Of a DNA stretch of 64,000 nt, positions 1-64,000 are shown piece after piece. The position numbers and the translations under genes are program-made. Below the pieces are notes generated by a model. That model searched no databases and had not been told where the DNA came from. It saw nothing but the letters and a program-made list of their open reading frames with translations. This DNA is from Octopus vulgaris. Its lineage: Eukaryota. Each line of letters starts with the position of its first letter. Position 1 is the stretch's first letter. The stretch lies in assembly GCA_951406725.2 (NCBI GenBank), contig OX597840.1, positions 15,748,001 through 15,812,000 on the forward strand, written 5' to 3'.

Positions 1-2302
1 TTCTTGTATCTTTGTAAGTCAAAGAAAGATAGGAGTAATGATGGAATTTCAGTGAAGGAAGGACTAGGAATTTAGGTTAGTGTGGGACCTGGTGAGTGGG
101 GTGGATGGACATAAGAGTGACAAGAGGAGGAGGAGGGATGAGTGGAATGGAAATATCTGAATGGGTGGCGTGGGGGACATGAGCTCATTTGGTTCCTTCA
201 GATGTGCCTCACAGAGGGGATGACAAGGGTTTAAGACTTCTGGTGGCTTGCTCTGCTTGAAAAGACACATCAAGCTAAGTAAGCTCAGGGTTTCCCTTGC
301 ATACAGGCAGGTCCGTTGCAGCCCTCTTCCACTGAATGATCCTAATCTTGTGGGCTTGTGGGCTTGTGGGTGCTGGTTCCAGGTAAAAAGAACCCATACC
401 AGTGCCATGTGAAATTGCCCATGCTGAAGCTGCATAAATGCACCCAGTAAACTCTGTAAGGTGGTTGGTGCTAAGAAGGGCATCCAGCTGTAGAAACTCT
501 GCTAAAACTGACATGAAGCCCTGGCAGTTTTTTGGCTGACCAGCTCCTGTCAAACCATCCAACTCATGCCAGCATGGAAAATGGACACTAAATGATAATG
601 GTAATGATGATGAAGCAAAGTAGTGGTAGAAAATGTGAAGGAAGAACAGAGAACATAATGGTTATCAGGCAAGATTTTACAGCTGGATGTTTCTGCTGTC
701 ATCAAACCTCGTTCCTTTTTTTCAAGCACGAATTTTTTTTTTTGTTCCACGCAAGTCTTTGAAAGTAATTATACATATAATCTATACATAATTTTTTAAT
801 TTATTAAGAAAGAAAGATCTCAGCAGAATTTGAACTCAGTTTGTAGATATACAAAGGTGTAGCATGGCTATGTGGTTAAGAAGCTTGCTTTGCAACCACA
901 TGGTTCTGGGTTCAGTCCCACTGCACAGCACGTTGGGCAAGTGTCTTCTACTATAGCCCCAAGATGACACTTGCCTTGTGAAACTGTGGAGGACCTGTAT
1001 GTGTATACATGGATGTGTGTGTGTGTTTGTGAGTGTGTGTGCATGCATCTGAACATGTCCTACCATCACTTAATCAGTGTCACTTTGTTTATAACCCTAA
1101 CTTAGCAATTCAACAAAAGAGTCTGATAAAATAAGCACTGAATTTTAAAGAAATGAGTAATGGGGTGGTGGCAATTTGTTTTCCTATACCCTTCAAGGTA
1201 GTGCTCCAGCAAGGCCACAGTCCAATGACTGAGACAAGTAAAAGATAGGACATCCAACTATCTACCAGCAAGCATTTTGTCCGTCAAGTGTACCAATTCT
1301 TCCAGTCTGCCACCCTCAGTTTTGTTATAAGGAAAGGTCAAGTCGCAACACAAGCTACTTTGATGGTTGATGGAAAAATTAGGCATGGCTGTGTGGTAAG
1401 AATTCTGCTTCCCAACCACCTGGCATCTTGAGTAAGTGTCTTCTGCTATAGCCTCAGGCCAACTAAACTGAGTGGATTTGGTAGATGGAAACTGAAAGAA
1501 GCTCTCTGTATGTATATATGTATATGTCTATGTGTGTCTTTGTGTCTATATTTGACCCCCATCACCATTTGACAACCAGTGTTGGTTTGTTTACATCCCC
1601 TATAACTTAGCAATTCAGCAAAAGAGACCGATAGAATAAGTACTAGGCTTAAAAAAAGTCCTGGGGTCAATTTGTTCGACTAAACCTGTCAAGGCAGTGC
1701 TCCAGCATGGCCACAGTCAAATAACTGAAACAAGTAAAAGAATAAAAGAATTATATTTGGAAGATTACAAAAATAAGTTGTTACATAAAAATTATGATGG
1801 AAGTTTCTAATTTAGACAGGAATATTCTAAAACAGGAAATTTTCTATCACAGAACCAGGAAGCAGTCCAAAAAAGGAGAGGTAGGTCCAAAAAGAGATTA
1901 AAGATGACAGTCAATCTAATTATGGAAATTTGATTATTATTAAATTAAGACATAAGGCAGCAAGCTGGATAAGAAGCTTAGCAGTATTTTGCCTGTCGCT
2001 CCGTTCTGAGTTCAAATTCCGCTAGGTTCAATTTTGCCTTTCATCTTTTCAGGGTCGTTAAAAATAAGTGCCATTTGAAGACTGGGGTTGATATAACTGA
2101 CTCATCCCTTCCCCTCAAATTTCTGCCCTTCTGGCAAAATTTGAAACTATTTTTAATTTAAGATGCTAAACGGTTAAAGTAAAACATTTTCTGTAAACTG
2201 AAATTAATTATTTTTTCTAACACTATTTTAAGTTTGTCTTATTTTCCATTTTTTTTTTTTAATTAGGGTTTAATCCTTTACAATTCAAATTACTCTGTCA
2301 AG

Positions 2303-2676
2303 TGTTGTTGTGGCACTCTTTCGTTTACGACGATGAGTGTTCCACTTGATCCAATCAACAGAATGGCCTGCTCATGAAATGAATGTGCAAGTGGCTGAGC
2401 ACTCCACAAACATCTGTACTCTTAACATAGTTCTCAGGGGAGATTCAGTGTGACACAGATTGTGACAAGGCTAGCCCTTCGAAATACAGGTACAACAGAA
2501 ACAGGAAGAAAAACTCAGAGAAAGTTGTGGTGAAAGAGCACAGCAGGGTTCACCACAATCCTTGCCGGAGCCTCATGGAGCTTTAGGTGTTTTCACTCAA
2601 TAAACACTCACAATGCCCAGTCTGGGAATCGAAATCGCGATCCTACGACTGCGAGTCCACTGCCCTGACCACTGGC
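2303..2676 (-). mobile_element. tRNA-derived SINE, same head as 49771 but different 3' module
   Basis: Shared head and body up to cttcctgtttct, then an unrelated tail ending (caa)n. Confidence 0.8.
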
Positions 2677-4357
2677 ATACTGTAATGCATATTTATTCAC
2701 ATTTCTTTTAATTAATCAATCAATGATGATGTAAGTATTCATTTTCAGAATGGCATTGTAGGGTAAGTGTAAAAGGCTGAATCAAGTCAGCTTGAATATA
2801 AAACAAGTGGAATATTTGGGGTCTGATATTGCAGGTTTAATTGCTGAAAGATTAATCACAGGAAGAAAGATACCCTGACATTTAGCAAGATCAATGACAC
2901 TGGTTGGCAGGGGTGGGGATGGAGAGAAAAGGATTCATTGGTTGCTGTAGAAGGAATTAGTACAAAGGAAATTGTCCTCAAAACTGGAGGCCTAGTCTGA
3001 TGGCTTTTAAAAGAGGGGACACAAGGTATCCAAGGGCCAGATGGTAATGTTAAACATTGCAACAGATTAGACTTAACTCCAAAAATATTTTCTCAATATG
3101 AAGGTATTCTTTAAATTCTTCATATATATGTGTGTGTGCATAATATACACATATATATAGAGACACACATATACAATTGAAAACTACAACAGGAAGAAAT
3201 TAAAGAGATGGTGTATTTAGCCGTTGGTCAAGAATTCAGTTTTGTTGCAAGTCATTGCTATCTGAGTGTTTAAAAGGAATATACACCTAATTCCATATTG
3301 TCTTAGAATTCTAACTATCCCACATAATATGGAAGAGAAAGTTTGATGAGAATTAGCTGTAATTTGCATCTTACTCTGTGTGAGGATTTTTTTGTCTCAC
3401 ATATTTATAACTCCAAAAGCTGTAGTTTTAGTATGGCTGAAACTAAACTTCTAAGTTTTTACTTTAAACCAAAGTTTCTTTATTAAACTCCCCAACAAAT
3501 TACTGATATGTGTATGGACTGTGTATACATACATACTTGCATACATACATACATAGATACATACACACACACACACACATACATACACATGCATCAACAT
3601 CAATGTTTTACATATGCTTTCCATAGTTGCAGAAGTTGGACAGTTTGTTGTTGTGCTCTTAGATGAGTTAGAGGGCCATATCTCACATTTATATTTCACA
3701 TTGGCCTGGTTTCTATGGTTGGATGCCCTCGACATTTAAGGGCCTCACAGATCTGTTATCACTCTGCCTCATACAGCCTATCCCTCTAAGAATCACTGCA
3801 TTTGCCAGCCAACTGACATGGGCATGACAGGAACATATTTTTATGACACTAGCATTTGGGAGGCTGTCATGCATTTTACAAGCTTAAAGGGAAATCTCAA
3901 CCTCACGCTTAACACAATATATTGAGTGCATTTTATTCTGGAGCCCCAACACAGGGGAGGAAAAGGATCAGAGAGTGATGGATGGCAAGAAGTGATTAAA
4001 AGGCAAGAGTGGATCATGAGTTTCAACATCAAGCAGCCAGGGAGGGTGTACAGGTAGAGCCCCTTAAATGTCTTTGGGTGGGTGAAAATGTTTGGTCTTA
4101 CAGGTGAGCTAGAAATGATATATACCTGCATGTACTGTGTGACTCACTCCACTAATCTCTCTCTCTCTCCATCTGAATTATTCTAATTCATTCCATCAAA
4201 AGAAGGATGTCTTGAAACTAAGAAGTACCACTAAATTAAAGCATCTGCATGATAAATCAATAGCAGCCAAATCCCTCTCAAATCATACTCTTCTGCCTTT
4301 AACCCTTTCATTACCGTATTTATTTTGAGATGCTTTGTGTTCAATTAATTTAAATAT

Positions 4358-7820
<3,463 letters not shown>

Positions 7821-10448
7821 TTATATAACAAAGAATTTAGTAAAATAACTTAGTTGTCATTAAGCTAGTGTTAGGAACATGAATTGTGACAAAGGTTTGG
7901 TGGAAGATTTTAATTCAAAACTTATGAAAATAAGACATTTGTACTACAGAGCCTCGAGCCAGTTTGAGCCAGGTTGGTAACGAAAGGGTTAAAGAAAGAA
8001 AACAGTCATATAACAATCCAAACTATGTTGCCTGAAGGTAAGATGGATGGTCATAGTTGGAATGCTATTGATCAGAGGCCTACTTAATCTGCACTGACAT
8101 GAGGTTAAACAGTGACAACTACATCATATATGGTGAAGTTAAGAAATTTGCTTCACACCAATATGGGTTTGATTTCAATCCCACTGTGGAGTAAGAGCCT
8201 TCTGCTCTAGCCCTGGGACAGCCAATTGCTTGTGAATGAATTCGGAAGGCAAAGTCTGGTGAAAGCCCAGCATGTGAGTGTATGTTTGTGTGGCACCCAA
8301 GACACAAAATTTACCTCCCTATAACTTAGCAGCTCACCAAAAGGGATCAGTGGAATAAATATCAGACTTAGAAATAACTACTGGGTACAATTTTTTTTCA
8401 AATAAGCCTTTCAAGATAGTGCTGCATGGCTGCAGTTCAATGACTGACACAAAAAGGAATATTTCATTCTTCTTTTCTACTCTAGACACAAGGCCTGAAA
8501 TTCTTGGGGAAGTTGCCAGTCAATTAGATCGACCCCAGTATGCAACTGGTACTTAATTTATCAACCCCGAAAGGATGAAAGGCAAGGTCGACCTCAGTAG
8601 AATTTGAATTCAGAACTCAAAGATAAACAAAATGCCGCTAAGCATTTCACCTGACATGCTAACGTTTCTGCCAGTGCACCACCTTAGGAATATTTCATTA
8701 TTGTTTTGCATCTTGATTGATTCAGTTTTTAGTTTATGTAGATCAGCCCTGAGTATACCTACAGTAGAGAATATGGTTATTCAAGGAACTCAGAGATCAA
8801 GTAAGGTACCAGCTAAATACACCAGACTTCCACACAGCTTACCAAACTTCTTCATAGTTACTTTCTACTGTATTTTATTCCCAAGGCTTTAATTAACCCA
8901 ATGCTGTGATAAAAGACACTCCCCTAAAGGAGTGTACTATGTGCAGTTAAGCCCCAAAACCACATAGCCTGTCCAGTGTCTCAAAGTTTGATGTTAGTTA
9001 ATCTACAGAAATATTTGGCAAGCCTAAATCAGTCAAGGATCAGCAACTGTAATTGTAATGGAGGCACATGGCTTAGTGGTTAGGGTGTTGTAAGATTGTG
9101 GTTTCAATTCCTGGACCAGGCAATACCATGAGCTCTTGGGCAAGACACTTCATTTTACACTACTCCAGTTCACTCAGCTGGCTAAAATGAGTAATCTTAT
9201 AATGGACCAGTGTCTCCTCCAGGAAACCGATTCTATGAATCTACATGTCTTGGGAAAGAGCTTTATCTGTATCCAACTGTAGTTCTCCCCCAGAGTAAAC
9301 TCAGTTATATTGTTATAATGGACACTAGACATATGACAAGGTCAAGTTAGTCCAGTAATATTGACCAAAACAAATCAACATTCATTGTAAATGGTTTTGT
9401 TTTGTCTTTTTTTTTTTTTTGGTATCCAATGACAAATGTTCCTACAACAGGTCTAACAAATGACAATTGAAATGTCTCAGAGACTACTGGGTCTCCATTA
9501 TTTATGATTGGCCATACATCTGCACCTGGATATCTTATCAGTAATTCACTATTATCCTTGGATAAGAGATAATTAACTCGTTAGCATTCAGATTAGTCTA
9601 TCAAATGTAATACTTATTTATTCCCATTGTTTTGGATTTATCATGCATTATCTTGGAGCTTCAAAATTTCAGTAATTTAGAAAGACATTGTAGGGTAGGT
9701 GTGAGAGGTCAGATCTGGTTGGGTTGAACATAAAACCGGGAGAGTATTTGGACTGGACATGTCCAATTTAACCCTTTAGCATTCAGATTATTCCATCAAA
9801 TGTAATGGTAATTATTCACATTGTTTTCAGTTTATCATGCATTATCTCGTAGCATCTAAATTTCAATGATGTGATGGTTTACTTTTAGAATGACAGTGTA
9901 GGGTTAGTGCAAAAAGCCAGATCTAATGAAAAACAGATAAAATATTTGGGCTACCTGTTGTCTCAGACCATATAGCTGTTAAAAGGTATCAACAATAGAG
10001 ATTGGTATATTTCTCATCACTTTACTAACAAGATGCATATGTTATCAAAGGAATCTCCACGAAATAGCAGCCAAATCCCTCAGGCTTTGCATTCTATTGT
10101 ATTAAATAAAGAAGGATACAGTGAATGATGTAGCCCATGATGAACACAATCAGGAAAGGAAGATGAAATGGTCACAGCTTGGATGTTTTTGATAATATAT
10201 ACAACCAAAAAGGGTGGGTGAGAGAGAGAGCGGGAGAGAGAGAGAGAGTGTGTGTGTGAACGACAGAAATAAAGAGGTAGAGAGATCAATCCACCCCACC
10301 CACTTTAATTATTATATCACACACTCCCAACACCCAAGTGTGTGCGTATATGTATATGTGTGTGTACACACACACACACTATTATTTGTTCACCAGTCCA
10401 GTCATTGATCTGCAGCTTCAAATTTTAATCAATCACACTGACCTTAGT

Positions 10449-11690
10449 CATCATCATCAACATTTAACATCCGCTTTCCATGCTAGCATGGGTTGGACGA
10501 TTTGATTGAGGTCTGGTGAACCAAACTCCAATCTGATCTGGTAGAGTTTCTACAGCTGAATGCCCTTCCTAACACCAACCACTCCAAGAGTGTAGTGGGT
10601 TCTTTTATGTGCCACCGGCACAAGGGCCAGTTTGGTGGTACTGGCAATGGCCACGCCCAAATGGTGCTTTTTATGTGCCACCTGCACAGAAGCCAGTCCA
10701 GTGGCACTGGCGACAACCTAGCTCAAATGTTTCATGTGCCACTAGCACAAGTGCTAGTAAGGTGACGTGGTAACAATCACACTCGAATGGTGTGTTTAAC
10801 GTGCCATCGGCAGGGAGGCCGGCTTGTTGCTCTGGCAACGATCTCACTCGTATGATACTCTTAGCGCTCCACTAGCAACAGATGCCAGTCACCGAATTTG
10901 ATTTCGACTTCGATTTTCACTTGCCTCAACAGGTCTTCGCAAGCAGAGTTTAGTGTCCAATGAAGAAAGGCACACATAAGTGGACTGGTTACACCTCTAG
11001 CATAGGCCACAAGGTTATGGTCACACTTGCGCTTGCCGAGTCTTCTGCAGCACAGTATATATTTCCAGAGGTCCTGGTCACTAGTCATTGCCTCGGTGAG
11101 GCCCAATGTTTGAAGGTCATGCTTCACCACCTCATCTCAGGTCTTCCTGGGTCTACCTCTTCCACAGGTTCCCTCAACTGCTAGGGTGTAGCACTTTTTC
11201 ACACAGCTATCCACATCCATTCTCGCCACATGACTATACCAGCACAGTCATCTCTCCTGCACACCACATCTGATGCTTCTTAGGTCCAACCTTTCTCTCA
11301 GGGCACTAACACTCTGTTGAGTATGCACACTGACATTACACATCCATCGGAGCATGCTGGCTTCATTCCTTGTGAGCTTACGCATGTCCTCAGCAATCAC
11401 AGCCCATGTTTCACTGCCATGTAGCATGGCTGTTCGTACACATGCGTCGTACAGTCTACCTTTTACTCTGAGCAAGAGGCCCTTTGTCACCAGCAGAGGT
11501 AAGAGCTCTCTGAACTTAGCCCAGGCTATTCTTATTCTAGCAGCTACAGTTTCAGTGCCCCACTCTCGCTACTGACTTGGTCACCTAGGTAATGGAAGCT
11601 ATCAACTACTTCTAGTTTTTCTCCCTAGAATGTGGCGGAAGTTGTTCTCTGCACATTTTCAGTGTTATTTATAGCTCCTGAGCATCTGCC
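10449..11690 (-). mobile_element. 5'-truncated RTE-clade LINE (ORF C-terminus plus 3' UTR and (GAT)n tail)
   Basis: KGRLYDACVRTAMLHGSETW and RNEASMLRWMC motifs; tail ggatgttaaatg followed by (GAT)n. Confidence 0.9.
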
Positions 11691-12469
11691 ACAAATGAAA
11701 ACTATCCTCCCAGTTTTTAATTCTGGTACTTATTTTATCAGTTTCTATTTGTCGAACCACTAAGTGACAGGACACAAGCAAACAGTACCAACTGCTAAAA
11801 AGCATAAACACTGACCATAATACACACACATACACAAACACACATGCACACAGATGCACACACAGGTATTTGCTTGACTCCTTTGGATTATGCATACAAC
11901 TGATTAGACATGTGTACATTTGTGCATTTATGCATGTTTACATGTGCGGAGGGGGGATCATGCATGTGTGTATGTGCTTGTGTGTGTGTGCTTGTGTGTG
12001 TATGCTTGCATTCTGTATGGATAAGGGCTGAGCTATTAATGATGATGGTTGTTGACAATTCTCTGCCATGAAATCTCCACTAGCTCTCACCTTCAAAGAT
12101 GAATGGAAAGCAAAATCTCTGACAGAAAAAGCACATTTATGGTTAGCAACAGGAAGAGCATCCAACTGTAAAACAATACTTCAATGATATGTACTCCTCT
12201 AACCCATAATAGCATGATGAAAATGGAAGTAAATCAAATGAATGAATATCATCACCATTTTTACATCCACTTTCCATGTGGCATGAATTGGACAGTTAGA
12301 TAGGACCCAATGGGTCAAAGAACCACATCTTGATCCACCATCTCAGTTATGCACTAATTCAGCTAAGGAGGACAGGAAGAGATTATTAATATGTCAGGCA
12401 ATTTTTACTTCATCGAGATGGCTAGATAGTAAAGAAGTGAGAAGAAAGAATTGTAAAGCAAACACACAT

Positions 12470-12990
12470 ACACACACACATTCAGTTGTCACTCACAGGA
12501 AAACACACACATTCATTTAGACATCACTCACAGCAAAACACACATACACATTCATTCAGTTGTCACTCACAGGAAAATACAGACACATCATTTAGTCATC
12601 ACTCACAGGAATACACAGTCATTTAGTCATCATTCACAGGAATACAGTCATTTAGTCATCACTCATAGGAAAACACACACATACTCATTCAGTTGTTACC
12701 CACAGGAAAACACACACTCATTTAGTCATCACTCACAGAAAAATGCTCACACATACACGCACATACTCATTCAGTTGTCACCCACAGGAAAACACACACC
12801 CATTTGGTCGTCACTCACAGGAAAACACACACACACTCATTTAGTTGTCACTCATAGGAAAACACAAACACACTCATTTAGTCGTTACTCACAGGAAAAC
12901 ACACACATGCACACTCATTTATTCATCACTCACAGGAAAACACAGTCATTTAGTCATCACTCATGGGAAAACACACACACTTATTTACTG
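12470..12990. repeat. About 30-35-bp minisatellite (tcatttagtcatcactcacaggaaaacacac, about 15 units)
   Basis: Visible tandem units with variable CA tails. Confidence 0.9.
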
Positions 12991-13668
12991 GTTACTGCCA
13001 GTCAAGTATGAACTGGTGACATACACCATACCCTGACTCCTGTTTTGGGTGACCAATGTAGTACCTACTCACCCTCTCAACCCCTGATCCAAAAGTCTAA
13101 AGGAGAATGTGCTACACCTATCTAATTCAGATGTGGGCAAGTTTTTAAGCACAGCAGGCCATATGAGACATGACTCATCCTAAAAAATTCAAGGAAATTT
13201 TTCATTAGGCATGTCATTAATGAAGCTCGGTAGCTATGACTGACCTAACCCAAACATGGAAGGGAAAGTTTTTTAAGTTTAGTTTAGTTTGGCCATCCTC
13301 TTGGACACTTCAGTAAATTCACATGAGCACACCATCCCTCATGGTCCACCATACATGTTCTTAATTCATCAACGTTAACCAATCCTCTGTCCTGAAGCAA
13401 GTTGCCCCCATAGGTTTAGTGTTTTCTTCCCTGCTGATTTCTCTGTCAACTGAAGGAGTTATTTAACCCTTTTGATACCAACCCGCCTGAAACCACCTCT
13501 GGCTCTGAGTACAAATGTCATGTTTTCATAATATATGTGTATATAAATATATATGTGCATGTGTGTGTGTGTATATATATATATATAGTTAATCCAAACA
13601 TGAAAACACAAAGAGAAAACACAACACGAGGATGTGGAACAAATATAGTATTATTGGGCGCTCAGGAA

Positions 13669-13700
<32 letters not shown>

Positions 13701-13847
13701 TCGTTTTTATTTTGTAGTTATAATAGTGTTTATAGGGTGATTATGAGTGCCACTGCTTCACCGCAACCACAAACATTTTTAAAAAACATGTGTAAACACA
13801 TACAGCTATGTATATGTTACAAGGTCTGATGTAGAGCACATTCAGAC

Positions 13848-13886
<39 letters not shown>

Positions 13887-13989
13887 GATATATATATACA
13901 CACACATAAGTCGATTAAAAGTCCATAAGTCAGGAAAAAGATCCACTTGTATATCCGTCAATAGAGTGGGTGTATGTATTAACCACCAG

Positions 13990-14077
13990 TTACCTCTGAT
14001 GAGCATAGGGTTATATAATCGGATTGTCACCTAACATTTCGTTGTAACTCTAGTGTGAAACTGGTAAAATCAGCCAT
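13990..14077 (+). ncRNA. Degenerate hammerhead, homologue of the 57943 motif
   Basis: uuaccu-CUGAUGA, about 13-bp stem II, GAAA-cug-GUA; stem I eroded. Confidence 0.5.
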
Positions 14078-14106
14078 GGTGGATATATAATACTGTACAC
14101 TTCAGA

Positions 14107-14490
14107 TAATCATCATCATCATTGTTCGACCGTGGTCGAGACAATGGAATTTACTATGTTACACCAGACTTCACGGTCCATCATAGCATTACGGAGGTCC
14201 TGTTGCTGGATGCCTATATCCCTGGAGATTACATCAGGGTAGGAGAGTGTGCGCCCTCTGGTATTGCGAGTAGATGGCTTCCAGAGGAGACGAGTAGAAA
14301 TTACTTCTTTTTCAGCTCTACAACAATGTCCAGCAAACTGGACTCTCCTACCTTTCACAAGAGATGACACAGGTGGTAGTTTCCCATATATTTGCATTTT
14401 GGTTGGATGGCGCTTCCACGAGAGATTTTGAGCTCTCATAAGGAGGCGAGTGTAGGTTCCATCCAACCGCCTCTCAAGCTTCTTTGATAA
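14107..14490 (-). mobile_element. Short, young RTE-group LINE 3' fragment
   Basis: Open frame DGTYTRLLMRAQNLSWKRHPTK...RRVQFAGHC ending in (TGA)n. Confidence 0.88.
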
Positions 14491-14506
14491 TATATATATA
14501 TATATA

Positions 14507-15345
14507 TCCCACCCAACTCTCCTCTCTTGCCCTAACTCCTACTTCTCTTCACCCCTACTCATTTCCTCTTCTCTCTTACTCTCTTTCTTTCTTCTCTCCT
14601 ACTCTCTTTCTCTTCCCTCTTCTCTCTTACTCTCTTTCTCTCTTCTCTCTTACTCTCTTTCTTTCTCTCTTCTCTCCTCCTCTCTCTCCTCACATACCCA
14701 CCCTCCCCTCCCCCCATAAGCCCACCCACCCCTACACATTCCTACTCCACCTTCCCATCCCCCCTCTTATCCCACATACCCCACCTCTACCCCCACTCTC
14801 TGCCTACCCACAAACCCCAACTCTACCCCAATCCTCAGTCGAACCCACACCCCACCCGTGCTTTCCCCAATCTCACCTCCCCCACCTCCCAACAACATCA
14901 CACCACACCACACTACACCATACAACATTACACATCACATCACAACACACCATCCAAACACCCATCCCCACATTTTCACACCTACACATACATACACGCA
15001 CACTCCAGACCACCAGCCCTCTTTCACACGCACATACATACTCTCTTATATACGCACGCACCTTCGTGTTGGGGGGTCATCTTTACTTTGTTATCTCCCC
15101 TACTTTCCCTCTCATGTGTGACCCTTCTGTCCAAGTCAGCACCATGATAGATCATTAGCCACTACACACAAATTTTTTTCTCTCCTTGTTTCTCTCCTTG
15201 TTTTTTTTCTGTGTCCCTTTCTGTAGAAGAGCGTAGGCTCAAAATGTAAAAGACTTTTTCTATTCCTGAGCGTTATACTAATACATCTGTTTGTTTTGTA
15301 CACCACCTGTCTTTGTCTTTTGTTTTTTTCGTAAACTCTCCCTAT
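14507..15345 (+). mobile_element. Penelope-like element 3' tail/pLTR (same family as 62400)
   Basis: CT/CA-rich tract then agccactac...gaagagcgtaggctcaaaatgtaaaagac, homologous to 62400-62540. Confidence 0.7.
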
Positions 15346-15353
15346 ATATATAT

Positions 15354-15759
15354 AGGAGTGGCTGTGTGGTAAGTAGCTTGCTAACCAATCACATGGTTCC
15401 GGGTTCAGTCCCACTGCGTGGCATCTTGGGCAAGTGTCTTCTGCTATAGCCCCAGGCCGACCTATGCCTTGTGAGTGGATTTGGTAGACGGAAACTGAAA
15501 GAAGCCTGTCGTATATATGTATATATATATATGTGTGTGTGTGTATATGTTTGTGTGTCTGTGTTTGTCCCCCTAGCATTGCTTGACAACCGATGCTGGT
15601 GTGTTTACATCCCCGTAACTTAGCGGTTCGGCAAAAGAGACCGATAAAATAAGTACTGGGCTTACAAAGAATAAGTCCCGGGGTCGATTTGCTCGACTAA
15701 AGGCGGTGCTCCAGCATGGCCACAGTCAAATGACTGAAACAAGTAAAAGAGTAAAGAGT
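15354..15759 (+). mobile_element. CORE-type SINE copy
   Basis: Near-identical to 24521-24930. Confidence 0.9.
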
Positions 15760-16184
15760 ATATATATATATATATATATCCACATACAAATACACAAGAC
15801 AGCAAAAATATGTAATAAAAATATCATTAATAAAGTAATTATTCGTAATTCAGGTACAGGGCCAACAGTTTTTGAAAAATAGCTGTTAAGTTGATCAACT
15901 CAAATCCACCTCTTGATTGGTCATTAACTTTACTGACATCCTATCATCTGTCTCCAATAAAAGTACACGAGTTGAGAGTGAAACTACTGCCAGTGATAGT
16001 TTTAGTAAAAGATTTAATTAACAAAAGAAAATAAATGCAAAAAGGACAGGAATAAAATCAAAACCAAAAAAAAAAAGAAAAAAAGAACCAAAGTTTGTAA
16101 CTTCACTAATACAATCCCCAAAACTTGGCACCTTCTACAGTCAAGACTGTTTCTATTCAGAAATAACTTTAACATACATACTCT

Positions 16185-16202
16185 ACATTTGTATATATGT
16201 AT

Positions 16203-16253
<51 letters not shown>

Positions 16254-16537
16254 TATACATATACATATATATACATACATATATATATATACATATATAT
16301 ACATGTACATATATATACATGTACATATATATACATATACATATATATACATATACATATATATATATACATATACATATATATATGTATATATATATAT
16401 GTATATATATACATATACATATATATATATACATATACATACATATACATATATATGTGTTGTGTGTGTGTGTGAATGTGTGTGTTTATATATGTGTATA
16501 TGTGTGGGCATGTATATATATATATATATATTATATT
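16185..16537. repeat. Compound (TA)/(TACA)/(TG) microsatellite
   Basis: Seen directly. Confidence 0.97.
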
Positions 16538-17432
16538 GAAAGAAAAAGATTGTATTTGTTTATTGGCACTTTCCTCTCATTTATGATATAAGTTTTACAG
16601 AAAGTTTCTTGCCTTTTATACAAATTGGAAAGAGGATTTTTTTGTTGTTTTGTTTTATTTATATGTCTGTTTCTGTCCTCCTTTCTGTCTTCCTCTCTTT
16701 CTTTCTCTCCTCTTTGCTTTCCTTTTCCTTTTTCTAGACACACACATAGATAACAAATAAAAACATCCTCTTTCAGATTTGCATAAAAGGCAAAGAAATT
16801 TTCTGTAAAACGTATATCTGAGGAAGTATCCATGAATGATATGAAAGTGCTAATGAAGAATTATCTAAATGTCTGACTCTTTTTACCAAAATTCTATCTC
16901 TTTTTTCTTAACATATAAAATCTCTGTGTGTGCGTGAAGACATGGTGGAGTGGTTGGATGTTGCATTTATGATCACTAAATTGTGGGTTTGGTTCCCAGG
17001 CTGGGCAGCACATTGCATTCTTAAGTAAAGCACTTCATTCCATGTTAGCCCAGTCTACTCAGCTGTAAATGGTTAACCCTGTGACAGACTAGCCTTCTGA
17101 CCACTGGCAAAATGTTAGCCTGTTCACCTAATCAGCAGTGTAGTGTTATTCGGAAACTAAAGCAATAATACAAAGCGCATTGTGACCAGCAATGTATAAC
17201 ATCTGGTAATTTAGTCGATCACATGATCACACATAAGCACACAAGCCTAAACTGGATCACTTCTTTCAAGTACCAGTTTGGGAAAGTTTCATTAGGAAAC
17301 CCTCAAACATTCACTGCTATCCTAATAGGGTGGGGCACCATCTTGTTGGAAAATAACTTAGTTGCAAGTGATGTGACTGCAGTACAATAAATTCTTTCGT
17401 GAATTTTTTCAAATTGTAAACGTGTTTACATA

Positions 17433-17813
17433 GGCATGGCTGTGTGGTTACCAACCACATTGTTCCAGGTTCAGTCCCACTGCATGGCACCTTGGGCAAT
17501 TGTCTTCTACTATAGCCTCGGGCCAACCAAAGCCTTGTGAGTGGATTTGGTAGACGGAAACTGAAAGAAGTCTGTCATATATGTGTGTGGGTGTGTATGT
17601 GTGTGTGTGTGTGTTTGCCCCCTCCCCCCAACATTGCCTGACAACCGATGCTGGTGTGTTTACGTCTCCATAACTTAGCAGTTTGGCAAAAGTGACTAAT
17701 AGAATAAGTACTAAGCTTACAAAGAATAAGTCCTGGGGTCGATTTGCTTGACTAAAGGCAGTGCTCCAGCATGTCCAAATGACTGAAACAAGTAAAAGAA
17801 AAGAATAAGAGTG

Positions 17814-17866
<53 letters not shown>

Positions 17867-18090
17867 GAGTGTGTGTGTGTCTTTGTGTCTGTGTTTGTCC
17901 CCCACAACCACTTGACAAACAGTGTTGGTGTGTTTACATCCGTGTAACTTAGCAGTTTGGCAAAAGAGACTGATACAATAAATATTAGGCTTAAAAAAAA
18001 ATAAGTACTGGGGTCAATCCATTTGACTAAATATTCTTTAAGGCCCCAGCATGGCCACAGCCCAATAACTGAAACAAGTAAAAAGGTAAA
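17433..18090 (+). mobile_element. CORE-type SINE plus a second tandem 3' half
   Basis: Homology to the 24521 copy; 3' module repeated at 17870-18090. Confidence 0.85.
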
Positions 18091-18749
18091 TAGATTATTT
18101 GTGGACGCTACACACACACACACATCACATGTTTTAGATAATTAATTCCAAGCTTTCACAGGAAAGCAACACTAAATATTACAAGAACCCCACCACCACC
18201 ATATTACACCACTTCTAATTACAGGTAACAGAGACACCTTCCCACAGCACCAAAACACAACAAACGAGCTTTTGTGTCGTCACTTAACTTACTAAAAATA
18301 GCAACCAAAGCACACTCTGTGCTCTAATGTTGTACCAGATACTAAATATGAAAAAATGAGCTGTTCACAGCTAGTATGTTTTCCATCAAAATTATTCCAG
18401 CCATGACTATCCCACCTTTCTGTATATTTATGACTGTATTGTCTAATGTGTTTATCAGTTTTATAAGAGAGTAGAATGTGGTTTGAGGGGGATTTGGATG
18501 CTATTTCCATAAGGATGACTCACCATGTATAGGCTTCCTCATATATATGTGTCTGACAAGTATATATCTCATCAGTGCCAGAATTAGGAAAAACAGATAT
18601 GACACCTAGTGAGATTTGAACCTAGAATGTCAAAGGACAAAACTAAATACTGCAAACTATTTTAGCATAAGGATGAAGATGATTTCATAAAATACCAAAG
18701 GCTGCATATACAATAATGATTATAGTTATTATTATTATTGTTGTTTGTT

Positions 18750-19674
18750 GCTGTGCTCTGAGTTAAAATTCCAGCAAGGTTGACTTTGCCTTTCACCCTT
18801 TTGCGGTCGATAAATCAAGTACCAGTCCCCATCTCCTAAATTTCAGGCCTTGTGCCTTTAGTAGAAAGGATTATTATTACTATTGTCTATTTCTATGTTC
18901 TGAGTTCAAATTCCATTGAGGTCGACTTTGCTTTTCATCCTTTCAGGGTTGATGAAATAAGAACCACTTACGTACTGGAGTTGATGTAACTGACTAGGCC
19001 CCTCCCCCAAAATTTCAGGCCTTGTGCCTATAGTAGAAAGGATCATTATTATTATTTAAAGTGATGAGCTGGCAGGGAAAATGCTTAGCAGCATTTCAAC
19101 CAACTTTATGTTCTGAGTTCAAATGCCATCGATATCGAGTTGAGCACTGGGATCAATGTTATCAACTTACCCCTTCTCCCAGAATTGCTGGCGTTGCACC
19201 AAAATTTGAAATCATTATTCTTATTATTAAGGTGATGAGCTAGTAGAATCATTAATGTACTGGAAAAATTACTCAGCAGTATGTCTTCCAACTCACTATG
19301 TTACAATTTCCACCAGGGTCAACTTTGCCCTTCATCCATTTGGGGGTAGATAAAATAAGTACCACTTGAAAACTGGGGTGGATGTAATTTAACCCCTACC
19401 CCAAACTTGCTGGCCTTGTGCCAAAATTGGAAACCATTATTATCATTATTATTATTAAGGCAGCGAGCTGGCAGATTTTTTAGCATACCAGGCAAAATGC
19501 TTAATGGAAATTCATCTATCCTTCGTTCTGAGTTCAAATTCCACCAAAGTTGACTTTGCCTTTCATCCTTTTAGGATCAATAAATTAAGTACCAGTGAAA
19601 CACTGGGGTTGACGTAATCGACTAGTCCCCTCCACCAAAAATTTCAGGCCTTATGCCTTTAGTAGAAAGGATTA
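18750..19674 (+). mobile_element. Head-to-tail cluster of about 5 Meta-domain-like tRNA SINEs
   Basis: Repeated gagttcaaattcc...gtcgactttgcctttcatcctt...taagtaccag units separated by (ATT)n. Confidence 0.85.
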
Positions 19675-19678
19675 TTAA

Positions 19679-19899
19679 CCCTTTTGTTACCAAATTTTGT
19701 GAGATGCTCCGTGTTTCCTTCAATTAATTTTAAATATAACAAAGAATTTAGTAAAATAATTTAATTATCATTAAGCTAGTGTTAGGAAGATAAATTATGA
19801 CTAAAGTTTTGGTGGAAGATTTTAATTCAGAACTTTTGAAAACAACACGTTTGTACTACAGAGCAAGAGGCAGTTTTAGCTGGGTTGGTATGACAAGGG
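19679..19899. mobile_element. piggyBac-like MITE (intact copy)
   Basis: TTAA on both sides with CCCTT/AAGGG termini. Confidence 0.85.
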
Positions 19900-20324
19900 T
19901 TAAACTGGTGAGCTAGTAAGGTCTTTAACATGCTAGGGAAAAAATGCTTAGCTGTATTTTTTCTAACTTACTACACTCTGAGTTCAAATTCCGACCAAGG
20001 TCAACTTTGCCTTTCCTCATTTCTGGATTGATAAATAAGTACCAGTTGGTAGGGTTCATGGAATTGATTAACACACACACCCCCACACACACACCAAATT
20101 ATGAGGCCATGAGTCTTTAGTAAAAAAAAATTACCATCATCCTCTCTAATTTAGTCACAAAGCCTCCATATTTATCTTTAGGCGGGGGTGTTGATATTAT
20201 CATTCAGGGTGCTTGACTGATATTTTATCATGAGGATAGGAGTGACAAGCAAATCAACTTGACATAGAGGACACAGCCTATACTTTATTATAGCACCTCA
20301 CACCTACATATGCAAAATATACAT

Positions 20325-21258
<934 letters not shown>

Positions 21259-21259
21259 T

Positions 21260-21881
21260 CATCATCATCATCATCGTTTAACGTCCGTTCTCCATGCTAG
21301 CATGGGTTGGACGGTTCGACCGGGGATCTGGGAAGCCAGAAGGCTGCACCAGGCTCCAGTCTTATCTGGCAGTGTTTCTACAGCTGGATGCCCTTCCTAA
21401 CGCCAACCACTCCGTGAGTGTAGTGGGTGCTTTTTACGTGCCACCTGCACAGGTGCCAGGCGAGGCTGGCAACGGCCACGGTCGGATTGGTGTATTTTAT
21501 GTGCCACCGGCACGGAAGCCAGACGAGGCGGTGCTGGCATCGGCCACGAGTCGGATGGTGCTTTTTACGTACCACCAAACCAGGGATCCTGGCTGGTTCA
21601 ATTTGATTTCGATTTCGCTTGCCCCAACATGTCTTCGCAAGCAAGGGGGTTGGCATGGGTGCCTGTTGTACGGTCAGATTGGTGTATTTTACGTGCCAGT
21701 GGAGGCGGCGCTGGCATCGGCCACGAGTCGGATAGTGCTTTTTACGTACCACCAGACCAGGGAACCTGGCTGGCTCAATTCGATTTCGCTTGCCCCAACA
21801 TGTCTTCGCAAGCAAGGGAGTTGGCATGGGTGCCTGTCGTACAGTCAGATTGGTGTATTTTACGTGCCACCGGCACGGGGT
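21260..21881 (-). mobile_element. RTE 3' UTR fragment with internal tandem duplication
   Basis: Matches the 3' UTR of the 10449 element; (GAT)n tail. Confidence 0.85.
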
Positions 21882-22038
21882 CATACATACATATATATAC
21901 ATGTACATATATATATATATATACACATCTTTACATATATATATATACATATATATATATACATATATATACATATATATATATATACATATATATATAT
22001 ACATATATACATATATATACATATATATATATAAATAC

Positions 22039-22073
<35 letters not shown>

Positions 22074-22158
22074 TATATACATACATATATATATACATAC
22101 ATACATATATATATATGTATACATACATATATACATATATATATATATACATATATAC

Positions 22159-22192
<34 letters not shown>

Positions 22193-22244
22193 ACATACAT
22201 ATCTATATACATACATACATATATATATACATACATATATATAC

Positions 22245-22337
<93 letters not shown>

Positions 22338-22362
22338 CATACATATATACATACATATATAC

Positions 22363-22401
<39 letters not shown>

Positions 22402-22536
22402 CATATATACATACATATATACATACATATATACTTACATATATACTTACATATATACATACATATCTATATACATACATACATATATATATACATACAT
22501 ATACATACATATATATATATATACATATACATACAG
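21882..22536. repeat. Compound (TA)/(TACA) microsatellite
   Basis: Seen directly. Confidence 0.98.
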
Positions 22537-22537
22537 G

Positions 22538-24430
22538 TATGCCAAAGAAACAGCTTCGGTGCACTGTAGCATAGGGCCACTCCTTGAAAAGGATGGCAAA
22601 CTCACAGTAAATCCAATGAGGGTAAGTGAAATACTAAATGAGCAATTCAAGAATATTTTCACTCCACCCCTAGGGCATTTTCAAGTCAGCAATCAAACTG
22701 ACTTCTTTACCACTGCAGATATAAAATCAGAGGCAGCGATAATTGATTACATCAATATAAAGGAAGACGATGTAATAAAGGCTATAGATGAAATGAAAAC
22801 AAACTCAGCTACTGGGCCCCGATGGATTCCCAGCAATCCTTCTAAAAGTATGTAAGAGAGTCCTAGCAAGACCACTGCAGTTCCTCTTTTAAGAGCTTCC
22901 TTGCAACTGGCAAACTTCCAAGAAAACTGAAGGAAGGTAAAATATGCCCTATTCATAAAGGAGGTAGCAGAGCAGAGGCCAAGAACTACAGATCTATCTC
23001 TCTGACCTAACACATCAGCAAAGTCATAGAACAAATAGTCAGAAGGAAACTAATCACCTTCCTTGAAGAAAATGATTTGCTGCCTGACACCCAACATGGT
23101 TTCTAACCAGGAAGAAGCTGCCTAACTCATCTCCTACAACACTATGACTGGGTGCTGAAATGACTGCTCAACCACTCAAATGTGGAAGTCATATATCTCG
23201 ACTTTGCAAAGGCCTTTGATAAAGTCGATCATGGAATGATATATCACAAACTGCGTGTTCTTGGCATAGTTGGAAAATTGGGAGAATGGCTTCATGACTT
23301 TCTGAAGGATAGAAGTCAGGTGGTAGTAGCCATTAACACGCAAATAGTGAGCGGCGTTCCGCAGGGCACTGTTTTGGGACCACTACTGTTCATAATGGCC
23401 CTCTCAGACATGCCCTCACCACGCAGAGAGCCATGCACAAGTTATGCAGATGATACAAAAGTTTCACAGGCAATACAGAACCCTGAAGACACTATGCACC
23501 TGTAATGTGAGCTGGACAAAATATACAAGTGGACTGAAAAGTATAGCATGCAGTTCAATGCTGAAAAGTTTCAAGCTCTATACTATCAGCATGCAAAACT
23601 AAACGTAATACCCAATAAATACACTGGACCTGGAGTGATTGCAATCCGAGAGGCACAATCAGTGCGAGACCTGGGTATTTACATGAGTGATGATGCAACC
23701 TTTCGTGTGCATGTTGCTAAATTGGCAATGAAATGTAGGCAGCTGACCAGATGGATTCTTAGAACCTTTAGAACAAGAGACCAGGAAACCATGATGGTCC
23801 TCTGGAGGACACTTGTCCTAAGCCACTTTGACTATTGCTCTCAGCTATGGTCACCATCCAGTGTCAAGTTAATCACAGAACTTGAGGCGATCCAACAAAG
23901 CTACACGAAGAAGATAGCCTCTGTGCAGCATATAAGCTACTGGGAAAGACTCAAGAGATTAAGACTCTATTCCTTAGAGTGTAGGCGAGAAAGATATGCA
24001 ATAATATACATCTGGAAGATCCTGGAAGGACTTGTCCCAAACTTTGGCATCGAGAGTCACACAAATGCCAGAACTGGGCGCCACTGCATAGTGCCAAGGA
24101 CTCCAAATTTGCCATCAAGATGTAGGACAAGATACTGTGATAGCCTGGGCTTCAGAGGCCCACAGCTCTTCAATATCCTCCCGAAGAACCTGAGAGACCT
24201 GCATGGGGTGGATGCAGATGTCTTTAAAATAAAACTGGATCTCTTCCTGTCAGGTGTCCCGGATGAACCAACTTCACGGCAGGAGGTGCAGATAAGGGCA
24301 GCTGCATCGAACTCTCTCATGCACCAAATGGCAATTGCTAAAAAGCATTCGTGAAGTAAAATCATGTAGCAACACCAAATAGCGGTGCCCCAGCATGGCC
24401 ACAGCTCGTGAGCTGAAACTAGATAAAATA
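22538..24430 (+). mobile_element. 5'-truncated CR1-like LINE (RT plus C-terminus)
   Basis: YLDFAKAFDKVD, SGVPQGTVLGPLLF, YADDTK and RERYAIIYIWKILEGLVPN motifs; stops and frameshifts; 3' end gcggtgccccagcatggccacagc. Confidence 0.95.
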
Positions 24431-24520
24431 ATAAATAATAAATAATAATACATATATATATATACATACATACATATATATACATACATACATATATATA
24501 TGTATATATATATATATATA

Positions 24521-24930
24521 GGCGCAGGAGTGGCTGTGTGGTAAGTAGCTTGCTAACCAACCACATGGTTCCGGGTTCAGTCCCACTGCGTGGCATCTTG
24601 GGCAAGTGTTTTCTGCTATAGCCCCGGGCCGACCAATGCCTTGTGAGTGGATTTGGTAGACGGAAACTGAAAGAAGCCTGTCGTATATATGTATATATAT
24701 ATAAGTGTGTGTGTATATGTTTGTGTGTCTGTGTTTGTCCCCCTAGCATTGCTTGACAACCGATGCTGGTGTGTTTACGTCCCCGTCACTTAGCGGTTCG
24801 GCAAAAGAGACCGATAGTATAAGTACTGGGCTTACAAAGAATAAGTCCCGGGGTCGATTTGCTCGACTAAAGGCGGTGCTCCAGCATGGCCGCAGTCAAA
24901 TGACTGAAACAAGTAAAAGAGTAAAAGAGT
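24521..24930 (+). mobile_element. tRNA-derived CORE-type SINE with CR1-derived tail (full-length, young)
   Basis: A-box tggctgtgtgg, B-box ggttcagtccc, cttgggcaagt CORE-like block, internal TA/TG tract, tail gcggtgctccagcatggccgcagtcaaatgactgaaac. Older copies near 859-1250, 1381-1750, 8130-8460 and 46205-46683. Confidence 0.92.
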
Positions 24931-24999
24931 AATATACACATATGTATATACATATATATATATATGCATGTATATATATACATACATGCATATATATAC

Positions 25000-25056
<57 letters not shown>

Positions 25057-25067
25057 CATACATATAC

Positions 25068-25114
<47 letters not shown>

Positions 25115-25372
25115 TATAGATATACATATATGTGTATGTCTGTATGTATGTTAGTTTTATTTGTAAGTTTAAAATATGGTACAAGTACTTTACTTATCAA
25201 AATATCTCTCTAAAATCCAAATCTACCCACTACCATCAACAAAATACAGTAACTAAAAAGAAACACTACCTCTCCTTTCGTCGTCATCATCATCATCATC
25301 ATACTTGTCACCACCATCATCAAACCATAATCACTTCTAGGGAAGGAATTGAAAGCCAAAAGAAAACCACAG

Positions 25373-25428
<56 letters not shown>

Positions 25429-25917
25429 CACACACACACACAATGTGACTATATATATACGAGTGTATACGCATAAACATTTGAGTATTTATATATCCAT
25501 ATGACTATAAAGACATACATGTGTGTGAGAGTGTGTGTGTGTGTGTGTGTGTATGTGTATATATATATATATATATAATTTAAATAAAACACAGACAAGA
25601 ATTTTATATTTGAAGCACTAAAAAAAATTGAAACAGACAAAATCCCTAAAAAGGGTTGTTTTTTCTGTTATATTTGCAGCTTTTTCCTTAAACTATGTCT
25701 GTTGTTGTAGTTCTTGGGATTTTTGCTATATTTTTGGATTATTCAATTGTTTTGTTGTTGTTGTCTTACTTTTCAGTAGTTTGTTTTGGAATCTTTCTGT
25801 CTTGCTAAATTAATAAACAATTGATTTGGAAAAATATTTCTCCCTAATGAAAACATGTTCATTTTCCTAAATGAGGATGATTATTATTATTATTATCAAT
25901 AATAAAAGAATTAATTA

Positions 25918-25971
<54 letters not shown>

Positions 25972-25975
<4 letters not shown>

Positions 25976-26652
25976 GCCAGTGAGCTGGCAGAATCGTTAG
26001 CATGCTAGGTGAAATGCTTAGTATTTCAACCATCGCTACATTCTGTGTTCAAATTCTGCCAAGGTCGACTTTGCCTTTCATCCTCTCGGGGTTGATGAAT
26101 TAAGTACCAGCGAAACACTGGGGTCAATGTAATCAACTTGTCACCTTCCCCAAAATTTCAGGCCTTGTGTCTTTAGTAGAAAAGATTCTTATTATTATTA
26201 ATATTAAGGCAGTGAGCTGGCAGGATTGTTAGCATGCCGTGCAAAATGCTTTATAGCATTTCGTCTGTCTTTATGTTCTGAGTTCAAATTCTGCCAAAGT
26301 CAACTTTGCCTTTCATCCTTCCAGGGCTGATAAAATAATAACCAGTTGAACACTGGGGTCGATGTAATCAACTCGTCCACCTCCCCAAAAACTGCTGCCC
26401 TTGTGGAAAAATTTGAAACTATTATTATTATTATTATTAAGGCAGTAAGCTGGCAGAATTGTTAGCATGCTAGACAAAATGCTTAGCAGTATTTTGCCCA
26501 TCACTATGTTCTAAGTTCAAATTCCACCAAGGTCGACTTTACCTTTCATCCTTTTGGGGTTGATAAATTAAGTACCAGCAAAACACTGGGGGTCGATGTA
26601 ACTGACTCATCCCCTCCCCCAAAATTGCTGCCCTTGTGGCAAAATTTGAAAC

Positions 26653-26739
<87 letters not shown>

Positions 26740-26740
26740 C
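25972..26740 (+). mobile_element. Head-to-tail trimer of Meta-domain-like SINEs between (ATT)n tracts
   Basis: Three full units beginning aaggcagtgagctggcag-like, each followed by (ATT)n. Confidence 0.88.
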
Positions 26741-27154
26741 ATGTTTAACCCCTGATCAACCTTGAGTAACACTATGATTCAAAGCCTTCCAGCCATGACC
26801 ACCTCATCTTTCAGTCAGCATCATGTATCTAAATGAAGACACATGGCCTAAAGGTTAGAGTGTTGTGCTCTCAATTGTTAGATCATGGGGTTTTGTTATA
26901 TTATGCGTTCAACTCCCAGTTGAGGCAGTGCACTGTATCCTTGAGCAAGGCATTTCATTTCACATTGCTCCAGTCTACCTAGCTGAAAATGTGTACCAGC
27001 CACAGTTTGGGGTAGGATTTAACCCTGCAGCAAACTGGCATCCAATCCAAAAGGGATTTTTGTATCCTCAGTCACTTGAACACCTTGGAGACCCATATTT
27101 GCTCCAGACTCACGAGGCTGAAGGCTATTATACAGGTAAATCATATTTGTAACA

Positions 27155-27302
27155 CAGGCATGGGCAACATTTTTTTTCAAGAAGTGGACCATATGAGACA
27201 TGGCTCTTCTGGCAGGCTACACTACTAAGAAAAGTTTCTAAGTAATTTTTTTATCAGCATGCCATTCCAAAAGTCCCATGGGCCACAGTTTGCTCATGTC
27301 TG
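27155..27302. mobile_element. hAT/Charlie-type MITE
   Basis: TIRs CAGGCATGGGCAA / TTGCTCATGTCTG; TSD ttgtaaca/atctaaca (6/8). Confidence 0.75.
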
Positions 27303-28368
27303 ATCTAACATTACGTTATTGAGTGTTGTCTTTAATCTCATGATGTCTTTTGCTTCTTTTTGAAGATGGTATGATGTGATTTAACTCTTTCATGATGAAA
27401 AATACACAACTTATGTGCTTCATTTAAATTTGAAAACAAATCAAGAACTTGGAGGGATTTACTAAAATTAACCACCAATATATTTTGTTCTCTTTTTCAA
27501 CATTAAATTGATGTTTGGAGTATAAGATAAAAGGTTCTGCATTAAAATTATGATTGCAAATAATTTAAATGTTTATTTGGCTGATTTAACATGAATTGTA
27601 CCATAGTGACAAGAGGTGGTCTTCAGTGGGTTGGTTTCAGAAGATTTAAGGAAAATTTAGTTGTTATTTCTAACAGAGTAGTTTACTATGTAGAGATTCC
27701 CTCATTGACTCAGCAGAATTGGTAGAGCTTCAGACAAAATACTAAAATACAACATAAGCTTGGGTTTTTTGAATTCCAGGGCAGGGTGAGGGATTAATAT
27801 AAAATGTAAGGAAGTACCAGTAATATACTGATTTAAATTAAATCACCTATACTTTCTCCCACACCTGCTATGGAAAAAGATTTACTAGCCTTGTATCTGG
27901 ATCTGAAACCATTATTGTTCTTATTCACAGATTAGTTCTAGAATTCACCGTAACACTCCATTATGACTGAATGAGTAAGACCACACACCCACACACTCAC
28001 ACTGCCTCCAACTAGCAATAAAGCTACGAAAATAAAATCTATGAGGAAAACAAAACCAATATATAGATCCAGCCATCCTGCAGATGATGTCATAACAAAC
28101 CCCTATTGGATATCATCTAAGACAGCAACCCCACAACCATTTTTGCAACGACCAGTTTCACGCAGGACAATTTTTCAAAAGGCCAAGGGATCATGCATAT
28201 AACAAAACACTAATTGATAATGTTATGCAACACCTAAATTATCATTATTGTTGATATATATATATATACACATATACATATACACACGTATACATATATA
28301 TACACATATACATACTGATACACATATATATATATACACATATATATATATTACACATATATATATAT

Positions 28369-28419
<51 letters not shown>

Positions 28420-28693
28420 TATATATATATACACACATATTTATATATATATATACACACATATATACATAAATTAATTAATTAATCAGTCAATTAATTA
28501 ATAATTTTACCAAGTAGATTGGTACATTAAATAAACTTTATAGGTAAAATTACGCAAATATTCTATAATTATAAACATAATTATAATTAGGGGTCAGTTA
28601 ATTGCTTCACCACATACTGAATTTAGAAATAGGAGTTTAAAATTCCTTTTCTACTACCATAAGAATCTCCCAGACAAATTTTATATTGGAAAT

Positions 28694-28753
28694 GCTACAC
28701 TGATGAGGTGAAGTAAGTAATTAACCACTGTAATCTCGAAATGCGTCTGTGGC
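28694..28753 (+). ncRNA. Minimal type-I hammerhead ribozyme, intact core
   Basis: Stem I GCUACA/UGUGGC, CUGAUGAG...CGAAA, stem III AUGCGU, GUC site; stem II degenerate. Confidence 0.75.
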
Positions 28754-29586
28754 TAATCGGAGTCGTGTTGATTCATTTTTTTTCTCTTTGCCTATGTAAA
28801 AAAGTGTGTTACTGTCTGGGAGATTCTTACGGTAGTAGAAAAGGAATTGTCCAGAAATCTTTCGTCACACATTTGTGACCTCCTCAGCAACACTTTCCGT
28901 TTTCATATGTGATCTTGCTCTGCTTATTCCATTCTCTCATGGAATAAGAGCACAAACAAACATGGAAAGTGTCGCTGAGGAGGTCACAGATGTGTGATGT
29001 AAGATTTCCAGGTGATGTACATCAGTTAGAATAAGGACTGTAATAAATGAGTGAAGAACGTATATATAGTAAATGTGCTTATTTGGCGAAAAAAAAATGA
29101 CCAACCCAAAATACAGCAACATATATATATATATATCATCATCGTTTATTGTCTGCTTTCTATGCTGGCATGGGTTGAACGGTTTGACTGAAAACTGGTA
29201 AGCCGGGAGCTGCACCAGGTTCCAATCTGATTTGGCAAAGTTTCTACAACCAGATGCCTTTCCTTATGCCAACCACTCCAAGAGTTTAGTGGGTGCTTTT
29301 AACGTGCCATGTATATATATATATATATATATACATATATACATGTATGTGTATATATGTATGTGTGTGTATATATATATGTGTGTGTGTATGTATGTGT
29401 GTGTAAATATATATGTAAGTATGTATATATATATGTATGTGTGTGTATATATATATATATGTGTGTATATAAACATATATATATATGTATATGTATATAT
29501 ATATATGTATGTATGTATATGTACATATATATATATGTATGTGTGTGCGTGTGTGTGTGTGTATATATATATACATACATATAAGC

Positions 29587-30235
29587 AGGTGAAGGCACAT
29601 GGCTTAGTGGTTAGGGTGTTGCACTCATGATTGTGAGACGGTGGTTTCAGTTCCCAGACCGGGCATTGCATTGTTTGCTTGAGCAAAGCACTTCATCCTC
29701 ATGTTGCTGTGCAATCATTTTGTCATCTGATATGTGGTACATTGTGCACCTGTGCAGGTAATGTTGATTTGATGGTGGAGGTGAGCTCATGTGAACACAA
29801 ACATTTGACCACTATAAACAAATCATTTGTGTGGCTGGTCAGCAAGAAATTTCAGAACTCTCATACACATACATACACATACATACACATGCATATATAT
29901 ATATATTACATAAATAATGCACACACATAGCTCAGTGGTTAGAGCATCAGGCTCACAATCTTGAGGTAGTGAATTCAATTCCTGAACTGGGCTGTGCGTT
30001 GTGTTCTTGAGCTCAAGTTCACTTAGCTGTAGAAATTAGTTGTGACATCATTGTTACCAAGCTGTTTCAGCCTTTTCTTTTCCCTTGGATAACATCGATG
30101 ATGTGGAGAGGAGGGAGGTTGGTATGCATGGGCAACTGCTGGTCTTCCATAAAACAAACCCAGACTTGTGCTTGAGAGGGGAACTTTCTAGGTGCAATTC
30201 ATGGCCATGTGTAACCAAAACTGGGTTTTTACCCT
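29587..30235 (+). mobile_element. Two adjacent tRNA/CORE-like SINEs with different tails
   Basis: Heads ggcttagtggttagggtg and gctcagtggttagagc plus a ttgagcaa-like block; related heads near 9058, 16933 and 26833. Confidence 0.7.
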
Positions 30236-32039
30236 GTTACAATATGTACACATATCATGGCACAAGGCCAGCAGTCTCAGACGAGGAGCCAGTTGATTAC
30301 ATCAACCCCAGTGCTTACCTGGTGTTTATTTCATCAGCCCTGAAAGAATGAAATGCAAAATCAACCTCTGCAGAATTTGAACTCAGATCACAGACTAAAT
30401 GCCACAAAGCATTCTGCCCAGCATGCTAATCATTCTGCCAGCTCACCACCTGATATATATAAAATGTAGATGCAAAATTGCATAAATACTCTGCAGACTG
30501 TGGCAGTCGATAAAATGGAAATACAATTCAAAACTTCAATTCTTCCTACACAGAAGACTCTTGCTATATGACTCAGGCTATAAGACTCTTACTATAAGAA
30601 TCATGTCATGCTATACATGGACAAAGGATTCATGAACAAAGTCAAAGGTCATTGACTAATCAGGTTCTTTAAAACAGAGCTACCAACATATTTTTGTTTT
30701 TTTGCTATCTGGATGGATTGGCATGGGTGGAGTTGTCTGAAATTATAAAATTTGGGAATTGAAAATGTGACTTTCAGTATTTTAAAGATAGTGGGGTGTA
30801 AGCATGGTGATATGGTTCAGACATTTGCTACACAACCCCAAAATATTCCAGTTTAATTCCAATATGTGCTACTTTGGAACCTCTTCTGCTACAACCTCAA
30901 ACTGACAGATGTCTTATGATGGGAATTTAGTGGATGGAGCCTGAATGGAAGCCCATAGCATTGGGGGGGGGTATAGGAAGAGGCAGGAATGGCTGAGTGG
31001 TTAAAATGATTGTCCCCCCCCCCCCCAACCACATGGTTTTAAGTTCAGTTCCACTGCATGGCACCTTGAGAAATTGTCATCCAAGATAGCCATAGGTCAA
31101 ACAAAGTCCATTGGGGAGATTGAGATATCAAAACTGAAAGAAAAAGCCCTTTGTGCACATAGAATGAGACCTGCAGGATCTAGTCATGAAAGTATAACGG
31201 TCTGCTCCTGACCCAGTTATTGTTTTGAGAGTTTACTAAAGCAGATTTTCTATGGCTGAATACATTTCCTGTCATCAACCCACACCTTTTCCAAATAAGG
31301 TAAATATTGCTCCATGATCAGACATGTTTTTCGCAGAAGATTGGAAATGAATGACACTGCTTGTATAACAGTGGCACTCATTTACAACTATCATACAATA
31401 TCAAGACAAGGAGACACAAACACACCTACACACAAATACACACACGGTGGGGCTTCTGCTACTTTCCATCTATCAAAGCCACTCACAATGATTTAGTTGG
31501 CCCAGATCTATAGAAGACGACAGTTACCCAAGGTGCCACACTGAGATTGAACCAGATATCATATGGTTATGAAGTAAACTCCCCAACTATACAATTAAAG
31601 CCATATGTTCATACACAAATGGTGGGTAACTAGGCATACATGGGCTTTACAAGGCACGTCTTAATGTGTATAAACAAGGAAAATATATCTATATGTATGT
31701 GTGAATAATGTTCCTACACACACACACACACACATAGATATACATATATGTATAAATGTATGTATGCATGTATATATGTATATATAACAATTAATAAGAA
31801 GAATGACCACTAAAGTGGATTCCTAATATGCTAAAGATAGTTGTCAAATCGCCTTACCACAAAGAGTGTGTTCTCAAGAAATCCACTTTAATGGTCATTC
31901 TTCTTATTAATTGTAATATAATTCTTAAATCTTTGGATTTTTTAAAATTTGCTAGACCATTGGTTTAAATTGATGTTAATTGATTGATATCAATTTCTAC
32001 CCTCATTATTTAATTTCTCTCTCTCTCTCTCCCTCTCTC

Positions 32040-32082
<43 letters not shown>

Positions 32083-32110
32083 CTAAGAAATTAATTATAT
32101 AGCTGCTCAT

Positions 32111-32172
32111 AGAGTGACCAATGGTTTCACATCCCTAAAGCGCTTAGTCTTATAGACGGCTTGTCAGACTCC
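32111..32172 (-). ncRNA. Hammerhead motif, same family as 49459, with G8A change
   Basis: ggagu-CUGACAA-...-GAAA-CCAUUGG-UC-ACUCU; CUGACAA is consistent with CpG decay of CUGACGA. Confidence 0.7.
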
Positions 32173-32242
32173 AATGGCCACAGACATATAACCTCTTTTC
32201 AAAACGGTCTGTTAATTTTGTAAACAAAAATACATATTGTCT

Positions 32243-32287
<45 letters not shown>

Positions 32288-33679
32288 ATAAATACAATCC
32301 AGGGATCCAAGTGTAAAATATTCAAGCAGTAGGTGGCCAGTATAGCAAACAAATATTGAACAGTATAAGATACAATAACAATTTATTAGCATCAAGAGTT
32401 ATACACTTTTCCCCATATCAAAGTTGCAAATATATTCAATAAGCTGATCATTTCTATACAGCTCACTGTTAGCAACCAATGTTGCTAAAATTCTAAATTG
32501 AGTGAGTGAAACAGGTAAAGTGTAATCTACATATGTTTCTTAACTAGCTTTCACTGATTATGCAAGTATTACGTAATGAATTCTTCTCAGCATAGCTAAT
32601 CATCAAGCAACAATTACTTTAAAATTTTCATTGGTTCTCCAAACTTACTTTATTTTTTATTTTTTTTTTACTGTTGACTTTTCTTTTCAATTAGATTCAT
32701 TATTGTGTTGTGGCCGATTTAAGAATTCCGTACAGCATATAAACTTCATTAAGGTAATCACAATCTGATGACTAGCTATGCTGAGAAGTGTTCATTGCAA
32801 ATCATTTGTGCAATGAATGATAGCTAGTTATGAAACATATGCATCCAACGTTTCACCTGTTCTACTCCCTGCACAGGTGTATATATATATATATATATAA
32901 TCTTCCTACATATAGGAGGATGAATGACCAAAATTGAATGGTGGGTAAAATAATAGTATTTAGTTCTGAAACTCTACATTCTAAGATCAAATTCTGCTAG
33001 ATTCAGTAAAACTGTTCAGGGTTAATAAAGTATAGGCTAGATACCTTGTATATACATCCCAACATATTTTGGCCTTGTGTCTGTCAATGTAATAAAGACA
33101 CATATAGTTGTGGCTATGTGTGTGTAGACATAGATAAATATGCTTATAAACACCACACACTGGTGTGTGGAAGTGTATAGGGTGTATTTTGTCAAATCTA
33201 TTTTCCAATTCGTTTGACATGGCAGGAGTTGACTTTATGACTCACAGCAAGACTACCTCTGACAATAAACTCCCCCACATCAGTTTGTGTATGTATGTGT
33301 ATATATACATATATATTTGTATGTGTCAGTGTGTGTATAAGCACATATGCAACTAAACTTACACAGACTGAGGAATACATGTATCTCCACGCACTTATAT
33401 AAGCAGATGAATGGAAGGATGAAAATGTACATATACATGATGAAAATATGTGTATAAATACATGGGTTAATTGATTGACTGTTGTATATATATACATAAA
33501 TGATTTTTTTTATAGTACCCAAGAAATAGAAACAGTTACTTAAGTTTCATGTACATGCCTATCAATTGTAATAACCTACATGAAACTGAAATATCTGTTG
33601 CTTCTATATCCTGAGTGCTGTATAAAGACCACTTCTAACTCTTACGAATCAAGTTCTTTTTACTTGTTGAAAATTGCAT

Positions 33680-33723
<44 letters not shown>

Positions 33724-34014
33724 TAGATATGTGAATATCCATGTTGTCTTTGTTAATATTTCTGACTTTCAGCAGTTGTAGTTCCCTCCCTTTAAAATGG
33801 TTTTCTTACATTCATTCCTTCCTTGTAGAAGATAGACCAAGTTAGTAGGTCGTAGATTGTTTGAATAGGTAGATAGATAAATAGTGAGGGAGGGAGGTAT
33901 GTAGACAGTTGACCATATTATATATCGCAGACTGGTGCAACTCTGAAAGCAACAAACAACAGACTTTATTGGTTTAAACTTTTTACCATTCCCAACATTG
34001 ATGGTGTTAATATA

Positions 34015-34569
34015 CTGGGTTATTAAAAAAGAAAAACAGATTTTTAATTTATTTTTAAAACAAACAGTAAAAGATACAAACATATTCTACATAATTCTTG
34101 ATAGAAGAAGGATTAAAGTTTTTATTTTAAGATAGTATGTACTCACCATGAGCACCATGAGCACCGGTGCTTTTTCCTTTTCAAATGCAACCTTTTCCTG
34201 TGAAATTGTTATGCCATTCATAAATTTGCTTGTGACAAGGTGGATTTTTATTGAATTGGCAGCAAAATTCACATTGCACTTGCACAATCAATTCACATTT
34301 CTCAAACTGCAGCACACAAAGATTTTTCTTGTGGTGTCGCCATTTCCTAATGGGTTACACAAATAAAGATTATACAACTTTAAATAAAATGAACAAAATG
34401 AAACATTAAAACAAAATTAAAACAATATTTTAATTAAGGCTTAATTCAATTGATCATGTTCAACTATAAACTTTAAACCTTTCCCTATCAAGAAATAGGT
34501 AGAATGTGTCTCTTACCGTTTGTTTTAAAAATAAATTTGAAATCTGCTCTTTCTTTTTGAATAACCCTA
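34015..34569 (-). mobile_element. Internally deleted Tc1/mariner element with DUF4817-type HTH transposase N-terminus
   Basis: About 110-bp TIRs (34015-34120 / 34470-34569) flanked by TA; 34343-34165 reads MATPQEKS(fs)CVLQFEKCELIVQVQCEFCCQFNKNPPCHKQIYEWHNNFTGKGCI*KGKSTG. Confidence 0.85.
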
Positions 34570-34931
34570 TATGTAGATTTATTCATGTACAGTAGAAAAT
34601 TAAGTCTTATGGAAAAGGTTTAACTTTCTGCAGGTCTTGCAAATATATTTCCAATGAAATAAAAATAAAAAAATAAAAAAAATCTACAGAATTCAATTTC
34701 TATTTTTAACCTTATGAATCATAAATACAGAAGAGAATCAAACAGTTATAAAAGGAATTGTTAACGATTTTTTTAATGTAAATGATATTTGACAGTGTAA
34801 GTACAAATTTGAAAAATAGAAAAAAAACTGAGCAACAGGCTCAATGACGGGATCTAAGCTTTTTATCCATCATCCGCCATGTGACTGGGCTATTAAATAG
34901 ACAACAAGGCGTTGTAATTTGTCTTCTGCAG

Positions 34932-34960
34932 TTATTTCTTGTTACAAATATTAAACTGAG
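34932..34960 (+). CDS. Internal 29-nt coding exon (LFLVTNIKLR) of a multi-exon membrane-protein gene
   Basis: Acceptor tttgtcttctgcag, donor GAG|gtgaga. Phase 0 to phase 2, and joins in frame to the 35745 exon. Confidence 0.65.
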
Positions 34961-35744
34961 GTGAGACACTTTGTTAAACTGGACAATAATAAAACACCTA
35001 AATGAAAGAACAGATTCTAAGGAAACTAGGGATGATGGTCTCTGTTGGCAGACACTATATACAAAATCAGACCTTTCTCATTAAACATTTAAACCTCAAC
35101 ATCTAACAGGAATTGTATTATTACACTAATTAGCTACAAAACAACTTATCTGTACCTATTTTAAACCCCATAACACATACCCTTCTGCACATATCAAAAC
35201 AATGCACCATTTTCCTCCATTCATGATTAGGGTCTTGAATGGTCATAGTATTAAAATAGGGTAAAAAATGTAAATCTTTTGGTTTTGTTTCGTTTTTTTA
35301 TTCATACCTTACTTCTAATTTTCATTGATGGGGCCTCTCTCATTCACTTAATTGTATTAGTTTTAATTAAGTAACGCCCTTCATCAGTGACCTATCATGC
35401 TAGCACCATGTTGATGAATCACCTAATTACAATAAAACAATAGTTAAAATAAAATAAAAAGAAACGTTTATACTACCTCATTTAAAAAGAGGCAACAGTA
35501 GGTTCCCCACCATAGTGTATTCTGGCATATGATTAAATAATGTGATAGATATACAATGCATCAAGTCCCGTCAATGGCTTGTTTCCCTTCAGTCTGAAAT
35601 TAGTGTTTTTCTTGTAATGTCTAATATCAAAGCCAAAGACAATTTTTTTTACTGATTTTCACATTTGAATCTGTATTAATAATGTAAATAATATCTGGAT
35701 TACCAAAGCAGTTGTAGTCCTATTTTTCTCTTCATTGTTCATAG

Positions 35745-35833
35745 GTTGGCTCTTAGTTTTCTTATAGTATTTTCTAATGCATCATGGGTCTGCCCCCCAG
35801 CAACATTGTTGTTAAGCCTGTTGTACTCACACT
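35745..35833 (+). CDS. Penultimate coding exon (LALSFLIVFSNASWVCPPATLLLSLLYSH), hydrophobic; possibly EXPERA/EBP-like family
   Basis: Acceptor tttttctcttcattgttcatag, donor CT|gtatgg; 89 nt open, phase 2 to phase 1. VFxNAxWVxP resembles the last EXPERA helix (inference). Confidence 0.75.
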
Positions 35834-36088
35834 GTATGGTTCCAAAATCAGAGCTGGCTTAGAGATATTGTCAGGACATCTTGAAGTGTTTAGTGTGCTG
35901 GTCACTAATTCTTTTGTATGGCAGGGTGGGCTTCACATACTGTGATGAAGGCACCGTGTTTTCCCTCTTTTGATTGCTTTTTTTTTCTTTTGTTTTTCTT
36001 CCGAAGTTCATAACTTTGTGGCTATGCCCCAGCAATGACTGGAATGAGTAAAAGACCAAGTTGCTGCAAAAACACCTGTGGAGTGCAT

Positions 36089-36139
<51 letters not shown>

Positions 36140-36151
36140 GACTACTCTTTT

Positions 36152-36195
36152 CCATTACTTTGAATTTTCATGCCAAAGCAGCTTTCATCAGATGG
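36152..36195 (-). ncRNA. Minimal hammerhead motif (degenerate stems)
   Basis: CCAU-CUGAUGA-aagcugcuuuggcau-GAAA-auucaaa-GUA-AUGG. Confidence 0.55.
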
Positions 36196-36514
36196 CTTGG
36201 TAACAAATAACTTGAAATACAAACAGATTCTAGTGCTATGATACTGCACTCGCACACGACATATATAAATAATCAAAATAAGCAACAAGAATATCCAGAG
36301 GTAATGCAGTATGATTGTTTCATGCGACTCCATTTAATTGAACAATGCAAATATTACATCAATTTAAGATGTAGAGCATACATACACACTGCATTACCTC
36401 TGCATTACCTCTGGATATCCTTGTTGCTTATTTTGATTATAATCACCTTATTTTAAATTGTATGGATAATACCATACTAAATTCTGGTGCCTCAACTTAA
36501 GTACCATATTCATC

Positions 36515-36548
<34 letters not shown>

Positions 36549-36706
36549 TATATATATATATATTGTGTGTGTGTGCAGACCAGTTATACTGTATAGTTTG
36601 AGAATATTGAGTGAGGTAGAGGAAATGCCCAAAATAATATGGAAATGGTGGGGCTAAAAGTTGGTGGCAGATGACAGTTTTGTTTCCTTCCTTCAATTAC
36701 TTTCAG

Positions 36707-36732
36707 ACATTCCACACTTCCAACTACACTGA
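36707..36732 (+). CDS. Terminal coding exon (Y)IPHFQLH* followed by a 3' UTR
   Basis: Strong acceptor ttgtttccttccttcaattactttcag; phase matches the previous exon; TGA at 36730-36732; followed by about 1.2 kb of SINE-free AT-rich sequence. Confidence 0.72.
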
Positions 36733-37941
36733 GAATGACACCTACAGTGGGGACCGTTCCAATGTTTTCTGACAACCTTTTTGAATCATTGGTCACGTTT
36801 AGTCTCACACAAAACTGACTTCATGACAGTTACTGCTAGTGGTCTTCGCTGGTCAGACAATCGACCCATTGAGTCATATGTTTGCCCCGTTGTTGAAACT
36901 AACTGGACAACACCATCGTCTTCCTCTACTCTCATGTGCAAAGCAAAAGGCTGAGAGTGTTAAGAGCTGTTATTCTTCATAGCAATTGGACTTTACCATA
37001 TTCGACATTATCACCTTCAAGTTGTTTGTTCAGTATGATTTGGCAGCTACATTGATCAGGTCATGTGACTACAGAGAGCAGAAGACATATTTTTCACTGG
37101 TTCAACTTGATGTGATGGTAGTGGTTGATAGCTAAAGTAGAGGTGTGTATGGACGGTTGTGGATAGTTATAGTAGAGTTATGTAGTGATGGTAACAGTAC
37201 GTCTCATGTGAAGAGGACAAAGGTATGTGATGGTGATGGTATGATGTTTATAGTTACAGTAGAGGTATGTGATGGTGGTATGAACTGTGAAGGTAATGGA
37301 TACCTAGAATAGCAGTATGGGATAATGATTTGGTACATGGGATGGTAGATGTTAATTTAAATTTAAACCAGAAAATCTGTGTAAATCACATACATTTTAC
37401 TTACTTTATCAAGATGTTACATTTTGTTTTTGTTTTTTTAAGGACAAAATGTATTGATGAAATTGTTGACATATGTTAAACCAGAAATTTGATTGAACCA
37501 AATGTATTAAAGCTTATCCATGCTAAATGTGTTCTCCTCTTTTGAAATCCATATGCATTGAGCCAAGATTAACCAGATGTCTGTGACTAGATATCTGTGA
37601 CCAGATGTGTTGATCCAAATACAGGTAAAAAATTTTAAAAACATTTTGAAACCAGGTTTTTTTCGACTGGATATTTAATGTCTACTTCAACCAAATCATT
37701 TAAGTTTTGTCAAATATGTTACACAAAATGTGTTAAACCACATTTTAAAAAGCAGATGTATTTGAAATTAGATCTTTTTATGCATTTCAAACACATGTGT
37801 GGATGTGTTTAAAAAAAATTTCAAAAGCAAAAGAGAATAAAAAAATAGAAGAGATTTGTCAATTCAAGGATTTTCCTTTGTATATTTTTACAACATATCC
37901 AAAATATGTTTTTGTTTCTAAATTCAAATTTGTTTAAATTG

Positions 37942-37947
37942 AATAAA
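37942..37947 (+). terminator. Putative polyadenylation signal of the + strand gene
   Basis: AATAAA followed by a GT/T-rich tract (ttgtgcacttgtatcttgtt); a second AATAAA lies near 37836. Confidence 0.4.
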
Positions 37948-38150
37948 AGTTGAAAAGTTTAAAACAATTGTGCACTTGTATCTTGTTATATATTAAGCTT
38001 GTTTGTGTGTGTATGTATGTATATATGTAAACATGTAAATAAATATATACTCTACATGTAAATATATTCCCTGTGAGGAAAATGGTACTCCATTCCAGAG
38101 AGGACCTTTTGCCATTAATGAGCATGAGTGCATATGACAGTACAGAACTA

Positions 38151-38732
38151 GGATCTTTACCTTTTGACTTACAGATTTAAAAAATAATTTTTTGTAACTA
38201 AACACTTTCAAACTTTGGGCACTGGTAGAATGTGTTATATAAAACATCATTTACTCTTAGCATTTTTGAGAAAAACTTATATTTCATGTTAAAGTTCTCA
38301 TATTTTGGTCATTTCAACCAATCAATGACATGTATTCAGCTGAATAAAATTATTGCTGTTGTTTGTCAACAACAACTATCGGCAGTGTATATTTCGTTTG
38401 TCACTGTTATTTATGACAACCCTAACCCTAAAACCTTAAAACCAGTATAAACGCATGAATGATGTCATAAATAACAGTGACAAACGAAAAGTACACCACC
38501 GATAGTTGTTGACAAACAATGGCAGTAATTTTATTCAGCTGAATACACGTCATTGATTGCTTGAAATTACCGAAATAAGAGAACTTTAACGTGAAATAAC
38601 TTTGTAAATATAAGTTTTTCTCAAAACCTCTAAGAGTAAATGATGTTTTATATGACACATTCTACCAGTGTCCAAAGTTTGAAAGTGTTTAGTTACAAAA
38701 AATTATTTTTTAAATCTGTCGGTCAAAGATCT
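38151..38732. mobile_element. Foldback MITE with about 270-bp arms and a perfect 8-bp TSD
   Basis: Arms 38151-38418 / 38463-38732; TSD CAGAACTA at 38143-38150 and 38733-38740; loop contains CCCTAA-like units. Confidence 0.92.
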
Positions 38733-39167
38733 CAGAACTATGTGATTCTTAAGCAGAAAAATTAGCCATATTGTCCTGCAGCACACAAACTGTTACATAC
38801 AAAGCTGAAGTCACACCTACTGAACCTAACTATAATACCAAAATAAGCAATTTAGGTAGAAAGGCATTGCAAAAGACAGATTCAAGAAGCAATATAACAA
38901 TCCCATTATTATGTTCCAGTAAACTGTAAAGAAGAATGACACAAAACAATCAAGTTACATTTGGAAATTAAAGAACAGTAGCACATACTTTAACATAAGA
39001 TGAATAATAAAAGAAAGCTCTAGATCAATGATGCCCAAAATTTTTGGGGTTGCTGCCCCCTTGATACCCAGGCCACATTCCTAGCACCCCACCCCAACTA
39101 ACCATCACAAACATAGACCCCTTTCTGAAGCAACTGTATTTTACAAATAAAACTTAACTTAATTATA

Positions 39168-39573
39168 GGCATAGGAGTGACTGTGTGGTAAGTACCTTAC
39201 TTACCAACCACATAGTTCAGGGTTCAGCCCAATGCGTGGCACCTTGGGCAAGTGTCTTCTACTATAGCCTCAGGCTGACCAAAGCCTTGTGAGTGGATTT
39301 GGTAGACGGAAACTGAAAGAAGCTTGCCGTATGAATGTATATATATATATGTATATGTGTGTGTGTATATGTTTGTATGTCTGTGTTTGTCACTCCAACA
39401 TCACTTGACAACCAATGCTGGTGTATTTACATGCCTGTAACTTAGCGGTTTGGCAAAGAGACCGATAGAATAAGTACTAGGTTTACAAAGAATAAGTCCT
39501 GGGGTCGATTTGCTCGACTAAAGGTGGTGCTCCAGCATGGCCACAGTCAAATGACTGAAACAAGTAAAAGAGT
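39168..39573 (+). mobile_element. CORE-type SINE copy
   Basis: Homology to the 24521 copy. Confidence 0.9.
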
Positions 39574-39759
39574 AATGAACCTGTTATTTTGTTGTTTTCG
39601 CATGAATCGCCACCCCATTATCACCCCCACTTTTACATGAATCGCTACCCCATTATCACCCCACTTTTCTTTCCACTGCCCCCAGGGGAGCAATACCACC
39701 CACGTTAGAAACCACTGTTGTAAACTATACAAAAATAGTACTAAACAATAAGGTATCTG

Positions 39760-39941
39760 CAGTGCCAGATTTAGGACAAATGAGACGCTATGCTAATTAA
39801 ATTATGAGGCCCCTTACTTGGACAGGGCCCTGTTATGAGACCCCTTATGTGGACAGGACCCCATTGACTATGGGTCCCTTACCGAGCCCCTAGTCAACAA
39901 GGTCCTGTGCACACCTAAGCACAATGGTAAATCCAGCACTG
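39760..39941. mobile_element. hAT-type MITE
   Basis: TIRs CAGTGCCAGATTTA / TAAATCCAGCACTG; 8-bp TSD ggtatctg/ggaatctg (7/8). Confidence 0.85.
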
Positions 39942-40366
39942 GGAATCTGCATAGATGAGAAGTGCCTCATTCTTTGTGTTGAATGAACGAAGACAACTGA
40001 ATAACAAAAACTCTTTAGGTCTTGCAAGAGACAAGACTACCTCACTGGTGATGGTGCTATAAAATGCAAAGTACACTGAATAAAATGGATGATTAACAAA
40101 CAGAGAACAAAAGGGTGAAAGGCGGTTTTAGATTTGCAAATATATGACAATCTTTCCAGTGGTGGAACCATGATAAAATGCACCCAGTAAACTCTATAAA
40201 GAGGTTGATGTAAGGAAGGGCACCTGGCTGTAGAAAACATACTAAAGTGGAATGTCTAAGAGAAAACATACCAAATGGAATGTCTAGTTCCTAAACCATC
40301 TAACAGGAAAGCAACTTTGGATAAGAACTGAATCATGCCATGCCAACCAGTATAAGCAGGAATAAT

Positions 40367-41232
40367 ATCAATCACCATGATGCACATCATGATAGGCACC
40401 CATGCCAGTGACGCGTGATGGCACCCTTGCTGGTAACATGTAAAAGGTACCCATGCTGGTGAAACGTAAAAGGTATTTGTGCTGGTGACACAAACATGGC
40501 ACCCTTACCAGTGACATGTAAAAGGCACCTGTGCCGGTGACACTTAAAAGGCACCTGTGCCACTGACATGTAAAAGGCACCTGTTCCAGTGACACATAAA
40601 AAGCACTCATGTCAGCGACACATAAAAGGCACCCCTTGCCAGTGACACGTAAAAGTCACCTGTGCCAGTGACATGTAAAAGGCACTTGTGCCAGTGACAC
40701 ATAAAAGGTACCCGTACCACTGACATGTAAAAGGCACCTGTGCCGGTGACACGTAAAAGGCACCCGTGCCAGTGACATGTAAAAGGCACTCGTGCCAGTG
40801 ACATATAATAGGCACCTGTGCCAGTGACACGCGAAAGGTACCTGTGCCAGTGACACGCGAAAGGTACCTGTGCCAGTGCATGTAAAAAGCACCTGTGCCG
40901 CTGACATGTCAAAGGCAGCTGTTCCAGTGACATGTAAAAGGCACCTGTACCAGTGACACATAAAAAGCACCTGTGCCGCTGACATGTCAAAGGCAGCCGT
41001 GCCAGTGACATGTAAAAGGCACCCATAATGCTGACACGTAAAATACACCTGTGCTGGTGACACGTATGCCAACCACTCTGCAGAGCGGTTGGCATTAGGA
41101 AGGGCATCCAGCTGTAGAAACCATGCTAAAACATACTGGAACCTGGTGCAGCTCTTCTGCTTACCAGCTTCAGTGAAACCGTCTAACTCATGACAGCATG
41201 GAAAATGGACGTTAAATGATGATGATGATAAT
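40367..41232 (+). repeat. About 24-bp minisatellite (aaaaggcacctgtgccagtgacacgt-like, more than 25 units) expanded inside an RTE-type 3' end
   Basis: Tandem units 40390-41065 run directly into the RTE tail (gggcatccagctgtagaaac...ggacgttaaatgatgatg). Confidence 0.9.
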
Positions 41233-41475
41233 GATGGCCTATGTTCACACATACACATGCATATATATATCAGTCATTCTTCTAAGTTTTCATGGGTCAT
41301 GTGAAGTTTAAATGAGGCAGATTTTCTACGGCTGCAATCCCCTTCCTGTCTTGACACTCATTTGTATCCAAGCAAGGTAACATTTCCTCATAACTAGACA
41401 CGTTTTCATAGAATACTGAAAATTAATGACACTTCTTAAATGACATTGACATTTATTCATAATAATCATAGATAT

Positions 41476-41800
41476 TGTTACGCCGCCACTCAGGCCCAAG
41501 GCCTTCCGATTCCACCACGGGCCCTAAGTCGCGACGATGACACTCAGTAAACCGGAAATCTACCACTGGAAGGGGGAAAGGCAGCGAACACAGCCAGGAA
41601 CCACAGTGTTAGTGTGAGCAAAGCCTGGTACAAAACAGATCTGTTTCTATTACCTTTAAATAAATGATTTAAATCAATGTCACAGAAGTCGGCTTCGCAA
41701 CAGAGGCCAAGTAACTATATAGAGAGGCAGTATCTAAATCACAAAACGATTGCAACCCCAAAACCTGCATGACCTCTATAGGTCACCAATGGAGGTGACA
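41476..41800. mobile_element. Candidate solo LTR
   Basis: 325-bp unique, CpG-retaining block with TGTTAC...GTGACA termini and internal AATAAA; no clear TSD. Confidence 0.45.
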
Positions 41801-42287
41801 TCCACACACACACACATCAGTTGTGGTGTAATCAACTGACAGAGAAACTCAAGTCTATTTTCGGCAGAATCTCTTCGTAACAACAGAAGCATCATGTGGA
41901 TAATATGATAGCCTTTGTTGTTGTTATTATTGTTCGTGGAAGTGAATGGCGGGAGGAGGTGGGGTGAGGATAATATCGGCAACAATAGCGTTGTTGGTGG
42001 TGATTGTAGATTTGGTGTTGGTAGTAAAAGTTAGAGTGCTGGTATCCTTTCTAATGATGTTGGTAGAGATGGTAGTGTAGTTCATAGATGGTAGTGTAGT
42101 TCATAGCGGTGGTATTGCTGCTGGCGTTGGTGGTGAATTTCCTGTTGATTCTATGGCTGTCTTTTTTTTCTTTTTTTGTTATTTTTCTTGTTCTTACTAC
42201 CAAGGTTACTGCTACAGTTGTGTTTGTGTGCTCACTTGTAACTCTACATATGTGTGTGTGTGTGTGTGTGTGTGTGTTTTGCTGTCT

Positions 42288-42333
<46 letters not shown>

Positions 42334-45300
42334 GCTGGTGTTTATATACGTATACACGTTTATATGGCTCTCTACGTGCCAGTACGAAAGTGTGTGATTG
42401 TATATATTTGTATACATATGTGTAAATAATTGTGCCTTTGTGTAATTATCTTGCCATGTGTTTATGTCTATGAATTGAGATATTATTAATACAAGTGTTT
42501 TCCCCGTTTTTTTCTCTTGTTTTTTGTTGGTTTTTTAAAGGGGAGTTACTGTGGGTACACATGCAACGATGCCTAAATATAAGTGTGTGTATAACTACAA
42601 TTTGTTATATTAAATGTTCTGCTAAATTTACTATAGTTGATGTTTTGCATGTGTGTGTGTGTGTGTGTGTGAATGTTGCATTCAATGTGTGTGAGCTCAC
42701 ATAAATCATTTCTATCCATGCTCTCTCCTATGTATATGTGTGTGAGTGTGTCTGTGAGAACGTGTTTGTATATATACATATATATATGGACATATATATA
42801 TACTCATACATTTATACACTTTATATATATATATACATACACACGCACTGTCTCTGTATATGTATACAGTGTGTGTGTTTATGTCTATCTATATGCATAA
42901 ATATACATACATGCAAGCATATACATATACTTGCATGTGAAGGAAGGCGGGGTAAGTAACTAAATGGGAGGAGTTACAATTACAGCAGCACCTCCCACTA
43001 TTCACAATTTGTACCTATCAAACCAAGGGTTACCGCACTTTTAAACACTGGTCAAACCCTCTGTCCTTCCTTCCCTTGTACTTATCTGTGTTTCTATTGT
43101 TATGACACTGTAAGGAGAAGACGTGAGTGGGGGTGGCCATTTGCGGGATGTCCAAGACAGGTGGAGAAGAAAGGAGGAAGTTACTCTCAGACAGAAGAGT
43201 GTGGACTCTGTAAATAGTATAGCTAATATGGTGGTGGTAAACCATGCAAAAATTTAATACTAATACTATCACTTGCCTCACCACCTCTATAAACGTTGAC
43301 TTGTATAGAAGTGGGGGATGTTGGTGATGGTGGACAGTATGGTCATGTGACAGAACTGGTAGGGAAACAGCTTAGATTCTTTGGCACCAATTCACTGTAT
43401 CCCAAGTTCAAGTCACACCAAAGTTCAATCTTATTGTCATCATTTCAAAAATGATAAAATACAAGACAGGTTTCATCATCATAATCACATAATCATCATC
43501 CAACTTTAACGTCTGTTTTCCATTCCATGCTTGCATGGGTTGGACAGTTTGTCCAGAGCTGGTAAGCAGGAGAGCTGCACCAGGTTGCAGCCTGATTTGG
43601 CCTGGTTTCTATGACTGGATGCCCTTCCTAACACCAACCACTTTACAGAGTGTGCTGGGTTCTCTTTCAGTGATACCGACATGAGTGATTCTATGTAGTG
43701 CCAGCACAGGCACTGGCAAGGGTACTATTTACATGCCACTGGCACAAGGCCCATGCAGGGCCAAGTGTAGTGTCTGATACAGACTTGGGTTGACCAATAA
43801 CATCAGTGAAATCTGTTGGATGGAAACTATGAAGAAGCCTGTCATACACATGCAAACACATGTATGCAAGCATGACTGTGTGATCAAGAGAGAGATTTAC
43901 TTCCCAACCACATGATCTCAGGTTCAGTCCCACTGTGTGGCATCTTGGATGAGTGTCTTCTATTATAACACTGGGCCAACCAGGAACTTGTGAGTGAATT
44001 TGGCAGAAGGAAACTAAGAGATGCCCATTTTCTATGTGTGCACATGTATTACTTTCTCCATGCTTTGACATCATCTGATAGTTGCAAGCAGCACATTTTA
44101 CTTCCAATCTGTGTAAACATAGCTGACCATGTAAAAATATTATCTTACTTGGAAACAGGTGAGAGTTGGTGACAGGAAGGGCATCCAGCCATAGAAGATC
44201 TGCTTTAACAAATTCTGTCTGGCCCATGCAAGCATGTCAAGTGAAACTTAAATGGTGATACAACTAGAGTATTGACTGTGAGTTTATACTGGTCTCAAAT
44301 TTGGGCACAAGGCCTGCAATTTCAGGGAGAGGGGGGGAAGTTGATTAGATCAACCCCAGTGTTCAACTGGTACTCATTCTATCAACCTGAAATGATGAAA
44401 GGCAAAGTTGACTTTGGTGGAATTTGAACTCAGAACATAAAAAGACAAAATGCTGCTTAGCATTTTGCCTTGTGTGTTGACGATTCTGTCAGCTCACTAC
44501 CTTGTGTGTGTGTGTGTATACACACACATTGAGAGGGATACATAGTACAGAGGAAAACAATAAGCCACCCAAATGAAAAAGTCGTGGTATTTGTTCTGCT
44601 CCAATTGCACAGATGCTCCCTTGTTATTCTAACCAATGGATATGCCATGAACCAGTCACTTGTAGCTACAATTTCTAAAAGCCAGAGAATCCACATAGAG
44701 ACAACTATCAAAGTTGTTTCATGTGTCCTTCCTTTTTCCTAAGTCAGTATGGTAATTTAGCTGTTAATTTTAACACACTGCACAACCTTACATTATTACA
44801 ACCATTATTGTCTTATGCATTCATCTTTTATATCAGCGTAATGGTGTTGTTGCTTAGCCATGGCCAGGTGGCTGAGTGGATAGTATACTAGACAATCAAC
44901 AGTTTACTAGTCATGCACACAATATTATGTGAAGTGACTGATGGTCTAGTACACCTGACTATGACAAGCAAAGGCAAAGTTGTGTAGTGATGAAGTCACT
45001 TTGCAACTACATGATTCTGGGTTCAATACCACAGCACAGCACCTTGGACAAGTGTTTTCATACCAAAGCCTCAGGTAGTCCTTAGCTTAGAGACTGACAT
45101 TTCATGCAGAAACTCACTGGGTTGACAACCATTCCTTTGGATGCCTTTAGCAGAAACTCCTCTGTTACAAGCATTCAAACCATATTGTCTGACTGAAGAT
45201 AACACGGTCCCTTTCTTGCACCACCCTTGGATGACTTGAAAAGTATCAAGGGTGCTGCCATTCTATCTCTAGGTCATTAAACAAACATACCACAGCATAG

Positions 45301-45580
45301 AAACAAATATCAGCAGCAATAGTATGTTCCATTCCTGCTCCAGGTACATATAGCTTACAGTGTAAAACCAGGGTTTCAATCCAAGTTTGACACTCTCCTA
45401 ATTTACTCACCAAATAATCAAAGTATAGATTATTGAGCCAAGGTATGTGATGTCTACAGGCTTTTGGAAGGAAGCAAGCAAGCAAGTAAAAACACCCTGG
45501 ACATGTGCTCTTGGAGTCTATTGTTGATGTTACAGTCAAAGACTAACAAAGATGAAGAATATAATCTTTACAACTATCCT

Positions 45581-45954
45581 TACTCTTTTACTTGTTTGTC
45601 ATTTGACTGCGGTCATGCTGGAGCACCACCTTTAGTTGAATAAAATCGACCCCAGGACTTATTCTTTGTAAGCTTAGTACTTATTCTATCGGTCTCTTTT
45701 TGCCGAACCACTAAGTGACGGGGACGTAGACACACCAGCATCGGTTGTCAAGCAATTATGAAGGAACAAACACAGACATACATATATATACATATAGATA
45801 TATATATGACAGGCTTCTTTCAGTTTCCGTCTACTAAATCCACTCACAAGGCTTTGGTCGGCCTGGGGCTATAGCAGAAGACACTTGCCCAAGGTGCCAC
45901 GCAGTAGGACTGAACCCAGAACTATGCGGTTGGGAAGTAAGCTTCTTACCTCAC
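45581..45954 (-). mobile_element. CORE-type SINE copy
   Basis: Reverse-complement homology to the 24521 copy. Confidence 0.9.
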
Positions 45955-46492
45955 AGAAATTCATAAAGTAACAAAATCATGGCTGGGAAGCACCCAACCA
46001 CAACAATACATGCTAAAGATAGAAACCAAATCATATTATTTAAAAAGAAAAAGAGTGCGTAAGATAAAGTAGTCCCAAACACCCCAGCTTTTGTCCAAAA
46101 TATAAATGATGGTAGAAAACACAAGACTAAATAAGATTATGGTCACAAGTTAATCACCCTAGGGAAAGTTAATCACCCTAGGGAAAGTTTTGTACACAAA
46201 TTTTATATTTTACTTGTTTCAATCATTAGTGGCCATGCTGGGGTAACACATCGAAGTTTTAGTCAAATGAATTGACTCACGTACCTATTTTTTTTTAAGC
46301 CTGACACTTATCTTTTTGATATCACTTTGCTGAACAGGGATGTAAACACACCAACACTGGTTGGCATGTGGTGGTGGGGGACAAACAGACACAAAAATGC
46401 ATACACACACACACATCACATATATATGTATGTATATATGTGTGTGTGTGTGCATATGTGTGTGTGTGTGTGTGTATGTGTGCATATATATA

Positions 46493-46549
<57 letters not shown>

Positions 46550-47448
46550 GATGAGCTTCTTTCAGTTTCTGTCTACCAAATCCACTCACAAGGCTTTGGT
46601 CAGCCTAAGGCTATAGTAGAAGACACTTGCCCAAGGTGCCACACATTGGAACTGAACCTGGAACCATGTTTCTTACCACACACGCTTGCATCTAATTGTA
46701 GGGATAATCTCAGGCAAATGTTTTTAACTCATTGTAACAATATATTTGGCTGTCATATTACTTCAATATTTATATAATTATTTTATTTCACCACTGAAGA
46801 TCAAAAACTAAATGAGAAAATCCGTGTAGCTACAAACAACAGCTAAACAGCCTTCAAATTACATCCTCTTAAAATAAAATAACAATACCTCAGTTAATGC
46901 TGTCACAGACATACAAGAAGACAATTTCTTTTAAAGAATTTTCCAGAACCAATGATGTGAGGTGTAAATTGAGAAATGTTTAGTGTTCAAGCATAAGAAT
47001 CCTTCTGGCAGGTGATAAATCTACAATTAAAACCATGAGGTCTTGAATTATTAGTGAAAACATTCACGTTACAGTTACAGACTATTGGAATTTACTCTCC
47101 AAATAAAGTATAAATCATTGGTTTTAAGGCTAGCAATTTTGGGGGAGGGGTAGGATGAATACATCAACCCAAGTATTCAACTGGCATTTATTTTATTGAC
47201 CCCCAAAGAATGAAAGGCAAAGTCAACCTCTGCAGCATTTGAATACAAAATGTAAAGACAGACAGAATGCTGCTAAACATTTTGCCTGGGGCAGTAACAA
47301 TTCTGCTGCCTCATCACCTTAAATAAAGTTAAGTTATTGAGGCAGGAGATGTGATATCCACTGGCTTAGGAACAAAATTTGCTTAACGGGTGCAAAACCA
47401 GGCCCCAAAATATTTACAAATAAGGTCATGAATTTTGTTTTTTTATCT

Positions 47449-47818
47449 ACTCTTTTACTTGTTTCAGTCATTTGACTGTGGCCATGCTGGAGCACCACCT
47501 TTAGTCGAGCAAATCGACCCCAGGACTTATTCTTTGTATGCCTAGTACTTATTCTATCGGTCTCTTTTGCTGAACCACTAAGTTACGGGGACATAAACAC
47601 ACCAGCTTCGGTTGTCAAGCAATGTTGGAGAGGGGGACAAACACAGACACACAAACATATACTCACACACACACACACATTATATATATATACATATATA
47701 CGACAAGCTTCTTTCAGTTTCTGTCTACCAAATCCACTCACAAGGCTTTGGTCGGCCCGAGGCTATAGTAGAAGACACTTGCCCAAGGTGCCATGCAGTG
47801 GGACTGAACCTGGAACCT
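47449..47818 (-). mobile_element. CORE-type SINE copy
   Basis: Reverse-complement homology to the 24521 copy. Confidence 0.9.
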
Positions 47819-48549
47819 TGAGAAGAAATCTAACTTTGAGTTACGTTTTACAGATCACTTTTTATTCAGTTTTCTAAACCTGAGTAAAGTTAGTAGGGGT
47901 ACAAATTTTGATTTTGCTCCCCATGGAAATTTTAGTGGGTGTGCCTGCACCCCCTGCACCCAGGTCCATGGTGACATCTACAAGCTTTTGGAAAGAACAA
48001 AAAGTGAGAATATGAAGGTGTTTATTGTGGAGGTTTCAGTCAAGAACTAATAAAGTTGAAGAATAAAATCTTTACAACTTATCCATCTTGAAATTCATAA
48101 AGCAACAAACTTTTTTCAGTGCCATGTGAAAAGCACCCATAACAGAGTCACATAAAGAATTCCCTTGTAAGAAAACACCTGTGCAGTACACTCAGTAATG
48201 TATGGTGTTAGGAAGGGCATCCAGCAATAGAAATGATGGCCAAAATAGACAACTGGGGCCTGGTGCAGCCCTCCAGTTTGCCTGCACATGTCAAGCCATC
48301 CATGCCAGAATGGAAAACAAACATCAAATGATGATGATTTGCATTGACATAATTCCCATCATATTAAACTTTACCAGTCTTATATCATCTCCCACACAAG
48401 ACTATAAATACAAGCATTTTGCTTGGAAGGTGTTGCAACAAACTGTTATGATAGACAGGAGGTGGTCAACAAGAGAGTTATTTGGTCCTATTATATAGGG
48501 TGGGGGCAAAATGAGCTGACACATTTGTAGGTTTAATAAAAGCAAAATA

Positions 48550-49580
48550 ACTGCTCCAAAATTTTCCACTTGATATCATATGGGATCTTTTCATTTTTGA
48601 AGTGCTACACATGGCTAAACAGGGATGTGACAAATCGTCTTTCTAGGATCCTGAAGAAGGCCTTGTAATTGTACAGGCATTGCTTGAACACCATCCCGGC
48701 TTGGACATTAGTAGTGTTCACATTATTGACACATCTTGAACGTTAGTAGTGTTCACATTATTGACATCTTCAGTTGGCTCTGGGCCTGATGATGATGTTA
48801 CCACTGGTGTTGTTGAGGCATTGCCGGACACACATATCATAACAGGACTGACAGCAACCTCAACAACACCGATGACAACATCTCCAGACCCAGAGTCACC
48901 CAAAGGTGCACCAGTAATGTGAACACAACTAACACCCAAGCCTGGAAATATATTGGGTCAGCCAGACAGCCTTCAAATAATGCCTGTTCAATCACAGGTT
49001 CAGGGTCTCAGAAAGATGATTTGTCACATCCCTGGCCAGCCATATGTGGCACCTCAAAGATAAGGGATCCCATACGATATCAAGTGGAAGATCTTTGAGC
49101 AGTCAGGATCTTACATCAATGGGAATATACGCTGCAAGCTTTGCATAGCTGAGTGAGCTAGGATGCTCAAAAACTCCTTGTAACCCAGATCACTGAATAC
49201 TCACCAAGAACTCTTCAGCCCATACATCCATATCAAGTGTTATTTGCTGCAAGCATGGGATTCCTTGTTCTCTGACAAAGCTTGGAAGGGTCCTTACAAT
49301 CCAAAAACAGCCCAAGGGATAAATCCTTTGTCCCCCGCCCTTCTCCCAGCCCACAAATAGCTAGTCTAAGGGAGATAACCAGTCCTCACTGATGCCGGAC
49401 TATTTATTCTTTGATGACCAAATGACCGTAACAGAAGAGTAATATTTGACTTCAGACTAGAGTCTGATGAGACATTTGCAAGGCTACAACCTTCATGGAT
49501 GCGAAACCATTGGTCACTCTCTGACCAGACATTAACTTTATTATTTTAATACTTTACTGTTCTATACTTCTGAGTGTGCT
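48550..49580 (+). mobile_element. Penelope-like element relic: inverted 5' duplication, GIY-YIG C-terminus and pLTR with hammerhead
   Basis: WKYIGS, LASHMWHLKDK, IPYDIKWKI and RCKLCIAE remnants at 48940-49260; 48550-48828 is the reverse complement of 48848-49103. Confidence 0.88.
49459..49520 (+). ncRNA. Minimal type-I hammerhead ribozyme, intact core
   Basis: Stem I AGAGU/ACUCU, CUGAUGA, paired stem II, GAAA, palindromic stem III CCAUUGG, GUC cleavage site at 49515. Confidence 0.88.
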
Positions 49581-49770
49581 TCTTTTTCAGATACATGATA
49601 CACTGACGATGTATATACGTGTCTGTGTATGTAAAGCTATATATATATATATGTGTGTGTGTGTATCCTTGTGTCTGTGTTTGTCCCCCATCACTACTTG
49701 ACACTCAGCGTTGGTGTGTCTACCTCCCCATAATCTAGTGATGCAACAAAAGTGACTGATAGAATAAGTA

Positions 49771-50089
49771 AAAATGATAAACATCACCCTTTTCAAGCCT
49801 AGCCAGACTCATGGGTCCAGTTTCCCAGTTTCTGTGGTGTGTGTGTTCCCCCCAGCTGGACGGGACACCAGTCCATCACAGCGTTACTCAAGAAACAGGA
49901 AGAGAGAGTGAGAGAAAGTTGTGGCGAAAGAGTACAACAGGGTTTGCCACCATCCCCTGCCAGAGCCTTGTGGAGCTTTTAGGTGTTTTCGCTCGATAAA
50001 CACACACAACGCCCAGTCTGGGAATCGAAACCGTGATCCTCCGACCGTGAGTCCACTGTCCTAACCACTGGGCCATTGCGCCTCCATGC
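49771..50089 (-). mobile_element. tRNA-derived SINE with V-domain-like block, nested in a CORE-type SINE
   Basis: A-box tggcccagtgg, B-box gtttcgattcc, gatggactggtgtcccgtccag block; 11-bp TSD tagaataagta at 49760-49770 and 50090-50100. Confidence 0.88.
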
Positions 50090-52110
50090 TAGAATAAGTA
50101 CTAGGCTCAAAACTGGTGTTGATTTGTTTGACTAAAACCCTTCAAGGTGGTGCTCCAGCAATGCCGCAGTCAAATTACTGAAACAACTAAAAGAATATCT
50201 GGCCCAAATATTCTACCTGTTTTATGTTCAAACTGGCCAGATCTGGCCTCTCACACCTACCCTACAATGTCATTCTATTAATAATCACATCAAAATCCTC
50301 CAAGATAATCCATGATTAATCCAAAGACAATGTGAATAAAAAAGCATCGCATTTGATAGACTAATCTGTCTGCTAATGGATTAAATGAGTGAAGCTACCA
50401 TTTTATAGACACTTCATTCAGAATTCCAATTTCTGTTTTTTCACACATCTACTTGAGATAAGTGTTTGACAAAATAGGTCAAACTAGTGGTTGGACGTGT
50501 TCTTTACAGCTCTGAACTGTCAGCTGGAGACACAGGAATGCAATTACAACCCATCTGTACATTTGAATTTGTCATTCAAAATAACTTTAAAAACCTCAAA
50601 TTCGTCAATTTTCTGCAAGTATAAGTGTTTTCTTTTATTATTCAAATACATACACATCTCCTCTACCACAAGAACACTTCTAAATGCCAATGGAGCACAA
50701 TTATTTCTTTCCTGAAAGGGGCGAGGAAGAGATACTAGTTAAAAATGGCTTTTAGGCACACCGACAGGAGTGTCTCCTCATGACTTTCAGAAAAACAGGC
50801 ATTTTTGATGAAATTTTCTACAAATACCTTCCAAGTAGAATAGATTGTATCAGAATTTAATGGAGTAAAAATTAGTGTATGCCAGGAACATATCACCTAG
50901 AATAAAATAGATCAATAGCAACATTTTCCTCTTTTGGCAAAGCATGCACCTAATTCAGTAAAATTATGAACGTTATTCAGATTGCAAAATGCTTTATTTT
51001 TATTTTTTTATTTTTTGTAGATGAGGTCGGCATAATTCGCCCCTGCTTTTCAATCTCAGTATTTAAGTTACGTGTAATACTGCTGTAGTACACATGCAGC
51101 GTACATTATTACATTTTCTTTACAAGCTATAAAGGCAAAAGTAAATCTGCCTTCAACTCAGTCACATGCCTGTGTTTTTGCTTATCTTTTGTGTGTTTTA
51201 CTGCATAAAGGTCACCAACTGCCTACCCTGAGTAATTACTGACAGCACATGCCTGCTGCATGCATATACATACATATTGACACACATCACGTAGAAAATT
51301 GTTTTGTGTTAGTTTGTATGTATATGGTTCATGTCCAACTTTCACTGGTATACTTTCCACCTGTTTCCTGACTAGCATTACCTTTGTTTTTTTGACTGCT
51401 GATTCTCAGCCCCGTCTTTGACACTTCCCTTTCCATTTTTGTTGTCATTTCTTGTAAGACCCCTGCATGCTTATCAAGACAGAATGACAAATGAAGCCAT
51501 TCTACAAGCAGCAAGAGTAAGGCTCCTGCATGCAACTGTAACCAAATGATGAATGAGAATGGCTGGACACATACTAAGTCTCCCAGAGGAGAGGCTTGTC
51601 AAAACAACCATGGGCTGATGCAGCTGGAAGATAAAAGTAAAAGAGGCTGGCCAAGGAAGACATGGCATAACACCTTCAAAGAAGACCTACACAGACTGGA
51701 CATCAGCATAATGGATGGCCAGAGACGGAGATAATTGGCTATTACTGACTGCTTGATGTGCTGCTCAAAGGTACCAATGAACCTAAGAAGAAGGATGTGT
51801 GTGTGTGTGTGTGCACCTACCCATTTTTCTTGTGTTTTTTTTACATTAAATTCCAATATAATCATAATTTATATCATCTATAGAAAATTTCATAACAAAT
51901 TACCCATTTTTCTTAATTTTCTTCTTTTTTTTTTATTAGTTTACTTGTTTCAGTCATATGACTGCAGCCATGCTGGAGAACTGCCTTGAAGGGTGTTTTA
52001 GTCGAAGAAATCAACCCCAGGTTGTTCATTTTTTTTTTTCAGTCTGCGGAGAAATGGCTAAAATTCACCCTGTTTATAATTATACCATATGTTACATATA
52101 TATATTTATA

Positions 52111-52550
52111 GGTGCAGGAGTGGCTGTGTGGTAAGTAGCTTGCTTACCAACCACATGGTTCCGGGTCCAGTCCCACTGCATGGCACCTTGGGCAAGTGTC
52201 TTCTACTATAGCCTCGGGCTGACCAAAGCCTTGTGAGTGGATTTGATAGAAGAAACTGAAAGAAGCCTGTCGTGTATGTATGTATGTATGTATGTATGTA
52301 TGTATGTGTGTGTGTGTGTGTGTGTGCGTGTATGTATATGTTTGTGTGTCTGTGTTTGTCTCCCCAACATCGCTTGACAACCGATGCTGGTGTGTTTTCG
52401 TCCCCATCACTTAGTGGTTCAGCAAGAGAAACTGATAGAATAAGTAATAGGCTTAGAAAGAATAAGTCCTGGGGTCGATTTGCTCAACTAAAGGCAGTAC
52501 CCCAGCACGGCCACAGTCAGTTGACTGAAACAAGTAAAAGAATAAAAGAA
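52111..52550 (+). mobile_element. CORE-type SINE copy
   Basis: Homology to the 24521 copy. Confidence 0.9.
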
Positions 52551-53209
52551 TATATATATATTTAAAAGCAAAAAAAAAGAAAATGGAGATTAGGAAGTTA
52601 ATGCTCAATAAGCATTAAATTATGAGCATAATATCATCAGAGGGGAAAAGATGTACATTTGGATGCTATATGTGTGTTTGTGGATTCACTTTAGCAGACT
52701 GAATGTTACGGTTTATGAAGATAACCAATTTGCTGTTAATAATAAACAATTACCAAAGCCGGTAAGCTGGCAGAAACGTTAGCACGCCGGGCGAAATGCT
52801 TAGCTGTATTTCATCAGTCTTTACATTCTGAGTTCAAATTCCACGAAGGATCAATAAATTAAGTATCAGTTGCATACTGGGGTCAATCTAATCAACTGAC
52901 CCCCTCCCCAAAAGTTTCGGGCCTTGTGCCTAGAGCAGAAAAGAATAATGAACAATTATTAACTTCCTAATCTCCATTTTCTATTCTTGTTTTAAATTAA
53001 TATAAACTATATGTTTTTATATATATACTTATTATTTTAAGGAAATTCATTCCCCAAAATTACTATGTATTGAACCAGTATTTCCTTAGATGAAACCATC
53101 CCTTCATGAGGCTAATACAAACTCCAATTGAGTTTACCGATAATGGTTCTTTTAACATACCAAACTACTTGGTAAAATTATTAATTAATTAATTTTACCC
53201 TTTATCATT

Positions 53210-53714
53210 CATCATCATCATCATCATCATTTAACGTCCGCTTTCCATGCTAGCATGGGTTGGACGGTTCAACTGGGGTCTGGGGAGCCCGAAGGCTGCA
53301 CCAGGCCAGTCAGATCTGGCAGTGTTTCTACAGCTGGATGCCCTTCCTAACGCCAACCACTCCGAGAGTGTAGTGGGTGATTTTATGTGCCACCGACACA
53401 AGTGCCAGACGAGGCTGGTGAACGGCCACGTTCGGATGGTGTTTTTTATGTGCCACCGACACAGGTGCCAGACGGCCACGCTCGGATGGTGTTTTTATGT
53501 GCCACCGACACAGGTGCCAGATGAGGCTGGCGAACGGCCACGATCGGATGGTGTTTGTTACGTGCCCACAGCACGGAGGCCAGTCGATGCGGTACTGGCT
53601 ACGGCCACGTTCGGATGGTTTTCTTGTGTGCCACCGGCACTGGTACCACAAAGATACAAATTCCATTGATGTTCATCTATTTTGATTTGTTTTGATTTTC
53701 ACTTGCCTCAACAG
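53210..53714 (-). mobile_element. RTE 3' UTR fragment
   Basis: Same 3' UTR and tail as the 10449 element, with internal gtgccaccgaca repeats. Further fragments near 395-612, 29135-29310 and 43492-43770. Confidence 0.85.
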
Positions 53715-53892
53715 ATATTGTATAAAGGATTGTAAGGCCAAAACAATGCAAAATAAATGCAAGGTAAATCACAAGAAAACAAATATGTGAATTAATGTAG
53801 ACTTACCTTTTATTCAGTATTTCGAGGTTATGACCCCATTTTCAAGAAATTGACGAATGTTGCCAATGTACTTCATAGTAATTATCCCATTG

Positions 53893-53930
<38 letters not shown>

Positions 53931-54199
53931 TGTGTGCGTCCCATACCACTGATTGAAAACCAGTGCTGATGTGTTTATGTTCCCATAACTTAGCAGTTTA
54001 GTAAAAGAAACCGATAGGATAAATACTAGGCTTAAAAAAAACAAAAAACAATCACTTGTATTAGGTCTCAGAGCTGTCACAGACTTCATTAATTTCTGTA
54101 AAAAGTTTTTATCTATTTACTTTTGTTTTTCATGACATGTTGAAGGTGACATTTGCTTTGAAGCCGGTGGAAAGTGAAATTGACAAAATATACTCTATG

Positions 54200-54510
54200 A
54201 AATAACCAACCATTACTAAATAGAAATATTCCTACTTCAAACAGTTCTTTTTCTTTTTTTACCTCCGAGAAAATTCTAAACTGTATTTTTCAGTTTCCAA
54301 AGTCTTTTCAGAACTTGTCCACTAGAAAGAAAGACCACCTCACTAAAGGAGAACATGTTTGTCATCTTCCGATCTAACATTTTGCAATATTCTTAAATTC
54401 TTGTATTTCATATTGTTGCTCTAAAGTCTAATTTTATTCACATATTTCACAACCGTTAATATAACATATAGCATGTTTAAAATTTGTTTTTCTCCACACG
54501 ATTTCATAAA
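54200..54510 (-). mobile_element. hAT (Buster/SPIN/GTF2IRD2-like) transposase relic
   Basis: VVKYVNKIR, SEVVFLSSGQVLKRLWKLKNTV*NFL and WLFHRVYFVNFTFH match the hAT EVRWLSRGxVLxRF and WLxDLAFLVDIT blocks. Confidence 0.75.
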
Positions 54511-54639
54511 GGAATTTTAGTAGAGACTGTTCTAAGAAGTTGTAGTACTAATAACTTAACGATCCAATATAGCTGTCTAAGAGTACAAATACTGGCGAAT
54601 TTACAGAAATGTGCTTCTAGATTTACCAAATACAACTTC

Positions 54640-56990
54640 ATCTTCTCAATGTTGAGAATGTCACCGCCAATGCAGAGAGAGGGAACTTGAAGTGGTGGAT
54701 GAGGATTGTGTTGATGTATTACTTCTGTTTTCTAGGTGTTAACCTCCAGACTGAGTTGTTGATAAACGCTCTGACATCCAGGACATGCTGCACTGATTCT
54801 TGATCGTGAGTTGGCAGACCACAGTCAGCAATATACTGGAAGTCTGAGATTTTGATTTGAATCATCGGAGATTGAAAACACTAATCGTGATTCCATTGTC
54901 AGGATCGAGGTTGCTCCACACGAGGAGATTTATGGCCATGAGAAAGAGATTGGAAAGAACTGGAGCAAGAAGTATGCAGCCTTGTTACATGCCAGAGCTA
55001 ACATCAAAAGGGTCTGATCCTGACCGACGATGACCACTTGAGCTTTTATGCCCTCATGAAACTTGAATGAGTCGCAAAATCCTTTGTAGATGCTCAAGCT
55101 TTTGCAGAAGACTCTAGAGAAGCATGCAATTTACAGTGTTGAATGCTTTGATAGATCGACAAAAATCAAGTAGAGATCTCGATACTTCTTTTGAATCTAG
55201 CGTGCAACAAAAATTATGTCAATGGTACCACTATTTCTGTGGAAATCACACTGTGATTCTGGGAGAATTCTCCGAGAGAAATGAGACCAGTCTAGAGAGG
55301 AGAATATGAGCTAGGATTTTCCCAACCACTGCCAAGAGGGAAATCATGTAATTCTTTCCACAGATGGAAGAATCTTGTAGACGGAGATGATGTTCCTGAG
55401 GAAGGGGGCCAGTGTCTCAGATACTGCTGAACAGTTTGTGAAGATGGCTGTGTTGTGCGATGCCACCATACTTGTAGATCTCAGGAGGGGTGACATCTGA
55501 TCCAGGTGACCTCCTGTTGTGGAGAGATCGGACCACCAAAGAGACCTCGTCAAAGAAATTGGAATATCTAGCTCTTTGATGATGGGGAAGTTGGGAAATT
55601 GACTCAGAGCAGCCAGTTCAATCACATGTTGACACTTGAGAAGATCTTTGAAATGCTGTGCCCATCACACGAAGATTTGGTCAGAATCCTTCAGAAGTAC
55701 GTTTCTGCCAGCACTGCAAACAGGTACATTGTGCTTGGACAATCGATCTATAGATCGATTTGGTGACTCCATGAAAGTAGTAACTATTATTGGTGTCAAA
55801 GTTGCACTGAATCTCTTCGGTTTTCTTGATTCATCAGCTGTTCTCCATTTGCCACAGGAAGCGTTGGACGTCAGAGCAAAGAGAATGCAACTCATCATTA
55901 AGATACAAGGACAAGGGATTTGTGAAAAACGCATCTTGCGCATTGTTCTTCGCTGCGAGATCACAAGTTTCTGCCTGATTGTCATCAAACCAGTCTTAAT
56001 GACGGCATTTAGTGAAGCCAAGAGGATCTGTGGCAGCAGCAAGTAATGGTTCTCTGAGAGAGAGAGAGAGAGCCATTCGATGTTCGATTCCGAAGGAGCA
56101 AGAGAATTTTAAAGCTCACTATGTATTTGGAGTTTCAGTTCATTTTGCTTTGCTTGAGACTTAAGGAGATCATATTTGAGCTTAGGTTTCAGAGACTTGT
56201 AGGTGTATCTGAGAGCAGAGTCGAGACCAAACGAGGTGGTGGTTAGTCTAACATTCGGTTCATGCATTGCTCTTGTTGGAAGGACATCTTGGATGTTGCA
56301 TTGGCACTCTGGAATGTAATCCTAGAGATGTCAGTGCTTGGACCAAAGATGTTACCAAGAAGTTTTGTACTTAGAGGCTTATTGAAAAATTGGGTTTGTG
56401 ATCACAAGTCCATGCTCAGCACAAAGAGCAAGAAGACGAAATCTGTTCGCATTAACCAGACATCACAGTCAGGTCTGATGTCACCTAAAACAAAGATTTT
56501 ATCTTTTTGAGGCATGGAGCGGATCAAGTTGTCCAGCTCGTCATAAAAAGAGTCCTTGACATCTTCATGACAGTCAAGAGTCAGTGCAAACACACTGATA
56601 CAGGGGTTAGTTTGACCTCCAGCCACAAGAACAGAGTCATCAGTCTTTCATTGATACCAACTGGTATCTCAGGAAGTTTGGGAAGCAGTGTGTTCCTGGT
56701 GGTTAAGCCCACACCATATATGCACTGCTCATTTCTTGGAAAACCTTTTCAGAAAAAACATGTAGCCAGATTCCATTACAAATCCTTCATTAGCAAAGCG
56801 AATTTCGCTGAGGACCACGATATTGATTTCATATCGGGTGAGTTCAGTGCAATGAGTGCAGTCCAATGTCAGGGTGGGTCTATGGTTGTGGAATCAATCT
56901 CTTTTTCCATTAGTGTATGTACATTCCAGCAGGCAACTTTCAGAAGAACTTCATGCTTCTTTTTCACAGTTCGACTGCAGAAGATGATGT
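54640..56990 (-). mobile_element. Old, heavily degraded RTE/BovB-like LINE (APE plus RT)
   Basis: ISVFALTLDCHEDVKDSFYDELDNLIRSMPQKDKIFVLGD (APE), RWAQHFKDLL and KAFNTVN remnants. Confidence 0.85.
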
Positions 56991-56999
56991 TTTGGTGGG

Positions 57000-57385
57000 T
57001 CATTTTGTTCCGAGTTCAAATTCTGTCGAGGTCGACTTTACCTTTCATCCTTTCGGGGTTGATAAATTAAGTACCAGTTGCATACTGGAGTCAATCGATG
57101 TAATCGACTAGTCCTCTCCCCCAAATTTCAGGCCTTGTGCCTTTAGTAGAAAGGATTATTATTATTATTATTATCATTATTAAGGTGGCAAGCTGGCAAA
57201 ATCATTAGCATGCTAGGCAATATGCTTAGCGGCATTTTGTCTGTCTTTATGTTCTGAGTTCAAATTCGTCCTTTTGGTGTCGATGAAATAAGAACCAGTA
57301 GAACACTAAGGGCGATGTAATCAACTAGTCCCCTTCCCCAAATTTCAGGCCTTGTGCTTACTGTAGAAAGGATTATTATTATCAT
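57000..57385 (+). mobile_element. Tandem dimer of Meta-domain-like SINEs
   Basis: Same unit as the 25972 array. Confidence 0.8.
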
Positions 57386-57460
57386 TTAGTGGAACTAGCT
57401 GTGAGTTTCATGTGTTGGCACTTATGAATGAACAAAAACGAAACTTTCAGACCTTGAGTC

Positions 57461-57505
<45 letters not shown>

Positions 57506-57942
57506 CATTGGTTGTGGTAAATGCAGTAAGCCTCAAACAGGCAAGGCTTGTAAAGATAACACAAAGGAGACAATATCTGCTCAATATGGTTTATTAAACA
57601 ATGTATCCAATACACTTGGTCACAAATCAAATACATACATACATATTCATTTTTGTATTTAGTTTTCAAGATTCTGTATGTGAATTTGTGTGTTGAAGCA
57701 TAATTTATTGTGTCTGGGGAGAGTTATTCTGTTTTAATGCCTTATTAATTAACACACTCACTGGTTCAATTACCACTCATTTATTATTTTGTTTTTCTAA
57801 AATTTTCGTTGCTTCTTGCAACCTCTTCAATAGTCGTCAATGACTATATAAGTAAATGCGTGGAAATCGAATTGGTGAGTGTGTTAATTAATAAGGCATT
57901 AAAACAGACTGACTCACCCTAGACACAATAATAGATAGATAG

Positions 57943-58038
57943 ATGGCTTATCTTACCAATCAGTTTCACAGCAGAGGTTCAACCGAGTGTTGGGTAACAA
58001 CCCGATTATGTAAGCCTGAGCTCATCAGAGGTAGCCAT
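57943..58038 (-). ncRNA. Minimal type-I hammerhead ribozyme with long stem II
   Basis: Minus strand auggcuaccu-CUGAUGA-(long hairpin)-GAAA-cugauug-GUA-agauaagccau. Confidence 0.75.
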
Positions 58039-58397
58039 TTATATATATGGTTTGCTGAGTATCCGAAATGCTGTTTGATCCACAATAACAAATTACAAGA
58101 GCAGTACATAACATTTCAACCGCTATGATTTAATTAGTCCAGGGTTCCACTGAGTGACTGCATACACATTTTCCGCTGACACCTCCTCACTATTTTGTGT
58201 TTGTGTAATCAGCCAGGCATACATACACATACATATATATTACATAAATATGATACACACGCATATATATAATTACACATATCATACACACACAAATATA
58301 TATGGAAGTACCCAGTGTAAGTTATGGACACATAACAGGTGCAGCAACATTCAGTTGTAAAACAAACAAAAAAAAATGAGCACTTTATTTTAACATT

Positions 58398-58625
58398 TTG
58401 CCAGACAAATTGCTATGGCCAAACCAAGTTCCTTTCTGAAGTGGTATATGATTTTTTGCAGTCTTCTTACAACTTTTCTTGTTGCACTGAAACCTGTGCT
58501 CTGAGTGACATCATCCGGCCCGCTTCACTTCGTAAATTTTTCTCAGTACAGTTTAACAAGATGGGCAACGCATTTGTTTTGCTAGGAACCCAAGTTGATG
58601 GCAATAACTTTTAACCTTTTTATAA
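58398..58625 (-). mobile_element. Merlin (IS1016/IS1595-related) transposase N-terminal zinc-finger relic
   Basis: GFLAKQMRCPSC*...RFQCNKKSC...LQKGTWFGHSNLS, with two in-frame stops. Confidence 0.72.
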
Positions 58626-58799
58626 TACTTCTTTTTACCTGGGCAAATTTCTCTGAAATTTTATCGCCAAGAAACAAAGCTGGCCAGTATGGGATTTTTG
58701 TCTGATTTCCAGGCCATTTGAAACGTATATGTAAAAAGGCGATCTTTCGTTTTGAGAACAGTTTACATCACTTCTTAATGCACGTGGGTTTATTTATGT

Positions 58800-59977
58800 T
58801 TCTGAATAAGATCGTCGCTTTCCGTAAAAAGTTTTTATGTTTTTACTTATGTGGCGGGGGTGGGGAGAAGGGGAGAGGGGACTTATCTTTTGAAGTCGGC
58901 GCAAAAGGGAAAGAGAGAGAGAGAGCAATTAGAAGAGGGGAGCATTTTTTGAAGTCGGAATTGATGTGTGTGTATGTTTGATGGGGTGTGCGAGACAGAA
59001 AGTGTGGTGTGTATGTGAAGTTGTTTTGTTAGTGTGTGTGAAGAGACAGAGAGAGCAATGGTTTTGGTGTGTGCGTGTGATTGAGGGAGAGGGATAACTG
59101 AAAATTTTTTTTATTTACTTTTTGTAGTGAGTGATTGACAGAGAAAAAGAGAGAGAGAGAGAGAGGTTGTTATGTATGTATGAATGGCTTCAGTGACACG
59201 CACAAACACATACGTACGTACACCTATTGCATACGTTTTTTACATACATGTTCATGTGCGTGTGAGGGAGAAAGAGAAGGTATGTGTTTTTGTTTTTGCT
59301 TCTATGTATGTTTATGTAATGGTCTGCTATATATAACAAGCAAAAACAAAAAAACCTATCTTCTCTCTCTCCCTCACACGCACATGAACATGTATGCAAT
59401 AGGTGTTCGTATGTGTTTGTGTGTGTCACTGAAGCCATTCACACATACATAACAATCTCTCTCTTTTTCTCTGTCATTCACTCACTACAAAAAGTAAATA
59501 AAAAATGTTTCAGTTATCTTTCTCTCTCTCACTCAATCACACACACCAGCACCATTGCTCTCTCTCTCTGTCTCTTCACACACGCCAACAAAGCAACTTC
59601 TCATACACACCACACTTTCTCTCTCGCACACCCCATCAAACGACGGAATAAAAATTGACAAACATATGTCTGTGTATACTCTACAGCTTGTGTGTGCGTA
59701 TATATTACATATACATACGCACACACTACGTGAGTGTATATGGGTGATGGATGAATAAAGTGAAAAGCCGAATGGCATCAGAAGAAGAAACATACAGAGG
59801 TTTCTCTGGTGCAACTGATTCGGCGAGGGGTCGTAAATCAAACTTCCAGCCGTAGAAATCACAAAGGTCCAGTTCCAATCAATTCCTCCGCTTCACGCCG
59901 ACGTCTAAAGCTCCCACCACACACACTCATAAGTAAAAAAAAAATTTTTTTACGGAAAGCGACAATCTTGTTCAGAA
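58800..59977. repeat. About 1.2-kb imperfect palindrome (foldback)
   Basis: Inner arms 58976-59300 / 59338-59641 and outer arms 58800-58965 / 59880-59977 are reverse complements. Confidence 0.9.
59639..59879 (-). pseudogene. Inverted duplicate of the exon 1 3' half, donor and intron start of the 60497 gene
   Basis: Reverse complement aligns with 60587-60847, with a short deletion in the exon part and indels in the intron part; GTATGT donor retained at 59795-59790. Confidence 0.9.
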
Positions 59978-60339
59978 TATGTGCGAAAAGGAGTTTGTTT
60001 GAGAATTGGCTGTTTAGAAATGTCGATTTTTGCCAATTTTTTTGCAGATTCGTATTTCCCGTAGCTGAAAGGGGTGGGGTGGGGTGCGTCGAAAAAAAAA
60101 TTTTAAGGGTGGTTTTGTGGGGGCCGGGGGAACGGGCGGAAGTCTTGCCAAAAGTTATTTGGAAATCATAAAGAGAAACGAATGACAGAATCGAACCGTC
60201 TGCATTTTAAAACCTTAGATTAAAAAAAAAATCTCCGACTAAATCCGGTGCTCCAGCATGACCGCAGCCAAATGACAACCAAATAAAAGAATAAACCTTT
60301 CCCCCCATGTCGCCCACCTATCACCCCCACTTCCAGAGT

Positions 60340-60496
60340 TTCACTTTTAGTTGAGCAGTCAACGCATGCGCAATGGCGAAAAGGGTTTCAAAACTTTGTG
60401 TTTATGCCGTAGACTGTGATTACATATAAACATATATCTGTGTGTGTGTGTATATGTATGTATGTATTTAAATAAATACAAGTGAAGCCAACGACG
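60340..60496 (+). promoter_or_regulatory. CpG-retaining housekeeping-type promoter/5' UTR with NRF1-like and YY1-like motifs
   Basis: CGCATGCGCA at 60363-60372 overlapping CAATGGCG, about 125 nt upstream of the ATG; CpGs are locally preserved. Confidence 0.6.
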
Positions 60497-60675
60497 ATGG
60501 ACGATAAAAAAGTGCTGCAGAGTTTGTTAGTGTGTGTATATTATGTTGCCGTCCTTAAAATAAACCCTTCGAGAGCTGAAAGTTGTATCGGAACTGGACC
60601 TTGTACTTGTGATTTCTACGGCTGGAAGTTTGATTTACGACCCCTAACCGAATCAGTCGCACCAGATAAACCTCT
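60497..60675 (+). CDS. First coding exon of a secreted or type-I membrane protein, mannose-6-phosphate-receptor (MRH)/ATG27-like
   Basis: acgATGG start; encodes MDDKKVLQSLLVCVYYVAVLKINPSRA-ESCIGTGPCTCDFYGWKFDLRPLTESVAPDKP, i.e. a signal peptide then a C-x5-C-x-C-x7-DLxPL pattern; donor CT|gtatgt at 60676. Family call is from recalled motif similarity. Confidence 0.75.
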
Positions 60676-61113
60676 GTATGTACACCAATAGTCTTATTTC
60701 TTTCTCCAACTTGTTCCTCTCTATTTACTGTTTCTTCCTCTGATGCTATTTGGCTTATCGCTTTATACATCCATCACCCTATATACGCACACACAAGCTG
60801 TTGAGTATACACAGACACATATGTTTATCCATTTCTATTCCGTCGTTCTAAATATGGCTTGAGAAAAGTTTAACAACTTTTATAAATGTTCAAGTTCCGT
60901 TATATGTGTGTTGTCTAAGATTCGTATAATTCGGAAGAAAGCTACACTCGTATTTCTCAATAAAGTGAGTATATTAATCAAAAGTATACAATAGTATATA
61001 TATATATATATATATATTGGTAAAAACGGTAAGATAACAAAAGAAAGAGACCTCAATATTATGTAAATAGAGGAAATTTATCTGTAAAATAATGTGACAA
61101 TTATTCAATAGCC

Positions 61114-61176
61114 AGATAACCGAAGAGATGGTGTTGTGGATTTCCACCTCGGCATCCGAAACTCAGAGTTTTATCT
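61114..61176 (+). ncRNA. Hammerhead motif with U4C core change (CCGAAGA) in a long hairpin
   Basis: Stem I AGAUAA/UUAUCU extending to 61085-61208, paired stem II, GAAA-CUCAGAG-UU. Confidence 0.65.
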
Positions 61177-62032
61177 TGGCTACCGAATAATTGTCACATA
61201 TTATTTTATATATATATATATATGGCATCCTTTCGATAAAATTGAAAGAATGTCATATATGTATATATACACACATACGATTGTTTATTTCATAATAAAA
61301 TAATAATTTAACCTCTCCATGAAAAAAATTAATATGAATAACTTTTCTGATAGTTTTTTTTTTTATTTCAATGATTAGATGTTTACAAATCTTTTATCTA
61401 ATCATTAAGATTCTTTCTTATTCAGTTTTAATAATAGCAGTTGTGTGTATATGTGTTTGTATATGTATATATGTGTGTGTACTTTATTAAAAAGTATTGA
61501 GTAGTCATTCAGTTTAATGTTAATTTTTATATATAACTTAAACACAAACATTAATATATATGGCAATCTTTCGTCTCTAAGATCGCCGTTGCGAAGATAT
61601 AGATGCCTCTTGAAGGGATGTTGACATACAAGTTCCCCGGTTTTATCCTGTGTATCGGTGAAATGCTAAAATGTTGCCTTCTCAGTCGATTGAGATGTCA
61701 TTCCTTTTTATATCAATTTCTAACCCTGATGAAATATTCAACTCAATATATTCAAAATGCATTTTTGATTTAATTATTTGTATTGGATATAGAAAACAAT
61801 TGAAGGTAGTACGAATTTGATAAATTGATGTCTATCTGTCGATTTCTCCAGTTTCTTAAACATTATATGTATATATCATAAGGGCACGTAAGGCGCCTAT
61901 CTGCTAGAAAGAGGGATTAAAACCAATAATAACACGGCAAAATCCGACAGAAAGTCAACAGTAGTCTGGCGAACGGGCCAAAGAATTTTTCTCTCATTCC
62001 TATATAATGCTATATATTTATTGGTATTTGTA

Positions 62033-62372
62033 GTGGCTGTGTGGTAAGTAGTTTGCTTCCCAACCACCTTGGGCAACCAAAGCCTTGTAAGTGGATTTGG
62101 TAGACGGCAATTGAAAGAAGCCCGTCGTATATATATGTATATATATATATGTATATATATATATATGTTTACTTGTGTATCTGTGTTTGTCCCCCCATCA
62201 TCGCTTGACAACCGATGGTGGTGCGTTTACGTCCTCGTAACCTAGCGGTTCGGCAAAAGTGACCGGTAGAATAAGTACTAGGCTTACAAAGAATAAATCC
62301 TGGGTTCGATTTGCTCGACTAAAGGCGATGCTCCAGCATGGCTGCAATCAAATGACTGAAACAAGTAAAAGA
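62033..62372 (+). mobile_element. CORE-type SINE copy (internal deletion, CpGs retained)
   Basis: Homology to the 24521 copy. Confidence 0.88.
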
Positions 62373-62399
62373 TATATATATAGTTGGAATTTTAAAAAC

Positions 62400-63480
62400 A
62401 ACAAAAGACGAAGACAGGTGTATTAGTATAACACTTGGGAATGTGAGAAAGTCTTTTACGTTTCGAATCTACGCTCTTCAACAGAAAGCAACACGAGAAA
62501 ATAAACAGAGAGAATTAAAAAATGCTGTAGTGGCTAGATGGAGATGATCAGACAGGAGAGCTAGGAAGAAGGGGAGATAATAAAGTAGTGGTGATCCTAA
62601 AACGAAGGTGTGCATGGGTATGTATGTGAGATTGTATAAGTGTGTGTGGATTGGGGCTGGTGACCTTGACGTGTGGGTGTATGCATATGTAGGTGTGTGG
62701 ATGATGGTGTGGGTGCTGGGAAGTGGTCAATGCTAGTGTGTGGAGGGTGGTGTGGGATTGGGATGTGGATGGATGGGGTAACAATGAAGAGAGAAAGTGA
62801 GTAGAAGTGAAGAAAGTAGGTGTCAGGGCAAGAGAGGAGAGGTGGATGGGAGTGAAGAGAGGAATTAAGTGTGAAAGGAGAGAGGAGGGGAGTTGAGCCC
62901 ATGTGGCACAAAGGAGCGAAAAGAGAAGATTAATTCCTGTTCACGACGAAGGCAGGAGTCCGGATGGCCCCTGTGCAAAGACAATCTGAACACAGACAGG
63001 TGTTGTAATGAGTGACCAGTAGAGCAGAAATGGCGCGAGACTGGGATGTTGTTGTCGAGTCTGATGTCTCAGAGGTCTTCTGTGAAGTGGTCAGCCAAGC
63101 AGCATCCCATTTGACCAATGTACAGAGAAGGACAGAAAGAGCAGGAGATGCAGTAAGTGACATTGCTAGAAGTGCAGGTGAAGGAGTCAGTGATATGATA
63201 GGGACAATGATGGTTGCCTGTGCAGCTGGTGGTGTTGGAGAGGTAGGGGCAAGTGAGGCAGCTTCAGCGGGAGCAGGGGAACAAGCTAGGCTGGGAGGTG
63301 GGGATAGGGAAGAAACTGTGAACCAGGAGGTCACGTAGGTTGTGGGCTTGTTTGAAAGAGAGGAAGAGTAGGTTAGGGAAGATGTGCGCAGTGGAGGGGT
63401 CAGACTAGAGTCGCCGAAAGGCTCGGACAATGGTGCATTGGAGAGGCGGGTTGGTAGGTGAGGGGAAACAGGAGACAGGT
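62400..63480 (-). mobile_element. Penelope-like element 3' part (Neptune-type Cys-rich linker, GIY-YIG endonuclease, pLTR)
   Basis: Minus-strand translation HNLRDLLVHS...CSRxSCLTC...FTCTSSNVTYCISCSFCPSLYIGQMG...REQELIF...PHGLN, then a low-complexity tail and a hammerhead-like motif near 62450-62490. Confidence 0.9.
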
Positions 63481-64000
63481 AACAGTGTGTGTGCATATGT
63501 ATTTGTATAAGCCTCTATGTATTAAGTTTTGTTTACAAAACCAAACACACACAAAAGGTGTATCGAATAAACTCTGCTAGAATATTTATTTGAAATATTC
63601 ATAAAAATAAACCAAACTATTTTGCGAGTTTTCTTTGCCATTTATCTTTCTGGAAGTCAATCGTTGGATAACGAACCAGTTGAATGTTGGATGGAATCGG
63701 TCATCACCACCCACCCTCAAGATGTATGGCCTTGTCTATAGAAGAATCTTGTTTTGTGCCTATTTTGCAAACGGCGGGATTCTAGTCTAAACACCCTATG
63801 TAACCACATGTAGCTTTTTTAATTTTGGGAATTTTCAGAAAATTTTTGTGAAGTTTTGTTCTACACATAAAAATTCATATGATTATGGGGGGGGAAAAAT
63901 GTAAAAAATTTTTTAAGCTTTCTCCCCCTACCCCCATTTCTACTCTTTTTTTTTTTTTTACTTTTTTAAAAAATCAGAGTTTATAATATGGATAGTCTGA

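What the first reader, a model, noticed from the sequence alone, without database searches (positions are those of the whole stretch)
58800..60847. Promoter-adjacent palindrome has captured an inverted copy of exon 1 with its splice donor
Seen: 58800-59977 is a foldback. Its right arm carries a 240-bp insert (59639-59879) absent from the left arm, which is the reverse complement of 60587-60847 (exon 1 3' half, GTATGT donor, intron start). The insert abuts the inner arm through a short aac/aaac microhomology. Inference: templated insertion or template switching created a mirror-image first exon facing away from the same promoter, a possible newborn divergent transcript.
Basis: partly seen in the sequence, partly recalled or inferred. 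Interest (0 to 1): 0.72.

Follow-up and report, generated by a model that had tools for sequence, protein, structure and literature searches.

The report
Merlin foldback holding neighbour's flipped exon
A broken mirror-image jumping-DNA element beside a gene carries a flipped copy of part of that gene's first exon, likely pasted in long ago by DNA repair; the one RNA piece seen across it is unspliced and likely an edited hairpin read toward the gene, not a new backward transcript.

Summary
The structure is real, but the reading changes. The palindrome (58738-59977) is one copy of a dispersed repeat family tied to Merlin DNA transposons: GGC termini, 8-bp target duplications in 2 of 3 complete relatives, and the same arm on a transposase-bearing copy. 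This copy lost its right end. Its right arm holds a single-copy 241-bp inverted copy of 60587-60847 (3' part of a verified exon 1, donor, intron start), joined by 2- and 3-bp microhomologies. That matches published short-range gap-filling capture (single-copy Pack-TIRs). It is not newborn: contigs from four organism labels carry it, it differs from its source by 7.4%, and each copy has its own later deletion. The only RNA contig across it is unspliced at 59796 and has 12 clustered A>G changes on the + strand, all paired with the left arm. This points to a low-level plus-strand hairpin RNA edited by ADAR, in which the insert is antisense to exon 1. A regulatory effect is possible but untested. 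The scan earlier noted another Merlin palindrome with a host exon in a different genome.

The parts
58560..58737 (.). Left part of an older dispersed repeat into which the element inserted
   Evidence: Aligns with five uninterrupted or partial paralogs, which continue directly into sequence matching 59978+
58738..59301 (+). Left arm of the foldback element, with the complete Merlin-type terminus (GGC...)
   Evidence: Sharp shared end with unrelated flanks in most of about 20 copies; 1132 candidates in G000; same arm at the 5' end of a transposase-bearing copy, L116
59302..59337 (.). 36-bp spacer (hairpin loop), homologous to the spacer of paralog L015
59338..59641 (-). Inner right arm, inverted copy of 58976-59301
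   Evidence: 17 mismatches in 293 columns
59484..59545 (+). Cluster of 12 A>G differences in one RNA contig, likely A-to-I editing
   Evidence: Run X9, contig 59355-59855; all 12 pair with U of the left arm in the predicted fold
59639..59879 (-). Captured inverted copy of 60587-60847, replacing about 10 bp of (GT)n in the arm
   Evidence: junctions bridged by DNA contigs
59790..59795 (-). Mirror splice donor GTATGT, intact in sequence, use not seen
   Evidence: sequence; the one contig across it is unspliced
59705..59741 (-). 37-bp ancestral intron block kept in the insert and lost from the source intron
   Evidence: The intron read-through of outgroup peptide P0002 aligns to it
59880..59977 (-). 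Outer right arm, shortened internally and missing the last ~62 bp of the terminus
59978..60420 (.). Right part of the older repeat with nested repeat pieces (60013-60149, 60236-60295); 60293-60420 overlaps the 5' part of the gene's RNA contigs
60326..60675 (+). Exon 1 of a host gene (ATG 60497; signal-peptide-like start, then a Cys-containing stretch); the 5' limit is a contig end, not a mapped start
   Evidence: 71% identical homolog P0002
60587..60847 (+). Source segment: last 89 nt of exon 1, used donor at 60676, start of intron 1

Best explanation
A non-autonomous Merlin-type foldback transposon copy sits 0.4 kb upstream of a gene, and a break in its right arm was likely repaired by briefly copying 0.3 kb of the neighbouring exon 1/intron 1 DNA in reverse, leaving an old, likely near-neutral capture whose only seen RNA is a likely ADAR-edited plus-strand hairpin. 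Steps: (1) shown: family membership by sequence, and insertion into an older repeat; (2) shown: single-copy inverted duplication with 2-3 bp microhomologies, replacing a short (GT)n tract; (3) inferred: break at the hairpin-prone arm, then synthesis-dependent or microhomology-guided gap filling from nearby genomic DNA (DNA or unspliced RNA, since intron sequence was copied); (4) inferred: this happened around the time the family was active, since insert-source divergence (7.4%) resembles arm-arm (5.8%) and nearest-paralog (7.6-8.1%) divergence; (5) shown: the right terminus is gone; inferred: the copy cannot move, hence one copy; (6) shown in one run: unspliced RNA with an A>G cluster; inferred: + strand transcription, arm-arm duplex, ADAR editing.
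For: Family. Two end types both begin GGC; 8-bp duplications at 7/8 match flank 2 of 3 complete copies (L106, L110; L111 has none), chance about 6e-4 each. G000 has at least 150 PF12762 matches; 6 of 25 such loci show GGC termini with 8-bp duplications, and L116 carries this family's arm upstream of a Merlin transposase. Capture: single copy; microhomology chance 7% (>=2 bp) and 2% (>=3 bp) in simulation; fits cis bias under 5 kb, median 2-bp microhomology and median 224-bp size in PMC8277862. Age: (Fisher P=0.58). RNA.
Against: No target duplication can be checked in this copy because the right end plus 11-13 host bases are deleted. The arms (~560 bp) are longer than the 24-462 bp given for Merlin TIRs. 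L116 lacks its other end, so it has no TSD test. The order of events is not resolved by the divergences. The editing rests on one contig of depth 5 in 1 of 4 runs, whose RNA status is not on record. No DNA contig of that organism label was shown across 59484-59512. The missing 5' G next to edited sites says nothing here, since only 2 of 78 A's in the arm have one. Neutrality is inferred from decay, not tested.
Confidence: 0.72

Rival explanations
1. The capture made a working cis/antisense regulator. Plus-strand RNA starting in or before the element carries a 93% antisense copy of exon 1's 3' part and donor. It would pair with exon 1, within one molecule or in trans, to mask the donor, attract editing or yield small RNAs.
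For: Plus-strand RNA through the insert is indicated in X9. In a fold of 58790-60860, 79 of 89 exon bases and 12 of 13 bases around the donor pair with the insert. The insert is kept in four organism labels. Antisense Pack-TIR transcripts are proposed in PMC8277862.
Against: The A>G cluster lies only in the arm-arm duplex. The single A>G inside the insert (59783) is also in DNA runs X1, X5 and X11. The RNA is low: contig depth 5 against 90-138 for exon 1 in the same run, a crude figure. The insert has decayed (50-bp and 5-bp deletions, 15 substitutions).
Confidence: 0.12
2. One reading: the insert acts as a mirror first exon of a divergent transcript from the same promoter, spliced at 59796.
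For: The mirror donor GTATGT is intact in the same exon-side context as the used donor. It lies about 450-550 bp from the 5' ends of the gene's RNA contigs, with no minus-strand AATAAA/ATTAAA in between.
Against: The only RNA contig crossing 59796 is unspliced and its editing pattern indicates the + strand. The mirror exon lacks the ATG and 5' half and has a 5-bp deletion. The event is old, not newborn.
Confidence: 0.08
3. Element insertion, capture and loss of the right end were one complex event, such as abortive Merlin excision or insertion repaired by serial template switching, rather than a later independent gap fill.
For: All three rearrangements (terminal loss, internal shortening, insert) sit in the right arm. 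The divergences are statistically alike (P=0.58).
Against: No substitution is private to the two window arms: all 5 shared differences are also in paralog L015. That gives no sign of later arm-to-arm recopying, but it does not exclude an early event. PMC8277862 found post-insertion, transposition-independent filling to be the usual route.
Confidence: 0.3
4. The palindrome is a Penelope-like retroelement insertion (inverted 5'-truncated copy lacking a 30-40 bp tail) that switched template onto nascent pre-mRNA.
For: In several paired copies one arm stops 13-62 bp short of the terminus. This copy has no TSD and a small target deletion. Such structures are described in PMC8557442 and PMC3846280.
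Against: The short ends are mostly a second terminal type beginning GGC. Complete copies have 8-bp TSDs. The arm is linked to a Merlin transposase. No hammerhead family appeared among the Rfam matches in 56000-64000.
Confidence: 0.03

Closest known systems
Single-copy Pack-TIRs made by gap filling (Tan et al. 2021, PMC8277862; seen: passages, methods section 14, supplement term search)
   Same: TIR element with a single-copy capture from under 5 kb away, short microhomologies, size near the 224-bp median, small replaced segment, exon plus intron DNA, co-transcribed with the element.
   Different: Here the element lost one terminus, which that pipeline would reject. The capture sits in one arm of a long foldback, is inverted relative to its source, and carries the neighbour's first donor. 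'Merlin' and 'octopus' have 0 occurrences in that main text; in the supplements Merlin appears only as a column head.
Merlin / IS1016-like DNA transposons (PMC8101967; passages seen)
   Same: 5'-GG termini, 8-bp TSD, imperfect TIRs, DDE_Tnp_IS1595 transposase in a relative.
   Different: This copy is non-autonomous, with ~560-bp foldback arms and no right end or TSD.
Turmoil-1 of C. elegans (PMC2572040; abstract and Findings section 3 seen)
   Same: Host exon-intron DNA taken up inside the long inverted arm of a DNA transposon in an animal.
   Different: Turmoil-1 is Harbinger-type and multicopy with the capture in its ITRs; here the capture is in one arm, in one copy, next to its source.
Hyper-edited inverted repeats (PMC5625713; passages seen)
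   Same: Cluster of A>G changes in a long duplex formed by inverted repeats; Octopus is listed there as exceptionally hyper-edited.
   Different: Here the edited RNA also carries an antisense copy of the adjacent gene's exon 1; only one contig supports it.

Membership tests
Merlin superfamily | Termini begin 5'-GG | tested here: met
   Left end GGC at 58738; both family end types begin GGC
Merlin superfamily | 8-9 bp target-site duplication in the family | tested here: met
   2 of 3 complete copies, each 7/8 match
Merlin superfamily | TSD around this copy | tested here: inconclusive
   Right terminus and 11-13 host bases are deleted, so none can be read
Merlin superfamily | DDE_Tnp_IS1595 transposase in an autonomous partner | tested here: met
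   L116: family arm, then a frameshifted PF12762-matching ORF; its other end is lost. The window copy has no transposase.
Merlin superfamily | TIR length 24-462 bp as described | tested here: inconclusive
   Foldback arms are ~560 bp; the true TIR limit inside the arm was not defined
Single-copy Pack-TIR (Tan 2021 criteria) | Internal sequence 100-5000 bp, >=90% identical to a unique parent, length ratio 80-120% | tested here: met
   241 vs 261 bp, 92.6% ungapped, one other copy in G000
Single-copy Pack-TIR (Tan 2021 criteria) | Both flanking pieces cover >=10 bp of the element's terminals | tested here: not met
   Right arm lacks the last ~62 bp. It works like a Pack-TIR but is not filed as a strict member.
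Single-copy Pack-TIR (Tan 2021 criteria) | Cis proximity and microhomology at breakpoints | tested here: met
   708 bp between copies; AT and GTT microhomologies
Single-copy Pack-TIR (Tan 2021 criteria) | Outgroup has the element without the capture | not testable with these tools
   No relative genomes are held; all four DNA runs laid carry the insert
Penelope-like element | Inverted truncated copy lacking a 30-40 bp tail | tested here: inconclusive
   Apparent tails of 13-62 bp are mostly explained by a second terminal type
Penelope-like element | Hammerhead motif or link to a PLE RT/GIY-YIG ORF | tested here: not met
   No hammerhead family among the Rfam matches; the arm is linked to a Merlin transposase instead
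ADAR hyper-edited inverted repeat | Cluster of A>G changes in a long duplex | tested here: met
   12 of 12 clustered changes are A>G and paired; fold z = -31
ADAR hyper-edited inverted repeat | Absent from DNA of the same individual | not testable with these tools
   No matched DNA. A contig of another organism label covering 10 of the 12 sites has only 3 differences in 299 bp.
Spliced divergent (upstream antisense) transcript | Minus-strand RNA spliced at 59796 | tested here: inconclusive
   Four contig-level runs; the only contig across the site is unspliced and likely plus-strand

The most novel reading that the evidence does not exclude
A Merlin transposon built an antisense switch for its neighbour: the captured, flipped exon-1/donor piece rides on a plus-strand, ADAR-edited hairpin RNA that pairs with the gene's own first splice donor and tunes its splicing or level, and it has been kept across a group of closely related cephalopods.
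Probability: 0.12. Interest if true: 0.72.

Novelty: new variant of a known kind. Interest (0 to 1): 0.36.

Why it matters
As it stands it is a well-resolved example of a known process, local gap-filling capture by a TIR transposon. My searches found no report of it for Merlin elements in a cephalopod (and term counts in PMC8277862; these searches are narrow). It shows how a transposon next to a promoter can acquire an antisense copy of a first splice donor, and that such hairpins appear to be ADAR substrates in an animal group known for heavy editing. It would matter more if the antisense piece proved to regulate the gene, or if the mirror donor were used; neither is shown.

Tried and rejected
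Minus-strand splicing: no contig or loose end at 59796 appeared in the rows shown for X8, X9, X12 and X20 (12 loose-end rows were cut). X8, X12 and X20 have no cover over 59666-59889, and their exon-1 contigs are unbroken across the stretch shared with the insert. No contig links the palindrome RNA to exon 1. Lack of cover is not evidence, and no holder was on record as RNA. Penelope-like origin: considered, dropped. Helitron origin: the inner arm (58965-59232) also lies inside a 1.7-kb TC...CTAG Helitron family, but the window copy lacks those ends. A second local capture in L017: rejected, since the inner piece is a common SINE no closer to the flank copy (90%) than other copies are (medians 90-92%). 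Later recopying of one arm from the other: no private shared substitutions. Exon 2: not found in 100 kb downstream or by pattern in G000 with up to 3 mismatches; a 100-N gap lies 20.6 kb downstream. Naming the gene: Pfam gave nothing; two homolog searches for longer proteins found nothing; P0002 has no name; hits P0003-P0005 look spurious; no Atlas result was obtained. No upstream host gene was found: the 150 longest of 211 filtered reading frames gave only two reverse-transcriptase hits and three weak ones below cut-off. Paper searches were seen as listings only, apart from the papers cited; PMC2884549 (passages) was not useful.

Full report
Observation. The foldback and the inverted insert are as described. 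The inner arms (58976-59301 and 59338-59641) differ at 17 of 293 columns. The insert 59639-59879 matches 60587-60847 at 189 of 204 columns, with a 5-bp and a 50-bp gap and a 37-bp extra block. G000 (2.8 Gb) returned only these two copies. DNA contigs bridge the junctions in all four runs laid: X1 59554-59855 (inner junction), X2 59540-59855 and 59826-59957, X5 59540-59855 and 59835-59951, X11 59597-60042. These runs carry four organism labels from four studies and differ from the window by 0-7 bases per piece. The best holder may be the source of the assembly, but the others show the structure is neither an artefact nor private to one sample.

The gene. The frame from ATG 60497 reads as a signal-peptide-like start followed by a Cys-containing stretch. 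RNA contigs of X8, X9, X12 and X20 stop at 60675, and three show a near-identical loose continuation, so the GT at 60676 is used. A 71%-identical unnamed homolog exists (P0002). The family could not be named, and exon 2 was not found in G000.

The palindrome. A search with the left arm gave 1132 candidates and 51 matches. Copies share a sharp end at 58738 with unrelated flanks. Paired copies first suggested a Penelope-like 'tail', but listing all ends showed two terminal types, both starting GGC. Of 7 loci with the second type, 3 had both ends, and 2 of those 3 are flanked by 8-bp duplications at 7/8 match (chance about 6e-4 each). PMC8101967 (passages) gives 5'-GG termini and 8-9 bp TSDs for Merlin. 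G000 has at least 150 matches to the Merlin transposase family. Six of 25 such loci show GGC termini with 8-bp duplications, and L116 has this family's arm directly upstream of a frameshifted Merlin transposase. The window copy sits inside an older repeat. Uninterrupted paralogs show that the last ~62 bp of the right arm, any TSD, and 11-13 host bases are gone.

The capture. The insert replaces about 10 bp of (GT)n, with AT and GTT microhomologies (simulated chance 7% and 2%, post hoc). It includes intron sequence, so the template was DNA or unspliced RNA. This matches the gap-filling route for single-copy Pack-TIRs in PMC8277862: cis bias, median 2-bp microhomology, median 224 bp. The lost terminus fails one of that paper's filters. 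The intron read-through of P0002 aligns without a large gap to the source across the 50-bp block, and to the insert across the 37-bp block. So the insert lost one block and the source lost the other after the duplication. Divergences are 7.4% (insert vs source), 5.8% (arm vs arm; Fisher P=0.58) and 7.6-8.1% (arms vs the nearest paralog). The capture is therefore about as old as the insertion and several times older than the differences among the organisms sampled. The data cannot separate a later gap fill from one complex event.

RNA. In X9, one contig spans 59355-59855 unspliced at depth 5.35, with 14 differences of which 13 are listed, all A>G on the + strand. One (59783) is also in DNA runs X1, X5 and X11. 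The other 12 cluster in 59484-59545, and each pairs with a U of the left arm in the predicted fold (hairpin z = -31). One of them (59496) also appears in paralog-derived DNA contigs. A>G read on + implies a plus-strand RNA, as expected for ADAR hyper-editing of inverted repeats (PMC5625713, passages). Limits: one contig, possibly one molecule; run type not on record, though it holds the spliced exon-1 join; no matched DNA. On this strand the insert is antisense to exon 1, and a fold of 58790-60860 would pair it with the exon end and donor. No editing cluster was seen there.

Verdict. Best reading (0.72): an immobilised Merlin foldback with an old local capture and a low-level edited hairpin RNA. 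Most novel reading (0.12): an antisense regulator of the first donor. Earlier scan note e1-8814027 describes a Merlin palindrome with a host exon in another genome. I had reached Merlin before seeing it, did not check its claim, and took from it the Turmoil-1 paper. Supplements of PMC8277862 were searched by term only; its species list was not read. PMC11167929 was seen as passages.

Noticed in passing
window 59978-60420: The gene's upstream region is a patchwork of repeats; the 5' parts of its RNA contigs (from 60326-60363) overlap a dispersed repeat (60293-60420, 86-90% identical to many copies), so the promoter or 5' UTR may be transposon-derived.
   Followed up: partly
window 61562-61587: Tiny hairpin with a Merlin-type GGC end and its inverted partner, similar to a 110-bp mini element in L128; possibly a collapsed element of a related family inside intron 1.
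   Followed up: no
L060:1030-2757 and 18 similar loci: A 1.7-kb non-autonomous Helitron family (TC...CTAG, 3' hairpin, tandem junctions in L066) carries a ~270-bp piece of the same Merlin arm sequence.
   Followed up: partly
L022 (G000:C18 near 48.986 Mb): A family copy duplicated in inverted orientation together with its flanking SINE; the arms are 97% identical, so it is a recent inverted duplication.
   Followed up: no
window 57705-57931: Another small palindrome (79-bp arms, 87% complementary).
   Followed up: no
L004 (20.6 kb downstream of the donor) and L009-L010: A 100-N assembly gap that may hide exon 2, followed about 50 kb further on by GC-rich sequence that looks like rDNA (recalled, not tested).
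   Followed up: partly
window 62414-63480: Repeat also present at 14953-15290; its end resembles a Penelope-type hammerhead motif by eye (recalled; Rfam gave no hammerhead match).
   Followed up: no
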